A stretch of DNA of 64,000 nt from assembly GCA_045613565.1 (NCBI GenBank), contig JAZLBF010000035.1, positions 1,373-65,372 of the forward strand. Direction: 5' to 3'. The position numbers and the translations under genes are program-made. Within the stretch, counting starts at the first letter, position 1. Each line of letters starts with the position of its first letter. A model generated the notes under the pieces. The model saw only the letters and a program-made list of their open reading frames with translations. It had not been told where the DNA came from and made no database searches. This DNA is from Bacteroidaceae bacterium. Lineage in GTDB: Bacteria; Bacteroidota; Bacteroidia; Bacteroidales; Bacteroidaceae. Below, one piece after another: positions 1 through 64,000 of the stretch.

Positions 1-63
1 GATACTTGTGACAAGTACGGCATTGCTATGGCATTCACTGGTGTGCGTTTGTTCCATCATTAA
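1..63 (+). CDS. 3' end of an unidentified CDS (...DTCDKYGIAMAFTGVRLFHH*), truncated by the window edge
   Basis: Frame 1 is open from base 1 to TAA at 61-63. The fragment is too short to assign a family. Confidence 0.3.
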   Translation, partial: DTCDKYGIAMAFTGVRLFHH

Positions 64-147
64 TAAAACGTAAAACTGAAAGGGGAAAACGGGAAAATAG
101 GGTAGTACCTTCCCGATTCGCGTTTTCAACTTTCCTATTGTAAAGCT

Positions 148-363
148 ATGAACATGTTTGGTGGAGACGATATAGATGCTGTCATCATGGGTGGTGGTAT
201 CACCTTCAAGGGAGGTCCCAAGAAGGAGAAGAACCCTCGTGAACCTGAAAAGGTAAAGACCAAGGCCAAGAAAAAGCAGTACATCACTGGTGCTCATGGA
301 AGCGGTGCTGCTAAGAAGAAGGCTGATATTCGCCGACAGAGAGCTAATCGCCATAAGAAATGA
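148..363 (+). CDS. Small Gly/Lys-rich basic hypothetical protein (71 aa); could instead be a non-coding leader
   Basis: ATG-initiated ORF whose TGA overlaps the ATG of the downstream TonB receptor (ATGA at 360-363). Low-complexity polybasic C-terminus. No recognisable family. Confidence 0.35.
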   Translation: MNMFGGDDIDAVIMGGGITFKGGPKKEKNPREPEKVKTKAKKKQYITGAHGSGAAKKKADIRRQRANRHKK

Positions 364-2456
364 TTCAAAGGAGTATTATTATAGTACTCAGTATAATATT
401 CCCTCTCTTGACCTTTGCTCAGGAGAGGGACTCTGTTATACCCATTCATGTGCACTCTGCTAGCTCAAATACTGAGCAAATGCATGCATATGATTATGCT
501 GATACCGTTAGCCTTATCTCCGAGGTAAGTGTATATGGTCAGCGTCGTGATGAGATAGTTCCTAGTCAGCGTTTAAGTGGTAAAAGACTAGAATCTCTCT
601 CATCCTTATCCGTGGCCGATGCAATGCGCTATTTCAGTGGAGTTCAAATCAAAGACTATGGAGGTGTCGGAGGTCTTAAAACAATTGATGTTCGTAGTAT
701 GGGAACCAATCACATGGGTGTGTTCTACGATGGCATACAATTGGGTAATGCCCAAAACGGACTTGTTGATTTAGGTCGTTTCTCTCTTGATAACATAGAA
801 GAAATAGCTCTCTACAATGGTCAGAAGGCACAGATTTTTCAACCAGCGAGAGACTACGGAACATCTGGTTCAGTTTACATTCGTACTCGTAGACCCAGTT
901 TTGAAGAAGGCAAGAACTATAATCTGCGTACCACTCTCCGAGGAGGAAGTTTTGGTTTGATTAATCCTTCCATTGTATGGGAACAGCGTTGGAATAATCG
1001 TATCACAAGTAGTGTGAGTGCAGATTTTACTGATGCTTCAGGTAAATACAAATTCAGATACCGTCGTGTCCTTCCTTCTGGTGAGGTAGCATGGGATACT
1101 ATTGCTGTTCGTCAGAATGGAGATATACAGAGTTATCGTTTGGAAGCAACCATTTTTGGCAATACCACAGATGGCACGTGGAATGCCAAGGCATATTATT
1201 ATGATTCCGAACGTGGCATACCAGGTGCCATTGTTAATAATGTGTGGAAGCATGCCCAACGTCAATGGGACAAAAACTTCTTTTTACAAGGAAATTGGTC
1301 GAAATTTGTTTCGGACAAGTACAAATTCCAAGTGAGCGGTAAATTTGCTCTTGATCGTATGCGATATCTTAATCCAGACCCAGCATTGATGTATCAAGAC
1401 AATAGGTTCAATCAGAAAGAACTCTATCTCAGCACAGCTCATTACTATGAAATATTGTCTAATTGGCAAGTTAATGTTTCTGCTGATTATCAGTACAACA
1501 CTCTTTCTGCATCGCTTGCTAATTTCCCATATCCTCAACGCCACACCTTGCTCACGGCACTTGCTACACAATATGAGTATAGTAGGTTCCGAGTAATGGC
1601 ATCTTTGTTGGGTACCAATGTATGGGATTGTACAACGATGGGAATAACTGATGATAAAGTACACAAAACAACTAGTCGTTGGACCCCCGCCGTCTATTTT
1701 TCATACAAACCTCTTTATGATAGCGATGACCTCTCTCTGAGGGCATTTTACAAGTCTATCTTCCGACTTCCTACTTTTAATGATATGTATTATACAGAGG
1801 TGGGAAATTCTAATCTTAAACCAGAGAATACACATCAGTGGGACCTAGGTTTTATCTATGCTCATGATTGGTATAGTGGTTTATTCCGACATATAGAACT
1901 AAAGGCAGATGGCTATTTTAATATAGTTGACAATAAGATTGTGGCCATCCCCAAAGGTTCTGGACAATACAGATGGAAGATGATGAACGTGGGTAAGGTT
2001 CACATCGTAGGTTTTGAAGCAACGGCAGAGACGGCTCTGCGCCTTCATCGTGATTGGCATCTGCTGATGTGCCTTAATTATACATATCAGTCGGCAACCG
2101 ATCGTACAGACCCTTCAGACAATGATTCCTATTATGGTACCTATGGCAAGCAGATAGCCTATGTGCCATGGCATAGTGGTAGTGTAGCCGGTAATCTTAG
2201 TTGGAAGGATATTGGTCTCAATTACTCCTTCGTCTATGTAGGCGAACGCTACCATACCAGTGTGAATACACGTGAGAATTATGAGCAACCATGGTACACT
2301 CACGACCTTTCTGCAACTTATCGTATGCGATTCAAGAAGTGTAAACTTACTCTTGCTTTAGAATGCAACAATATCTTCAATCTACAATACGATGTTATCC
2401 AAAATTATCCCATGCCAGGACGTAATTGGAAGGGTACTCTGAAGGTAGAATTCTAA
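360..2456 (+). CDS. TonB-dependent outer-membrane receptor (698 aa)
   Basis: Signal peptide MIQRSIIIVLSIIFPLLTFAQE. Plug-domain motifs (DVRSMGTNHMGVFYDGIQLGNAQNGLVDLGRFSLDNIEEIALYNG). Long beta-barrel region ending in a terminal aromatic residue (…LKVEF). Confidence 0.9.
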   Translation: MIQRSIIIVLSIIFPLLTFAQERDSVIPIHVHSASSNTEQMHAYDYADTVSLISEVSVYGQRRDEIVPSQRLSGKRLESLSSLSVADAMRYFSGVQIKDYGGVGGLKTIDVRSMGTNHMGVFYDGIQLGNAQNGLVDLGRFSLDNIEEIALYNGQKAQIFQPARDYGTSGSVYIRTRRPSFEEGKNYNLRTTLRGGSFGLINPSIVWEQRWNNRITSSVSADFTDASGKYKFRYRRVLPSGEVAWDTIAVRQNGDIQSYRLEATIFGNTTDGTWNAKAYYYDSERGIPGAIVNNVWKHAQRQWDKNFFLQGNWSKFVSDKYKFQVSGKFALDRMRYLNPDPALMYQDNRFNQKELYLSTAHYYEILSNWQVNVSADYQYNTLSASLANFPYPQRHTLLTALATQYEYSRFRVMASLLGTNVWDCTTMGITDDKVHKTTSRWTPAVYFSYKPLYDSDDLSLRAFYKSIFRLPTFNDMYYTEVGNSNLKPENTHQWDLGFIYAHDWYSGLFRHIELKADGYFNIVDNKIVAIPKGSGQYRWKMMNVGKVHIVGFEATAETALRLHRDWHLLMCLNYTYQSATDRTDPSDNDSYYGTYGKQIAYVPWHSGSVAGNLSWKDIGLNYSFVYVGERYHTSVNTRENYEQPWYTHDLSATYRMRFKKCKLTLALECNNIFNLQYDVIQNYPMPGRNWKGTLKVEF

Positions 2457-2466
2457 ATAGACTTTC

Positions 2467-3645
2467 ATGATGATGTATCAGATAAAAACATACATTCTAA
2501 TCATTTTGGCATGTGCCTCTGTGCTATGTCTTGGCTCTTGTCGTCAAGACATTGTAATATGGCCTTCAGAGCAAGACTGGGTAGGAGAGGTTATAGAAGA
2601 TAGCCCGATTCAAGGATTTTATCTTCTGAACGAAGGCACTTATCCGAGCAATAAGAGTACGCTTGACTTCTATGACTATACAACTGCTACCTATACCCAC
2701 AATATTTACTCTGCTACCAATCCATCAGTTGTGATGGGTTTAGGTGATATAGGTAATTCCTTGAAGATTTATGGTTCTAGGCTATGGGCCATGGTTAATG
2801 GTAGCAACAAGGTAGAGGTGATGGAGTCTTCCTCCGCACGTCGTATAGGTCAGGTAGATATTGACAACCCTCGTCATATGTGCTTTCATCAGGGATATGC
2901 CTATGTTACCAGTTTTGCAGGTCCTATCGTTGACGACCTTTTACATAGCCAGTTGGGCCTAGTTGTAAAGATTGATACCGCTACCCTGGAGAAGGTAGAT
3001 ACTTGTATAGTGGGTTATCAACCAGAGGGACTTGATATCGTAGGCGATAAAATATATGTTGCCAATAGTGGTGGTTATTTGTATCCCAATTACGATAATA
3101 CCATTTCCGTCATCTCTTTGGAGACTTTTTGCGAAGAAAAACGCATTTCCGTTGCTCCGAATCTCAAATTAATCATTGGGGATGCTTCAGGAAAACTTTG
3201 GGTATCCTCTTTGGGTAATTATTATGACCAGTCAAGTGCTCTCTTCTGCATCTCAAATCTAGATGAGAATCCCATTGTGAAGCCTGTACTTCTGTCTCAA
3301 GAGCAAGGACTTCCTGTGTATGATATGGTACTTGTGGGTGATTCTTTGTATGTCTTGAGCAATGATTTCTCTTATGTCACTGAGCCACGCGCCCATACTT
3401 ATGCTATTGTTGACACACGTACTGCTTCGGTTGTTAATTCCAACTTAATCATTGATGGTACAGACCAAGACATTATCTCACCTTACGCCATTGCTGTCCA
3501 TCCTATTTCGCGTGATATCCTTATTGCTGATGCTCGCAATTATCTAGGTCCAGGCACATTGTTTTATTATTCCTCCGAGGGAATTCTCAAGTGGAAGGTT
3601 CGTACAGGCGATATCCCTGGCCATTTTGCGTTCCTCTATCGGTAA
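2467..3645 (+). CDS. Surface lipoprotein, probable beta-propeller (YncE-like / DUF5074-like), partner of the adjacent TonB receptor
   Basis: Lipobox LCLGSC. Repeated GD..YV.N.G / L.V.S-type blade-like segments. Starts 11 nt after the receptor stop. The family assignment is from memory of similar Bacteroidota loci. Confidence 0.6.
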   Translation: MMMYQIKTYILIILACASVLCLGSCRQDIVIWPSEQDWVGEVIEDSPIQGFYLLNEGTYPSNKSTLDFYDYTTATYTHNIYSATNPSVVMGLGDIGNSLKIYGSRLWAMVNGSNKVEVMESSSARRIGQVDIDNPRHMCFHQGYAYVTSFAGPIVDDLLHSQLGLVVKIDTATLEKVDTCIVGYQPEGLDIVGDKIYVANSGGYLYPNYDNTISVISLETFCEEKRISVAPNLKLIIGDASGKLWVSSLGNYYDQSSALFCISNLDENPIVKPVLLSQEQGLPVYDMVLVGDSLYVLSNDFSYVTEPRAHTYAIVDTRTASVVNSNLIIDGTDQDIISPYAIAVHPISRDILIADARNYLGPGTLFYYSSEGILKWKVRTGDIPGHFAFLYR

Positions 3646-3653
3646 CAGTAGGA

Positions 3654-5144
3654 TTATTTGGTCATTATTTGCACTTTATTTCCTGTGTCGTGAGGTATGA
3701 TGGAGATGATAGTTTTACCTTGCTCAGAAAAACGTATCTCCAAGGAAGCACTTGTGAGCCAGTCTACCCAATGAAGTTCGATGTTTAGGGTATGGATATC
3801 TGTCCAGCCATACGAACCTGCTACATGCCAGGAGGTGGGTAAGTTACTGAAATTTCCCTGGAATGGAGGATTGTAGTAGGGTAGAGCACTAATCTCAGAT
3901 TCTATCCATTTGCCATGACCTAGGGTGATGGTGTATGCCTTCTCTTGTGTATCAGTGATGTTAAGAAGCAATGTGTCACCGCTTTCACGGATGCTTAGAG
4001 AGTTCCAATTTAGCGGGTTCTTGTCAAGTGAAAGCCATTCACCATTCGGATGTGAGTGATGTGTCTTCTCTCCCTTGGCAAGGGGTAGGGTATAATCGTC
4101 ATACGAGATTGTTAAATCATTTTGTGGCAGAGCCTCAGATTGACATTTATCCACTAGCATACTCTTAATCCACTCTTGTATAGGAGCGCGCTTACCAGTA
4201 CATTGTGTCATGCTCACTACCATGTCAGCCTCGGGGATAATGAAGATGTATTGTCCGTAGGCTCCGTTTGCCTCGGCCCAACCTGGATACAGGGTTTGCC
4301 ATATATGGTAACTGTATCGTCCGTTGGAGGTTTGTGGCTTCATCATTTCCTTCACCCACCACAAGGGAACTATTTGTTCTCCCATCCATGTTCCTTGGTT
4401 GAGAAGCAACTGTCCTTGCATACTCATGGCTTCAGGACGGAGGTATAGTCCCCATCCGCCACAGTTGATGCCTTCGGGGCTTTCCTCCCAAAGGGCATCA
4501 GTGATACCAAGGGGATGGAAAAGTCTTTCTTGAAGAAATACCATTAGTGTTTGTCCTGTGACTTTCTGTACTATGGCAGAAAGCAGGTACGACATGATGC
4601 TATCGTATGCCCATCGTGTGCCTGGAGCAGAGGTGGGTTTCTTAGAAAGGTATGCACGGAGCCATTGAGTTTCGTGTATCCTCATTTTGGTATCTACTGG
4701 TATGCCACTTTGCATGGTGAGCAGGTCGCGCACGGTGATGAGACGTATGCTTTTGGATGCATGTGGAGGTATATCCAGGAATTTGCCAATGGTGTCATTG
4801 AGGGCCAAGAGTCCATCTTCTATACACATACCCACGGCCACCGAGGTGAAGGTCTTGGAGATAGAGTAGGTGGTGTGTCTGTAATCCTTGCGCCAGGGCT
4901 TGGGATATAGCTCGGATATAACCATGCCGTGTCGCATCACTATGCACGAATGTATTTCGGTGCGTTGGTCTTGCATCAACGTGTCGAAGAATTCCTGGAT
5001 GTGTATGCTACTCAATCCCTCAGCTTCGGGATTAGAGCGTGGTAGAAGGTCCTGCGCCCTAATTGAGCCGTGAAAACAGAAAACCGCACCACAGATTAGT
5101 AGTGCGATTCTGATAAGTATTATATTGCGATATGATTTGCTCAC
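3654..5144 (-). CDS. Serine hydrolase, beta-lactamase (class C-like)/PBP family
   Basis: S-x-x-K motif YSISKTF. The ORF track starts at the ATG at 5240, but that 32-aa extension runs through a GGAAAACGG-type intergenic repeat and overlaps the upstream gene. A GTG at 5142-5144 gives a clean signal peptide (M)SKSYRNIILIRIALLICGAVFCFHG. Confidence 0.8.
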   Translation of the reverse strand: MSKSYRNIILIRIALLICGAVFCFHGSIRAQDLLPRSNPEAEGLSSIHIQEFFDTLMQDQRTEIHSCIVMRHGMVISELYPKPWRKDYRHTTYSISKTFTSVAVGMCIEDGLLALNDTIGKFLDIPPHASKSIRLITVRDLLTMQSGIPVDTKMRIHETQWLRAYLSKKPTSAPGTRWAYDSIMSYLLSAIVQKVTGQTLMVFLQERLFHPLGITDALWEESPEGINCGGWGLYLRPEAMSMQGQLLLNQGTWMGEQIVPLWWVKEMMKPQTSNGRYSYHIWQTLYPGWAEANGAYGQYIFIIPEADMVVSMTQCTGKRAPIQEWIKSMLVDKCQSEALPQNDLTISYDDYTLPLAKGEKTHHSHPNGEWLSLDKNPLNWNSLSIRESGDTLLLNITDTQEKAYTITLGHGKWIESEISALPYYNPPFQGNFSNLPTSWHVAGSYGWTDIHTLNIELHWVDWLTSASLEIRFSEQGKTIISIIPHDTGNKVQIMTK

Positions 5145-5199
5145 AGCTCTCAGTTTATAGAGTTTCAGGTATGCCCTTTCCGTTTTTACCTTCCCGTTT

Positions 5200-6525
5200 T
5201 CACTTAACTTCCACAGGCTCTGATTCGTTGCCAAAGTCATCTAGGGTAGTAACCACCATGTGCTTGCCAAAGAGGCGTGCCATCAGGCTATTGTACTCTA
5301 CCTTGCCCCAATATACCCTTACAATATTTTCGGGGTTGGTAATGTCCACGGGATAGGTGTCCGAGGCATAGAGGACATATCGTGGAGTACGTGCTACGGT
5401 AGCAGGGTACTCTCTGTCGTTCTTCAATGGAGGCATCAAGGCTGGTGCGGTGTAGTAATAGTTGCTCACCCATTTTTCCAATCCCTTCACGTTGTCTAGG
5501 AGGAATTGAGTGCGGAAGTAAGCAGCTCCGCCCATACCCATTTGACGAATGAATTGCAATTCGCGGGTCACTTCGGTTAGGTCCCAGTCTTTCTCCTTGG
5601 GGTCAAGGAAATATATTCCCAAACCAGGAGCGATGACTTTGCCATGGCTTTGCTCTTGCCAATCAGCAGCAAAGGGGAAGAAATGGTCCCCCTTGAAGTA
5701 CATCATGGGCGATAGCATATCCATAATGCCTTCCTTCAACCAAAGTACTGCATCCTGATACACAGCGTTGTAGGCATTCCATCCCTTGGCAGAGTATCTG
5801 GCTACATCTCTGTACTTGCCCACAGGGCTACAAGACACTCTTATCCAGGGCTTCTCTTCCTTGATGGCATTATACAGTTGGCGAACTATGCGAGTGATAT
5901 TGTCACGTCGCCAGTCCTCTTTGTTTTTCGCCGTCTTCTCTGGATAACGGATATAGTCAAAGTGAATACCATCGACTTCATATTTGCTTGCTATCTCGCG
6001 GCAGATGCGTTCCAAATAGTTGCCTGTGCCAGGCAACGAAGGGTCCATATAGTACGAACCGTTCTTCTTGTACAACAATTGTGGATTGGTATATATCAGC
6101 GATTTCTTTCCCAAGGCCTTGGCATCGGGAATCTTGAATGCAGGTATTGTTACCACCCATGCATGGCACTCCATACCACGTTTGTGACATTCGTCTATGG
6201 CAAATTGCAAGGGGTCATATCCAGGGTGCTTATCATACTGGCCCGTTAGCACACCATCCCATGGCTCAATTTCAGAAGGGTATATCACGCCACCCCTGAT
6301 ACGTGTCTGAAGGTATACGGCATTAATACCATCCTGTTGCAATCTGTCTAGTATATTGCACAACTCCTGTTGCTGAGCTCTTCTGCCCTCATCAGTATTT
6401 GCTCTGGTCTTAGGCCAATCCAGACCACCAATGGTCGTTAGCCACACGGCACGCACTTCATATTTGGGGGTGGCGCATGCCAACCAGCACCATAATGCTA
6501 AAAAAAATGTTAAAATACCTTTCAT
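5200..6525 (-). CDS. Glycosyl-hydrolase-like family 10 (GHL10/YngK-like) lipoprotein
   Basis: Lipoprotein signal MKGILTFFLALWCWLAC. N-terminal EVRAVWLTTIGGLDWPK and DGIHFDYIRYP motifs typical of the GHL10 TIM-barrel family. Confidence 0.75.
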   Translation of the reverse strand: MKGILTFFLALWCWLACATPKYEVRAVWLTTIGGLDWPKTRANTDEGRRAQQQELCNILDRLQQDGINAVYLQTRIRGGVIYPSEIEPWDGVLTGQYDKHPGYDPLQFAIDECHKRGMECHAWVVTIPAFKIPDAKALGKKSLIYTNPQLLYKKNGSYYMDPSLPGTGNYLERICREIASKYEVDGIHFDYIRYPEKTAKNKEDWRRDNITRIVRQLYNAIKEEKPWIRVSCSPVGKYRDVARYSAKGWNAYNAVYQDAVLWLKEGIMDMLSPMMYFKGDHFFPFAADWQEQSHGKVIAPGLGIYFLDPKEKDWDLTEVTRELQFIRQMGMGGAAYFRTQFLLDNVKGLEKWVSNYYYTAPALMPPLKNDREYPATVARTPRYVLYASDTYPVDITNPENIVRVYWGKVEYNSLMARLFGKHMVVTTLDDFGNESEPVEVK

Positions 6526-6640
6526 GTGGGCAAAGGTAAGAAAAAAAGTTGTACTTTTGCTTGTGAAAACTTGAATAAGTGATATTTAATGATCAAAAAC
6601 AAATAGAAACAATAAACAAAACCTCAACGATTCATTTCTT

Positions 6641-7117
6641 ATGAAGAAGATTTTTATGATTCTGCTCATGGCAGCTATTACCATTGGTGCTAAGGCACAG
6701 TTTGAGAAGGGTACACATTATCTTAATGCTTCGCTCACAGGTCTTGGCATAGGTTTCACTAAGGGCCACTTTACTCTAGGAGTATCTGGTGAATATGGTC
6801 ATTTCGTTAGCGATGGTTTGATGATTGGTGGTAGCGTGGGTTATACTCATCAAGGTGGTGCCAATAGTTTCCATATCAAGCCCAGCGTGCGTTACTCTTT
6901 CGCTGAGAATGGCTTGAATCTTGGTTGTGGTGTTCAGTTCGAGCACGCAGGAACAGCAGCTAATTTCATTCAACTTAGTCCTCAGGTAGGTTATACCTTC
7001 TATCTAAGCAATAAGGTAAGCATCGAGCCTGCTCTTTATGCCGACTTTGCTCTAAATGATTTCAAAAACGGTACCAACGCAGGCCTAAAGATTGGTATTG
7101 GTTTGTATAGAAAGTAA
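6641..7117 (+). CDS. Small outer-membrane beta-barrel protein (porin/OmpA-N-like family)
   Basis: Signal peptide ending AKAQ. Alternating hydrophobic/Gly-rich beta-strand pattern. 158 aa. Confidence 0.65.
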   Translation: MKKIFMILLMAAITIGAKAQFEKGTHYLNASLTGLGIGFTKGHFTLGVSGEYGHFVSDGLMIGGSVGYTHQGGANSFHIKPSVRYSFAENGLNLGCGVQFEHAGTAANFIQLSPQVGYTFYLSNKVSIEPALYADFALNDFKNGTNAGLKIGIGLYRK

Positions 7118-7154
7118 TTTAGTTTAACGAGTACAACGATATCAAATATAACAG

Positions 7155-7183
7155 CGCCAGCCTAGTTCTAAACTAAGCTGGCG
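7155..7183 (+). terminator. Stem-loop terminator CGCCAGCCTAG-ttctaaa-CTAAGCTGGCG followed by TTTGTT
   Basis: Hairpin read directly (7155-7165 pairs with 7173-7183, one mismatch). Almost the same stem recurs at 63356-63388. Confidence 0.6.
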
Positions 7184-7220
7184 TTTGTTATTACCTTAAT
7201 TTATAGAATTTGTGGATTAT

Positions 7221-7538
7221 CATTTCCGACTTAGTACGAAATGGAATTGTAAAACTGCGAAAGCATTTCCGACTTAGTACGAAATGGAATTGTAAAACTG
7301 CGAAAGCATTTCCGACTTAGTACGAAATGGAATTGCAAAACCGCGAAAGCATTTCCGACTTAGTACGAAATGGAATTGTAAAACTGCGAAAGCATTTCCG
7401 ACTTAGTACGAAATGGAATTGCAAAACTGCGAAAGCACTTCGGACTTAGTACGAAATGGATTTGTAAAACTGCGAAAGCATTTCCGACTTAGTACGAAAT
7501 GGAATTGCAAAACCGCGAAAGCACTTCAGACTTAGTAC
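7221..7538. repeat. Tandem array, 43-bp period, about 7.4 copies (unit CATTTCCGACTTAGTACGAAATGGAATTGTAAAACTGCGAAAG)
   Basis: Unit starts are at 7221, 7264, 7307, 7350, 7393, 7436, 7479 and 7522 (partial). Each unit contains the hairpin CATTTC-n11-GAAATG. There is no unique spacer sequence. Confidence 0.95.
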
Positions 7539-7569
7539 TTTTCTAGTTCCATTCCCTTTTCCGCTTTTC

Positions 7570-8025
7570 TCACTCCATCGGTATTTCTGGATGTTGTACA
7601 GTTAGGGGTTTGTCTTTTTGTGAGAGGTAGAACATGTAGAGGACAACGGGTTCGGTGCCACAGTTTTGGCCATGGTGTATTTCGTCTACCATTTCCACCA
7701 CAACTTCTCCTGCGTGCAATACTTTCTTCTTGCCGTCAATACCAATGATGGTAAGCTCTCCCTGTACTAGCACACCATGGTTCATGGCTACATGATGATG
7801 CCATCCTAATTTCTTGCCTGCAGGGATGACGTATTTCATTGCTATCATTTCGGGTTTTCCTTGAGGATAGTCGGGAAGTTCTGTTCCGTTCCAACTTTGG
7901 CTAGTACGCAACAATTCTGTGCTAACAACCTCAGTGGCTTGATTCTCTGCGTTCTTGGTTTCGCATGACATCATTGTCATGAAAAGGAAGGCACTTGCAA
8001 GTGCAAATCTCATATATTTCTTCAT
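7570..8025 (-). CDS. Secreted cupin-domain protein
   Basis: Cupin motif LGWHHHVAMNHGVLVQGEL…HAGEVV…HHG. The likely true start is the ATG at 8023-8025 (MKKYMRFALASAFLF signal peptide), not the upstream ATG at 8118. Confidence 0.75.
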   Translation of the reverse strand: MKKYMRFALASAFLFMTMMSCETKNAENQATEVVSTELLRTSQSWNGTELPDYPQGKPEMIAMKYVIPAGKKLGWHHHVAMNHGVLVQGELTIIGIDGKKKVLHAGEVVVEMVDEIHHGQNCGTEPVVLYMFYLSQKDKPLTVQHPEIPME

Positions 8026-8062
8026 CGTGTAAAAAGAGTTTGTTTTAGCTACAATATGGTAG

Positions 8063-10177
8063 TCAATTATTATTTGTTTTAAAGTATTCACCCACACCGT
8101 TAAGGTATAGATTGCCATAGTAGTCAGAGTTGTAAATCATCACGTGAGAGCCCAGCGTCTTGTCAAAGGCATGATGATAGAGGTCGTATATAGTGGTAGT
8201 GGGGTAGCGCTCCAGTTGCGTGAGTATGGACGAGGTGAAGGTGTTGGTGAGGTAAACCTGCAGCTCGTCGTCAAAGGCATCTGCCTTGGAGGGCTCATAG
8301 GGATTGGCAGCAGTCATCATCAGGAGGCCTGGGATGCCAGTGCATTCTTGTGCAACGGCACCTGAATAACATGTCTCGATGATGGCAAACATCTTACGGA
8401 ACTCCATTTCTGAGAACATGGTCTTGGCAAAGCTGGGTTCCAACGTTTCCATATCTTTCCAATCCCAACCCTCTTGTGTGCCGTGTCCGCTCCAAAAGAA
8501 GAGAACGTTGTCGCTCGCTGTGCTAGCCAGGGTTATGGGATATTCCTCGGAGGGCTTGCCTGTTAGTATCTGTTTGAGGTTGTCTAGAGTAAGATTACCC
8601 AATCGGTAGTCTATCTGCACATCTTGGTAGAGGTTGATACCCATCTGCTCGCGTCGCACTACTCCTGGCAAGATATTGCGTTCGTTGTAGGCTATGTCAT
8701 CTGCCATAATCATGATGATATGGTCATCGTCATAACCATGATTTTTTAGATAATGATAGAAGCCAAGTACATCAGCCTGATGACGATAATTCTTCCACTT
8801 CTCGGAGGATGCTATCAGCACGGCATAATTGTCATGCAGTTCTGGATAATTAATCTGTGTGTCGTTACCACCAATGTCTTGCACGTGCTGCTTCTTCCAC
8901 TCCCATGCTGCCACAGGCGAAGACGAGTGTCCACCGCTATTGCGACTATAGTAGTCGATGATGACCATCTTGCCCTGATACACCATCCAATGGGCATAAG
9001 TGGTGGAGCGTATGGTGGTGTAGTATTCAGAATTGAAGTCGAGCAATCCAGTAGCACCACTGATGGCAGGAGTTTCGCCCCTCATCACCTGATGATAATA
9101 ATTGTGTATCATGCCCGAAGTCCAACCACCTTGCGTCTGGCTATGCTCATTGAGCAATACAGAGATGGCACTATTTAAGTCTTCCACCTGATTTTTCTCT
9201 GCCCACACAGAGGCTAATGCTGTAATAAGTACTGCATCATAGACTTCAGCCTCGCCATTGTAAGGTAGGCGGCCATAGAGTGTTTCGTATGAGACACTAA
9301 AGCCCGAACCTGGGTCGCTAGATGGCGCCACCCCCGTTAGTATATGCATAGGTAGGTCAGAGTTCAGTATGGCTTTATTGTGCGCCTTGTCCGAGAATTT
9401 TACGATGATAGCATCTTCGTACGAGCAAGTCTCGTTCCATTTATCTATGTAATTGCCTACTGTCAGCACGTCATTCACGGCAGCAGGTACGCACACCAAG
9501 GCATCGGTTCCGCTTTGTGTGATTTCTTCCAAACGTGATTGTAGTTCGTTGGCATTCTTGTAGGTCAGTACGCACACGGGTTGCATGTCAAGCTCTACCG
9601 CCTGAAATGCAAACCAATCAACAAACGTCTGGCCATAGATATCCTCCGATGCCAGCAGTGCTACTTTCTTGATATCGACTGTCTCATAAGATAGGCTAGA
9701 GAGGAGTATTTCGCTCTGCGAGATGTCCGTTTCGCACAATCCCCAGAGAAAGCCTCGATGTCCGAAGATACGGGGCAACTCTTGCGAGGTGGAGAAGGTA
9801 AACAAAGGTTTGATGTTTTTCTTCTTTCTCGCTAGGGCAAAGGCCAACTGCTGTGTATTGGCAGAGACATTGCATCCGATGATACTCTTGATGTCCTCGC
9901 GCTCAGATAGAGTCTTTCCCAATTCGGTCAGATTTACCTTCTCTTCGTCATACCATTCATAGACAACCTTTAGCCCCACGTTGGCTTTTTGTATATTTTC
10001 TGCCGCCCACTTGAGCGAGTTGTTCCACAAGGATTCACGGTCCTTCTGAGGCAGCACCACGGCTATTCTAATTTCCTCCAAGTCCGTGGGCTCTACTATT
10101 ACTGGAGATTCCTCGCATGAGAGACACAATCCCACAAGCGCAAGTATGACGAATAGATTATTGATTAGCTTCTTCAT
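8063..10177 (-). CDS. Lipoprotein fusion: N-terminal type-1 periplasmic-binding-protein-like domain plus C-terminal C13 (legumain-like) cysteine peptidase domain
   Basis: Lipobox LCLSC. The N-terminal part, IRIAVVLPQ…IIGCNVS…FTFSTS, follows a LivJ-like PBP1 pattern. The C-terminal part has the legumain signature WKNYRHQADVLGFYHYLKNHGYDDDHIIMIMADDIAYNERN, with putative catalytic His (FFWSGHGT) and Cys (IETCYSGA). Confidence 0.75.
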   Translation of the reverse strand: MKKLINNLFVILALVGLCLSCEESPVIVEPTDLEEIRIAVVLPQKDRESLWNNSLKWAAENIQKANVGLKVVYEWYDEEKVNLTELGKTLSEREDIKSIIGCNVSANTQQLAFALARKKKNIKPLFTFSTSQELPRIFGHRGFLWGLCETDISQSEILLSSLSYETVDIKKVALLASEDIYGQTFVDWFAFQAVELDMQPVCVLTYKNANELQSRLEEITQSGTDALVCVPAAVNDVLTVGNYIDKWNETCSYEDAIIVKFSDKAHNKAILNSDLPMHILTGVAPSSDPGSGFSVSYETLYGRLPYNGEAEVYDAVLITALASVWAEKNQVEDLNSAISVLLNEHSQTQGGWTSGMIHNYYHQVMRGETPAISGATGLLDFNSEYYTTIRSTTYAHWMVYQGKMVIIDYYSRNSGGHSSSPVAAWEWKKQHVQDIGGNDTQINYPELHDNYAVLIASSEKWKNYRHQADVLGFYHYLKNHGYDDDHIIMIMADDIAYNERNILPGVVRREQMGINLYQDVQIDYRLGNLTLDNLKQILTGKPSEEYPITLASTASDNVLFFWSGHGTQEGWDWKDMETLEPSFAKTMFSEMEFRKMFAIIETCYSGAVAQECTGIPGLLMMTAANPYEPSKADAFDDELQVYLTNTFTSSILTQLERYPTTTIYDLYHHAFDKTLGSHVMIYNSDYYGNLYLNGVGEYFKTNNN

Positions 10178-11204
10178 AGGCTTGCTCTATCTCAACAATA
10201 TGTTTTTTAAGTTCAGAAATATTTGGCAAGTAATTTACCACTTGCTTTTGTGCGTAGACCAGTTCTTCATACCCTGATAAGTATGTGAAGTTCTGATGAT
10301 AAGGTATCTCCCTATTTTTAATCAAAGCACCAATGACATCTGTTACAGCCCTGTCCATATGTTTTGCCACCGAGAACAACATCATATGGGCAAAGGCACT
10401 CATGTCGCGGTCCATTCCCACCACAAAATCCAGGGTTTCGCGCGAGAAACGGTACACACCCTTGTTTGACGAACCAGCCACGGAGAAGTAATACATATAC
10501 TCGCCTTTCCTTTCCATACACATTTTGTAGGCATTATCCTGCATGTTGTATCCACCATCTTGATGGTCACTCAGATATAGTACATCACATGCATTGCCTC
10601 CAGCAGCCAGATATCCATCTCTGTATCCATCCACAGAGCGCTTGACACTTTTGTCGTGAGGATTGGCTGCTATCACTAGTGCCTTTTGCGCCTTGTCCTC
10701 AGTTTCCTCAAACACACTACTTGCTCCTGCCAAGTAACTAGCAGCATAGGTGCCTACGCAGAATGTGTAGATGCCTTCCACCTCCCGCTTCGTTTCAAAC
10801 ATCAAGACATCCATTCTCTCATCTGCTGGCAGAGTAAGTGAATCCAGCAAATACTCATATTCGCTACCAGAGAAGATGAACAATGCTCTGTTACAGTTGT
10901 CGTCCAACTGATGCTCTCTCCACTCCTCATAGATGTCCTTTGCCTGTTCCTTTTCCTGAGGCATATGAATGGCTAGTGTAAAGCCATATTTGACAGAAGC
11001 CTGTTGAAGTCCAGCCAAAATATTGTCGTTATACCCCTGGTCGCCTACACCTCCAGGAGAAAACACCACCTCCACTTGTTGGGTGAATGGGTCAATAGGT
11101 TCCGCCTTCTCGCATCCTGTTAGTAGAACACAGCAAAGAGAAACAGCGACAAGCAAAAAAGTCCAATATCGTTTCAATTTCGTAGATTTTTGAGCGTTAA
11201 ACAA
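10158..11204 (-). CDS. BMP-family (PnrA/Med-like) substrate-binding-type lipoprotein
   Basis: Lipobox LLTGC. BMP-like motif GGVGDQGYNDNILAGLQ. Overlaps the downstream gene by 20 nt. No ABC permease or ATPase is present in the window. Confidence 0.65.
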   Translation of the reverse strand: MFNAQKSTKLKRYWTFLLVAVSLCCVLLTGCEKAEPIDPFTQQVEVVFSPGGVGDQGYNDNILAGLQQASVKYGFTLAIHMPQEKEQAKDIYEEWREHQLDDNCNRALFIFSGSEYEYLLDSLTLPADERMDVLMFETKREVEGIYTFCVGTYAASYLAGASSVFEETEDKAQKALVIAANPHDKSVKRSVDGYRDGYLAAGGNACDVLYLSDHQDGGYNMQDNAYKMCMERKGEYMYYFSVAGSSNKGVYRFSRETLDFVVGMDRDMSAFAHMMLFSVAKHMDRAVTDVIGALIKNREIPYHQNFTYLSGYEELVYAQKQVVNYLPNISELKKHIVEIEQAYEEANQ

Positions 11205-11242
11205 TTCGTTATTTAGTTCTGCGGGAATTTAGAATATACCTA

Positions 11243-11289
11243 ATATCCTCCTTCGAGCACCCCGTTAGCAAGGTGCAGAAGGAGGATAT
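11243..11289 (-). terminator. Long nested stem-loop (ATATCCTCCTTC…GAAGGAGGATAT with inner GCACC…GGTGC) between a paralogous lipoprotein gene and the BMP-like gene
   Basis: 12-bp outer stem plus 5-bp inner stem read directly. No strong U-run, so it may be a processing or attenuation site rather than a full terminator. Confidence 0.45.
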
Positions 11290-11327
11290 GAATAGCGTTA
11301 TATATGAGCCCTCTTAATGCACATGAA

Positions 11328-12410
11328 TTAAATCAACAACTCCCAACGTGAAGCAGGAATAACGATAATATGCATATATCTATATTTTATAAACCCGTTG
11401 ACCATCACATCGCAAATCTCACCAGGTCTGCTATCAAGGTCCAAACATTTGATGAGCGGCCCCCAAAAGCCTCCATCACTAACACTGTTGAGCAAGAATT
11501 CATCGTCGCCAGTAGTGTACCCACCACTTTGAGAACTCCACTGAAAACCTAATTTATCCATTTTGTTCAACATGTAATCCCAGCTGCTTTTGTCCATTTT
11601 GTTAAAGACTTCAAGCACCCTTTTAGCTTCTGCCTCAGAGGGAAGAAAATTCGTCACTTTGCAATCAACATACGCACTTGCAGGTACATTTGTAAATTCC
11701 ACATTATAATCTGGAGAAATCCAAATAAGGATGGCTTCTTGTCCGGGAACATTGCCCTGGATACAATAGAATAATTCTTTTTTTGTCAGCGGTTTACAAA
11801 TATATGTTTGGTTTGGTTGAGTGGAAGGAGACCAATATATACGCCTAAATGAAAACTCGTAGGTATAACCTGTTCTGTAGATAGGATATTCAGCATTTTC
11901 TGGCCATAATTCATGGTCGATGAAATTCACTTCAGAAACTTGCTTCAAGTTTGTACCTTCAGCTACACTCATACGAGCAATCACACCGTTTTCGCCCTCT
12001 ACGGCACGAAGCGAAACGCTACCTTGCACATTGCCTTTGGCATCAGTGAGCTCATAGTCGTAACCACCGTCAACCTTTGTTGCTTCCTTACCAGGTGCCA
12101 CCCAACTGAGGAAGATTTTTTCAGCATCTGCAAAACAGCTGACAGAAACGGAGAGAACCGTTGGTTTAGACTCATCGAGTGCCTTACCGTAAATTCTGCG
12201 GATCACTTCACCATTCTCATCTACTACGGCAATACAGCTTTGCAACCAATTCAAACCATCGTAGCCTGTCACAGCCAATTGGTCTGCGTCAGATTCAGGG
12301 TCGTGCTTTAGCTCTCCATTGGGCTGAGGCACTTCTTCTTTGTCACACGAAGTCAATGGCATCACTGTGATGGCCATCAACAGGAATAAATAAAACCAAT
12401 TCTTTTTCAT
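11328..12410 (-). CDS. Paralogous surface lipoprotein, family copy 1
   Basis: Start MKKNWFYLFLLMAITVMPLTSC (lipobox). Shares a conserved N-terminal domain of about 170 aa and the C-terminal KCLDLD…YRYMHI motif with 12533, 13773 and 17436. No known family recognised. Confidence 0.8.
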   Translation of the reverse strand: MKKNWFYLFLLMAITVMPLTSCDKEEVPQPNGELKHDPESDADQLAVTGYDGLNWLQSCIAVVDENGEVIRRIYGKALDESKPTVLSVSVSCFADAEKIFLSWVAPGKEATKVDGGYDYELTDAKGNVQGSVSLRAVEGENGVIARMSVAEGTNLKQVSEVNFIDHELWPENAEYPIYRTGYTYEFSFRRIYWSPSTQPNQTYICKPLTKKELFYCIQGNVPGQEAILIWISPDYNVEFTNVPASAYVDCKVTNFLPSEAEAKRVLEVFNKMDKSSWDYMLNKMDKLGFQWSSQSGGYTTGDDEFLLNSVSDGGFWGPLIKCLDLDSRPGEICDVMVNGFIKYRYMHIIVIPASRWELLI

Positions 12411-12532
12411 AATTGTTAGTGATTTTAAGTTGTTATTATGATTAATTATATGTAAAAGTATTATCACAATTACTTGATAACGGTCATTTTTTGGCTAGCT
12501 TCGCTGAGAGGCCACGCCATAATATCTTACTA

Positions 12533-13669
12533 TTAGTTAGTTGCAGGAGGGAAAACACGGATGTGCATGTAGCGGTAATTGTTATAGCTATCACTTGCTA
12601 CATCACATATCTTGCCCACAGGGTCATCAAGGTCTAGACACTTGATTTTCTTTGTAGATGCATTGTAGCTGTTAAGGATGAACTCGGCATTGCAAGTTGC
12701 ATAATTCCAAATACCAGTGGTAGCGCTCCATTTGTAGCCTCTAAAATCCATCTCCTTGAGGAAACCATTCCAAGTTTCATTGTTCGCATTATAGAAATTC
12801 AGTACCTTCTGAGCTTCTACAACAGATGGAAGCTTTTTATAGACAGCTTGTTCAACGTAATGTTTTACTTCTGGGTGTCTGGTAGTTTCTATACGACCAA
12901 AATTATATACATCATCCTCATCGGGGCAGAGCCATACTAGAATTGCCTCTTGTCCGTTGCCATTACCCTGAATACACATAAATTCAAGGTCTCTTTTTGG
13001 AGCATCTACACGTACTGTGATATCGTAGCCGTCTGAGCCCCACTGACCACCAATAGGTATAGACCTACTTCTAGGTGTACGAATGTAATTCCATGTATAG
13101 TCTTCTGCCTTTAGCTTGTATGTCCTGCCAGAGTAGTATCTTTGAATCTTTGCATTTTCGGGCCATACATCATTGTTGATGAAATTTACTTCGCTAACCT
13201 GCTTAAGGTCAGTACCTGCTGCAACAGTCATGCGAGCTATTACGTTGTCCTCGTCTGTTATAGCACGGAATGATACGCTACCTTGGGCATTACCATCGGC
13301 GTCGGTGAGATTGTAGTCATAACCGCCTTCTACCTCTGTTGCTTCCTTGCCAGGAGCAATCCAGTTGAGGAATGTTGCCTTTGCACCTTCCAGGTTATCA
13401 ACAGGAACAGAAAGCACCGAGGGTTTAGAAGCATCAAGGGGAGTGCCATAGATTCTTCTTGCTACATTGCCATTTTCGTCAATAACAGCCAGGTTGCTCT
13501 GCAGCCACTCCAGAGCATCGAATCCAGTGACAGGTGTCTGGTCAGCGTCAGACGTGGGGTCATGCAGATTCTCCTCGTTGGGAGTGGGCACTTCTTCTTT
13601 GTCACACGAAGTCAATGGCATCACTGTGATTGCCATCAATAGGAATAAATAAAAACAATTCTTCTTCAT
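12533..13669 (-). CDS. Paralogous surface lipoprotein, family copy 2
   Basis: MKKNCFYLFLLMAITVMPLTSC. Same family architecture. The ATG at 13667-13669 is preferred over the TTG at 13675. Confidence 0.8.
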   Translation of the reverse strand: MKKNCFYLFLLMAITVMPLTSCDKEEVPTPNEENLHDPTSDADQTPVTGFDALEWLQSNLAVIDENGNVARRIYGTPLDASKPSVLSVPVDNLEGAKATFLNWIAPGKEATEVEGGYDYNLTDADGNAQGSVSFRAITDEDNVIARMTVAAGTDLKQVSEVNFINNDVWPENAKIQRYYSGRTYKLKAEDYTWNYIRTPRSRSIPIGGQWGSDGYDITVRVDAPKRDLEFMCIQGNGNGQEAILVWLCPDEDDVYNFGRIETTRHPEVKHYVEQAVYKKLPSVVEAQKVLNFYNANNETWNGFLKEMDFRGYKWSATTGIWNYATCNAEFILNSYNASTKKIKCLDLDDPVGKICDVASDSYNNYRYMHIRVFPPATN

Positions 13670-13772
13670 AAACAATTTTATTGAATCACTTATAGATTAT
13701 TAATTACTCTGAGTATGGAGGAACTATATTAATGTGCATGTGGCAGTGCCTGTTGCAGGATGTCCAATATAA

Positions 13773-14900
13773 TTAAACAGTTGCAGGAGGTATGATACGA
13801 ACAAGTATGTATCTGTACCAAAATAAGCTGCTATTTGTTTTAACATAGTTTATTTCGCCTGGGTGAGAATCAAGGTCCAGGCATTTAAACTTAGTTCTCT
13901 TTTTTTCGTCTTCGGAATCAAAGCTGTTGAGCAGGAACTCTGAATTTCCTACGTTTACTGGCCAATGGCGAGGGCTCCAGTAATGTCCTCTTTCATCCAT
14001 TATCTTGAGCATTTTTTTCCAGGCATCTTTGTCTGCGTTATATATAGCCAACACCTTTTCAGCCTCTGAAACAGAAGCGAAAAGTCCATAGACTTTGTCA
14101 GGACTTGTATAATACTCTTCTGCCGTAGCATAATAATCTATAGTCTCGAGATCCCAAATATCAGAGTCTCCCTCATCATCACTGAGGCACACCAAAATTC
14201 CCTCTTGACCATTGTCATTACCTTGAATACAGTAGAACTCCCTATTATCGCCACGAGTATATATACTAAAATCCCTAACGACATATCCCAACGGAGTCCA
14301 ATCACCACGTCCTTTGCCGAAGCGTAAAATTGTTTGCATCGAAAATTCGTATATTTCACCTTTTTTGTATACAGGAATCTCGTCATTTTCGGGCCATAGC
14401 TCAGTGGCAATAAACTGAACTTCAGATATCTGCTTCAGGTTTGTACCTTCTTTTAAAGTCATGCGGGCAATCACGCCACCCTCGCCCTCTACGGCACGGA
14501 ACAAGACACCGCCTTGCGCATTACCTTCAGCATCTGTGAGGTTGTAGTCATAACCGCCCTCCACCTTAGTAGCCTCCTTACCGGTAGCCACCCAGCTTAG
14601 GAATAGCTTTTCGGCTGCTGCATAATCTGCAACCGATACAGAGATAACATCTGGCTGAGATTCGTCCAGGGGCTTACCATATACTCTACGGATTACTTCG
14701 CCGTTTTCATCCACTATCACGAGGCTATTCTGCAACCACTCCATTGCATCATAAGCGGTAATCTCAGACTGGTCTGAGTCTGAGTTTGGGTCGTGCTGTT
14801 GTATTACTTGGGGCTTAGGTTGCTCTTCTTCTTCACACGAAGTCAATGGCATCGCTGTGATGGCCATCAACATGAATAAATAAAACCAATTCTTTTTCAT
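13773..14900 (-). CDS. Paralogous surface lipoprotein, family copy 3
   Basis: MKKNWFYLFMLMAITAMPLTSC. Same family architecture. The ATG at 14898-14900 is preferred. Confidence 0.8.
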   Translation of the reverse strand: MKKNWFYLFMLMAITAMPLTSCEEEEQPKPQVIQQHDPNSDSDQSEITAYDAMEWLQNSLVIVDENGEVIRRVYGKPLDESQPDVISVSVADYAAAEKLFLSWVATGKEATKVEGGYDYNLTDAEGNAQGGVLFRAVEGEGGVIARMTLKEGTNLKQISEVQFIATELWPENDEIPVYKKGEIYEFSMQTILRFGKGRGDWTPLGYVVRDFSIYTRGDNREFYCIQGNDNGQEGILVCLSDDEGDSDIWDLETIDYYATAEEYYTSPDKVYGLFASVSEAEKVLAIYNADKDAWKKMLKIMDERGHYWSPRHWPVNVGNSEFLLNSFDSEDEKKRTKFKCLDLDSHPGEINYVKTNSSLFWYRYILVRIIPPATV

Positions 14901-15001
14901 AATGTTTGGTGTTTTAATAAAGTGTATTTGTATTGTAAACTCATTTAGCAATCTTTATCACACAATCACATTCTGTGTTTGGTGTGCTTGGGGTGAGAGG
15001 C

Positions 15002-17227
15002 TTAATATTCCTTGATATTCTTGAATTTACCCCATGGGCTATTCTTGTAGTCGTTTATACTTCCTTTGGGCACACGAAGAGTAACTCCATTGATATTGTT
15101 CCAGTTGAATGTGTTATCTTCGATGCTGGGAGGAGTGGAAACCTCGCAGGTTATTGTACAATTAGACTCCAGATTGTCATAGAACAATTTCTTGCCCAAT
15201 ACAGAGCATCCATCTTTGATGGTAATATTGTCGATTGTAATCTTCCAGTCCGATTTGAATGGAGGATACTTCTCGGGGTATGTCAGATTACGAGCAAGTG
15301 TTAGGTTGCTGAGCGATTTGCACCAAGCAAAAAGACCTTCATCAGGAAGACTATATGTATCGATTGCCAAATCCAATGCTTCATTTTCGGTGCTCTTCTC
15401 GAAGACCAAATCCTTTAGTGCGATGCAATTGTAGAAGGCATCATTACCGATGCTAGTCACATTTCCAGGTATGGTAATAGCGGGAAGCGCCTGATTGTTG
15501 GCAAAGAAGCATGTAGAAAGGGTCTTTACATATTTGCCAATAGTTACTTTTTTCAACGAAGTATGATTGCTGATACCCAAAATACCTTCGCTCCACGAAT
15601 CCAAATCGTTGTTACAATCATAGATTAACTCACGTCCGATGTGTACTGTTTCCAAAGGAGAATCGTAGAAAGGACCACTGTGGGAAAACAATCCTAGCAT
15701 TGATACCTTTATACTAAGCGGTTCTGGTCCGTCCTCCAAAACTAATGTCTTGAGTTGGCTACAATCACGAAAGACCATACTTTCAATATCAGTGATACCA
15801 TTTGTGATTGAGATAAATTTGATGCCAGTGTTTTCAAATGCACTACCTTTGATTTTTGTCAGAGTAGATGGAAGAGTTACTTTTCCCATATTATCAAGAT
15901 CTCTGAAGAAGTTATAGGGCATTTCCTTCATAGGGTAATTGATGACAACTTCTTCTATCTTGCTTTTATAGTCATCAGAGATAAAAGAAAAATCTGTAGA
16001 AGTTTTTTTGTACTTGTCGTACAATATGACCTCGCGGTTGAAAATGTACTTCTTGGCTTGGCAATAATAAAAGGGATGAAACGTAGCTGTACCTACACCA
16101 TAATCAATATAGTGCCATTTGATAGGATTGGGACCTGGAGCTATCTCAATAGACTCAATATTGTAGGCTTTTTCAAAAACTTTCAGATTACCCACAAAAT
16201 CTATAGAGCCAGGAATTACAAGGTCCTTCAGTTCTTCGTATCCTCTGAAGCTATTAAGTGGAGCGGGTCTTCCTGCATTGACTACCCACCAGTCACCAAT
16301 CTTCTTCTGTTCAATTACAGGCAAGTCGCTTCTATTGAAGTCAATCTTGTTGCCGTTGTGAGTAGTGTAACGGTAATCATAGTTGTCATAGAAATATCCG
16401 AAGGTAGCCATAGGTTGTATCATGTCCTGCTCTACGGTTATACTCTTGTCAACCGACTTTATTTGCGTGCCATTGATAGTGATGGTAAAGCCATGGGTGA
16501 ATGTAACAGGAGGCACTACGAAGTAGAAGTTGGTAGGGTTCTCGGGGTCTCTGCTGAGCTCCACACCTTCCTCGCCACAATTGATGGTGATGGTTTTGGA
16601 GGCATTTTCGTTCATAGTAACTATGGGTTCCTCACCATATACAGCTTGAATGGTAGCGGGACCGGCTATCAGTTCATTGTTGTTGCCGCGCAAGGTGATA
16701 TTGTATACGGCTGTATTGCCATATAGTTGCACCTTGATGATGCCGCAGGTGTTGAAGAACAATATTTCTTCATCATCAATGCTGTGTGAGACCCCCACCA
16801 TGGTATTGTCTTCCTGACCGAAAGAGTTCTCGGCATATGTCTGCACCGCAGGCATGTTGTATGTGATTACACCATCGGCAGATATGCTGGTGCTATCTCT
16901 GTAAGGAAAGACTGCATAGCATGTGGACAGTTTCTCAAGACTTTCATCTTTTTCCGCGCCTGGCCATATCATGCCTTCGTCGTCACCAGTTTGGCCCATA
17001 AAATAATATGGGATGTTCTGAGCGCTCTCAAATACAGAGAACATATCACCTCTTGTCCAGCGCACATCCAGACTGTCGTTAAGCAATGCGCGTGTTTTGC
17101 TGTTAGCTACTGAGATGCTGAACTTTCTGCCGTCCTTAATGGGCATGTCCATTTCCTGTTCGTCTAACATGTCTGCACATGAGAGCGTGAGCATTGTGGC
17201 GAACATGCAAAATATAAGTTTCTTCAT
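15002..17227 (-). CDS. Lipoprotein with N-terminal fimbrillin-like region and C-terminal BspA-type leucine-rich repeats
   Basis: Lipobox LTLSC. Repeated IPxSVTxIGxxAFxxCxxLxxI-like units (for example TLPSTLTKIKGSAFENTGIKFISI and ITIPGNVTSIGNDAFYNCIALKDLVF). Confidence 0.8.
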   Translation of the reverse strand: MKKLIFCMFATMLTLSCADMLDEQEMDMPIKDGRKFSISVANSKTRALLNDSLDVRWTRGDMFSVFESAQNIPYYFMGQTGDDEGMIWPGAEKDESLEKLSTCYAVFPYRDSTSISADGVITYNMPAVQTYAENSFGQEDNTMVGVSHSIDDEEILFFNTCGIIKVQLYGNTAVYNITLRGNNNELIAGPATIQAVYGEEPIVTMNENASKTITINCGEEGVELSRDPENPTNFYFVVPPVTFTHGFTITINGTQIKSVDKSITVEQDMIQPMATFGYFYDNYDYRYTTHNGNKIDFNRSDLPVIEQKKIGDWWVVNAGRPAPLNSFRGYEELKDLVIPGSIDFVGNLKVFEKAYNIESIEIAPGPNPIKWHYIDYGVGTATFHPFYYCQAKKYIFNREVILYDKYKKTSTDFSFISDDYKSKIEEVVINYPMKEMPYNFFRDLDNMGKVTLPSTLTKIKGSAFENTGIKFISITNGITDIESMVFRDCSQLKTLVLEDGPEPLSIKVSMLGLFSHSGPFYDSPLETVHIGRELIYDCNNDLDSWSEGILGISNHTSLKKVTIGKYVKTLSTCFFANNQALPAITIPGNVTSIGNDAFYNCIALKDLVFEKSTENEALDLAIDTYSLPDEGLFAWCKSLSNLTLARNLTYPEKYPPFKSDWKITIDNITIKDGCSVLGKKLFYDNLESNCTITCEVSTPPSIEDNTFNWNNINGVTLRVPKGSINDYKNSPWGKFKNIKEY

Positions 17228-17256
17228 AGAATATTATTTTAGTTCAATAAAAAAGA

Positions 17257-17400
17257 TTACCACCCAATCTCTTCCTTTTCTGTATATTCTGGTAGAGGAG
17301 AGTCTCTTTTTGGTTCCATGTCCTCTTCTTTCTCACACGAAGTCAATGGCATCACTGTGATTGCCATCAATAGGAATAGATAAAAACAATTCTTCTTCAT
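17257..17400 (-). pseudogene. Truncated fifth copy of the paralogous lipoprotein family (47 codons; signal peptide plus unrelated tail)
   Basis: Translated by hand: MKKNCFYLFLLMAITVMPLTSCEKEEDMEPKRDSPLPEYTEKEEIGW*. Its first ~66 nt differ by one base from the 5' end of copy 2 (13605-13669). Confidence 0.55.
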
Positions 17401-17435
17401 ATTGTGACTATATATTAATTTATTGCTAACTTACA

Positions 17436-18548
17436 TTATTCTACTTTCTTTGTTGCTGCTGGGAAAATACGGATGTGCATATAACGATATTCGAATTGAT
17501 TCCACAGGCTACATGATACGTTGCATATCTTGCCTACCTCTTTGTCCAGGTCCAGGCATTTAATCTCATTTGCCTTCTTGTCATATCCGTTTAGCAGGAA
17601 CTCCATGTTGTTAGTTCCAGAACTGAAAAAACCGGCAGGTTTCCAGGAATAACCCAAAACCTCCATTTCGTCCAGCATTTTCTGCCATTTGTCATAGTGG
17701 GCGTGATAGAAGTCCAATACTTTTTGTGCCTCTTCCAAAGAAGAGAGAGCCTGATATATGGGATAGTCAATTTGACGTTTAACTTTTCTGATAAAGAAAT
17801 GAGTTGTGTTGGACTTTCCACCTTTTTCGGGAAGTAGCCACACCAGTATGGCCTCCTTGCCATTGTCATTACCCTGCAGGCAGTAAAAGTCGCGTTCCTC
17901 CCAGTTGACCAATGTCCAATAGTCGTCCAGTTCAATATCGGCTCCAGGCATCTCTGTCAATGGTGGGGAGTTGGTGTACATACAACATCCGAACTTGTAA
18001 AGCTTTCCTTCCTGATAGACGGGAATGGCATCGTTTTCGGGCCAGTGTTCGGTGTTGATGAACTGCACTTCCGATACTTGTTTCAGGGCAGTTCCGTTTG
18101 CTACTGTCATGCGAGCTATTACACCGTCTTTCTCCTCTACAGCGCGGAAGGATACGCTACCCTGAGCAATGCCATAGGCATCGGTGAGATTGTAGTCGTA
18201 ACCGCCCTCCACTTCTGTAACCTCCTTGCCAGGAGCTACCCAATCGAGGAAAGTCTTTTCGGCTGCAGCAAGGTCGCTAACGGGAAGCGAGATTACGGTT
18301 GGCTGCGACTCGTCCAAAGGCTTACCATTGATTCTTCTGATTACTTCATTCTTATCATCAACCAATACTATGCAGCCCTGCAACCATTCCAGGGCATCGT
18401 ATGCCTCTACTGCTGATTGGTCGGCATCCGATTCTGGATCATGTTTTATTATATCTTCTGGCTGAGGGATGTCTTCTTTATCGCACGATGTGAGTGGCAT
18501 CACTATTGATATTATCAACAGGAGCAGATAAAGCCAATTCTTATTCAT
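17436..18548 (-). CDS. Paralogous surface lipoprotein, family copy 4
   Basis: MNKNWLYLLLLIISIVMPLTSC. Same conserved N-terminal domain and C-terminal KCLDLD…YRYMHIRIFP motif. Confidence 0.8.
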   Translation of the reverse strand: MNKNWLYLLLLIISIVMPLTSCDKEDIPQPEDIIKHDPESDADQSAVEAYDALEWLQGCIVLVDDKNEVIRRINGKPLDESQPTVISLPVSDLAAAEKTFLDWVAPGKEVTEVEGGYDYNLTDAYGIAQGSVSFRAVEEKDGVIARMTVANGTALKQVSEVQFINTEHWPENDAIPVYQEGKLYKFGCCMYTNSPPLTEMPGADIELDDYWTLVNWEERDFYCLQGNDNGKEAILVWLLPEKGGKSNTTHFFIRKVKRQIDYPIYQALSSLEEAQKVLDFYHAHYDKWQKMLDEMEVLGYSWKPAGFFSSGTNNMEFLLNGYDKKANEIKCLDLDKEVGKICNVSCSLWNQFEYRYMHIRIFPAATKKVE

Positions 18549-18628
18549 TTTAATTATTATTATTTAGGAGGTTGTTTAGATAATTATATCTCTCTATGCT
18601 GCCAGTTGCAGTATTCACAACGGGCTTT

Positions 18629-19276
18629 TTACATCAAATCGTCTACGTTTTGTTTCTTCTTGCCCTTTGCATCACGCTTTGCCTGCTTTGCGGCTTTCTT
18701 CTCCAGGTATTCCGACCATGGCTCAATGTCAGTACGGATGTAAAACTCGTACTTGTTGTAAGACTTATCTATAGTCTTTCTAGCCTTGTTATCGATAAGA
18801 CTACTTGCGGTATGAGAAGTAGTGCGAGTGACGTTGTGAACCTCCATGTTTAGTTCTAGTGAATAATCTCCATGGCTAGCGTGATGCTTGATGATTTTAC
18901 CGGAAGATGTCTCTGTCAGGTTCGTAGTGTTCTCCTTGAGGAATGTGAGAATCTTGTGGTAGGTTTCATCGTTGTAGAATTTAACCTTTACAAAAGAAGC
19001 TTGACCTTCTTCACCCATCTGCACAGCGATAGCATAGTCCTTGGTACTAGGGCGTATATCTTCCTCGCCTGTTGCAAGGATAGCTAGGACATTGAGAGTG
19101 GTATATAGTCCGTCTGTCTTGCGCAGAGCCCAAGTGTTGGTCTCAGAGTCGTACTTGAAATGATTGTCTTTGAACTCTTTTTTGTTGAAGTTAAGATATT
19201 TTGAATAAGGTACATCCTGAGCATTGGCAGCGACTGCAATGCAGCATATAGTGATTAGTAAAATGATTTTTCTCAT
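18629..19276 (-). CDS. Secreted hypothetical protein with Lys-rich C-terminus
   Basis: Signal peptide MRKIILLITICCIAVAANAQ. Intact 215-aa ORF. No recognised family. Confidence 0.6.
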   Translation of the reverse strand: MRKIILLITICCIAVAANAQDVPYSKYLNFNKKEFKDNHFKYDSETNTWALRKTDGLYTTLNVLAILATGEEDIRPSTKDYAIAVQMGEEGQASFVKVKFYNDETYHKILTFLKENTTNLTETSSGKIIKHHASHGDYSLELNMEVHNVTRTTSHTASSLIDNKARKTIDKSYNKYEFYIRTDIEPWSEYLEKKAAKQAKRDAKGKKKQNVDDLM

Positions 19277-19420
19277 ATCGTTTGTTATATTATTGTTATT
19301 GTTTTCCAGTTCAGTGGAAGCAGTGATATTTTTTTTGTGTTTGTTGTGAGAGCTTCTTCGCTCTATATATTGCTAGCGGTGGATGACGTTTAAAGTTATT
19401 TTTTGATGAAAAAGCTTTGA

Positions 19421-19453
19421 TTGGTGTCCGACAAAAGATTTTGCCGGACACCA
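19421..19453 (-). terminator. Hairpin TTGGTGTCCG-n13-CGGACACCAA downstream of the TRL-like gene
   Basis: 10-bp perfect stem read directly. On the minus strand it is followed by …AAGCTTTTT. Confidence 0.6.
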
Positions 19454-19476
19454 ATATATAGCTTTTTTAATTATGA

Positions 19477-19767
19477 TTATTCACCATAAACCTTGGTAAC
19501 CTGCTGCTGAACAATACCAAAGACATAGCTCTTAGTGTAAGCGTCTACGTGAGAAATCTTGGTGATGCCACCATTTTTAGCAGCCTGGTCAATACCGTTC
19601 TGAGCACCCTTTGAGCTCCAGAGACCCAAAATGATTGTGCTCTTAGTTTCACCGCACTTTGTGCCCAAGGGGTTTGTTGTAGCTGTAATTGGATGAGAAA
19701 TTGTGATGCAGCTGTTAAGTAGAGCGCATGCTGCTACTGCTGCCAATGCCTTTACTGTAAACTTCAT
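19477..19767 (-). CDS. TRL-like family small lipoprotein
   Basis: Lipobox LLNSC. Overall pattern (…ATTNPLGTK.GE…ILGL.S.G……I.KI..VD…) matches my memory of the Bacteroidales TRL-like family. Confidence 0.65.
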   Translation of the reverse strand: MKFTVKALAAVAACALLNSCITISHPITATTNPLGTKCGETKSTIILGLWSSKGAQNGIDQAAKNGGITKISHVDAYTKSYVFGIVQQQVTKVYGE

Positions 19768-19827
19768 AGCTTTAATTGAAATTAAGTTAGTAAAAAAGGT
19801 TATTTGATATATGTATTATCTCTAGAA

Positions 19828-21687
19828 TTACCAGATATTGATACGCTTGTCTTCGGGTAGGTACATATCATCGCTCTCGGTCACATTGTAAAGCTCGTAC
19901 CAAGCATCCATGTGCTGTAGCATACCATTTACGCGAACTAGTGAAGCAGAGTGTGTGTCGTTTAGCATATTTTGGAATCCCTGGCTGCTATATACTCTGC
20001 GATGACGGTATGCATGGCGTTCGAAGTAAGCCTTCTGTGCCTCCTTTAATTCTTCGCCTGTGACACCCTGCTCAGCCAAATATTCATTCAACGCATCGAA
20101 TGCGATGTTAAGACCGCCAAGGTCTGCTACGTCCTCAACGATAGTATTGTAGCCGTTAGCCATGATGCCAGGTGCTATCTCGATGGTGCTGATTTGTTGA
20201 GCCAGGGCATCGTTCAAAGCTTCAAACTTCTCTCTGTCTTCTGCTGTCCACCAGTTGTTCAAATTGCCATTAGCATCATAGGTGCTACCAATTTTGTCAA
20301 AGCCGTGGGTCATTTCATGACCGATGACATAGAACAAAGCATACAAATCTGCAGGCTGCATATCCTCAGTATATTCAGGTGCACTCATGAAACAGTTAAG
20401 GATAGTCATCGCATTGGTAGCGGGGAGATAGAATGCATTGTATATATATGTGCCGATACCACCGCTTGTTAGAATAATTGCAGGTATAGTATTCTCGCGT
20501 TTGGGCTTGCCAATCAAAGATATGATAGTATTGATTCGGCTCTGCTTTGCCTCTAGAATGTTCTCAACGAATAGCTTACTGTTAAACTTGGGGAATGACT
20601 CAAGGTTCCATTCGTCGGGTTCGCCGATGAAGAATTTCATGTTGTTCAACTTCTCCAAAGCCTTTTCCTTGGTTTCGTCAGAAAGCCATGAATTGTTCTC
20701 AATGCGCTTTGCAAACACACTTCTCATAGTCTCGGCATATGTGGTGTACTTAGCCTTCACTTCATCATCTACATACTTTTCACAATAATAGTAAGATAGG
20801 GGATAGGTCAAAAGGTGGCTCAAATGTGCATCCAGAACATCGCGGGTCTTATCGGTGTATCCATTTGTTGCCTCTATGGTATTCTCGTCACCACAGTACA
20901 TGAACAATTCTGCTCCAGCATATCCTATGATTGTTTCCTTTAGCTCCTCCAAACTCATTACATTGTAATTTTCGTAAAAAGTTTTTAGAGTGTCTGCTAT
21001 TACAAAGCAGTCTGGGTCAAGTCCCATGCCTGCTATAACACTTGACATAAAGTCTTCGCCGCCTCGTGTCTTGCTAGTATACTTCTGATAGGTGACAAAC
21101 TTGAAGTGTCTAGCTTCTTCTTCACTATTACCACCTTGCTCTGCACCTGCCAATTTTAGTGTGACTTGGTCTGGAGCTATAGTGAAGCAGATTTTATCGT
21201 CATGTTCATTAATTGTAGTGTACAATCTAAACATATTCTCTAGATATCCCTTCTTTATCCATTCGCCCACGTATAGACCTAGCTCATGCTTACTCTGAGC
21301 GCTCATTGCACATTCTCCGATGATATTTATGATAGAATCGAGATATTCTTGGTTCTCTTCCAACCCCTCATCCATTAGATACTCGTATGACTGCATTAGG
21401 TTTTTAGTTTCCTCCATATCCGCAAGAAGGCCTTCTTTTCGCTTCTTGGTAATTTCATAAGCATCTTCTTGAAAGCCTTTGTCCTTGTCTTCATTGGGAT
21501 TCAAACTGTTATGCCATGTACCGTTTACATACATGTAGAAATTGTCGCCAGCTGCGTTTGCTACTTCTTCTTCTACGGGAGGAGTGTCTTCTCCCAAATC
21601 ATTGTTCTCGCTACATGAGGCGAAGCTCATTCCTGCTACTAAAAGTAATAGCGCATAGAACCAATTCAAAAATTTCATCTTTTTCAT
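19828..21687 (-). CDS. M13-family zinc metallopeptidase (neprilysin/PepO-like) lipoprotein
   Basis: HExxH motif VIGHEMTHGFD, NAFY motif, ENxADxGG-like EDVADLGGL, and a C-terminal …INIW. Lipobox FASC. Confidence 0.85.
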   Translation of the reverse strand: MKKMKFLNWFYALLLLVAGMSFASCSENNDLGEDTPPVEEEVANAAGDNFYMYVNGTWHNSLNPNEDKDKGFQEDAYEITKKRKEGLLADMEETKNLMQSYEYLMDEGLEENQEYLDSIINIIGECAMSAQSKHELGLYVGEWIKKGYLENMFRLYTTINEHDDKICFTIAPDQVTLKLAGAEQGGNSEEEARHFKFVTYQKYTSKTRGGEDFMSSVIAGMGLDPDCFVIADTLKTFYENYNVMSLEELKETIIGYAGAELFMYCGDENTIEATNGYTDKTRDVLDAHLSHLLTYPLSYYYCEKYVDDEVKAKYTTYAETMRSVFAKRIENNSWLSDETKEKALEKLNNMKFFIGEPDEWNLESFPKFNSKLFVENILEAKQSRINTIISLIGKPKRENTIPAIILTSGGIGTYIYNAFYLPATNAMTILNCFMSAPEYTEDMQPADLYALFYVIGHEMTHGFDKIGSTYDANGNLNNWWTAEDREKFEALNDALAQQISTIEIAPGIMANGYNTIVEDVADLGGLNIAFDALNEYLAEQGVTGEELKEAQKAYFERHAYRHRRVYSSQGFQNMLNDTHSASLVRVNGMLQHMDAWYELYNVTESDDMYLPEDKRINIW

Positions 21688-21734
21688 TATTGTTTTATCT
21701 TAATAACTTTAGTAAATGATTTCGTGATGTACAA

Positions 21735-22628
21735 TTAGTTTGCTCGAGTAATAACGAACTCTACTCTATAGTAATCGAATGCTTCTGTGAATGCTTCCTT
21801 ATATGCTTCCAGTGCTTCGTCTGTAACTTCAGGTGCGATACCGCCCTCAAATAACATGAGAGCATAGCCTGTAAACATTTCAGCAATAGTTTCCTTGTCA
21901 AAAATAAAGTAAGCAGTGTTATTATCATAGCTCTGTAATACCATAAATGTTGATTCTATATCGTGACCTGCAGTTTCACCCGCGATAGTCATGTTGAGAC
22001 CATCAATAGAATAGTTCTTGGTCATTGTCAACTCTTCCTCATTCTTCAATACACTATATGTCAAAGTTTCGTTTTTAAACTTGACATTGCGGAAATAACG
22101 TTGAGCAGCATACTCAATGAATTTACCGCTAATTTGTGATGTTTGCATGATTGTGGGAGGAACTTCCTCTCCGTTTATGATACCACCGGGGATTACAATT
22201 TCATCCTTGATAGGGTTTGCACTATATGTGATGTTAGAGTAATTCCATTCGCCATTCAAGTTGGTATTTTCTGCCAATCTAGAGTATCTGTATTCACCAT
22301 TTGTTGTGTTGATGATGAGAGCGTTATCCTGGATTGTTCCAGTGCCAATTAGGCTGTTGCCATCTTCAAAATAGATATTTATCTTGTTGCCGTCTACAGT
22401 GAGATTACCATTGATGCCTTCCCATGATTCGTAGGAACTGACTTTATAGATAACAGCACTGTTGTCATCATTGATAACCAAAAGGTTGCTTACGTTTTCA
22501 GTCTTAGAATACCATCTTCCTTTCAAATTGATGTTTTCTTTTTTATTGTCATCTGACTTACATGCAACAAAACTAATACTCATAACAATGGCTACCACAG
22601 CCATTACAATCTTTTTAAAAACCTTCAT
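21735..22628 (-). CDS. Hypothetical lipoprotein
   Basis: Lipobox SFVAC. Intact 297-aa ORF. No family recognised. Confidence 0.6.
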   Translation of the reverse strand: MKVFKKIVMAVVAIVMSISFVACKSDDNKKENINLKGRWYSKTENVSNLLVINDDNSAVIYKVSSYESWEGINGNLTVDGNKINIYFEDGNSLIGTGTIQDNALIINTTNGEYRYSRLAENTNLNGEWNYSNITYSANPIKDEIVIPGGIINGEEVPPTIMQTSQISGKFIEYAAQRYFRNVKFKNETLTYSVLKNEEELTMTKNYSIDGLNMTIAGETAGHDIESTFMVLQSYDNNTAYFIFDKETIAEMFTGYALMLFEGGIAPEVTDEALEAYKEAFTEAFDYYRVEFVITRAN

Positions 22629-22669
22629 AATCTAAAAAATAATCTATTGTGTTCGTAAATATTATACCA

Positions 22670-23773
22670 TTATTTGTTTTGGTTTCTTTCTGCCTCGGCG
22701 CGATTTACCAATTCTTGTGTAGCGTCGTTTAGAGGTGGTACACCAGAGGGTATTACAAACTCAGCCTTCTGTGTTTCCTTCTTGCTTTCTGCTATCGCTT
22801 CTTCCTTAGTGAAGAATTCTCGATCTACAATATACATTTCCGCCATTATGCGCATCAGTACAGGTTTGTCCGACTCCAATAATTTGCGAAAAACCTTACC
22901 TCTACAATCTGCCTCCATTACAAAACTAGATTGCAATAGGTCCTTACTTATATAGGAACCCTCATCATTGACGCGGAAGGCCTTCGTGATGTACAATTGA
23001 TTTATATCCATCGTCATTCCCAAAAGTTTCAATGGCCATGGAGAATAGGTGTGGTTCTTTTTGTCGGCCAGTCCATCCTTAGTAATAGTAAATACCTGTT
23101 CGCTCTGCTTTGCTACCAACTCGAAGCCCGACTTGCCTTTCTGCTCAAATAATTTAGTGCAGTCACTTGGTGTATTAAATGATTTGGGAGCAACGACTTC
23201 TTTGTCGCTCAGGTCCATCAGCGAGAACGTGATGGAGAAGTGTGACTCGTCATTAATCTCCACACTATCCGTCTCGGCATCCTTGTACTGTGAGTAACTG
23301 CGTGTATTCACTTCGTGCATCTTGCTGCTCACTCCTGTCTCGGCATCCTTTGTGGCAGGCACAAAGCGGTATGCCATACGCTCGGTAAAGAATGTTACGG
23401 TGTTTGTAGTAGAACTGAGGCTAAAGTATTCTCTTATATAGAATGTTTGCTTCATCACGCTGCGCTCTACTGGCACTACCACCAATTCCTGCATGCCAAA
23501 GTAGTTAGGCTTCATACTCCATGCGGTATCCTTAGGTAGTTCTATCTCTAGAGGTTCGTAGCCTAAGCAGCGCAAGGTGATGGGGTATGCTGCATCTGAT
23601 ATTTCAGAAAAGGTACCATCGGCCAAAGTATAACCGATTACGTTGCCCTCAGCGTCAAAGATGGATGCCGCAGCAACGGGTATACCATCCTCTGCATCTA
23701 TCACTTTTTGCTGTGCAACAGCTGGCAGACATAGTAGCAGGGCACTGATGACTAATACATGTGTACGTATCAT
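22670..23773 (-). CDS. Secreted protein with N-terminal carboxypeptidase-regulatory-like domain
   Basis: Signal peptide followed by VIDAEDGIPVAAASIFDAEGNVIGYTLADGTF, a CarboxypepD_reg-like pattern. Confidence 0.55.
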   Translation of the reverse strand: MIRTHVLVISALLLCLPAVAQQKVIDAEDGIPVAAASIFDAEGNVIGYTLADGTFSEISDAAYPITLRCLGYEPLEIELPKDTAWSMKPNYFGMQELVVVPVERSVMKQTFYIREYFSLSSTTNTVTFFTERMAYRFVPATKDAETGVSSKMHEVNTRSYSQYKDAETDSVEINDESHFSITFSLMDLSDKEVVAPKSFNTPSDCTKLFEQKGKSGFELVAKQSEQVFTITKDGLADKKNHTYSPWPLKLLGMTMDINQLYITKAFRVNDEGSYISKDLLQSSFVMEADCRGKVFRKLLESDKPVLMRIMAEMYIVDREFFTKEEAIAESKKETQKAEFVIPSGVPPLNDATQELVNRAEAERNQNK

Positions 23774-24260
23774 TGTTGTTAAAATATAGTTCGTGTTTCT
23801 GGTGGTTGCTTAACTAAATTTAATCAATTGTAATATTCGGATGAAATTATAAATACAAAATGAAAAATCTTCCTTACACGCATCACACATATACGTGCGT
23901 AAATTAAATTTTGTGCAAAGGTATTGCCTTGTCTTCATATCTTCAAAAAATTTTGTCCTACATTTTAGATTATATTGTATATAAACTTGAAAAAAGTATG
24001 AATGTAAATCGAAATGTAGATTGATTTCTTTTGTTAGATAGACATATTTTATATAAATTTGCCTCAAGAATAACAAATTTAGCGATTAAATCTACAAAAA
24101 GTATATAGTAGATATATATTTTAAGTCATAAGTCTCTACATATTTTAGATCTCATTATATACATATAGAATACTTTAATTACGCTTTGAAGCCTATACTG
24201 ATATATGAACTAGAGTTTTTTTGTTACTGATACAATACAATCATATAAAGAAAAAATAAC

Positions 24261-26225
24261 ATGAAACTATCTTCCTGGGGTAAAAAAATATTAACATTTA
24301 TTGTGTTGATACAGGTAAGTTTTGCTTCGTTTGCTGCAGACGACCTCTTTCGTCAGGCTAGAGTGATGCAACACGATGGAAAATATGATGAAGCCATCGA
24401 AGCCTTTAAAAATTACCTTGTACAACCCGTTGCTGAGGAAGCGATGAACGATGATGTGCAAGCTATGTACATTGAGGCACTCTTGCAGATGATGAATACG
24501 TTTCAAAGTAAGGGAGCGCCAGATGCGTGCATTCCTTTCATGCAGGAGGCTTTCAATTCGTCACCTGTGCTCCAGAAGTATTGTCAGAGAGATTACTATT
24601 CTATACTAGGTTATGCTCTCTCTCGCACCGAAGATATGAAGCGAGCAGAGGAGACGATGCTCAAGGCACTGACCATGCCTTTGCATCATCCTACTCCACA
24701 GCGATATTTCCGTGACTATGCATACGCTGCGGCAGTGTTTTATAGCAATCCTGATTATCTGGACGAGGTAATTAACTGGTGCGAAGAGGCAATGAAGGAG
24801 GCGGATTTATGCAAAAATACCTCAGGTAAGCAATGGGTAACTGCTATGCTAGGCTCTTTGTATAAGAGAAAGGGTAGTCTCAACAAGGCTTTGGTTCTCT
24901 TTCAGCAGAGCAAGGAAGAATCCATGTTGAGAAATGATACTTTGGGTGTATTAAATAGCCTTCACTCCTTGATAGACCTCTTCCTCTACTGGGATATACC
25001 CGAATATGCCAATGTATATGCCTCTGAAGCTATACGAGTGGAGCAGAGTCTGAAGACAAACAATCCTATGGTGTCTGCACAAACCTATATCAATAAGGCA
25101 CGAGCCTTATATCAACTAGGTAAGGCTGATTCTACTCTCATCTATGTGGAGGAGGCTCGCAAGCGATGCCAATCTTTGCCCTACAATAGTGGTATGGTAG
25201 ATGTGAACTTGCTACATGGTACTCTGCTGACAGAGCTGGGAGGGGATACTATATATAAAGGTATAGAAGAATTGCAGATAGTAGCCCATCAAGCTACCTC
25301 CATCAATCGTGCAAAGGCTTACCACCAGTTGGCGCAAACATATTTGAAAGGTGCAGATAATCGCAAGGCAGAGGCGATGCTGGATAGTATGTACTATTTG
25401 CTCAATCAAGGAGGATCGCCCACCTTTATTCGTGTTGACTATCAACTCATACTCCGCTACTACTTGAAAAAGAAAAATCAAGCGAAGGCAGAGCAGTATC
25501 TGAGCATGATGCTAGAAGAGCAACAAGCGTTTAAGGAAAAGAAGTTGAACTACAATTTAGTGGAATACATAGTAAATCTACAGACCGAGAAAAAGAGACA
25601 GCAGCTGGAGATTTTGCATCTAGCGTATGCCAATGAGCGTCTCTGGCTCCTCGTTAGCATAGTCTTCTCACTTGTGGCTGTTTTTGTTATCGTATTATTG
25701 TTTGTAAAATACAGGAAGCACTATAAATTTCAGATAAGACAGGCAGACGAAAAACTATCGGCATTGCTTGAGAAGTTGAACCAGTCCAATGCTGAGAAGG
25801 AAATGAGGGCTCAGGAAATCAAGGAATTCTTGAGCGATAGGGACAATCACGAAGAATTCGAAGTACTTACCCCAACGCTACTTCAGACGGAGGGAGAATC
25901 AAAGTTCCGCCAATGTTTTGAGTTGCTTTATCCCCTCTTCCTCCCTCGTTTGCGTGACAGGATACCATCTGTTACCCGTCGTGAGGAGCTGTTGTCCATG
26001 CTCATCGTCTTGAAGCAAGATAACAAGAGGATAGCAGACTTGATGGCCATAGCTCCACGAAGCGTTTTGATGCTTCGTCATCGCTTCCGTCAAAAGATAG
26101 GAATGGCAACAGAGTATTCGCTAGACAATTTTATAGAAGACATTCTGTCCTCTGAAAATGCTCCAACTACCGCAACTGAGTCTGATGTGCCTTCACAAAC
26201 GGAAGAAAAGACCTCGCAGGTGTAA
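24261..26225 (+). CDS. TPR-repeat membrane-anchored regulator with C-terminal helix-turn-helix-like domain
   Basis: Signal peptide, long TPR-like region, one TM helix (LWLLVSIVFSLVAVFVIVLLFV), a coiled coil, and a C-terminal …REELLSMLIVLKQDNKRIADLMAIAPRSVLMLRHRFRQKIG resembling an HTH. Confidence 0.65.
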   Translation: MKLSSWGKKILTFIVLIQVSFASFAADDLFRQARVMQHDGKYDEAIEAFKNYLVQPVAEEAMNDDVQAMYIEALLQMMNTFQSKGAPDACIPFMQEAFNSSPVLQKYCQRDYYSILGYALSRTEDMKRAEETMLKALTMPLHHPTPQRYFRDYAYAAAVFYSNPDYLDEVINWCEEAMKEADLCKNTSGKQWVTAMLGSLYKRKGSLNKALVLFQQSKEESMLRNDTLGVLNSLHSLIDLFLYWDIPEYANVYASEAIRVEQSLKTNNPMVSAQTYINKARALYQLGKADSTLIYVEEARKRCQSLPYNSGMVDVNLLHGTLLTELGGDTIYKGIEELQIVAHQATSINRAKAYHQLAQTYLKGADNRKAEAMLDSMYYLLNQGGSPTFIRVDYQLILRYYLKKKNQAKAEQYLSMMLEEQQAFKEKKLNYNLVEYIVNLQTEKKRQQLEILHLAYANERLWLLVSIVFSLVAVFVIVLLFVKYRKHYKFQIRQADEKLSALLEKLNQSNAEKEMRAQEIKEFLSDRDNHEEFEVLTPTLLQTEGESKFRQCFELLYPLFLPRLRDRIPSVTRREELLSMLIVLKQDNKRIADLMAIAPRSVLMLRHRFRQKIGMATEYSLDNFIEDILSSENAPTTATESDVPSQTEEKTSQV

Positions 26226-26257
26226 ATAGTTGATTTTACTTTAGAGAATACACTCTA

Positions 26258-26735
26258 CAATCCATTTTCATAGACCGTTGAAGTCTGTTTGTAGTATTAC
26301 AAACGCATTTCCGCAGATTGTTGAAGTCCCGTTGTAGTATTATAAACGCATTTCCGCAGACTGTTGAAGTCCCGTTGTAGCTTTACAAACGCATTTCCGC
26401 AGATTGTTGAAGTCTATTTGTAGTATTACAAACGTACTCCGCAGACTGTTAAAGTCCCGTTGTAGTATTACAAACGTACTCCGCAGACTGTTGAAGTCCC
26501 GTTGTAGTATTACAAACGCATTTCCGCAGACTGTTGAAGTCTGTTTGTAGTACTACAAACGCATTTCCGCAGACTGCTGAAGTCTGTTTGTTGTACTACA
26601 AACGCATTTCCGCAGACTGTTGAAGTCTGTTTGTAGCATTACAAACGCATTTCCGCAGACTGTTGAAGTCTGTTTGTAGTATTACAAACGCATTTCCGCA
26701 GACTGTTGAAGTCTATTTGTAGTACTACAAACGTC
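26258..26735. repeat. Tandem array, 43-bp period, about 11 copies (unit AAACGCATTTCCGCAGACTGTTGAAGTCTGTTTGTAGTATTAC)
   Basis: Period measured from AAACGCA at 26301 and 26344. Each unit junction forms the hairpin GTTTGTA-n4-TACAAAC. Two sub-variants are mixed (GTCCCGTTGTAG / GTCTGTTTGTAG; CGCATTTCC / CGTACTCC). Confidence 0.95.
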
Positions 26736-26842
26736 ATCGCAATTAATCAGCAAACAGCATATCACCCTCCCAGAAACTACTTTTTTTGAACTCCATCTTA
26801 ATAATTCACCTTATTATATGTATAAGGAACGGGAAATTTATG

Positions 26843-26850
26843 TATATTTG
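26843..26850 (+). promoter_or_regulatory. Bacteroidota -7 promoter box TATATTTG (TAnnTTTG) within GTATATTTGC
   Basis: The same decamer GTATATTTGC precedes the RND operon (40996) and the paaK-like gene (63605). Confidence 0.5.
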
Positions 26851-26856
26851 CAGTGT

Positions 26857-27181
26857 CTCGCGCCGAAAATGTCCTTTGTGGCATGGGTGGGCGTGGGGCA
26901 AGACATAATAAAGGCGTTTACTACGCTTTGGTTTTGACGGTTAGAAACTTCGCAAACTTCCAATCGTGGTCAAAAACAAAGCAACGTGAATGTCCTTCGT
27001 GGGTATGTTATACGCATTCCCCTATTGTACATTGACAGCCAAGGGCATGTGGTCAATTACAATAGTGGATTATATACACATATCGGCGTGGGGCTTCAGC
27101 GTTGCTCGTTTCGACTACGATGGGCAATGCGAAGGCCTCTAACCGTGAAGCGAGCAACAGTGCAGGGCTTCACGCTTTTTT
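26857..27181 (+). ncRNA. Candidate structured non-coding RNA of ~325 nt, unidentified family
   Basis: Bounded by the promoter box at 26843 and an intrinsic terminator at 27144-27181. No protein-like ORF. Internal helices include TTTTGAC…GTCAAAA, and GTTGCTCG (27101) pairing with CGAGCAAC (27151). Confidence 0.4.
27144..27181 (+). terminator. Intrinsic terminator CGTGAAGC-n15-GCTTCACG followed by CTTTTTT
   Basis: 8-bp GC-rich stem plus T-run, read directly. Confidence 0.65.
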
Positions 27182-27330
27182 GTATCTAATTAGAGATTCG
27201 GAATTAGAGTCGAGCCAATAGAGTAGCATATAAATATAGTTACAGTAAATTGGACTATACTCGTCTATTATTAATTTATGTCTATAGAAATTGAGTAAAC
27301 ATAATTCTAAATAGTAGATTTTCTAATTCA

Positions 27331-28581
27331 ATGAAACGAAGTACACTATTACCATTCTTAGGGTTATTCATTATTAGTTGTAGTAGTGATATTAATTCTA
27401 TTCAGGACCCACATTTTACTGATGAAGGGTATTACATTAATGATACTACCCAGCAAGAACTAATTATTGAACAACCTAGTTCGATTAAATTTTATGTAGA
27501 GGTATCTGGCTCTATGAATGGTTTCTTTAGAGCAAACAAACCCACATATTTCAAAACCGATGTTTGGCAAATACTAAGTTATTACGCACCAATTGCCCCA
27601 GAGATAACCGTTTTGACTAATAGTGGCAATAGCGGAGCCACGTTAGATACAAATAGATTCCAAAACGAAATGAACACAGGAGCCTTTGTTTCACAGGCAT
27701 CTACAAAAGTTCCAGTTATGATTGAAACAATAACATCTAACCTGAATATAGAACAAGGAGAAGTTGCAGTTCTCATATCTGATATGAAGTATAGTCCCGT
27801 CGGTTCTGCTGCACCTGCAGTATTATCCGCACAGTATAGCACAGACATTAGTAGGATTTTAGGAAAATATAATAATGCGGTAAGTATGATTTGCGCAACC
27901 TCAAATTATCTAGCTGCAAATGGAAATGAAATCTGTCAGCGTTCACCATATTATTATGTAATTTTTGGAAACCCTAGTCAAGTAATAAACGTTAGGAATT
28001 GCATTTCAACATTACTTCAAGATAGAGGACACTTTGTTGATAACATAGAAAGCGGTATAAATTACGGTAAGCAAACATATTCATTTGGTTCTCCTATTTT
28101 ATGCGAACAATTAGACTGCGAACCAACATTCATAAACTACGAGGAACCAAATGAAGAATATGGAGATACTTGTACGATAAAACTTAGAATTGATTTGACT
28201 AAGTATCGCTGGATATTAGAAAACGAAAGTATTCTCAGGAATTCGCTAAACATTCAATCTATCTATGGTTCCGATATAGAAATAGGCAAAATATCATATG
28301 AAATAGATACGAAAAAAGACAAGGAACTTAAGCGAGAAGCTATAGCTACTGTAGAAATTAAAGTATATAATTTAGCAATAGACATGGATGTCCTCAAGTG
28401 GAACATTACTCTTCCTGATACAAACTACACTCTCTTCTACGAATTCTTTGATGGAGCAAACGATGAAAATGATGTAACTAAATCTTATTCTGTACAAGAT
28501 TTCATAAAAGGCATGTTCTACGGTGGTATTGTAAATACTCAACCATCAACTAATTATATATTGATTTCTAAAAACTACTAA
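27331..28581 (+). CDS. Lipoprotein with vWA-like N-terminal domain (system gene A)
   Basis: Lipobox FIISC. FYVEVSGSMNGF (27490-27525) resembles the MIDAS beta-strand/DxSGS motif with E in place of D. A later VAVLISDM strand is present. Confidence 0.6.
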   Translation: MKRSTLLPFLGLFIISCSSDINSIQDPHFTDEGYYINDTTQQELIIEQPSSIKFYVEVSGSMNGFFRANKPTYFKTDVWQILSYYAPIAPEITVLTNSGNSGATLDTNRFQNEMNTGAFVSQASTKVPVMIETITSNLNIEQGEVAVLISDMKYSPVGSAAPAVLSAQYSTDISRILGKYNNAVSMICATSNYLAANGNEICQRSPYYYVIFGNPSQVINVRNCISTLLQDRGHFVDNIESGINYGKQTYSFGSPILCEQLDCEPTFINYEEPNEEYGDTCTIKLRIDLTKYRWILENESILRNSLNIQSIYGSDIEIGKISYEIDTKKDKELKREAIATVEIKVYNLAIDMDVLKWNITLPDTNYTLFYEFFDGANDENDVTKSYSVQDFIKGMFYGGIVNTQPSTNYILISKNY

Positions 28582-28584
28582 TAT

Positions 28585-29031
28585 ATGAAAGGTGTTATTA
28601 AACTTTACGAATGGATTGCGGGCAATATGTCCGACTTTACTAAACAGTTTGAAGGAAATGAAAATCTTCAATCACAAGCAAGGAGTTTTTGGAGAAGCCT
28701 TGACAATTACTCTATTGTTAGTGTATTGATATTTGTAATAATAGCAATTGGTGTGGCCACTATGTATTACAAACCTTTTAACAATAAGCCAGGCAGACAT
28801 TACCTACCTAAATATTGGTTTATGTTTTGGTTAGTCTCATTTATTGTTTCATTGTTAGTGACATTTGGTCTTGAATATATTTGTTGTGAACCAAAATTAA
28901 ATGGTGCAACTCTTATCGAGTTTAAGATAGCATTAGCAAATGCTATATATACTGCATTGTTATTCTTATTTATATCAATAATTTGGTGTAATATTTTACC
29001 TACTAACGCTTATAGAATTTTCAAAATATAA
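28585..29031 (+). CDS. Small integral membrane protein, about 3 TM helices (system gene B)
   Basis: Hydrophobic segments IVSVLIFVIIAIGVATMYY, WFMFWLVSFIVSLLVTFGL and ALLFLFISIIWCNIL. 3-nt gap from gene A. Confidence 0.6.
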   Translation: MKGVIKLYEWIAGNMSDFTKQFEGNENLQSQARSFWRSLDNYSIVSVLIFVIIAIGVATMYYKPFNNKPGRHYLPKYWFMFWLVSFIVSLLVTFGLEYICCEPKLNGATLIEFKIALANAIYTALLFLFISIIWCNILPTNAYRIFKI

Positions 29032-29033
29032 TT

Positions 29034-30437
29034 ATGAAAAAGGTTTTTGTCTTTTGCATTGGAGGTACGGGCATTAGAGTAATGAAAAGCATTACTATGC
29101 TAATGGCTGGAGGTATGGATACCAATGGGTATATTGTTGTACCTATTATCCTCGACCCTCACTTGGATTTAGAAGAGAAAAAGAATCTTCATACACTTAT
29201 TGATAGCTATAGAACTATATATGAAAAATCTGTTGAAAACGGTTCTTCTAGGCTAAACCATTTAGAAGGTTTCTTTAATTCTGAAATCCGCACTATTTCA
29301 GACCTAAATAATACCACAAATGACACTCAACAGGTAGTTGGAAGTAACGAAAAATTTAGCCAGTACATTAATTTATCTAATATTGGGGCTAATAATATAA
29401 ATAATCACCTAGTATCTACTTTGTTTTCATCAAAGAACCTGAATAATCCATTGTCTGTAGGCTTTAAAGGAAATCCCAATATGGGAAGCGTAGTCTTGGG
29501 CAATATGATTGAGGGAGCTGATTGGTTTAAATCCTTTAAACAGCATTGCGAACAAGGAGACCGAGTTTTTATAATTAGTTCTATTTTTGGTGGAACTGGC
29601 GCATCTGGTTATCCTCTTTTAGAAAAAAAAATTAGGTTTGCTCAAAATGAACCTGCTGTAAAGAATGCTCTTATGGGAGCTGTTTCTGTCCTTCCATATT
29701 ATGGATTGAAAGACCCAGCGACTACAGGTAGTGACATAGATTCAGCAAATTTCTATACAAAGACTAAAGCCGCATTAGCATATTATCATGGTAATGTAAA
29801 ATCTGATTACTTATATTACATCGGAGAAAAACGCTTGATGCAGGTATATGAGAATGATGAAAGGAAACAGGACGACAAAGCCAATTTCGTTGAGCTTATT
29901 GCTGCTTCGGCTCTATTTGATTTCTTAAAAAGAGAAAAGCCAGATAGACAACAATTCTTAACTAGAGCTATTGAAGAAGACAAAGAATCACTTGACCTAA
30001 ATTCATTAGGCCGAGGATACAAAGATGTTATAAAAAGCGTCGCAGATTTCATGTTGTTACGAGCCATGGTTGATATTCTTCCTAGAGAGAAATATTTCCC
30101 ACTGATAAAAACATACAAGTTTGATGAAAAATTCTATAAAGATTCTGCTTTTGATTCACTTAGTCGATTTTCAAACATATACAACAATTGGTATTCAGAA
30201 TTAGCCACAAATAAGCGTGCATTTGCACCCTTACATCATGATAACTTAAAACAAATGAAAGGGTGGATTAAGGGAATGGTTTTAGATGCTCCTGACGATT
30301 CATATTATTTACTCAAAATGATTCAGGCAAGTAACCATAATTCAGTCGAAAAAGAGCACAACAATACTTTTAGGTTCTTCATGCAATTTGCACATGAAGC
30401 AATTAATTATTATACTAGTAAATTAAATAAACAATAA
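29034..30437 (+). CDS. Tubulin/FtsZ-superfamily-like GTPase (system gene C)
   Basis: N-terminal VFVFCIGGTGIRV (compare FtsZ IKVIGVGGGGGNAV). DRVFIISSIFGGTGASGYPLL (GGTGASG at 29589-29609) is near the tubulin signature [SAG]GGTG[SA]G and FtsZ DMVFITAGMGGGTGTGAAPV. Confidence 0.7.
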   Translation: MKKVFVFCIGGTGIRVMKSITMLMAGGMDTNGYIVVPIILDPHLDLEEKKNLHTLIDSYRTIYEKSVENGSSRLNHLEGFFNSEIRTISDLNNTTNDTQQVVGSNEKFSQYINLSNIGANNINNHLVSTLFSSKNLNNPLSVGFKGNPNMGSVVLGNMIEGADWFKSFKQHCEQGDRVFIISSIFGGTGASGYPLLEKKIRFAQNEPAVKNALMGAVSVLPYYGLKDPATTGSDIDSANFYTKTKAALAYYHGNVKSDYLYYIGEKRLMQVYENDERKQDDKANFVELIAASALFDFLKREKPDRQQFLTRAIEEDKESLDLNSLGRGYKDVIKSVADFMLLRAMVDILPREKYFPLIKTYKFDEKFYKDSAFDSLSRFSNIYNNWYSELATNKRAFAPLHHDNLKQMKGWIKGMVLDAPDDSYYLLKMIQASNHNSVEKEHNNTFRFFMQFAHEAINYYTSKLNKQ

Positions 30438-30438
30438 T

Positions 30439-33400
30439 ATGGGACGAATTGACCTTAATATAGTGGACCGTGGAATACAAGGTACAGATTGGATTGCAGA
30501 GGACATTGGCTTGACCACAGAGCATCTTGATAAGGTTATGGAAATGAAGACAGACAACAGTGGAGCCTTAAATTCATTACCTACACCTTTCGCACGCTTC
30601 TTTGTAGCCAAAGAAGCATTTAGGCGCGCAATGGAAGAGTATCTTGATAACAAAAAAGAAGCAGGTTTCGCTTATAAGCAACTAGTATCTGATATACTAG
30701 ATGTATATGAAATCCTGTTTAATCTCAAGTACCATACTAATAACACATGGAAAAACGGAGAAGGCATAGAACTTCGTGAATGGGATAGCGTAGGAAATCT
30801 CACATATTTAAAACAACAAATGCCAGTATTGTATAATTCGCTTAATGAATATTATAATACTGACATTAAACAAGAGAAATTATATTTTCTTGTCTACACA
30901 GAAGAAGGAAAAGACATTTTATTAGCATGTAGTTCTCCAATTACGGGTTTTGTAACACCGCCAGATTTAGACAAATCAATTGTTAAGAGAAACGGAGCTA
31001 CTGAATACGTGTTTGCAGGAGAACAATACAACGACCTCAACATTCAGCGAAAATCAGGAGGATTTTATTTCCAGGATATAAAAATGTTTGAAGAAAGAGA
31101 CCAAGATTTCAAAAACTATATGTTTAATGTACTTTTTGGCTCTGATGAAGTTAGCGAATCGTTTAAACCCTTAAAAGATTATATTCGAAGTTTTAAGAAT
31201 GACAAAGAAATTCGCAACGACTATAAGATAAAGTTGACTCCAGTAAAAACTGACCAGAATGCCAATTTGATTATCAACCAATTAGCCATTCTTTCTTGTA
31301 ACGAAATTGATATCAACAGTTATTTCAATAACACAATCATAAAAATACCGTATCGAATTTCTCGAAAAAAATTTGAGGCAGTTAAATATAAAAACGATGA
31401 CCCAAATAGAGAATATGATTTCTTATTCCCATTTAAACCTGAAGTACTAAATCTATTCAATAATAATGATATTGACTCCTATATAAATGTCAATAGAACT
31501 TCGGTGACTGTATACCTAAATTATAATGGCAAAGAGTATCATAAAGAATATTCTACTAATCCAACCAATAATCAGGGAAAAATCTATGAACTAAATGTCG
31601 CAAATATAAACTTTAATCTAGGAATATTCCCCAATATATTGTCATATCAAGAATCAGAAAATAATTACTTCAAGATTTTTGTATCTGCTGCGGATGAAGA
31701 CACAGAGGCCCCTAATTTCAGTATAGATAATCTTAGCCTCACTTTTTACAAAAGTAATGGTTCTAGCATTTATCTAATTAAGGAAATTGACCCGACAAAT
31801 GCAGAATTTGGCGTGCTCCCTGCTGTTGTACGCTCAAAACAAGTGAAGAATGGTATAGAATGTGGAACTAAGTTTTACGAATTATTCAATAGCTCCTTTG
31901 ATATTATAAATATCACATTATTTAACCAACATTCTGGTTTCATCATTCCTAAATGGGATAGAAGTATTGCAACCTCAGAACAATTTACATATGCGGTAGA
32001 CCTAGGAACATCTAATACGTTTATCTCACGTTGTAAAATTGGAGATAATAATAAGCCTGAGTTATTCAAGATGGAACAACCAATGGTTAGTTATCTTCAC
32101 GAAATTCCGGAAGACCAACAACTCTCATTGGTTAAACGTATTGAAAATTCTATTTTTGATAGAGCAAAGAATAAAGTTAAAACGGAGTTTGTTCCTGCGA
32201 TAATAGACGGAAAAGATTATAAATTTCCAATTCGCACTGCTCTCTGCGGTATAAAAAACAAATCACAAGCCCCAAAACTGTTTGATAATCACAACATTGC
32301 ATTCTTCTATGAAAAATCAATGTCCAATGATGACCAAGATGTTCATACAGACATTAAGTGGGACAAGAATGACTCTATGTTAAGGGTCTTTATCCGTGAA
32401 CTTTTACTGATTATAAAATGTGATGTTCTACAAAGAAATGGTGATTTAGATAGAACATCTCTAGTTTGGTTTAAACCCTTGAGTTTCATGGGTAATACCA
32501 GAAGTATGTATATTGATATTTGGAACGAAGAAGCCAGAAATATTCTTGCAATAAGTTCTGACAAAATACAATGTTTCTCAGAATCAGAAGCTCCTTATTA
32601 TTACTTTAAGAGGATGGATTACATTAAGGATTCTGATGCGGCTGCTGTCATAGACATAGGTGGCGGCTCAACAGATTTTGTTTACTTCCAAGATAATAAT
32701 CCTATCGTTGCCAATTCTGTTCATTTCGGCTGTGATGTTCTTTGGGGAAATGGGCTTATCGAATTTGAAGATGTACGTCAGAATGGTATATACAAAAAAT
32801 ATGAAAACACAATTAGATTCAGCAAAGAAGGACTACAAGAACTAAATGATTGCTTTATCAACGTGGATAATTCCACAACAAAGGATATAATAAATTTCTG
32901 GTTAAGCAATTCAAATTATTGTGACATCAAGAAAAGTCTAAGCAACGATTTCAAACCTGTATTTGTTTATCACTTAACGTCTATTTTATTCTATATGGCA
33001 AATATGCTAAAAGAATATAGTTATACGGCACCTCGAACAATCGTCTTCAGTGGAAATGGTAGTAGATATATAGATGATTTTATCTGTTCCGACAAGAGAA
33101 TTCTTAAGAAAATAATTGACCAAGTATTTGAGCAGGTATTTGGAGCGGATAATAACGTGCACGTTGTTCTACCAAGTGAACGTAAGGAATCTACATGCTA
33201 TGGAGGATTATACAGAGGTGCTAATGCAGAAGATGTACCAGAAAAGGTATACCAAGGTGATATAAGTTATAGTTATAAGACTGTAGGTGATATTAACAAT
33301 AATTTTGAACATATCAAATCAGTATTAATTTCTAAATATAATGAGCTAGGACGCTTGTATAAAGATATTCTTGAACTACTGAAAACTGAACGTATTATTG

Positions 33401-33582
33401 ATAATACAGATAACACCAGTGTCTATGTTGAGAAATCATTAGAAGACATGGGAGTAGACCTCTCAACCTATTATAAATCACAAATAAAAGAAAAATACCA
33501 AGAAGAAATCCCTCTCTATGAATCGATATTCTTTTTGCCTATTATAAAAAAAGTTTTTGAACTGACAAACCTGAAGCAATGA
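30439..33582 (+). CDS. 1047-aa protein: unknown N-terminal half plus C-terminal actin/Hsp70-fold (ASKHA) ATPase (system gene D)
   Basis: Phosphate-1 motif AVDLGTSNT (31999-32019), phosphate-2 motif VIDIGGGSTD (32653-32676) and adenosine-like motif IVFSGNGSRYI (33046-33066), in the canonical order and spacing. Confidence 0.7.
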   Translation: MGRIDLNIVDRGIQGTDWIAEDIGLTTEHLDKVMEMKTDNSGALNSLPTPFARFFVAKEAFRRAMEEYLDNKKEAGFAYKQLVSDILDVYEILFNLKYHTNNTWKNGEGIELREWDSVGNLTYLKQQMPVLYNSLNEYYNTDIKQEKLYFLVYTEEGKDILLACSSPITGFVTPPDLDKSIVKRNGATEYVFAGEQYNDLNIQRKSGGFYFQDIKMFEERDQDFKNYMFNVLFGSDEVSESFKPLKDYIRSFKNDKEIRNDYKIKLTPVKTDQNANLIINQLAILSCNEIDINSYFNNTIIKIPYRISRKKFEAVKYKNDDPNREYDFLFPFKPEVLNLFNNNDIDSYINVNRTSVTVYLNYNGKEYHKEYSTNPTNNQGKIYELNVANINFNLGIFPNILSYQESENNYFKIFVSAADEDTEAPNFSIDNLSLTFYKSNGSSIYLIKEIDPTNAEFGVLPAVVRSKQVKNGIECGTKFYELFNSSFDIINITLFNQHSGFIIPKWDRSIATSEQFTYAVDLGTSNTFISRCKIGDNNKPELFKMEQPMVSYLHEIPEDQQLSLVKRIENSIFDRAKNKVKTEFVPAIIDGKDYKFPIRTALCGIKNKSQAPKLFDNHNIAFFYEKSMSNDDQDVHTDIKWDKNDSMLRVFIRELLLIIKCDVLQRNGDLDRTSLVWFKPLSFMGNTRSMYIDIWNEEARNILAISSDKIQCFSESEAPYYYFKRMDYIKDSDAAAVIDIGGGSTDFVYFQDNNPIVANSVHFGCDVLWGNGLIEFEDVRQNGIYKKYENTIRFSKEGLQELNDCFINVDNSTTKDIINFWLSNSNYCDIKKSLSNDFKPVFVYHLTSILFYMANMLKEYSYTAPRTIVFSGNGSRYIDDFICSDKRILKKIIDQVFEQVFGADNNVHVVLPSERKESTCYGGLYRGANAEDVPEKVYQGDISYSYKTVGDINNNFEHIKSVLISKYNELGRLYKDILELLKTERIIDNTDNTSVYVEKSLEDMGVDLSTYYKSQIKEKYQEEIPLYESIFFLPIIKKVFELTNLKQ

Positions 33583-35201
33583 GTATAAGCATAATTATTT
33601 CTATCGTTACATCTACGCTATTTATTAGCGCACAATATTACTTTTTTAGAGATACCAGAAAATATAGGATACTATTTCAAAACTTCTTCAAAAAAGTAAA
33701 ACCCTACTCTATTTCTAGACAAAGGGAAGGGAGCATTTATGATGACGAGCCTAATACATGTGATTACGTACAACTAGAACTTGTTGGCACCGAAGAATCT
33801 GATTTAAATAACCTAATCCGAGAAATAAATAATTATATCTTAAAAACAAAAGGAACTACAGATTTCTCTGTAATTCAAAATAAGGTGGAACGCAAACTGA
33901 ACATGAGGTATGACCAGTCTACTGCTAGATTATCCTTCCCTACCTATTTTGGATTATTAGGAACATTCTTTGGAGTATTCATCGGTATTTCATCATTTGT
34001 TTTAGAGTTCGATAGTAGCAATATTACAGACGATGCAATTATTGGACTTCTCGCCGGTGTACTAGTTTCTATGATAACTAGTTTATGTGGTTTGGGGTTT
34101 ACTACATATAATAACTTTCATTCTGGTGGCGCAAGGAAACAAATTGAAGAGGATAAGAATGAGTTTTATGATTTCATCCAAACGGAATTAATGCCTACTA
34201 TTGATGTAAGCATGGTGGCAGCAATCACAAAACTTCATGATACTGTAGACAAATTCGAACCTGCATTTGAACGTGTAATAAATAAATTTCAAACTACTTT
34301 CGACAAGTGCACTGATGCATTTGGTAAAAATTTTGAAAAGAATGTTTCGATTGTCACTGATGCTGTTGATATTATGGGTAGAAACATGGATAAAATCAAC
34401 CATAATATTAATTTACAAGAGAATTTATTGTCGACACTCAAGAGCGGAGAACTTATAGATGGCATGGAAAAATATATCCAAGCAGCAAATCACTTTGGTG
34501 GCATAACGCAATCTCTGAATAAGTTTGAAGAAGCAAGAAGAATGATGTTAGCTGCAACACAAGAAACTATTACAATGCAACAACAATACTCCGAGTCGTT
34601 AAAGATTCCTCGTGAAACAGCAATTAAAATTAATCAAATTCTTGACAGAATAAAAACATTTGAAAATAATATAAATATACTCGGAGAGCAAATTGCACAG
34701 CGAGAAATTTTAGGAAATGAAATTATTAATATCATAAAATCTCAGGTAGATGGTATTGCTAAAAAGGGCAAAATTGCTGACAAATATCTAGGAGTGGCTG
34801 ATGGAAAGCTAGAAGATTTATTTAAAAAGCAATCAGAAGTAATTGATTCTATGAACCATAAATATGGTTCTGCATTAGAAAAACATTTAATTGGATTTGA
34901 AAAGATTTTGGAAGACCACGAAAAGGAAATTATTTCTCGCCGAAATGCCTTCATGGCTGCAATTGAAAACAAGTTATCTATAGAAGATGTCCACCAAGAT
35001 TTCTCCAATCTCAAAAAGTTAAATGACATTAATAAAAATCTATCGGAAATAGCATCTACTTCTATTAAACTTGAAAATTTACATGACGAGATAAAATTAC
35101 TTCAATCTGAATTTACTCAGATAAGAGAGAGTATCGACAATTTAAATAAAGTGAAAGAAGAAGCTAAAAGTAGATGGAATATCTTTGGAGGAGGTAAGTA
35201 A
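33579..35201 (+). CDS. MotA/ExbB/TolQ-like membrane protein with ~340-aa coiled-coil C-terminal tail, a ZorA-like architecture (system gene E)
   Basis: YFGLLGTFFGVFIG (GLLGT at 33951-33965) and GLLAGVLVSMITSLCGLGFTTYNNF match the two conserved TM helices of ExbB/TolQ (…GLLGTV.G… / …T..GL…YN.F). The rest is heptad-rich and charged. Its ATG overlaps the gene D stop (ATGA). Confidence 0.7.
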   Translation: MSISIIISIVTSTLFISAQYYFFRDTRKYRILFQNFFKKVKPYSISRQREGSIYDDEPNTCDYVQLELVGTEESDLNNLIREINNYILKTKGTTDFSVIQNKVERKLNMRYDQSTARLSFPTYFGLLGTFFGVFIGISSFVLEFDSSNITDDAIIGLLAGVLVSMITSLCGLGFTTYNNFHSGGARKQIEEDKNEFYDFIQTELMPTIDVSMVAAITKLHDTVDKFEPAFERVINKFQTTFDKCTDAFGKNFEKNVSIVTDAVDIMGRNMDKINHNINLQENLLSTLKSGELIDGMEKYIQAANHFGGITQSLNKFEEARRMMLAATQETITMQQQYSESLKIPRETAIKINQILDRIKTFENNINILGEQIAQREILGNEIINIIKSQVDGIAKKGKIADKYLGVADGKLEDLFKKQSEVIDSMNHKYGSALEKHLIGFEKILEDHEKEIISRRNAFMAAIENKLSIEDVHQDFSNLKKLNDINKNLSEIASTSIKLENLHDEIKLLQSEFTQIRESIDNLNKVKEEAKSRWNIFGGGK

Positions 35202-35203
35202 CT

Positions 35204-36010
35204 ATGGATGGTAAAAGTAATGGTTCCTTTTGGCCAAGCTACGTAGATATAATGACGACATTATTTGCCATTATGCTCGTTTTATTTGTAGTATCCTTCT
35301 GTCGATTTAAAGTTAAGGAAAAAGAGCAACAAGAAACAATGGATATGCTACAAGCACTTGTTGACGAATATGAAAACATAATCACGGTATATTCAACAGT
35401 GGGTTCTATTGATTCAACTAAATATTTTGGATACGATGAAACATACCTAAAGCACCTGTTTACAGTCGACGTTGAGTATCAAACTCAAGGTTATCGTATT
35501 GCAGACCAATTAAAACTTGACAACATAGATAAGAATGCTGCAAACGAAAAACGCAGTGACATTCTAGCTGCAGGTAATCTCATCAAAGAGACTATACTAA
35601 AACTAGAAAACAATGAATCTATTGATAATAACATTAAGTTTCTTGTAGTTATTGAAGGTCAGGCCTCTAGAGTTAGATTTAATGACGGAGATTGGTACAA
35701 CAACTATACACTATCCTACCTAAGAGCTAGATTTATTAATGATTATTGGAAACAAAACGGAATTAATCTTGACGAAATTCCTCGATGTGAGCTTATAATC
35801 TCTGGAAGTGGTGAAGGTGGAGTACCAAGAATCATCCCTGATGAACATGCGCTGCATATGAAGTATCCAGACCCAATAGACTATAATAAAAATTGGATTG
35901 CAACAGAAGAAAAAAATCAACGTTTTCTTATTCATATAGTACCCGTTATTGGAAACATTGATGTAACAAAAGATAAAATTGAACAAATCAAGTCTCACAC
36001 AAACAAATAA
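35204..36010 (+). CDS. MotB/OmpA-like protein, ZorB-like (system gene F)
   Basis: N-terminal FWPSYVDIMTTLFAIMLVLFVV matches the MotB TM/plug (W..YADFMTAMMAFFL), including the conserved Asp (35246-35248). The C-terminal VVIEGQASRV…NNYTLSYLRA is a divergent OmpA_C-like peptidoglycan-binding pattern. Confidence 0.7.
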   Translation: MDGKSNGSFWPSYVDIMTTLFAIMLVLFVVSFCRFKVKEKEQQETMDMLQALVDEYENIITVYSTVGSIDSTKYFGYDETYLKHLFTVDVEYQTQGYRIADQLKLDNIDKNAANEKRSDILAAGNLIKETILKLENNESIDNNIKFLVVIEGQASRVRFNDGDWYNNYTLSYLRARFINDYWKQNGINLDEIPRCELIISGSGEGGVPRIIPDEHALHMKYPDPIDYNKNWIATEEKNQRFLIHIVPVIGNIDVTKDKIEQIKSHTNK

Positions 36011-36034
36011 TTGTCACATGATTATATTTTGAAA

Positions 36035-36562
36035 ATGGATGACAAATTTAACTTATTTATAGATGATAGTTCGTATATTGATTTTCGTCAGTCAATCATA
36101 GACTCTCCCGTCTTAACATATGACAAAAGTAAACTTCCTTTTGAAAATATCTTTTATCCCCCCAAAAAATATCCTACGCAACTTAAGAATATCGTAAAAT
36201 CATTAATACCAGTACACTATTATTTAAATAGGCATTTGTTTTATCTCAACAAGAAAGGAATCTGTCGAGCACATGGATATTATATTCCTGAAACAAAAAG
36301 GTTTGTAATATGCATGGGAAGTCTTCTATGTACATCGGTGAATAGCGAATATGAAAAAAGTAATTCAGGAAGTTTACGTGCATATCATATACAACATGCA
36401 TGTGAAAAATATCCAAATTATTATGTAGTTAAAAAAAATATAATATGTCTTTCTCCAACATCTGCGGCTTCATATGTTTTAGGCAGAGTAGCTCGATATA
36501 CTGATTGGAAAGATGAAAACGGAGATACTTTAGACAAGTTTTACGCATATAAATTCGTATAG
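36035..36562 (+). CDS. DUF4357-like protein (system gene G)
   Basis: …RAHGYYIPETKRFVICMGSLL…LSPTSAASYVLGRVARYTDWKDENGDTLDKFY resembles the DUF4357 pattern (…V.kGS…SPSaAA..vlGr..NG…WK…G.tL), from memory. The ATG at 36035 is preferred over the TTG at 36011. Confidence 0.5.
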   Translation: MDDKFNLFIDDSSYIDFRQSIIDSPVLTYDKSKLPFENIFYPPKKYPTQLKNIVKSLIPVHYYLNRHLFYLNKKGICRAHGYYIPETKRFVICMGSLLCTSVNSEYEKSNSGSLRAYHIQHACEKYPNYYVVKKNIICLSPTSAASYVLGRVARYTDWKDENGDTLDKFYAYKFV

Positions 36563-36637
36563 AAAATAAACTCATATCTTGCAATTATAATATTCAATTG
36601 AGAAGTTATTAATGCACCTTTCCTACCACACTAAACA

Positions 36638-36673
36638 AAATCTCCGTGAGGGAATAGCCCTTCACGGAGATTT
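36638..36673. terminator. Bidirectional hairpin AAATCTCCGTGA-n12-TCACGGAGATTT between convergent genes
   Basis: 12-bp perfect stem flanked by A-run and T-run, read directly. Confidence 0.7.
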
Positions 36674-36705
36674 GTTTGTATAACTATTTGTTTGATTATG
36701 ATTCA

Positions 36706-37944
36706 CTAATTCAGGAGGTAATCAAATACATTCATCATTATAATGCCATTGGGAGTAGTATGCGTTGGTATGTCATCTGTTGTAATAATAATTTTTATAA
36801 ATGAGTCGTCCGTAAGGGTTAGTGAGCGTTGCTCCTGCTTCTGTTTATCTTCGTCAGGTAAAGAATAAGCTGATTGTATATATACTCTTTCACTACCTTT
36901 ATTACAAACGAAATCTATTTCGAGTGTAGCTCTAGTGGTCTTACCTTCATCATCTTTTTGATAGGATGTAACGCATCCCACATCCACTTTATAACCATTA
37001 CCTATCAGATGGTTATATATAATATTCTCCATAATATGGGTAGGCTCCACTTGACGGAAATTCAAAAGTGCATTACGCAACCCAAGGTCAGCAAAATAAT
37101 ATTTATATGGAGTGTCTATATACGTCTTTCCTTTAATGTCATAGCGGACCGCTTTAGCAATAAGGAATGAGTCTATGAAATAGTCTATATAAGTTTTTAC
37201 TGTATTATGGCTTATTTTCACCTTTTTCTCACTAACAAATGTGTTTGCTAGTTTGTTTGGATTAGTTAATGCTCCAATATTTGATGCCAAGAGGCTGAAT
37301 AATTCTTCTAATTCCGCATCATTTTTTACATTATTACGGTTGATTATATCACTTAAATAAGTCTCTTTTAGCAAATCCTGGAGTATTTCTGCTTTTCGCG
37401 CCTTGTCCTTCTCCATGACTACCATTGGTAGACCTCCGTAATAAATGTAATCTCGCCACAATGAAGAGGTTTCCTCATCTGACTTTTCTTTTATTTCCTT
37501 AAACGACAGCGGTTGAAGATGGATCTGAGCTCCGCGTCCTCTGAACTCAGTAACAATATCTGAAGAAAGGAATTTCGCATTACTTCCAGTTATATATACA
37601 TCTAGATTCTCTATACGCAGGAAACCATTAAGCACATCAACAAAACTCTCCAACATCTGGACTTCATCAATCATCACATAATACATCTGTGAATCTTGCT
37701 TTGTCTGATTTTCGACATATTCATATAGAGTTTCTGCACTACGATATTTACGGTGTACAAATGAGTCAAGTTGTAATTCAATGATATGACTAGCATCAAC
37801 ACCATTATCTAAAAGATGTTGCTTATAAAGGTTGAATAGAAGATACGATTTACCAACGCGACGTAACCCAGTAACAATCTTTATCAAATGATTATGCTTG
37901 CTACTTATCAACTTATCAATATAAAGTTGTCTTTCGAATTTCAT
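36706..37944 (-). CDS. AAA-family ATPase with DUF4143-type C-terminal domain
   Basis: N-terminal …KIVTGLRRVGKSYLL (P-loop-like), DEVQ Walker-B-like motif, and overall organisation typical of the widespread Bacteroidota 'ATP-binding protein/DUF4143' family. Confidence 0.75.
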   Translation of the reverse strand: MKFERQLYIDKLISSKHNHLIKIVTGLRRVGKSYLLFNLYKQHLLDNGVDASHIIELQLDSFVHRKYRSAETLYEYVENQTKQDSQMYYVMIDEVQMLESFVDVLNGFLRIENLDVYITGSNAKFLSSDIVTEFRGRGAQIHLQPLSFKEIKEKSDEETSSLWRDYIYYGGLPMVVMEKDKARKAEILQDLLKETYLSDIINRNNVKNDAELEELFSLLASNIGALTNPNKLANTFVSEKKVKISHNTVKTYIDYFIDSFLIAKAVRYDIKGKTYIDTPYKYYFADLGLRNALLNFRQVEPTHIMENIIYNHLIGNGYKVDVGCVTSYQKDDEGKTTRATLEIDFVCNKGSERVYIQSAYSLPDEDKQKQEQRSLTLTDDSFIKIIITTDDIPTHTTPNGIIMMNVFDYLLN

Positions 37945-37947
37945 ATA

Positions 37948-38138
37948 GAGACAATTTTTGTGTATTTACACACTTTTCGTCTACAAAGATAGTTATTTAA
38001 TCATGAAATAGCCTTAACACTGGAGACAATTTCTGTGTATTTACACACTTTTTGTCAATAGAGATAGTTATTTTATCATAAAATAGCCTTAACCCTGGAG
38101 ACAATTTCTGTGTATTTACACACTTTTTGTCAATAGAG
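37948..38138. repeat. 75-bp tandem repeat, about 2.5 copies; each copy carries a minus-strand TATCTTTG promoter box and the palindrome TGTGTAttTACACA
   Basis: Unit starts (GAGACAAT) are at 37948, 38023 and 38098. The array begins 4 nt upstream of the AAA ATPase start codon. Confidence 0.9.
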
Positions 38139-38165
38139 GGGTATCGAAATCGGGGCATATAAACC

Positions 38166-38198
38166 AATGGAGCGACACACTATTGTGGTCGCTCCATT
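38166..38198 (-). terminator. Hairpin AATGGAGCGAC-n11-GTCGCTCCATT downstream of ilvE
   Basis: 11-bp perfect stem read directly, about 40 nt after the ilvE stop. Confidence 0.6.
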
Positions 38199-38238
38199 AC
38201 CTGTATATAAAAATATCAAATATGTCTTCGGTTGGGTT

Positions 38239-39261
38239 TTATTCAATCACTACGCGAGTCCAGCCGTGGATATCGGGTTCGATACCATACTGAATACCAC
38301 GGAGCATATTGTACAACTTGGTAGAGATAGGTCCTGGCTTGCCATCCTTGGAGATAACGTAGCTGCGCTTCATCTCGAGGTCGTCAATACGTTGGATGGG
38401 AGAAATCACGGCTGCTGTGCCACAAGCTCCTGCCTCTTCAAAGGTGTCGAGTTCCTCAGCAGGGATGGGGCGACGCTCTACGGTCATACCCATGTCCTCG
38501 GCCAACTGCATCAAACTCTTGTTGGTGATAGAGGGCAGAGTGCTGGTTGACTTGGGTGTAACGTATGTATTGTTCTTAATACCAAAGAAGTTGGCAGCAC
38601 CGCACTCGTCAATGTACTTCTTCTCCTTGGCATCTAGATAGAACTCGCAAGAATAACCTAGGTCGTGTGCCATCTTGTTGGCACGAAGAGATGCTGCATA
38701 GTTGCCACCCACCTTGAACACACCTGTGCCTAGAGGAGCAGAGCGGTCAAACTCACGGATGATGACATAAGGGTTGGTAGAGAAACCTCCCTTGAAATAA
38801 GGTCCTACGGGAGTTACGAAGATAAGGAAGAGGTACTCCTCAGAAGGATGCACACCTACCTGAGCACTGGTACCAATCATCAAGGGACGGATGTAAAGGC
38901 TAGCACCGCTCTCGTAGGGAGGGATGAAGCGTTCGTTTAGGCGCACCACCTTGTCCACCATCTCGTTGAACTTCTCTGTGGGCAACTCGGGCATCAGGAT
39001 ACCACGACATGTGCCTTGAAGGCGAGCTGCATTCTCGTCGCTACGAAATACACGCACCTTGCCATCAGGACAACGATAGGCCTTCAAACCCTCGAAAGCC
39101 TCCTGGCCGTAGTGCAAACAAGTTGCTGCCATGTGCATGGGGATGGTTTCCTCGCTACATACTTCTACCTCACCCCACTTGCCATTGCGATAGTAGCAAC
39201 GTACATTGTAATCTGTCTTTCTGTAGCCAAAAGAAAGGCTACTCCAATCTATTTCGTTCAT
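38239..39261 (-). CDS. ilvE: Branched-chain-amino-acid aminotransferase (class IV PLP enzyme)
   Basis: Motifs …HYGQEAFEGLKAYR..DGKVRVFR..ENA.R… and overall length. The ATG at 39259-39261 (MNEIDW…) is preferred because the upstream TTG lies inside a TACTTTTG promoter box. Confidence 0.85.
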   Translation of the reverse strand: MNEIDWSSLSFGYRKTDYNVRCYYRNGKWGEVEVCSEETIPMHMAATCLHYGQEAFEGLKAYRCPDGKVRVFRSDENAARLQGTCRGILMPELPTEKFNEMVDKVVRLNERFIPPYESGASLYIRPLMIGTSAQVGVHPSEEYLFLIFVTPVGPYFKGGFSTNPYVIIREFDRSAPLGTGVFKVGGNYAASLRANKMAHDLGYSCEFYLDAKEKKYIDECGAANFFGIKNNTYVTPKSTSTLPSITNKSLMQLAEDMGMTVERRPIPAEELDTFEEAGACGTAAVISPIQRIDDLEMKRSYVISKDGKPGPISTKLYNMLRGIQYGIEPDIHGWTRVVIE

Positions 39262-39282
39262 AATATTTTTATTTTTCCTTTG

Positions 39283-39290
39283 CAAAAGTA
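39283..39290 (-). promoter_or_regulatory. -7 promoter box TACTTTTG for ilvE
   Basis: Matches TAnnTTTG, 22 nt upstream of the ATG. Confidence 0.45.
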
Positions 39291-39355
39291 CACAATTATT
39301 CGCAAAATCAAGACATTTGTCATGCTAATTTCGCTTTTCTACTGTAATTTTGCTA

Positions 39356-39550
39356 TCAAGCCTTGTCCTCAGAAAGGATTTTCTTTATCTCTTCGTCAAC
39401 GGAGAGAAGTTCTTGCTTGCAAAAGGTCACTAGTTCCTGTGCCTCGCGCAAACGCGGTGCTATCTGGTCAATGGGCAGTTGGTTCTGCTCCAATTGTCTG
39501 GCCAATTGCTCTAGTTTCTCTATAGCTTCTTCGTATTTCATTGTTTCCAT
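39356..39550 (-). CDS. xseB: Exodeoxyribonuclease VII small subunit
   Basis: 64 aa. YEEAIEKLEQLARQLEQNQLPIDQ is typical of XseB. Lies immediately downstream of xseA. Confidence 0.85.
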   Translation of the reverse strand: METMKYEEAIEKLEQLARQLEQNQLPIDQIAPRLREAQELVTFCKQELLSVDEEIKKILSEDKA

Positions 39551-39556
39551 AATGGA

Positions 39557-40816
39557 TTATTGTTTGTCTACATTGTTATTAACCTGCTTCACCTCAGAAA
39601 CGAGTTCTCCGCCTTGCATACGAGTAACGATTTGCTCCCCTGGCTTTATCTTGCTGACATCTGTGATTATCTCTCCGTCAGAGGAAAGGGTGATGCTATA
39701 ACCGCGCTTTAGGAGCAGGTCGGGGTCGGAGGCCTTCAGGCGATGCTCTAGCAATTCGAGGCGATGCACCTCACGATCCAGGGCCGTTTGTGCAAAACGG
39801 GGGATGAGCGCCGACAATTGTTCCATGCGTTGGAGCTCCTTCTGAAGCATGAAGGAAGCATTCACCGGCAGGCGATGGCATAGGAGTTGGAACTGATGTT
39901 GGGCTTGTTGCAAGAAAGAGCGAGCCGCCGCAGGGATGCGCTGTTGCAAATCCTGTAGCAAGGACAGATGCGCCAACTGATGCTCTAAGATGAAGGCAGC
40001 AGCAGCCGTGGGTGTCTTGACAGAGGTATGCGCCACCATATCGGGTACGGTCTTGTCCCTGTCATGACCTATGCCAGTAATTACAGGCAGAGGATGCTGA
40101 GCTATGCAAGCTGCCAGATAATAGGAATCATAGTCAATCAAATCGCTAGTGGCACCACCACCACGTATTATCACCACCGCATCCCAGAGGTCAGCCTCGT
40201 CAGCTATCTGCAACAGGGCAGCAGAAACGCTCTCGGGCACCTGTTGTCCCTGCATGATGGCAGGAAATAGTTTCACCTTGAATGCCAAGCCCCATTCATT
40301 CTCCAAAAGTTGACGAGAGAAGTCGCCATATCCTGCTGCCGTAGGACTAGACACCACGGCAATGCGCTTGAGCATCGTGGGCAGAGGCAAGGTCTTGTTG
40401 TCATCAATGATACCATCCTCCTCCAGGCGTTGCAATATCTCCTGGCGGCGCTTGGCCATATCTCCCAGGGTATAAGTGCCATCAATATCTAGCACATTGA
40501 GCGAGTAGCCATATAGTTCGCTAAAGGTTACCCTGACCTTCAAAAGCACCTTGATACCAGGGCGTAGCGTTTGCCCTGTCTCCTCGTGAAAGCGCATAGC
40601 CAGCATGTAATACACCCTGGCCCAAATGGTGATACGAGCACGTGCTACGATGGCTCCCGTCAGCTCACTCTTTTCCACCAATTCGCCATAGAAATGTCCA
40701 CCCTGACCTTCGCGGCCCTCCAATAGTTCTCCTTGCACCCAATAACTGTCCTCCGCACCTTCTTCTATGAAAGAACGCACGATAGAATTGAGTTCAAAAA
40801 GAGATAATACTTGCAT
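39557..40816 (-). CDS. xseA: Exodeoxyribonuclease VII large subunit
   Basis: N-terminal OB-fold region (LSLFELNSIVRSFIEE…YWVQGEL) and central …IAVVSSPTAAGYGDF…IIRGGGATSDL. Start taken at the ATG at 40814-40816. Confidence 0.85.
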   Translation of the reverse strand: MQVLSLFELNSIVRSFIEEGAEDSYWVQGELLEGREGQGGHFYGELVEKSELTGAIVARARITIWARVYYMLAMRFHEETGQTLRPGIKVLLKVRVTFSELYGYSLNVLDIDGTYTLGDMAKRRQEILQRLEEDGIIDDNKTLPLPTMLKRIAVVSSPTAAGYGDFSRQLLENEWGLAFKVKLFPAIMQGQQVPESVSAALLQIADEADLWDAVVIIRGGGATSDLIDYDSYYLAACIAQHPLPVITGIGHDRDKTVPDMVAHTSVKTPTAAAAFILEHQLAHLSLLQDLQQRIPAAARSFLQQAQHQFQLLCHRLPVNASFMLQKELQRMEQLSALIPRFAQTALDREVHRLELLEHRLKASDPDLLLKRGYSITLSSDGEIITDVSKIKPGEQIVTRMQGGELVSEVKQVNNNVDKQ

Positions 40817-40995
40817 ATTAGATATATAATGTCGTTTTAGCGCCCACAAATATACACTTTTATTCTCCAAGAACAAGATTTTTGCCCACCTAAGCCCTTA
40901 GAAAAATTGTTCTAAATGTATATTCCATATTCAAAATGTCACTTTTCCTATGTTATAATAGGGTATGTCCTATACTAGGTACAAAAAAGATAATG

Positions 40996-41003
40996 TATAT
41001 TTG
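40996..41003 (+). promoter_or_regulatory. -7 promoter box TATATTTG (GTATATTTGC) for the RND operon
   Basis: TAnnTTTG match about 20 nt upstream of the first ATG. Confidence 0.45.
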
Positions 41004-41023
41004 CACGTCGAAATTAACAACAA

Positions 41024-42061
41024 ATGCATCAGAATATGAGAAACAAACTACATTTACTCTATACCATGATTATGGTAATTGCTTGTGCGGCATGCTCGAG
41101 CAATGAGACAAACAAGCACGTGGAAGTAATAAAGGTCTGCACGGAAACCGCTCAGGAGAGCAATTATTCCAAGGGCGAGTCATACGTAGGCACAGTGGAG
41201 GCAGATGTGGCCGTGGCGGTCAGCTTCACTGGTATGGGTACCATCAAGCAAGTACATGTGAGCGAGGGTGCCAGGGTGCGCAAGGGACAACTGTTGGCAG
41301 AAATGGATAAGACACAAGCAGAAAATGCTTTGGCAACGGCAACAGCCACCCACAAGCAAGCCACAGATGCTTACAACAGAATGAAACAACTATACGAAAG
41401 CAAATCTCTTGCCGACATCAAGTGGGTGGAGGTTCAGAGCAAGGTGGAACAAGCCGAGGCTACACTGGCTGCTGCCAAGAAAATGCTTGAGGATTGCTAC
41501 ATCTACTCTCCCATTGATGGTATCGTGGGCAAGAAGATGCTACATGCAGGAGAAACTGCCCTACCCAGCCAACCTGTGGTTACTGTGCTTAGTATCAACA
41601 AACTGAAGGTCAAGGTTAGCATTCCTGAAAAAGAAATTGCAAAAGTTAACCCCGACACCGAATCTAGCATCACCATAGAGGCTTTGGGAGGCAGAAGCAT
41701 TGATGGTGGCAAGATAGAAAAGGGTTTCATGGCTGATGCCACCACTCACACCTATGACATACGCATCAACATAGACAACGCCATGGCAGACATACTACCT
41801 GGCATGGTTGCCAAGGTGACATTGCTTCATCAGGATAGCCTAAACGGTATATACATGCCCATTCGTGCCGTGCAACGCGGTGCTGATGGCAAGAACTTCG
41901 TGTGGTGTGCCGTAGATGGCAAGGCTCAGCGATGCAATGTAAGCGTTGGCAAGACCTATGGCGATAGAATAGAAATTGTTTCTGGTCTTGCTCAGGGAGA
42001 GAAAGTCATCACTAGCGGTTACCAAAAGGTAAGCGAGGGAATGAGCATCAATGCCGAATAA
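41024..42061 (+). CDS. RND efflux periplasmic adaptor (HlyD/MFP family) lipoprotein
   Basis: Lipobox ACAAC. Biotinyl-like hairpin and coiled-coil pattern (GTV…V..G..V.KGQLLAE.D…). Adjacent to the RND permease. Confidence 0.85.
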   Translation: MHQNMRNKLHLLYTMIMVIACAACSSNETNKHVEVIKVCTETAQESNYSKGESYVGTVEADVAVAVSFTGMGTIKQVHVSEGARVRKGQLLAEMDKTQAENALATATATHKQATDAYNRMKQLYESKSLADIKWVEVQSKVEQAEATLAAAKKMLEDCYIYSPIDGIVGKKMLHAGETALPSQPVVTVLSINKLKVKVSIPEKEIAKVNPDTESSITIEALGGRSIDGGKIEKGFMADATTHTYDIRINIDNAMADILPGMVAKVTLLHQDSLNGIYMPIRAVQRGADGKNFVWCAVDGKAQRCNVSVGKTYGDRIEIVSGLAQGEKVITSGYQKVSEGMSINAE

Positions 42062-42123
42062 AAGTGCATCTACATCAATTAGTTATAGTTTTACAAGACA
42101 ATAATTAGCACTACATAGATACT

Positions 42124-45100
42124 ATGGCTTTCAAGAAAGACAGTTGGATATCATGGCCAATCAACAACTATAAGATTACGGCCTTCATCACGGCTCTACT
42201 CGTAGCATTTGGCATATGGGCAATGTACGTCATGCCCAAGGACGAATTCCCTCCGTTTACTATACGTCAGGGTGTGGTCATTGCCGTGATGCCTGGTGCC
42301 ACTCCAGAGGAGATAGAAGAACAGGTGGCTCGCCCACTGGAGAGGTATATCTTTACCTACAAGGAGGTGGATAGAAGCAAAACATACTCCACTAGCCAGA
42401 ATGGCATGTGCATAGTGATGGTACAGTTTCAACAAGACCAAAACAATCTTACCCCCGTGTGGAGCAAGATGAAGCATGGCCTCAACACCTTCAAGTCATC
42501 ATTGCCCCCAGGAGTGGTGGCTCTCATGGCGCAAGACGATTTTGGCGACACTAGCGCCTTGCTCATCACCATAGAGAGCGAGTTGCGCTCGTACAGAGAG
42601 TTGCAGGGATATAGTGACGAATTGGCTGACCGCCTCAGACGTTTGCCTAGCGTGAGCAACGTAAGACAATTGGGAGAGCAGAAGGAACAACTCACCATCT
42701 CTGTTGACAGAGAGCGTTTGGCGGCTTACGGCATTGGTCAGCAAACCATTATACAAGCCTTAGCTAGCCAAGGACTTACTACCACTAGCGGCATCGTTGC
42801 CACTCCTCAGAAGAATCTAAACATATACGTTGCTCCATGCCAGGATAGCCAACAGGAGATTGGCGAGCGCATCATCTATTCTGCTCCCGACGGCAAGATG
42901 GTTAGGGTAAAAGATATTGCCACCATTACCAGAGAGTATGACCTAAGCAATGGTTATATCGAATCTAATGGCAAACCCTGCGTACTACTCTCATTGGAGA
43001 TGCTCAAGGGCAACAATATTGTAAAGTACGGCGAGGATGTGAACGTGATATTGGAGAAGTTCAAGGAGGAATATCTGCCCGAGGATGTGGAGATACGCCG
43101 TATCACTGACCAACCCGAGGTGGTGGGCACTAGCGTAAGTGATTTCTTGCGCGACCTATTTATCTCCATGGCCATCATCATTGCCGTGATGATGATACTA
43201 TTCCCCATAAAGAGTGCCATCGTGGCTGCTCTCACCATCCCTCTCTCTACTTTCGTGAGCACCGGAATCATGTATGCCGTGGGCATAGAACTGAACATCA
43301 TGACTCTGGCTTGCCTCATCGTGGTGCTGGGTATGATTGTGGACAATAGCATTGTGGTGATTGACGGTTATCTGGAGTATCTTGCCACTGGTATGCCTCG
43401 CAAGGATGCTGCCATCAAGAGCGTGAAACAATACTTCTGGCCTATGTTTCTTGCCACCCTCTGCATCTGCATCATCTTCTACCCCATGCTTGTTATCATC
43501 AAGGGTGAACCTGCCGATGTGCTCAAACTATTCCCTCCCACCATCACCATCAATCTGATGATGTCGCTAGTGGTGGCTGCATTGATAATCCCCCTTCTCA
43601 ATGTCCTTATCATTAAAAAGGTGAAGCAGAAGAGCAACAACAAGCGCGATATTACCGACCGTGTGCAGGGTGCTTACGACAAGGCACTGAGATGGAGTTT
43701 CAAACACCCCTGGCTCACCATCATCAGTAGTATTGTCATCGTTGTCGCCTCTGGCATACTCTTCCCCAAACTAAAGATGCGTCAGTTCCCCTTTGCTGAC
43801 CGCAATCAGTTTGCCGTAGAGATATACCTTCCTGAGGGTAGCGGTTTGGAGGAGACAAAGACCATTGCCAACGAACTGAGAAACATTCTAGAAAACGAAG
43901 AGAAGGTTACAGGCGTTACAAGCTTCATCGGTTGCTCATCTCCTCGTTTCCATGCTAGTTATGCTCCCGTGATGGCGGGTAAGAACTTTGCCCAACTTAT
44001 CGTAAACACCCAAAGCAATGATGCTTCGCTAGAGATATTGGACAAATTGGCTCCCATCTATAGCAACCATTGGCCTCATGCCTATGTGCGTTGGAAGCAG
44101 ATGGATTACTTGCCTGTGCCCACCTATGAGTATCGATTCTATGGCAATAATACCGATTCCATACACAAGGCGGCAGAGATACTCATGCAGGAGATGCGTA
44201 CTATCCCTGAACTGGAATGGGTACATACCGACTATGATATGCCTTCGCCCATGATAGAGGTGAAGCTAGATCCCGTAGCTACTAGTCAGTTGGGTATTTC
44301 CAGAAGCAATGCCGAACTACAAATCATGGCGCAGACAAGCAAGCTACAGGTGGGCTCCATCTGGGAGGCTGGTAGTATTGATGGAAAGAGCCGTACCTAT
44401 GAAATTCCTCTAGTAGTGAAAGACCCCAGCAACGACAATATGAGGGTGGATGATGTGGAAAATACATACCTCAGCACTCTCTATGGCGACATGGTTCCTC
44501 TAAGACAGGTGGCTGATGTGACACCCGTTTGGCACGATACAAAAATAGTGCACCGTAATGGCGAGCGTTGCATCTCTGTTACCGCTGAAGGCAAGCGTGG
44601 CACCTTTGCTCTGAACATACAAAACCATATCATCAGCTTCATCGAGGATATGAAACTACCTGCTGGAGTAAGGAGCGAAATAGGTGGAGAAACGGAGAAA
44701 AACAATGAGATAACACCCGATGTGATGGTTAGCCTACTGCTTGCCGTGGTACTTATCTTCTTCTTCCTGCTCTTCAACTTCCGCAAATTCTCCATTGCCA
44801 CCGTGTGCATCGTAGCCATCAGTTTGGCTATGCCTGGTGCAATACTAGGTTTGCTCATTGCCAACAAGATTTTGGGTCTCACCAGCATGTTTGGCTTCAT
44901 CACCCTGATGGGTATGATTATGCGCAATGAGATACTCATCTTTGAGCACGCCAATGAGAAGATGGCAGAGGGTATGTCCGCCAAGGAAGCTGCCTTCGAT
45001 GCCGGCAAGCGTCGTATGGTACCCATCTTCCTCACCACCGCTACTACGGCCGTGGGTGTTGTGCCCATGATATTGGCTGGTAGTAGTTTCTGGATGCCTG

Positions 45101-45195
45101 TGGGCATAACCATCTTTGCTGGTGGTATAGGTATGCTCGTGTTGCTTACCACTGTGCTCCCAGTGGTGTATTGGAAATTGTACGAGAAGAAGTGA
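42124..45195 (+). CDS. RND efflux permease (AcrB/HAE family)
   Basis: 1023 aa with 12-TM, two-large-loop organisation. Conserved …VVLGMIVDNSIVVID… and …GFITLMGMIMRNEILIF… motifs. Confidence 0.9.
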   Translation: MAFKKDSWISWPINNYKITAFITALLVAFGIWAMYVMPKDEFPPFTIRQGVVIAVMPGATPEEIEEQVARPLERYIFTYKEVDRSKTYSTSQNGMCIVMVQFQQDQNNLTPVWSKMKHGLNTFKSSLPPGVVALMAQDDFGDTSALLITIESELRSYRELQGYSDELADRLRRLPSVSNVRQLGEQKEQLTISVDRERLAAYGIGQQTIIQALASQGLTTTSGIVATPQKNLNIYVAPCQDSQQEIGERIIYSAPDGKMVRVKDIATITREYDLSNGYIESNGKPCVLLSLEMLKGNNIVKYGEDVNVILEKFKEEYLPEDVEIRRITDQPEVVGTSVSDFLRDLFISMAIIIAVMMILFPIKSAIVAALTIPLSTFVSTGIMYAVGIELNIMTLACLIVVLGMIVDNSIVVIDGYLEYLATGMPRKDAAIKSVKQYFWPMFLATLCICIIFYPMLVIIKGEPADVLKLFPPTITINLMMSLVVAALIIPLLNVLIIKKVKQKSNNKRDITDRVQGAYDKALRWSFKHPWLTIISSIVIVVASGILFPKLKMRQFPFADRNQFAVEIYLPEGSGLEETKTIANELRNILENEEKVTGVTSFIGCSSPRFHASYAPVMAGKNFAQLIVNTQSNDASLEILDKLAPIYSNHWPHAYVRWKQMDYLPVPTYEYRFYGNNTDSIHKAAEILMQEMRTIPELEWVHTDYDMPSPMIEVKLDPVATSQLGISRSNAELQIMAQTSKLQVGSIWEAGSIDGKSRTYEIPLVVKDPSNDNMRVDDVENTYLSTLYGDMVPLRQVADVTPVWHDTKIVHRNGERCISVTAEGKRGTFALNIQNHIISFIEDMKLPAGVRSEIGGETEKNNEITPDVMVSLLLAVVLIFFFLLFNFRKFSIATVCIVAISLAMPGAILGLLIANKILGLTSMFGFITLMGMIMRNEILIFEHANEKMAEGMSAKEAAFDAGKRRMVPIFLTTATTAVGVVPMILAGSSFWMPVGITIFAGGIGMLVLLTTVLPVVYWKLYEKK

Positions 45196-45270
45196 GCGTA
45201 TACATATATAATGTGATAATGACTCACACACACAGACAACGTAACCGTTTATTATAAACCTCTATACGAA

Positions 45271-46626
45271 ATGAAAAAATATCTCATCATACTTGCACTC
45301 CTGTTGCCTGCGCTTGCCTCGGCTCAGAGCACGGTGCTTTCCTTGCAAGAATGCCTGGAAAGTGCAGAAAAGTATAATCGTACCCTGCAAAATGCTGCCA
45401 TCAACATAAGGATGGCTGAAGAGCAAAAGAAAGAGGCCTTCACTAAATACTTTCCAGAAATCTCTGCCAATGTGATGGCATTCCTCGCCTTCGACAAGAT
45501 GATACAGCACGATGGCTACTTCCCCATGGAACTAGCAGCACTGGCTCAGATAAACCCTAATCTTGCTGCTTTGGCGGGTCAACCCTTTAGCATCAACGAA
45601 TTGGACAAAGGACTAGCTCTCATGGCTACAGTGACACAACCCATCTTCGTGGGCGGACAGATAGTCAATGGCAACAGATTGGCCAATATTGGTAAGGAGG
45701 TGGCTGAATTGCAAACTAAATTGCAAACGGAAGAGGTGTTGCAAAAAATCACCGAGAACTATTACCAAATAGCCAAGATAAAGTACAATATGGCCACTAT
45801 CAAGAGCGCACAAGCTCAGTTGCACGCCATATATCAGGAGGTAAAAAACTATGTCGATGCAGGAGTAACCACTCGTAACGACCTTATCAAGGTTAGGTTG
45901 GAATTGCAACAACTCTCATCAGATAGTCTAAAGACTGCCAATGCTCATCATATCATGTGCATGCTACTGGCACAACAGATAGGCAAGGCAGGAGAGAGCA
46001 TAGATGTGAAGGAGGATATCGACTTTAAGAAGGAAGACCCTGCCCACTTGTTTGTCTCCGCGGAAGAAGCCGTTATGCAAAGAGAGGAATTGGCCTTGGC
46101 ACAGAAGAATGTTGATGCCCACAAGTTGAAGGTTCGCATGGAAGTTGGCAAGCACTTGCCCACCGTTGCCGTGGGTGTTAGCCTCAGCCATGTATCACTT
46201 GGAGGCCTTTCTGATGGAGCCAAAACTATCATCGATTCCAAGTCAAACAACGGCATGGCATTTGGCACCGTCAGCGTACCACTCACCGCTTGGTGGGGAG
46301 GTTCTAAAGCCATTCGCCGAGAGAAGTTGGCCCTGGAGCAATCAGAAAACCAAATGAAGGATGCTCGCGAGCAATTAATCATCGACATCGAATCCTCGTG
46401 GTCCTCACTTACCGAAGCGCATCAGCAAATAGGTATAGCCATTACCAGCGTGATAGAGGCTAGAGAAAATATGCGCATGTCGTACGACAAGTATCGCATG
46501 GGTACAGAGATATTGTCCGACCTCCTCGAGAGCGAGACACTCTTGCGCAAGAGCGAAGACCGCCTCTCAGAAGCGAAAGCCAACTATCTGATAAAACGAG
46601 CTGATTATATAAGAAAAACGAGGTAA
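45271..46626 (+). CDS. TolC-family outer-membrane efflux channel
   Basis: Signal peptide, then LSLQECLESAEKYNRTLQ and a duplicated coiled-coil repeat structure. Confidence 0.85.
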   Translation: MKKYLIILALLLPALASAQSTVLSLQECLESAEKYNRTLQNAAINIRMAEEQKKEAFTKYFPEISANVMAFLAFDKMIQHDGYFPMELAALAQINPNLAALAGQPFSINELDKGLALMATVTQPIFVGGQIVNGNRLANIGKEVAELQTKLQTEEVLQKITENYYQIAKIKYNMATIKSAQAQLHAIYQEVKNYVDAGVTTRNDLIKVRLELQQLSSDSLKTANAHHIMCMLLAQQIGKAGESIDVKEDIDFKKEDPAHLFVSAEEAVMQREELALAQKNVDAHKLKVRMEVGKHLPTVAVGVSLSHVSLGGLSDGAKTIIDSKSNNGMAFGTVSVPLTAWWGGSKAIRREKLALEQSENQMKDAREQLIIDIESSWSSLTEAHQQIGIAITSVIEARENMRMSYDKYRMGTEILSDLLESETLLRKSEDRLSEAKANYLIKRADYIRKTR

Positions 46627-46677
46627 ACAGGCCATCCTAAAGCCTATATCTCGGCATTTGAATTTAAGTTAATATGA

Positions 46678-46710
46678 GGGTATGTCTTTCGAGGCATACC
46701 TTCTTTTGTT
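46678..46710 (+). terminator. Hairpin GGGTATG-n10-CATACC followed by TTCTTTTGTTTG
   Basis: Stem plus T-rich tail, read directly downstream of the TolC-like gene. Confidence 0.5.
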
Positions 46711-46779
46711 TGCGAAAAGGCTCTCAAGAGAATAAGTACATAAGGTCCTACTTCATAAACAAAGTTCCAAACATTCGTT

Positions 46780-46900
46780 TGTCCTTTTCCGATGTAGGAA
46801 CGCATTTCCTAACTCTATTTTCTAGACTTCCCGATACAAAAGCGCATTTCCCAACCCTATTTCTTTCTCCCAGATACAGAAGAGGACTTTCCGAGAGTTC
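46780..46900. repeat. Degenerate repeats with ~42-43-bp period (about 3 units) carrying the CGCATTTCC core
   Basis: CGCATTTCC occurs at 46801 and 46843. The flanking TTCCGAT…/TTCCCGAT… segments align. Confidence 0.6.
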
Positions 46901-47006
46901 CTAAAAGCCCTCTTGAATGTGGCTATAACAAAAACAAGCGAGGACACACTTACATGCATCCTCGCTTGCGAATATTATATGTCCTTTATGTAAGAACTAG
47001 CGATTA

Positions 47007-48308
47007 TTATCCCAAGAAGCTGAGCAGAATACCTGCTGCTACGGCAGAACCGATAACACCTGCTACGTTGGGACCCATAGCGTGCATCAAGAGGAAGTTG
47101 CGACGGTCTTCCTTCTGACCCTCCTGCTGAGATACACGTGCAGCCATAGGCACAGCACTTACACCAGCAGAACCGATGAGAGGATTAATCTTAGAACCTT
47201 CCTTCAAGAAGAGGTTCATCAACTTGGCCATAAGCACACCTGATGCAGAACCTACACCGAAGGCTACGATACCTACGGCTAGGATACCGATAGTCTGCCA
47301 GTTGAGGAATGAGCTAGCTGTAGCAGTTGCACCAACGGTGATACCAAGGAAGATAACCACGATGTTGTTCAACTCGTTCTGTGCTGTCTTGCTCAAACGG
47401 TCTACACAACCACACTCCTTCATCAAGTTACCTAGCATCAAACAACCAATCAAGGTACCTGCGCTGGGCACTACCAAAGTTACGATAACTGCTACGATGA
47501 TGGGGAAGATAATCTTCTCCTTCTTACTAACGGTACGCAACTGTGACATGCGGATAAGGCGCTCCTTCTTGGTAGTCAAAGCACGCATGATGGGGGGCTG
47601 AATTACGGGTACAAGAGCCATGTAGCTGTATGCTGCTACGGCAATGGGACCTAGCAATTCAGGAGCCAACTTAGAGGTCAAGAAGATAGCTGTAGGACCA
47701 TCAGCACCACCAATGATACCGATAGAGGCAGCCTGAGCAGCATTGAAACCAAAGATGGGTATATCAGCCTGTACCACGATAAAGGTAGCAAAGATACCAA
47801 TCTGAGCAGCTGCACCTAGAAGCAAGCTCTTGGGGTTAGCAATCAGCGGACCAAAGTCGGTCATAGCACCTACGCCCAAGAAGATAAGACAGGGATAGAT
47901 ACCAGCCTTTACGCCGATGTACAAAATATCCAACAAACCACCATGAGCCATGATGTAACCATAGCTGTGATAGTTGGGGCTATTGGGGTCAAGGAAATCA
48001 TTCCACAATTCGCTGCTAAACATACCAGCACCAGGTAGATTAGATAGAATCATACCAAAGGCGATGGGCAGAAGCAACAATGGCTCAAAGCCCTTCTTGA
48101 TGGCCAAATAGAGAAGGTAACAGCCTACGGCAATCATGACGAGATTCTTCCATCCTTCGCCAACGAAGAAGTTGATGAAGCCCATCTCACCGAAGAACTT
48201 GTCCAAGCCCTCTTCCATATCAAAGGCCATAGCTGGTGTTGCCACGAGCAACATCAAGGCAATGAGTGAGAAGTATTTTACAAAACTTTTCATACTTGAA
48301 TTTCTCAA
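47007..48308 (-). CDS. mmdB: Na+-translocating decarboxylase beta subunit (OadB/MmdB family)
   Basis: Polytopic membrane protein with motifs typical of the family (…[14 protein letters not shown]…, …[12 protein letters not shown]…, …[19 protein letters not shown]…). Confidence 0.85.
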
Positions 48309-48324
48309 TATTAATGTTTAGGGC

Positions 48325-49047
48325 TTAGTTTAACTCTACTAGTGCCTGACCACTCTGTACCTGGTCACCTTCCTTGCAGAGGATAGCCTTGACGGTACCA
48401 GCAAACTCAGCGGTGATGCTGTTTTCCATCTTCATAGCTTCCATCATCAACACGGTATCACCAGCAGCCACGGTGTCGCCCACCTTGACGCTAACCTTGG
48501 TGATAGAACCTGGGAGGGGTGCGGTAACAGTCTTAGCACCAGCACCAGCAGCAGGAGCGGGAGCAGCAGCTACAGGAGCAGCAGCAGGAGCAGCGGGAGC
48601 GGGTGCTGCCTTGGGAGCAGCAGGAGCTGCTACGGGAGCAGCTACTACGTCAGCTACCATCTCTACCAAGAGGTCGCCCTGATTAACGCTCTGACCATTG
48701 CTTACAGCTACGCGCTGTACAGTGCCATCCACCTCAGCTACGATGTCGTTAGCCATCTTCATAGCCTCAATTACTAGCAATACCTCGCCACGCTTTACGT
48801 GCTGACCAGCACCTACCTTTACCTCAGTAACGGTACCGGGCAATTCGCTTACCACGTTCTTAGGACCGCCTGCCTGAGCCACGGGAGCTGCACCTGCCAT
48901 AGCAGGACGAGCAGCAGAAGTGCGTGTCTGAGGCATCTCCACCTGATATGTCTGACCATTGACGGTAACCTGCATGTTACCACCCTGAAGTTCTTCTACA
49001 GTGGCAAGATAGTCAGTGCCACCTATTTTGAATTTAAATTCTTTCAT
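48325..49047 (-). CDS. mmdC: Biotin carboxyl-carrier subunit with two biotinyl domains
   Basis: Two EAMKM biotinylation motifs (VIEAMKMAND and MMEAMKMENS), separated by an Ala/Pro-rich linker. Confidence 0.8.
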   Translation of the reverse strand: MKEFKFKIGGTDYLATVEELQGGNMQVTVNGQTYQVEMPQTRTSAARPAMAGAAPVAQAGGPKNVVSELPGTVTEVKVGAGQHVKRGEVLLVIEAMKMANDIVAEVDGTVQRVAVSNGQSVNQGDLLVEMVADVVAAPVAAPAAPKAAPAPAAPAAAPVAAAPAPAAGAGAKTVTAPLPGSITKVSVKVGDTVAAGDTVLMMEAMKMENSITAEFAGTVKAILCKEGDQVQSGQALVELN

Positions 49048-49077
49048 TTGTCTTTAATGTTAATAGATTACACTATA

Positions 49078-49410
49078 CTATAGTCTTGTGTTCAACTGTG
49101 AAGACCAAGAGTGATCGTTGTGAGTAATGGTAAGGATACCACTCTCCTGATTCATCTCGTCCTGCTCATAAAGGTACAAGGTAAGGGCTACAGCGGCCTT
49201 GTCTTCAAGACTGGCATTGGCAAGGGTCTTGGCATTATTGTATTCAGTCTTGATGTCTTTTGCCTTAGCTGGCTTTTTAGCTACAGACTTGGTTGCTACG
49301 AAGGTAAAGATGCTCAACACCAAAACCAATGCAACCAAAATAGCAAACACGACAACAATACTGATACCTGCCAACTGCCATGTTTGGATTGTTATAGCAA
49401 GAGTATTCAT
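49078..49410 (-). CDS. mmdD: OadG-family small membrane subunit (delta/gamma-type anchor)
   Basis: 110 aa with a single N-terminal TM helix (LAGISIVVVFAILVALVLVLSIF). Position between the carboxyltransferase and the carrier. Confidence 0.65.
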   Translation of the reverse strand: MNTLAITIQTWQLAGISIVVVFAILVALVLVLSIFTFVATKSVAKKPAKAKDIKTEYNNAKTLANASLEDKAAVALTLYLYEQDEMNQESGILTITHNDHSWSSQLNTRL

Positions 49411-49413
49411 ATA

Positions 49414-50985
49414 TTACAAGGGGATATTACCATGCTTCTTAGCAGGATTGGTAAGTTTCTTATTCTCTAACTGAGCCAAAGCGCGAATTACGCGGAAACG
49501 AGTATTGCGGGGCTCGATAACATCGTCGATGTAACCAAACTTAGCTGCCTGATAGGGAGTAGCGAAGAGCTTGTTGTACTCCTCTTCCTTCTCCTTGATG
49601 TAAGCCTTTGCCTCTTCCACCTTACCCTCATCCTTAAGGGTCTTAGCGTCCTTAGCATACAATACGCTAGCTGCACCGCTAGCACCCATAACAGCAATCT
49701 CTGAAGAGGGCCATGCATAGTTGATATCACCACGCAACTGCTTACAGCTCATCACGATGTGGCTACCACCATAGCTCTTACGTAGAGTAACAGTTACCTT
49801 GGGCACTGTAGCCTCACCGTAAGCGTAAAGCAACTTAGCACCGTGCAAAATCACTGCATTGTACTCTTGAGCAGTACCAGGCAAGAAACCAGGAACATCT
49901 ACTAGAGTAACGATGGGAATATTGAAGGCATCACAGAAACGTACGAAACGTGCACCCTTACGGCTGCTGTTGCAATCCAATACACCTGCCAACTGCTTGG
50001 GCTGGTTAGCAACGATACCTACAGACTGACCATTGAAACGTGCGAAACCGATGATAAGGTTCTTAGCATAGTTGGGCTGTACCTCGAAGAATTCGCCATT
50101 GTCCACGATACCAGCGATTACCTCATACATATCGTAGGGCATGTTGGGATTGTCGGGGATGATTTCGTTCAAGTAGTCCTCCATACGGTTGATGGGGTCT
50201 GTGCATGCCACGCGTGGAGTCTTCTCCAGGTTGTTCTGAGGAATGTAGCTCATCAACTTCTGAATCATAGCGATTGCCTCTTCCTCTGTGCTTGCGGTGA
50301 AGTGAGTAACACCGCTCTTGGTAGCATGTACGCTAGCACCACCCAACTGCTCCTGAGTAACCACCTCGCCCAAAACTGCCTTAACGGGGCCAGGACCTGT
50401 GAGGAACATGTATGAAGTGTTTTCTACCATCAAAGTGAAGTCAGTCAAAGCAGGGCTATATACGGCACCACCTGCGCAGGGGCCCATGATAGCACTAATC
50501 TGAGGAATTACACCTGATGCCATGATATTGCGCTGGAAAATCTCAGCATAACCAGCCAATGAGTTAACACCCTCCTGAAGACGAGCACCACCCGAGTCAT
50601 TCAAACCGATGACGGGAGCACCTACCTTCATAGCCATGTCCATAATCTTGCAAATCTTGCTTGCAAGCATCTCTGACAACGAACCTGCGGTAACGGTGAA
50701 GTCCTGAGCAAAAACATATACCAAACGACCAGCAATAGTACCACAACCGGTTACTACACCATCGCCTAGATAGTGCTTCTTCTCCATACCAAAGTTGTAG
50801 CAACGATGCTCGACGAACATATCCATTTCCTCGAAACTACCTGCATCCAACAACATGTTGATGCGCTCACGGGCTGTCAGTTTGCCCTTCTCGTGCTGCT
50901 TAGCAATAGCCTTTTCACCACCACCAAGACGAGCCTTCTCACGGAGTTGATGCAACTCCTTGATTTTTTCTGTCTGATTACTCAT
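49414..50985 (-). CDS. mmdA: Methylmalonyl-CoA decarboxylase alpha subunit / acyl-CoA carboxyltransferase
   Basis: Carboxyltransferase N and C domains (…[15 protein letters not shown]…, …[10 protein letters not shown]…, …VTLRKSYGG…). Operon context with Oad beta/gamma and the biotin carrier. Confidence 0.85.
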
Positions 50986-51034
50986 TTTGAGATTTAAATG
51001 ATATTGTGTTAGTTAATTTCTTTGCCTTGTAAAA

Positions 51035-51042
51035 CAAATATA
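51035..51042 (-). promoter_or_regulatory. -7 promoter box TATATTTG for the mmd operon
   Basis: Minus-strand CGTATATTTGTTTT, about 50 nt upstream of the mmdA ATG. Confidence 0.4.
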
Positions 51043-51211
51043 CGCGCGTATCTAATTTATAAATACGCACATTTCGTTTGCAAAGTTAGTAATAAAATGA
51101 CAAAACAGCACCCCTCGAGTATGTGTATTTTTTAGTTTTTCTGACAAATAGTTAATTATTTCACGTCAAAAGATGGTGTTAATGCTATTTTTTATAACTT
51201 TGGCACTCGTT

Positions 51212-52573
51212 ATGGGACAGAGAGTACCTACTGAATTGGGCGAAAAGCCCATTGGCAAATTACTGATGAGTTATGCCTTGCCTGCCATAGCAGCTATGGT
51301 GGCTAGTTCATTGTATAACATTATAGACAGAGCCTTCATAGGTCACTATGTAGGCAAGTTGGCATTGGGTGGACTTACAGCCACCTTCCCCTTCATGAAC
51401 CTTGGTGCCGCATTTGGTGCTATGGTTGGTGTGGGTGCAAGCACTGTAATCAGTGTGCGATTAGGACAGAAAGACTATGCCACGGCACAAAATGTGCTGG
51501 GTAATGCCATCACGTTGAATCTTATTCTTGGCACTCTGTTTACCATCGTCTGCATGTCCTTTCTAGACCCCATCCTTTATCTCTTCGGAGCCTCGGACAT
51601 TACCCTACCCTATGCTCGCGAATACATGCAGATAATCCTGATTTTCAACGTAGTATCACACAGCTATCTAGGACTTAATGCTATCATGCGAGCAGCTGGT
51701 CATCCCATCACAGCCATGATGCTCACCATCGTGGGTATAGCTGTCAATGCTGTGCTTGACCCTCTATTTATCATCACCTTCGACATGGGCATCCGTGGTG
51801 CTGCATGGGCTACCATCATCTCGCAGACGCTAGCTCTCATTGCCGTCCTTGCTTTGTTCAGTCGCAAGCAAGAATTATTGCATCTCAAACGTGGTATATA
51901 TAAATTGAAAACTAGCATCGTACGCCAAACTATAGCCATTGGTATGTCTCCCTTCCTGATGAATGCTTGTGCTTGTTTGGTGGTATTGCTCATCAACCGC
52001 AGTATGCAGGAATATGGTGGCGACGACGCTCTTACAGCATACGGTATAGTAAATAGTGTGGTATTCTTCTTCTTGATGATAGTGATGGGCCTCAACCAAG
52101 GCATGCAACCCATAGCTGGTTACAACTGGGGTGCTCACAAGAATGACCGCGTATGGCGAGTGCTATACTACACTATGTTTGCAGCTACATTGGTCACAAC
52201 CGTTGGTTTCTTAATAGGAGAATTTATACCTCGTATCCCCTCGCTCATATTCACTACTGACGAAGACATCATTGCCCTCTCCTCGCATGGTTTCCGTCTC
52301 TGCGTGAGCGTATTCCCATTGGTTGGAGCACAGATGGTGGTGAGCAACTTCTTCCAAAGCATCGGTCATGCAGGTAAGAGTATCTTCCTAAGTACCTCGC
52401 GACAACTGATATTCTTGATACCAGGTTTGCTTATCCTACCCAACTTCTTTGGTTTGGATGGCGTGTGGTATAGTCTCCCTCTTGCTGATACTCTAAGTTG
52501 TGTCATCGCAGCTAGCATGCTTTGGTGGACAAGAAAGCGTATCATCAAAAAGGAAACTGCCCTCAAGGCATAA
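51212..52573 (+). CDS. MATE-family efflux transporter
   Basis: 12-TM pattern with an N-terminal …IGKLLMSYALPAIAAMVASSLYNIIDRAFIG typical of MATE/NorM. The start could be 51173 or 51212. Confidence 0.85.
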   Translation: MGQRVPTELGEKPIGKLLMSYALPAIAAMVASSLYNIIDRAFIGHYVGKLALGGLTATFPFMNLGAAFGAMVGVGASTVISVRLGQKDYATAQNVLGNAITLNLILGTLFTIVCMSFLDPILYLFGASDITLPYAREYMQIILIFNVVSHSYLGLNAIMRAAGHPITAMMLTIVGIAVNAVLDPLFIITFDMGIRGAAWATIISQTLALIAVLALFSRKQELLHLKRGIYKLKTSIVRQTIAIGMSPFLMNACACLVVLLINRSMQEYGGDDALTAYGIVNSVVFFFLMIVMGLNQGMQPIAGYNWGAHKNDRVWRVLYYTMFAATLVTTVGFLIGEFIPRIPSLIFTTDEDIIALSSHGFRLCVSVFPLVGAQMVVSNFFQSIGHAGKSIFLSTSRQLIFLIPGLLILPNFFGLDGVWYSLPLADTLSCVIAASMLWWTRKRIIKKETALKA

Positions 52574-52611
52574 CCAAGGGCTCGCTCACATCCTCTCCCC
52601 TCTCCTAGGAT

Positions 52612-53193
52612 ATGAAAACTTTGATTTGGCACGAGCACGACACCTATTCCGAAGAACAATTGGCTAGAGACCTCTTACTCTTGCCCTCATGGAGACGTGA
52701 ACAGGCTCTCAGATACAAACATTTCAACGGGAGGCGTGATTGTTGCATATCATACCTTCTATTATGCCAAGCACTAGAGGAACAGTATGGCATCAGCGAG
52801 AATCCTATTTTCATCATCGGAGAGCATGGTAAACCATCGCTTAAAGAGTACCCTCATTTGCATTTCAATCTCAGCCATTGCTCGCATGCCATCGCATGTG
52901 TGATATCATCATCACCTGTGGGCATCGACGTGGAAAGTATCGACCGCAAGGTTAGCGATAGCCTCATCAGACACACTATGAGCCCCGAGGAGCAAGCAAT
53001 AATTAAGCAAGACCCTTTACACTTCTTCCGCCTTTGGACACAAAAGGAAGCACTCGTCAAGCTACGTGGCACTGGTTTGCAAGATAATCTGCATCACCTA
53101 CTCTGCCCTAGCAATCTAGAGGATGTCTCGCTACATACTGAGGATCACACAGACAAAGGATTTATACTCTCAATAGCTAAAACAAAAAAGTGA
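52612..53193 (+). CDS. 4'-phosphopantetheinyl transferase (Sfp-type)
   Basis: …GKPSL…HFNLSHCSHAIACVISSSPVGIDVE… and W.QKEALVKLRG motifs. Confidence 0.8.
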   Translation: MKTLIWHEHDTYSEEQLARDLLLLPSWRREQALRYKHFNGRRDCCISYLLLCQALEEQYGISENPIFIIGEHGKPSLKEYPHLHFNLSHCSHAIACVISSSPVGIDVESIDRKVSDSLIRHTMSPEEQAIIKQDPLHFFRLWTQKEALVKLRGTGLQDNLHHLLCPSNLEDVSLHTEDHTDKGFILSIAKTKK

Positions 53194-53301
53194 AAGTTCC
53201 AAATCCCCTTAAATCCTCTAGCATCCTCTTAATCATCTTAGTCCTCTCAATCCTCTTTATCCTCTCAAATCCTCTAACCCCAAAAACAAAAATCACTATA
53301 T

Positions 53302-54054
53302 ATGAAATTCATCAGTTGGAACGTAAACGGACTTCGTGCCGTAGTAGGCAAGAACTTCATGGAGGCATTCAATCAACTAGATGCCGACTTCTTTTGCCTT
53401 CAGGAAACTAAATTACAAGCAGGACAGATAGACCTAGATATACCAGGATACACCTCCTATTGGAACTACGCCGAGAAAAAGGGTTATAGCGGTACTGCTA
53501 TCTTTACCAAGCATCAGCCCCTCAGTGTCAGTTATGGCATGGGCATAGAAGAGCACGACACAGAGGGACGTCTCATCACTCTAGAGATGAATGACTTCTA
53601 CTTGGTATGCTGCTACACTCCCAACTCGCAAGACGGGCTCAAACGACTTGACTACCGCATGCAATGGGAAGAGGACTTGCGTACCTATCTCTCTACTCTT
53701 GACCAGAAGAAACCCGTCATCTATTGTGGTGACCTCAATGTAGCACATAAGGAGATAGACCTAAAAAATCCCAAGACCAATCGCATGAACCCTGGTTTTA
53801 CTGACCAAGAGCGCGAGAAAATGACACTCCTGCTTGAGAGTGGTTTTACAGATACCTTCCGTTTCCTCCACCCCGACGAGAAAGACATATACTCATGGTG
53901 GAGTTATCGTTTTAAGGCTCGTGAAAAGAACACTGGGTGGCGTATCGACTATTTCATTACCTCCAATAGTCTACAACCTCGTATCAAATCTGCCTCAATC
54001 CACACAGACATCTTCGGTAGTGACCATTGCCCCGTAGAAGTAGTAATTGAGTAA
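53302..54054 (+). CDS. xth: Exodeoxyribonuclease III
   Basis: MKFISWNVNGLRA…FFCLQETK…GDLNVAH…SDHCPV, the EEP-family catalytic motifs. Confidence 0.9.
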   Translation: MKFISWNVNGLRAVVGKNFMEAFNQLDADFFCLQETKLQAGQIDLDIPGYTSYWNYAEKKGYSGTAIFTKHQPLSVSYGMGIEEHDTEGRLITLEMNDFYLVCCYTPNSQDGLKRLDYRMQWEEDLRTYLSTLDQKKPVIYCGDLNVAHKEIDLKNPKTNRMNPGFTDQEREKMTLLLESGFTDTFRFLHPDEKDIYSWWSYRFKAREKNTGWRIDYFITSNSLQPRIKSASIHTDIFGSDHCPVEVVIE

Positions 54055-54085
54055 GCAAGAACTAAAAAGAATATCCGAGATATAA

Positions 54086-54120
54086 AAAGACGTGACCCTA
54101 AGGCCACGTCTTTTATTTTT
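54086..54120. terminator. Bidirectional hairpin AAAGACGTG-n10-CACGTCTTT followed by TATTTTT
   Basis: 9-bp stem flanked by an A-run and a T-run, between convergent genes. Confidence 0.7.
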
Positions 54121-54138
54121 ATAGTAAGTGGAGCAAGA

Positions 54139-57100
54139 TTACTTCACGACAACCTTTTCACCATCTACAATGTACATACCTGCAGGTAGACCCTTGATAG
54201 ATGCACCTACATACTGACCTGATAGAGTATAAACACCCTTCATGCCTGCGGTGATTACTTCACTCTGCTCTACATCCTCAATACCTGTGATAACAGCATC
54301 TGCCTGCTTCTCACCTAGATACAATGAGAATACGCCCAATGACAAGCCCCAAGAGTCACCATCAGGACCGAAACCAGAGCGAATACCATCGTTACCATTA
54401 CCAGAACGGTCAATTACATTACCACCAGTCTGGTCAAAGTCGTAGTAAACTACTAGGCCGTTATCCTTAACATGGTCAGCAATACCAGTCAAGTGCTGGT
54501 TGCAAGTAGCAGAAGCACCAGAAACGCCAGAATAAGCAGATGTCCAGAAGCGGAACTCATCGATAGCACCATTCATTGGTGCACCCTGACCCATGGTGAT
54601 TGATGCAAGTGATTCGATAGCATCCTTATTGACATCAGTATTGATGGTAGTAAATCTCTCTGCATTGCGGAAGAATACCAATGTACCAGCAGTGTTACGA
54701 CGAACAGCATAGTGGTTCCACTCGCCAGAGATAACATAGTTTTCAGGAGTTGTAACAGTAAGGCCATTGATAGTTACGCTCATAGCGCCACGCTCCTCTA
54801 CCTTGAATTGCAACTTGCCCTCGGCATCACCAATACCCCAACATTCATTGTCAATAGAAGAGGGATTAGCCCAGAACTCGATAGTGAAGGCTGTAAGAGT
54901 CTCACCAATGGGCACCTCTACCTTAGAAGTAGACTTAGAGAATGAAAGACCATTCTTAGAGTCGTCGTTGAGAACTGTTAGCACGGCATTCTTTGTAATG
55001 CTGTTTGAACCAAGGCTATTGCTTGCCTTCAAAGTAATATCGTACTTGCCAGGATAAGTGGGCTTCCAGAACTGTTCAGCATTACCATCTGTGATAGTAA
55101 CCTTCTGAGCCTTGCCTTCCAATACCCACTCAAAGTCAGTAGCACCATAGCGTGAAGTGCTCATAAACTCTGTGTAAGAACCCTTAATAACGAAAGGCTT
55201 GATAACATTGAAGTCTGCCTTAGGAGCTACGCTAGTAGTAGTAACAGTATCTGAGCTCTCAGCTGTGCGACCATCAGCACCTGTAACCTTTAGAGTGATG
55301 ACATACTCACCTGGAGCCTCATAGCTTGCTGCTGCCTTAGCACCATATGCCTTTTCCTCGTCTGCACCTGGCATTATCCACTCATAGCTACAAGCATCTG
55401 CATAATTATTAACATTCAAACTAACATTGTCACCACAGGGCAACAAATCAGTGCTCATAGTGAATGATGCATCAAGAGCAGGAGCAGAAGTAACCTCTAC
55501 CTGGATGGTGTCAGTATATTCCTTACCCTTATAGTTGATACCAAGTACGCTAACTTCGTATGTACCTACTTCGTCAAATACAACGGTGGGAGAAATCAAA
55601 CGCTTGCCCTCGATACCGCATGCGGGGATGCTCCAAGAGAGGTCGTTGATAGCATCGGTATAAGTAGCTCTTAGAGTAACAGGCACACCAGCGTAAACAT
55701 TCTCTACTGGATCGATAGTAACCTTAGAGGTTAGGTTGGTCTCTACTAGTGCTAGAGAAGGAGTAACCTGAGGATTAGCAGATACGTTATTGATTACGGC
55801 ATGGTTGCCAGCAATACAATCGCGCATATAGAACTTGCCATCAGCACCTTCAAATACATCACCCTTATAGTAAGCCAAAAGACCCTGAGGCATTACATTA
55901 CCAAAGAACTCCTGACGGCGTACCTTGATAGAAGAACCCTTAATCTGAGCCTCTGTACGAGCGTGGTCCCAAATACGGATTTCGTCATACTTAGCATTCT
56001 GTCCATTGCTACCAGATGAGGTGAATACGAAGTCACCAAAACCACCAATACCGCTATAGTTCTGAGTAGAAACAGAAGCATCCTTAACAGCATTGCGATA
56101 TAGAGTCATCTTGCCACCCTGAATCACTAGGGCAATGTGGTGCCATGTGCCAGGAGTGAAGGCAGAATTACTATTAGCACGAGCGCTAGTATCCCAACCA
56201 TAAGTGAAGCGACCATCAGCATTGAAGTGGTGCATATATGTACCCCAACCTGGACCTGCTGCATTGTTATAATTCTTGAACTGACTAGGATTAATCCAGA
56301 ACTCGATGGTGCAATCCTTATAGTGATTCTGGAAGACATTGGGGATAGTGAAACCAGCGTTCTCAACCTCCATTGCAACCTCATTCTGCTTAACGGCAGA
56401 GGTGCAGATTACCTTAGAGCTCTCTGTGCCATTCTCGTACACGGCTGTTACGGCAAATTCATCGGCAGCCTCGATGCTATAACTGGTTTCCTTAGTGTTG
56501 CCCACTAGCACACCATCCTTATATATATTATATGAAGCCACGGTGTAGCTACACTTGCTGGGCACGTTCCATGACAATACTCCATCAGCATAAGACAAGT
56601 TATTGACGGGCTCATAACCTGGACCATAAACGATGGCGCTAATCATTAGCTTCTTACCTTCCTTGGTGATTTCGAAAGTCTCACCACCTAGATCAAACTG
56701 GCTCTCAATGCCACTAAGATTGTTTTCTAGGTCAAGAATGCTAGCTTCGTAGATACTACCCATACCCTTGCTAGTAGCATTCTTACGATTGATAATGAAG
56801 AAATACTTTAGAGGCTTATTTTGGTCGAAACCTGCGCTGAAGTCAGTTACGTCATAGCAGAACTCCATAGGCTCCTCGTGCCACTTGCCATTCCATCTAC
56901 CCAACATAGGGATTGCAGGAACTGGATTAGCATTACCATTTGCGCCATCACCAGCATAGCGGAAGTGGTGCATATCCATTACGCTCTCAGGCTCAGTAGC
57001 ATTGAGGTCAGAGCTAATACCAACCTGAAGAAGCATTTCGCTTCGGTGGGTGTAATCCATCTTAAGCTTGATGACACGAGTGGGGCGGAAGTTCTTACGA

Positions 57101-58113
57101 GCGTGATAAAGCTCACCACTCCAGTAACCACTTGTCATAGCACCAGTCTTCTGGTCGCTGACGGGACCTGCATACTTGTAAGGACAATAGATGAAACCAT
57201 CGTTACACCAATCACCCCAGCTGTTTACGATAATCCAAGCACCTTTCTCGTCCTTAGACACCTCACCAGCTACACCATTGCCGTCAAGGTCAAACTCGAT
57301 ACGGTCGTCCCAACCTACCATAGTAACGGCGTGGTCCACCTGAGTACCCCAACGATGTACGTAGTACTTGCCATTCACACCAGCTGCCTTGTTGGCCTCT
57401 GTGTAAGGAATCTCATGCCATACACCACCTGATGCTACACCAAGACCAATAAGACCACCAGCCTTGAAATCACCATCACCAGCATGATTGTAAAGCCAAG
57501 CCTTAGCTGCTAGACGGCCTTCCTTAGTGTCAACGGTCAAGGGGTTAGATGTGGGGCGAAGCATACGATTGCCAATGGCATTCATCCACTTGTCATAACC
57601 GGTCATCCAACCAAAGTCATTGTTGGTTTCCTCCTGATAGCCAAACAAAGAGCTATAGGTGCGACCACCATAGGTAACAACATTGGGTACACCAACATAC
57701 TCTACGAATGCATCCTTGCCTGAGTTACCATTAGTAAGCAACCACACAAAGTGTGAAGGATACTGGTTTTCGGGCAAACTTGCATCTAAGTCGCGCAATG
57801 CATTGATTTCGTGAGTAAACATATAGCAGATACGGCTAGCGCTACCACAAGAACCACCATCCTGATTGAATACAGGGGGGAAATACTTGGTATCTGCATT
57901 GTTCCAATATTCGGGCAACTTAGTTGTAGAGGCAGCACGTGACTCTGCTTCACCCTCCTGGGGAACAAATTTCATTAGGCGAGGTTCCGATGGATATGCC
58001 TTCCGGGGGTCAACATAATCAGGATACTTCTCGCGATTCACAGGTACATCCTGTGCGTACGAACTTGCTGCTATCGCGCAACAAGCCAACATACATAGCG
58101 TAAGTTTTCTCAT
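54139..58113 (-). CDS. 1324-aa T9SS-secreted protein: N-terminal papain-like (C1-type) peptidase, PKD-like and LamG/ConA-like domains, C-terminal T9SS sorting domain
   Basis: Signal peptide. Cys motif GGSCGSASRICY, His motif DHAVTMVGWDD and NSWGDWCNDGFIY (compare papain NSWG..WG..GY). LamG-like segments (…IEFWINPS…, …IEFWANPS…, DE(I/F)R(I/F)W). C-terminal …GVYTLSGQYVG…LPAGMYIVDGEKVVVK. Confidence 0.75.
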   Translation of the reverse strand: MRKLTLCMLACCAIAASSYAQDVPVNREKYPDYVDPRKAYPSEPRLMKFVPQEGEAESRAASTTKLPEYWNNADTKYFPPVFNQDGGSCGSASRICYMFTHEINALRDLDASLPENQYPSHFVWLLTNGNSGKDAFVEYVGVPNVVTYGGRTYSSLFGYQEETNNDFGWMTGYDKWMNAIGNRMLRPTSNPLTVDTKEGRLAAKAWLYNHAGDGDFKAGGLIGLGVASGGVWHEIPYTEANKAAGVNGKYYVHRWGTQVDHAVTMVGWDDRIEFDLDGNGVAGEVSKDEKGAWIIVNSWGDWCNDGFIYCPYKYAGPVSDQKTGAMTSGYWSGELYHARKNFRPTRVIKLKMDYTHRSEMLLQVGISSDLNATEPESVMDMHHFRYAGDGANGNANPVPAIPMLGRWNGKWHEEPMEFCYDVTDFSAGFDQNKPLKYFFIINRKNATSKGMGSIYEASILDLENNLSGIESQFDLGGETFEITKEGKKLMISAIVYGPGYEPVNNLSYADGVLSWNVPSKCSYTVASYNIYKDGVLVGNTKETSYSIEAADEFAVTAVYENGTESSKVICTSAVKQNEVAMEVENAGFTIPNVFQNHYKDCTIEFWINPSQFKNYNNAAGPGWGTYMHHFNADGRFTYGWDTSARANSNSAFTPGTWHHIALVIQGGKMTLYRNAVKDASVSTQNYSGIGGFGDFVFTSSGSNGQNAKYDEIRIWDHARTEAQIKGSSIKVRRQEFFGNVMPQGLLAYYKGDVFEGADGKFYMRDCIAGNHAVINNVSANPQVTPSLALVETNLTSKVTIDPVENVYAGVPVTLRATYTDAINDLSWSIPACGIEGKRLISPTVVFDEVGTYEVSVLGINYKGKEYTDTIQVEVTSAPALDASFTMSTDLLPCGDNVSLNVNNYADACSYEWIMPGADEEKAYGAKAAASYEAPGEYVITLKVTGADGRTAESSDTVTTTSVAPKADFNVIKPFVIKGSYTEFMSTSRYGATDFEWVLEGKAQKVTITDGNAEQFWKPTYPGKYDITLKASNSLGSNSITKNAVLTVLNDDSKNGLSFSKSTSKVEVPIGETLTAFTIEFWANPSSIDNECWGIGDAEGKLQFKVEERGAMSVTINGLTVTTPENYVISGEWNHYAVRRNTAGTLVFFRNAERFTTINTDVNKDAIESLASITMGQGAPMNGAIDEFRFWTSAYSGVSGASATCNQHLTGIADHVKDNGLVVYYDFDQTGGNVIDRSGNGNDGIRSGFGPDGDSWGLSLGVFSLYLGEKQADAVITGIEDVEQSEVITAGMKGVYTLSGQYVGASIKGLPAGMYIVDGEKVVVK

Positions 58114-58294
58114 AGATTGCTTTTTAGTTTTGGTTATTTTTATTGCTTAGTATTCGAAAATCGATACAAATTTAGAAAAATTAAAGTAATTACAAATCAA
58201 TTATACATTTTTTAACATATTATTACCCTTGTTTGTAAGTTCTATATTGCAGATAGGGTATCTTATAGTTCATCTACTCGGAAAAATTCATAAC

Positions 58295-58478
58295 AAATTT
58301 GGTATTTCGCTCACTTAGTCGTAACTTTGACTCACATCGAAGTTACTCACGCTCGGAAATACTCAAATAAATTTGGTATTTCGCTCACTTAGTCGATCTT
58401 TGACTTACGTCGAAGTTACTCACGCTCGGAAATACTCAAATAAATTTGGTATTTCGCTCACTTAGTCGTAACTTTGCA
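58295..58478. repeat. 74-bp tandem repeat, about 2.5 copies, with nested hairpins; carries a TAACTTTG promoter box
   Basis: Unit starts (AAATTTGG) are at 58295, 58369 and 58442. Inner stem GTAACTT…AAGTTAC and outer stem GTATTTC…GAAATAC. The last copy places TAACTTTG (58469-58476) 16 nt upstream of the queA ATG. Confidence 0.9.
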
Positions 58479-58491
58479 CCCAAATTTAGAG

Positions 58492-59733
58492 ATGATGGAG
58501 CCCAAGCACATACAAATCAAGGATTACAACTATCCTTTGCCTGACGAAAGAATAGCAAAATTCCCTCTTGCGGAGCGAGATACAAGCAAACTATTGGTGT
58601 ATCAACAGGGCAACATCAGCCAGGACCTTTTCCGTAGCCTTCCCAATTATCTGTCTCAGGGTGCTTTGATGATTTTCAACAACACCCGAGTGGTAAGAGC
58701 ACGTCTGCACTTCAGGAAGGCGGCTCCCAACGTGGGAGAGCACTTCGGAGAAAAAGTTTTAGGCGCCCTGATTGAGATTTTCATTTTAGAACCTTCGGCA
58801 CCCATAGAGTATCAAGAGAACTTCCTCTGCCGTGGCAAGTGCTCGTGGTATTGCATGGTGGGCAATCTAAAGAAGTGGAAAGCTGGCTCTCTGCATCAAT
58901 CCATCACCATTGGCGAGGATACCATCACCCTCTCTGCTACTCGCCTGGGCACTCATGGCACTAGCCACGAGATAGAATTCTCATGGAATAGTAATCACAC
59001 ATGGGCTGAGGTGCTAGAGGCTACTGGCGAACTGCCCATACCTCCATATCTCAATAGAAATACCGAGCAGAGCGACTTGACCACCTACCAAACCGTTTAT
59101 TCCAAGATTAAAGGTAGCGTGGCGGCTCCCACCGCTGGTCTTCATTTCACTCCCGAGGTGCTTGCATCGCTTGATGCTCATGGCATTGACCGCGAGGAGG
59201 TGACTCTGCACGTGGGTGCTGGTACCTTCAAACCCGTCAAGAGCGAAGAGATTGGCGACCACGATATGCACACGGAGCATATTGCCGTGAGACGTGAGAC
59301 GATAGAAAAACTCATCCGATACGAGGGTAAAGCCATTGCCGTAGGTACCACCAGTGTGCGTACTCTAGAGAGCCTCTATTATATGGGTATTCTGGCCATG
59401 CAGGGCAAGGAAGACTTGCACGTGGAGCAATGGATGCCTTACGAGAATGACACCAAGGATATAAGCACTTGCCAGGCTCTGCAAGCATTGCTCAATTATA
59501 TGATAGAGCGCCATCTTGATGTCCTTCACTCGTCCACTCAGATTATCATCGCTCCCGGATACGATTTCCACATCGTAAAGGTAATGATAACCAACTTCCA
59601 CCAGCCTCAAAGTACTCTCCTACTTCTAGTGAGCGCCTTTGTCAAGGGCGATTGGCATAGCATCTACGATTATGCCCTGGCCAATGACTTCCGCTTCCTT
59701 TCATACGGAGATAGTAGCATCCTCATTCCATAA
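58492..59733 (+). CDS. queA: S-adenosylmethionine:tRNA ribosyltransferase-isomerase
   Basis: …DYNYPLPDERIA…, TAGLHFT and VGTTSVRTLES motifs. The ATG at 58492 is preferred to the upstream TTG at 58474. Confidence 0.9.
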   Translation: MMEPKHIQIKDYNYPLPDERIAKFPLAERDTSKLLVYQQGNISQDLFRSLPNYLSQGALMIFNNTRVVRARLHFRKAAPNVGEHFGEKVLGALIEIFILEPSAPIEYQENFLCRGKCSWYCMVGNLKKWKAGSLHQSITIGEDTITLSATRLGTHGTSHEIEFSWNSNHTWAEVLEATGELPIPPYLNRNTEQSDLTTYQTVYSKIKGSVAAPTAGLHFTPEVLASLDAHGIDREEVTLHVGAGTFKPVKSEEIGDHDMHTEHIAVRRETIEKLIRYEGKAIAVGTTSVRTLESLYYMGILAMQGKEDLHVEQWMPYENDTKDISTCQALQALLNYMIERHLDVLHSSTQIIIAPGYDFHIVKVMITNFHQPQSTLLLLVSAFVKGDWHSIYDYALANDFRFLSYGDSSILIP

Positions 59734-59757
59734 CCCCAATCATTACTCTCCTCTCTT

Positions 59758-60276
59758 ATGGCTATCATGCAAGACAATAAAGAAGAACTGCTACCCATCG
59801 TAGACATCGATGGCAATATCATAGGCACGGCCACACGTGGTGAGTGCCACAATGGTTCCAACCTGCTCCACCCCGTGGTGCACCTGCATGTCTTCAATGC
59901 TCAGGGCGAGCTATACTTGCAAAAGCGTCCCACATGGAAGGACATACAACCAGGCAAATGGGACACCGCCGTGGGCGGACATGTGGATTTTGGAGAAAAC
60001 ATCTATGCGGCTCTTATGCGCGAAGCTCGAGAAGAGTTGGGCATTGATGCCAAGGATGCAGAGTTGATAGACAAGTACGAATTTACCTCCGACCGCGAAC
60101 ACGAACTGATTTTTGCCCACAAGATTACCTGCACCTCTGATATCGCTCCTAGCGCAGAGACTGATGGTGGCAAGTTCTGGGCCATGCAAGAAATCAGAGA
60201 TGCTATCGGTAAGGACATCCTGACACCCAACTTTGAGCAAGAATTTATCCGCCTCTTCTCCGAGCAGGAACAATAA
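59758..60276 (+). CDS. Nudix hydrolase
   Basis: Nudix box GGHVDFGENIYAALMREAREELGI (GX5EX7REUXEEXGU). Confidence 0.85.
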   Translation: MAIMQDNKEELLPIVDIDGNIIGTATRGECHNGSNLLHPVVHLHVFNAQGELYLQKRPTWKDIQPGKWDTAVGGHVDFGENIYAALMREAREELGIDAKDAELIDKYEFTSDREHELIFAHKITCTSDIAPSAETDGGKFWAMQEIRDAIGKDILTPNFEQEFIRLFSEQEQ

Positions 60277-60339
60277 AATACTAACACAAATATACACATA
60301 CACATATACTAACCTAAAACATTAACATTTTTATTACTG

Positions 60340-61617
60340 ATGAAAAAGAATCTAGAAACAATTTGCATACATGGTGGTTGGAAGGCTACCAAGGGCGAGC
60401 CTCAGCAGTTGCCCATCTACCAGAGTACCACATTCCGCTACGAAACTAGCGACCAGATGGCCAAGCTCTTCGACCTTGAGGAGAGCGGTTATTTCTACAC
60501 CCGTTTGGCTAACCCCACTAACGATGCAGTAGCCAAGAAGATTGCTGCCCTCGAGGGTGGTATCGGTGCCGTACTCACCTCTTCTGGTCAGGCGGCCAAC
60601 TTCTACGCCATCTTCAACATCTGTCAGGCTGGTGACCATTTCATCACCTCTAATAATATATATGGTGGAACCTTCAACCTCTTTGGTGTTACCTTAAAGA
60701 AGTTGGGCATCGAGTGTACCTTCGTTGACCAGGATTGGGATGACGAGCGCATCGAGGCTGAGTTCCGTCCCAATACCAAGTGCTTCTTTGGCGAAACCAT
60801 CAGCAACCCCGGTGGTCGTGTATTCGACATTGAGCGCTTTGCCAAGATGGCTCACAAGCACGGTGTGCCCCTAATTGTGGACAATACCTTTGCTACCCCC
60901 ATCAATTGTCGTCCCTTCGAGTGGGGTGCAGACATCGTTACACACTCTACAACCAAGTACATGGATGGCCATGCTAGCCAGGTGGGCGGTTGCGTAGTGG
61001 ATAGTGGCAACTTTGATTGGGAGAGCCAGCACGATAAGTTCACCTGCCTCACCGAGCCCGACGATAGTTATCATGGTCTCACCTATACCACCGCCTTTGG
61101 CAATATGTCATACATTACCAAGATGGTGGTTCAGCTCATGCGCGACCTTGGTAGCATCCCTGCTCCTCAGAATTCCTTCTTGCTCAACCTTGGCCTTGAA
61201 ACCCTAGCACTTCGTATGCGCCAGCATTGTGCTAATGCCACAAAGGTAGCAGAATGGTTGGAGAAGAACGAGAAAGTAGGTTGGGTCAACTATGCCACCC
61301 TACCCTCTAGCCCCGACTATGCCTTGGCTCAGAAGTACCTTCCCAATGGTGCTTGTGGCGTAATTGCCTTTGGCTTGAATGGTAGCCGCGAAGAGGCTAT
61401 CCGCTTCATGGACAACCTAGAATTCATCTCCATCGTTACCCACGTGGCAGATGCTCGCACCTGCGTATTGCACCCTGCTAGCCACACACACCGCCAGTTG
61501 ACCGAAGAACAGTTGCGCGAGGCTGGCATCTCTCCCGACCTCGTACGCCTATCTGTAGGTATCGAGAACGTGGACGATATCATTGCCGACCTACAGCAGG
61601 CAATGGACAAGATGTAA
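60340..61617 (+). CDS. O-acetylhomoserine aminocarboxypropyltransferase/sulfhydrylase (Cys/Met-metabolism PLP enzyme)
   Basis: …YTRLANPTN…, PLP-lysine motif HSTTKYMDGH, and 425-aa length typical of MetY-type enzymes. Confidence 0.85.
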   Translation: MKKNLETICIHGGWKATKGEPQQLPIYQSTTFRYETSDQMAKLFDLEESGYFYTRLANPTNDAVAKKIAALEGGIGAVLTSSGQAANFYAIFNICQAGDHFITSNNIYGGTFNLFGVTLKKLGIECTFVDQDWDDERIEAEFRPNTKCFFGETISNPGGRVFDIERFAKMAHKHGVPLIVDNTFATPINCRPFEWGADIVTHSTTKYMDGHASQVGGCVVDSGNFDWESQHDKFTCLTEPDDSYHGLTYTTAFGNMSYITKMVVQLMRDLGSIPAPQNSFLLNLGLETLALRMRQHCANATKVAEWLEKNEKVGWVNYATLPSSPDYALAQKYLPNGACGVIAFGLNGSREEAIRFMDNLEFISIVTHVADARTCVLHPASHTHRQLTEEQLREAGISPDLVRLSVGIENVDDIIADLQQAMDKM

Positions 61618-61645
61618 CCATAGGACAAACTATCATGCGGGTGCT

Positions 61646-61722
61646 CGAAAACGGAAAGCGGAGAACGGAAAACGGAAAACTGAGAACGGAAAACGGAAAA
61701 CGGAAAACGAAAAACGAAAAAC
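61646..61722. repeat. Heptanucleotide repeat (CGGAAAA)n, about 11 units with variants, plus an isolated copy at 61749-61761
   Basis: Read directly: CGAAAA CGGAAAG CGGAGAA CGGAAAA CGGAAAA CTGAGAA CGGAAAA CGGAAAA CGGAAAA CGAAAAA CGAAAAA. Confidence 0.9.
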
Positions 61723-61820
61723 TGCGAGAGCAGATTCGACGAAGTCAAAACGGAAAACTCTGAAGCGCCCGCCTCACCTGTTACGAGGATATATAGTAAC
61801 CCTAAAATACACAAAAAGTT

Positions 61821-63329
61821 ATGTTTCACAAATTTCATGGATTCCATCTCATTGAGGAACTTCACAAGAGCAACCTTGAGAGGGCAGCAAAGCGCCTCAA
61901 TAGCAAGGTAATCAAGATTCTGTTGGCCATAGCCGTGACACTAACCATCTGGTTGTTGCCCGCCGAATCATTTGGTATGGCCAATCTCACTGCAGTAGAG
62001 CAGCGCATCATTGGCATCTTCGTCTTTGCCACCGTGATGTGGATTATGGAGGCCATCCCTGCATGGACCACCTCGCTCATTGCCGTGGTATTGCTTCTGT
62101 TCATGGTATCAACCAGCGCACTGAAGCCCTTCGTCGAAGGCTACGAGACCGAGCAACTAGGCACTATCCTCAAGTACGAGGACATCCTTCATTGCTTTGC
62201 AGACCCCATCATCATGCTCTTCATCGGTGGTTTCATCCTAGCTATTGCTGCTACCAAGTACGGCCTTGATGCTACCATCGCTCGCGTACTGCTCAAGCCC
62301 TTTGGAACCCAATCACGCTTCGTGATGCTAGGCTTCATCATGGTAACTGGCCTATTCTCTATGTTCGTCAGCAACACCGCCACCGCAGCTATGATGCTAG
62401 CTTTCCTAGCACCCGTATTGAAGGCACTCCCCGCTGACGGCAAGGGCAAGATTGGTCTTGCACTCTCTATCCCCGTAGCAGCAAACATTGGTGGTATGGC
62501 CACTCCCATCGGTACACCTCCAAATGGTATCGTATTGAAGTACTTGAATGACCCCGCAGGTATGAACTTGAACATCGGTTTTGGCGACTGGACAGCATTC
62601 ATGTTCCCCCTCACCATCGTACTTCTATTCCTCTCATGGGTTATCCTACTGAAGATGTTCCCCTTCAAGCAGAAGACCATCAACCTAGAGATTCCCGACA
62701 ATTCTCAGAAGAGCTGGCGCACCACATTGGTATATATCACCTTCTTTGCCACCATCCTCATGTGGATGTTCGACAAGTACCTCGGTGTTAAGACCAATGC
62801 AGTAGCCATGTTCCCCGTAGCAGTATTCTGTGCCACAGGTATCATAGACCGTCGCGACCTAGAGCAAATCAACTGGAGCGTACTCTGGATGGTAGCAGGT
62901 GGTTTCGCACTAGGTGTAGCCCTCAACAAGTCAGGTTTGGCTTCACACATGATTGACGCCATCCCCTTCAACACATGGTCACCCCTATTGGTAATCATTG
63001 GTTCAGGTCTCGTATGCTATGCTATGAGCAACTTCATCTCGCACACCGCTACAGCAGCTCTCCTTGTGCCCATCTTGGCGGTAGTAGGTTTGAGTATGAC
63101 CAACGAGTTGGCAGGTGTAGGTGGAGTATCTACCCTACTCATCGGTGTAGCGCTATGCTCATCAGTAGCAATGGTACTTCCCATCAGTACTCCTCCCAAT
63201 GCCTTGGCACACGCCACTGGCCTCATCGAGCAGAAGAGCATGATGAAGGTAGGCCTCATCCTAGGCTTCCTCAGCATGGCCATCGGCTATGTACTACTCA
63301 TTTTCTTGGGTAGCAACGGAATGATTTAA
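61821..63329 (+). CDS. SLC13/DASS-family anion:Na+ symporter
   Basis: Duplicated hairpin motifs FVSNTATAAMMLAF and ISHTATAALLVPI, plus PIGTPPN and ISTPPN. The start codon is uncertain (61821 or downstream). Confidence 0.85.
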   Translation: MFHKFHGFHLIEELHKSNLERAAKRLNSKVIKILLAIAVTLTIWLLPAESFGMANLTAVEQRIIGIFVFATVMWIMEAIPAWTTSLIAVVLLLFMVSTSALKPFVEGYETEQLGTILKYEDILHCFADPIIMLFIGGFILAIAATKYGLDATIARVLLKPFGTQSRFVMLGFIMVTGLFSMFVSNTATAAMMLAFLAPVLKALPADGKGKIGLALSIPVAANIGGMATPIGTPPNGIVLKYLNDPAGMNLNIGFGDWTAFMFPLTIVLLFLSWVILLKMFPFKQKTINLEIPDNSQKSWRTTLVYITFFATILMWMFDKYLGVKTNAVAMFPVAVFCATGIIDRRDLEQINWSVLWMVAGGFALGVALNKSGLASHMIDAIPFNTWSPLLVIIGSGLVCYAMSNFISHTATAALLVPILAVVGLSMTNELAGVGGVSTLLIGVALCSSVAMVLPISTPPNALAHATGLIEQKSMMKVGLILGFLSMAIGYVLLIFLGSNGMI

Positions 63330-63355
63330 AAAATAGTACAGATAATACTAAGTAA

Positions 63356-63395
63356 AGCGCCAGCCTAGTGTAATGCTAAGCTGGCGCTGTTTTTG
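63356..63395 (+). terminator. Intrinsic terminator AGCGCCAGCCTAG-n7-CTAAGCTGGCGCT followed by GTTTTTG
   Basis: 13-bp stem (one mismatch) plus T-run. The stem sequence is nearly identical to the hairpin at 7155-7183. Confidence 0.75.
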
Positions 63396-63604
63396 TGAAC
63401 CCATTAGACTGACTATCTGAATATACGTTTGTAATACTACAACGAGAGGTTTATTAATCTATAAACAATGGAGGAGTAATATCTTGTGATGAACAAATGA
63501 GCGGGGAGCAACAATCTACCAGCAGAAGTCAAGAGTTTTCACAACTCTTTGCATGTATGTATAGCTTTTATTAAAATAGGTGAATGATTAGACAATATTT
63601 TTTG

Positions 63605-63612
63605 TATATTTG
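63605..63612 (+). promoter_or_regulatory. -7 promoter box TATATTTG (GTATATTTGC)
   Basis: TAnnTTTG match 24 nt upstream of the ATG at 63636. Confidence 0.45.
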
Positions 63613-63635
63613 CGCTCTCATTTAAACAAAATATT

Positions 63636-64000
63636 ATGTATTTACACAGAGAATTGGAAACTCTTTCTAGAGAAGGTATAGAGAAATTGCAATTGGAGCG
63701 CCTTCAGCAGACGGTGAAACATTGCATGAACTCGCCCTTCTACAAGAAGAGGTTTGAGGAGAATGGATTGACCACCGAAGATATTCAATCACTAAAGGAT
63801 TTGCAGAAGATACCCTTTACTACCAAGCAGGATTTGCGTGACAATTATCCGTTTGGTATTGCATCAGTACCCTTGGATAAGGCTGTACGATTGCATTCTT
63901 CAAGCGGTACTACGGGAAATCCCACCGTTATCATTCATACGCAAAAGGACCTGGACGAGTGGGCCAATGCTGTTGCTCGTTGCTTGCACATGGTAGGTCT
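63636..64000 (+). CDS. Phenylacetate-CoA ligase family protein (5' part, runs off the window)
   Basis: Hand translation: MYLHRELETLSREGIEKLQLERLQQTVKHCMNSPFYKKRFEENG…IPFTTKQDLRDNYPFG…LHSSSGTTGNPTV, typical PaaK-like N-terminus and AMP-binding motif. Confidence 0.8.
   Translation, partial: MYLHRELETLSREGIEKLQLERLQQTVKHCMNSPFYKKRFEENGLTTEDIQSLKDLQKIPFTTKQDLRDNYPFGIASVPLDKAVRLHSSSGTTGNPTVIIHTQKDLDEWANAVARCLHMVG

Follow-up and report, generated by a model that had tools for sequence, protein, structure and literature searches.

The stretch of DNA that we study here, referred to as the window (64,000 nt in full), carries a run of seven co-directional genes, A to G, with a structured RNA in front of the first and a terminator hairpin behind the last (Table 1). 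We find that genes E and F, the stator-like pair at the center of this work, belong to a widespread, mobile Bacteroidales cassette with the order leader RNA-A-B-C-D-E-F-G, in which they take positions 5 and 6. A preliminary description of this DNA had placed the pair at the end of its operon, behind five other genes; instead, four co-directional genes (A to D, 27331-33582) lie 5' of the pair, and gene G abuts the stop codon of F ahead of the terminator.

Table 1. Features of the cassette, in window coordinates.
Feature	Position	Strand	Description
Presumed -7 promoter motif TATATTTG	26843..26850	+	5' of leader RNA
Structured non-coding RNA (leader or sRNA)	26877..27183	+	ends in stem and U-run, 148 nt before gene A
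Gene A	27331..28581	+	416-aa lipoprotein, signal ...FIISC; vWA/MIDAS-like motifs VEVSGSM, VLISDM
Gene B	28585..29031	+	148-aa multi-pass membrane protein (translation)
Gene C	29034..30437	+	467-aa tubulin/FtsZ-superfamily protein; GGTG..., SIFGGTGASG
Gene D	30439..33582	+	1047 aa; C-terminal ASKHA (actin/Hsp70/Ppx) ATPase fold; DLGTSNT, IDIGGGSTD
Gene E	33579..35201	+	ORF, 540 aa; predicted ZorA-like stator subunit, 3 TM helices
Gene F	35204..36010	+	ORF, 268 aa; TM helix with Asp15, predicted helical stalk, degenerate OmpA-like domain
Gene G	36011..36562	+	183-aa cytoplasmic DUF4357 protein
Operon terminator	36638..36673	.	hairpin with a 15-bp stem; genes G and H converge on it

Hydropathy places three TM segments in gene E (residues ~1-23, 123-144 and 151-176), and both TM-helix strings originally quoted for it, YFGLLGTFFGVFIG and LCGLGFTTYNNF, are present. 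The remainder (residues 181-540) is a 360-aa tail, all-helical by prediction, with a heptad-type hydrophobic contrast of z=6.7 relative to shuffles, though only 35% of 28-residue windows are strongly heptad-like; the preliminary description had given ~340 residues of charged, heptad-like sequence. In the AF2 model, residues 1-210 contain the three TM helices at a pLDDT of 75-87, and the tail is at 40-60. Between TM1 and TM2 the model has a cytoplasmic insert of a beta-hairpin and two helices (DSSP strands 45-49 and 62-66, helices 75-89 and 96-115; pLDDT 72-85, residues 51-60 excepted), matching the two-strand (beta-sheet), two-helix insert of 'Z' type that has been described as Zorya-specific (PMC12505986). 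The best 50 Foldseek matches of the model are all ExbB, TolQ, ZorA, PomA or MotA, that is, A subunits of 5:2 stators, at weak E-values of 2e-3 or worse and with ExbB and TolQ structures on top by a small margin.

Conserved residues and profiles point more specifically to ZorA. Within the gene E family G125, L126, G128, T129, G132 and G136 of TM2 and M165 and G171 of TM3 are invariant; across close and distant sets T129 remains invariant and S168 of TM3 is at least 90% conserved. These two residues align with the GTF and TS of Shewanella ZorA; in the E. coli protein (EcZorA), a TM2 Thr and a TM3 Ser (T147/S184) likewise form the polar ring that faces the Asp of ZorB. As Zorya reference structures we take E. 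coli 8QYD, Shewanella 8VVN and Sulfuricurvum 8VVI. A profile built from 32 diverse family members finds in the PDB type I ZorA (8vvn_C, E=7.7e-6) and type II ZorA (8vvi_F, 8.9e-6), with TolQ at 0.044. ZorA HMMs are also the commonest PADLOC and NCBIfam matches among these members: the PADLOC ZorA2 HMMs match 7-9 of the 32 (best 1.7e-10), NCBIfam exbB2 matches 10 (best 1.6e-4) and Pfam MotA_ExbB 11. Gene E itself has neither a PADLOC ZorA match nor a Pfam MotA_ExbB match; its residues 194-304 align with the tail part of NCBIfam ZorA_2 (1.1e-6), the type II ZorA tail, scoring 27.9 bits where the cut-off is 100. As judged from its sequence, gene E is thus a MotA/ExbB-superfamily subunit with ZorA as its nearest relatives by profile.

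Gene F has a single TM segment by hydropathy (9-38). The helix string reported for it, FWPSYVDIMTTLFAIMLVLF, is there with its Asp at residue 15, as are both halves of the degenerate OmpA-like motif (GQAS and NNYTLSYLRA). The family consensus of this helix, FWPSYVD[IV]MTTLFAI, aligns with FWISYADLMT of EcZorB, and all of 22 sequences compared have D15, N167, L170 and R174. Relative to the peptidoglycan-binding set of EcZorB (Y151, N152, L155, R159), gene F has Asn for the Tyr and keeps N167, L170 and R174; since the Asp of the GHTD motif is replaced by Ser (GQAS), peptidoglycan binding is putative. Because indels between TM helix and OmpA-like domain measure 7 or 14 residues (22 sequences), multiples of seven, this region is probably a helical stalk. 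PADLOC ZorB1 matches gene F at 8.8e-8 (29.9 bits) and NCBIfam ZorB1 at 19 bits (cut-off 400); Pfam gives OmpA at only 0.0075 and MotB_plug at only 0.043. Searched against the PDB, the F profile finds E. coli ZorB first (0.0064) and MotB next (0.041). By these comparisons gene F is predicted to be a MotB/ZorB-type subunit, nearest to ZorB, and not of the ExbD/TolR type.

Do E and F simply form an ordinary energiser (ExbB-ExbD with TonB, or TolQ-TolR with TolA) or a flagellar or gliding stator? The resemblance is real, as the energisers belong to the same 5:2 motor superfamily and have a three-TM A subunit, and this reading can draw on the narrow Foldseek lead of ExbB and TolQ, the exbB2 matches and a weak NCBIfam match to GldL (0.005). 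However, energisers have another type of B subunit and a TonB or TolA partner, whereas gene F combines an Asp helix with an OmpA-like domain, and PADLOC, Pfam and NCBIfam find no TonB, TolA, GldM, FliG or flagellar gene in the cassette. ExbB and TolQ lack a 360-residue tail, and MotA has four TM helices to the three of gene E. Finally, ExbB-ExbD and TolQ-TolR are housekeeping systems that are not mobile, whereas this cassette is accessory and mobile. We therefore consider such an identity very improbable, and we reject a flagellar MotA-MotB pair in particular, given three TM helices, the marginal MotB_plug score and the lack of flagellar genes. The outcomes that the preliminary description had itself set against a ZorA/ZorB-like pair did not occur: ExbD/TolR-type and TonB/TolA partners are missing, and the tail is predicted to be helical, with a heptad-like pattern.

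The likeness to Zorya then raises the opposite question: could this be a true Zorya system of type I, II or III whose genes have been reordered? No known family scores better for the pair than ZorA and ZorB, and the two systems share the three-TM A subunit with its Thr and Ser, the TM1-TM2 insert, a long C-terminal tail (here predicted helical), and a B subunit that starts with an Asp helix, continues in a stalk (here probably helical) and has an OmpA-like domain keeping N..L...R. Against membership, the NCBIfam scores fall far under the curated cut-offs (27.9 versus 100 bits; 19 versus 400 bits), and PADLOC finds no homologue of ZorC, ZorD, ZorE, ZorF or ZorG among the cassette proteins. The partners here (tubulin-fold, ASKHA-fold, lipoprotein and TM proteins) are wholly different and conserved as a set of their own; zorAB leads its operon, whereas E and F are preceded by four genes; and Zorya effectors are cytoplasmic nucleases or helicases, whereas those of the relatives of this cassette carry export signals where checked. 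The host is also different, being a member of the Bacteroidota; in a survey of the three Zorya subtypes, the genera listed as commonest include Proteobacteria and Campylobacter (PMC11890865). Low HMM scores, absent type-specific partners and another conserved gene set lead us to reject Zorya membership at the sequence level, and a rearranged Zorya is highly unlikely. The original assignment as a ZorA/ZorB-like pair thus holds as far as nearest relatives go, but because all Zorya HMM scores are sub-threshold and ZorC-G are missing, the pair is ZorAB-like and not a Zorya member. Running the PADLOC Zorya HMMs, as had been suggested, gives the same divided answer: ~30 bits to ZorB1 for gene F but no ZorA match for gene E, and with the low F and ZorA_2 scores the pair would not be called Zorya.

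Comparison of related loci shows how stable this arrangement is. Among 31 Bacteroidales loci, every complete one keeps the order A-B-C-D-E-F-G, and the core A-B-C-D-(x)-E-F is retained in five distant loci whose E is ~20-25% identical. In the window the cassette is an island of 33% GC in flanks of 42-47%, and in 18 loci the flanks are mutually unrelated. Gene H of the window is PDC-S01 (PADLOC, 1e-114), and a qualitative listing of the neighbors of related loci includes PDC-S04/S05, AriA, AbiE, MADS and R-M genes. The cassette can also be found in parts: a Parabacteroides plasmid has E and F with a DUF4433 protein and lacks A-D, and a Gloeothece plasmid has an A-like lipoprotein with B-, C- and D-like genes and lacks E and F.

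The genes in front of the pair are of diverse kinds. In gene A, residues E57, S59, G60, S61, M62, S150 and D151 are invariant in 20 homologues, and a distant homologue (locus L034) keeps the ExSGS-type variant ENSGSM; the Gloeothece lipoprotein has a canonical DGSGSM, and is not significantly similar to gene A. Since neither Pfam nor the PDB gives a profile match for gene A, its vWA assignment is one by motifs. Gene B keeps its position in all loci and also in a distant one (L035), and has no family match in PADLOC, Pfam or NCBIfam. Gene C matches Pfam Tubulin at E=0.019, its distant orthologues match Tubulin at 6.6e-6 and Tubulin_2 at 3.7e-5, and the best 50 Foldseek matches of its low-confidence AF2 model (pLDDT 50, pTM 0.53) are all tubulins or CetZ (best E=3e-4). 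Gene D matches Pfam Ppx-GppA (3.4e-4) and FtsA (0.027) as well as exopolyphosphatases in NCBIfam (6.7e-6) and the PDB (0.0075); this family assignment covers the C-terminal half of the protein and not the N-terminal half. Its two phosphate motifs do not vary among 20 sequences.

Gene G, behind the pair, is the most variable cassette member, its orthologues ranging over 25-56% identity and 183-475 aa. It matches Pfam DUF4357 at 1.6e-5; the orthologues have 1-3 copies of this domain (down to 7.5e-31) and a weak RAMA similarity. Residues 73-177 match the C-terminal part of the PADLOC defence candidates PDC-S14 (2.1e-12) and PDC-S57 (7.5e-6), but these are single-gene candidates, whereas gene G lacks their N-terminal part and sits inside a multi-gene operon.

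The preliminary description had recognized no nuclease with the pair, which is correct for the window, where tblastn finds no nuclease gene with the cassette, but not for the family: in 17 related loci an Endonuclease_NS (non-specific endonuclease) gene adjoins it. In more distant relatives the terminal gene is SNase, trypsin-like, DA1-like or retropepsin-like, and lipoprotein signals are present on the Endonuclease_NS, SNase, trypsin-like and DA1-like genes. The cassette of the window lacks a hydrolase; it may have decayed, or it may act in a different way.

Upstream, the RNA element is found 5' of gene A by nhmmer in the window and 14 loci (partial in locus L020). Its minimum free energy is -128 kcal/mol (z=-7.9), and compensatory double changes occur in 19 of the 24 consensus pairs. 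Paired cells make up 93%, compared with 73% for shuffles and 34-45% for slid controls. The covariation score of 0.657 (versus 0.27) was reached by none of 500 shuffles, and the G-U pairs are compatible with the + strand only. In 9 of 15 loci, TAnnTTTG lies ~45-55 nt 5' of the conserved element; we take TATATTTG to be a Bacteroides-type -7 promoter motif of this consensus. This covarying leader RNA of ~300 nt has no match in Rfam and may represent a new RNA family.

The closest published precedent for the cassette is the 2010 table of FtsZl1-vWA-MotA/OmpA operons, where Deinococcus operons such as DR_0540-DR_0535 appear as hyp-hyp-FtsZl1-MotA/TolQ/ExbB-OmpA (PMC2875224). Compared by gene order alone, both begin with a hypothetical protein of ~420-480 aa and a small protein, continue with a member of the tubulin superfamily and then MotA-like and OmpA/MotB-like proteins, and end in a variable gene; both have a tubulin/FtsZ-superfamily domain in the central protein (here from the gene C model and the Pfam matches of its orthologues); and both are accessory and patchily distributed, with a function that is a prediction. 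The vWA MIDAS partner of these operons has its possible counterpart in gene A, whose ExSGSM and SD motifs are invariant in the family, without a profile match. FtsZl1, in contrast, is ~1000 aa long and includes a coiled coil as well as a helical C-domain, whereas gene C (467 aa) has no coiled-coil region, and a separate 1047-aa gene D sits here between the tubulin-like and MotA-like genes. Makarova and Koonin (2010) suggested that the tubulin-like/vWA/OmpA operons serve in membrane remodelling or vesicle biogenesis; their text covers vWA, GTPase and OmpA only, the MotA-like partner and a ZorA link being absent from it (PMC2875224).

Following that proposal, the cassette could be a machine that has no part in immunity and remodels the envelope, forms vesicles or exports hydrolases; in it, the peptidoglycan-anchored motor and the NTPases C and D would reshape the membrane so that lipoprotein hydrolases are exposed or released for nutrient scavenging or competition. 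The lipoprotein signal peptides on gene A and on the four kinds of terminal hydrolase named above as having them favor it, and given these export signals an export or remodelling role fits as well as a defence role. Against it stand the patchy, mobile, low-GC nature of the cassette in unrelated contexts adjoining defence-type genes, the nearest motor relatives being ZorAB, the swapping of the terminal gene among unrelated hydrolase families, and the DUF4357 component in common with PDC-S14 and PDC-S57, the last two being patterns typical of conflict systems. On balance we regard this reading as rather unlikely, yet as a serious competitor.

We think it probable that E and F instead form an ion-driven motor of the ZorA5-ZorB2 type within a mobile conflict-system cassette, together with A-D, G and the leader RNA. 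Taking the Zorya mechanism as an analogy (PMC11946911; PMC11890865), five E and two F would assemble into a peptidoglycan-anchored inner-membrane motor, with the two F helices (Asp15) inside a five-E ring presenting Thr129 and Ser168, the OmpA-like domains of F gripping the cell wall via the helical stalk, and the five tails of ~360 residues bundling into a long cytoplasmic rod. An event at the envelope, for which F, B and lipoprotein A would be the sensors, might then rotate or displace the tails and so act on the cytoplasmic NTPases C and D, the output being a variable hydrolase, activated or released, and DNA recognition by G. The targets would be phages or other mobile elements, and the exported nuclease or protease gene 3' of the cassette in most relatives would serve as the weapon.

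To our knowledge, Zorya is the only defence system with a rotary motor of flagellar type, and the route by which a signal travels from its tail to the effectors is still being worked out. A bolder version of our proposal, which we hold only tentatively, is that the cassette is a new class of immune or conflict system: a wall-anchored Zorya-type motor with a mechanical link to two NTPases, a GTPase of tubulin fold and a very large ASKHA ATPase, under the control of its own leader RNA and with interchangeable hydrolases. E and F would then represent a branch of ZorAB in Bacteroidota that can join several modules, including DUF4433. If so, there would be a cytoskeleton-like signal route from envelope to effector, a second set of partners on a ZorAB-like motor would make the motor a reusable signalling module, and the tubulin-like/vWA/OmpA operons, 'predicted membrane remodelling' since 2010, would gain a concrete function. 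Gene C has homologues in more than 3500 protein clusters, including Phocaeicola vulgatus, and one P. vulgatus variant of the gene C protein is found on 357 contigs. With a cassette this common in gut Bacteroidales, the interplay of phages and hosts, or the biology of the envelope, may be affected in the guts of humans and animals.

We find that genes E and F, the ZorA-like and ZorB-like members of a seven-gene cassette (A to G), encode a stator pair that very probably works like ZorAB, the motor of the anti-phage system Zorya, at the membrane. The cassette is a tightly packed plus-strand operon within a low-GC island of the window (~33% at ~28-38 kb, against 42-47% in the flanks). All the strings quoted from E and F in the preliminary description are present in the window; its gene count needs correcting, since four genes rather than five precede the pair, and the pair does not end the operon because G comes after it.

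Features of the cassette and its surroundings (window coordinates)
Feature	Position	Strand	Size	Remark
Tandem array	26272-26733		43-nt unit x10.8	small hairpin per unit (TTTGTAGTATTACAAAC)
Leader RNA	~26877-27183	+	~300 nt	GC-richer element 5' of A
A	27331-28581	+	416 aa	lipoprotein
B	28585-29031	+	148 aa	small TM protein
C	29034-30437	+	467 aa	tubulin-fold
D	30439-33582	+	1047 aa	ASKHA-fold
E	33579-35201	+	540 aa	ZorA-like
F	35204-36010	+	268 aa	ZorB-like
G	36011-36562	+	183 aa	DUF4357
Hairpin	36638-36673		15-bp stem	between G and convergent gene H
H	36706-37944	-		AAA_14 + DUF4143 ATPase; PADLOC candidate PDC-S01, 1.2e-114
Repeat	37948-38138		75-nt unit x2.5	right edge of island

Family libraries barely detect E on its own. 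Searched alone, E matches neither MotA_ExbB in Pfam nor ZorA in PADLOC, and it reaches 27.9 bits against the tail part of NCBIfam ZorA_2 (cut-off 100). A profile of close homologues only returns FliS and haemagglutinin coiled coils first, with ZorA at 0.53, and a profile of diverse members was therefore needed. The family is large (at least 870 clusters at 90% identity; 1026 representatives at 50% identity in an exhaustive profile search), and a profile built from 32 members, 18-43% identical to E, finds ZorA of type I (8vvn_C, E=7.7e-6) and type II (8vvi_F, 8.9e-6), with TolQ at only 0.044. Among these 32 members, 11 match Pfam MotA_ExbB, 7-9 the PADLOC ZorA2 models (best 1.7e-10), 10 NCBIfam ZorA_2 and 7 ZorA_4; exbB2 is also matched by 10, but more weakly.

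Hydropathy gives E three TM segments, and in the AF2 model the confident part (residues 1-210, pLDDT 75-87) consists of TM1, a beta-hairpin (45-49, 62-66), helices 75-89 and 96-115, TM2 and TM3. This two-helix and beta-sheet insert is singled out in a recent survey as exclusive to Zorya-type proteins (PMC12505986). The best 50 Foldseek hits of the model are all A subunits of 5:2 stators (ExbB, TolQ, ZorA, PomA, MotA), with weak E-values (2e-3 or worse) and probabilities of ~1. T129, in the GTF of TM2, is invariant in the family, and at least 90% of its members keep S168 of TM3; in alignment the two residues line up with the ZorA Ser/Thr ring, which faces the Asp of ZorB (PMC11946911). The heptad-type hydrophobic contrast of the tail lies 6.7 sd over shuffles, but the tail is not a continuous canonical coiled coil; the model places seven helices over residues 181-529 at low confidence.

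F has one TM segment by hydropathy and matches the PADLOC ZorB1 models at 8.8e-8; its family profile finds E. coli ZorB best (0.0064), followed by B. subtilis MotB (0.041). Across 22 orthologues the segment FWPSYVD[IV]MTTLFAI, including D15, is essentially invariant, and the OmpA-like core reads GQ[AS]S...NNYTLSYLRA...SGSGE.G.PR...NQRFL. In this core N167, L170 and R174 are retained, so that three of the four peptidoglycan-binding positions of ZorB are kept, and the Asp of the OmpA GHTD motif is substituted. After the TM helix (35300-35345, residues ~34-48), orthologues differ by exactly 7 or 14 residues, which suggests that the periplasmic stalk is coiled and its length adjusted heptad by heptad. 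E itself falls into length classes of ~523-545, 567-568, 599-609 and 661-678 aa; these classes, together with the steps in F, suggest tuning of rod lengths. Neither ordinary Ton/Tol scoring of the pair nor a tail devoid of coiled-coil character was seen, and Ton/Tol, flagellar and gliding stators were each considered and rejected as the identity of the motor.

The partner genes set the cassette apart from Zorya. C carries the motifs GGTG and SIFGGTGASG and matches Pfam Tubulin at 0.019, its distant orthologues match Tubulin (6.6e-6) and Tubulin_2 (3.7e-5), and the best 50 Foldseek hits of its low-confidence AF2 model are all tubulins or CetZ; C is a tubulin/FtsZ-superfamily protein. In D the ASKHA phosphate-1 and phosphate-2 motifs are invariant, with weak matches to Ppx/FtsA. 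A has MIDAS-like ExSGSM and SD motifs and, as profile support is lacking, is assigned to vWA by motif only. Against the PDB, the close-homologue profile of A gave no match, that of C chance-level matches only and that of D only the phosphate-2 motif, poor results that we attribute to alignments from related loci that are too shallow. The DUF4357 domain of G, the fastest-evolving member, occurs in 1-3 copies in orthologues and weakly resembles the RAMA domain found in restriction systems; G also matches the C-terminal parts of the PADLOC candidates PDC-S14 and PDC-S57. Because its scores lie below the HMM thresholds and neither its partner genes nor its gene order are those of Zorya, we reject the cassette as a member of that system.

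A genome scan yields 31 loci, nearly all in Bacteroidales MAGs, and the order A-B-C-D-E-F-G is kept in each sufficiently long one. The 10-kb flanks of the 18 loci compared are mutually unrelated, so the cassette is a mobile unit. The terminal gene is variable. Pfam Endonuclease_NS is found in 14 of 113 flanking proteins (best 2.2e-60). By tblastn, 16 loci have such a gene directly 3' of G, and in one more, L009, it adjoins the cassette but runs on the opposite strand; it is probably the effector. It is absent from the window, where tblastn finds no homologue at all, and from the close relative L001, both of which have lost the terminal hydrolase. Five distant loci, with E ~20-25% identical, read A-B-C-D-(one extra gene)-E-F and then carry a different hydrolase: an SNase (L032), a trypsin-like protease with a vWA protein two genes further downstream (L034), a DA1-like peptidase (L035) or a retropepsin-like aspartic protease (L038, L040). 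L032, L034 and L035 have confirmed homologues of C, D, E and F, and L035 has those of A and B too; L038 and L040 are assigned by gene order and protein sizes alone. Such swapping of non-homologous genes at the terminal position is what an effector slot should show.

The examined hydrolases carry export signals. Lipoprotein signals start the SNase, trypsin-like and DA1-like genes, and one is present in the Endonuclease_NS copy of L002 (13015-13887). These signals keep alive the main rival to a defence system, in which the cassette would be an envelope-remodelling or hydrolase-export machine; Makarova and Koonin proposed envelope remodelling for operons of tubulin-like, vWA and OmpA genes (PMC2875224). 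The supplementary operon table of that paper is also the nearest published precedent; in it, Deinococcus DR_0540-DR_0535 appear in the order hypothetical, hypothetical, FtsZl1, MotA/TolQ/ExbB, OmpA and LRR. The paper is older than Zorya and passes over the MotA-like gene, and its FtsZl1 differs in architecture from C plus D. Beyond it, our literature search found nothing on a system uniting ZorA with tubulin, actin-like or vWA components, and no publication describing the Bacteroidales A-G cassette.

For the defence reading we draw our intuition from Zorya, whose motor is a ZorA5B2 complex and requires both its tail and ion flow for defence (PMC11946911, PMC11890865). By this analogy we infer that E and F would form an E5F2 rotary motor, proton-driven and anchored to the wall. 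On the periplasmic side, lipoprotein A and B, a membrane protein, could serve as inputs or anchors. In the cytoplasm the E tail would contact C and D, and the output would be the hydrolase, perhaps with a DNA-binding G as well. What the data show is homology, residue conservation, linkage of the genes, mobility and swapping of effectors; stoichiometry, rotation, coupling and a part in defence are inferences.

Motor and partners also occur apart. Four genes lie together on a Gloeothece verrucosa plasmid (L037; NC_014503.1, 5881-12900): one for a lipoprotein bearing the canonical DGSGSM, one for a small TM protein, one annotated 'tubulin-like domain-containing protein' and one for a D-like protein of 1118 aa; no E/F pair accompanies them. 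Only the tubulin-like protein and, at a weak level, the D-like one show sequence similarity; the counterparts of A and B are assigned by motif, size and position. The A-D module thus exists without the motor, also outside Bacteroidota. Conversely, a Parabacteroides distasonis plasmid (L036; NZ_OY725823.1, 6800-10922) has an E/F-type pair after DUF4433 and 222-aa proteins, with no A-D and with PDDEXK, AAA and Toprim genes nearby; this is a second partner set of the same motor family. DUF4433 is the DarT-type ADP-ribosyltransferase domain. Taken together, the two plasmids make the ZorAB-like pair a module found with differing sets of partners, resembling ZorAB itself, whose partners differ among Zorya types I-III (PMC11890865).

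Upstream of A lies a structured non-coding leader RNA, kept in the window and, by iterated nhmmer, in 14 loci (L001, L002, L005, L006, L011-L013, L015-L017, L021, L027, L029, L031), with a partial copy in L020. Its fold (-128 kcal/mol, z=-7.9) is far better than those of shuffles. Covariation is strong: compensatory changes occur in 19 of 24 pairs, and 93% of cells pair, a share that falls to 73% for shuffles and 34-45% for slid controls. The 3' end is a stem followed by a U-run, 44-157 nt upstream of A, with the terminator of the window at ~27150-27183, and the promoter motif TAnnTTTG precedes the element in 9 of 15 loci. Rfam gives no match, either at the gathering threshold or at E<1. The element may act on the operon as an attenuating leader, or else be a separate small RNA or system RNA; more speculatively, the terminator stem could face competition from a G-rich motif at the 5' end.

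The 43-nt array separates the leader RNA from a TPR/HTH-like gene further upstream and has a 24-nt match at 63424-63447; absent from related loci, it is rejected as a part of the cassette. Gene H, convergent with the cassette and of similarly low GC, is likewise rejected as a member, being on the opposite strand and conserved in no related locus, and looks like a separate defence-candidate gene within the same island. Searches of the island borders found no tRNA and no flanking att-like direct repeat. The 75-nt repeat lies between H and an aminotransferase-like gene.
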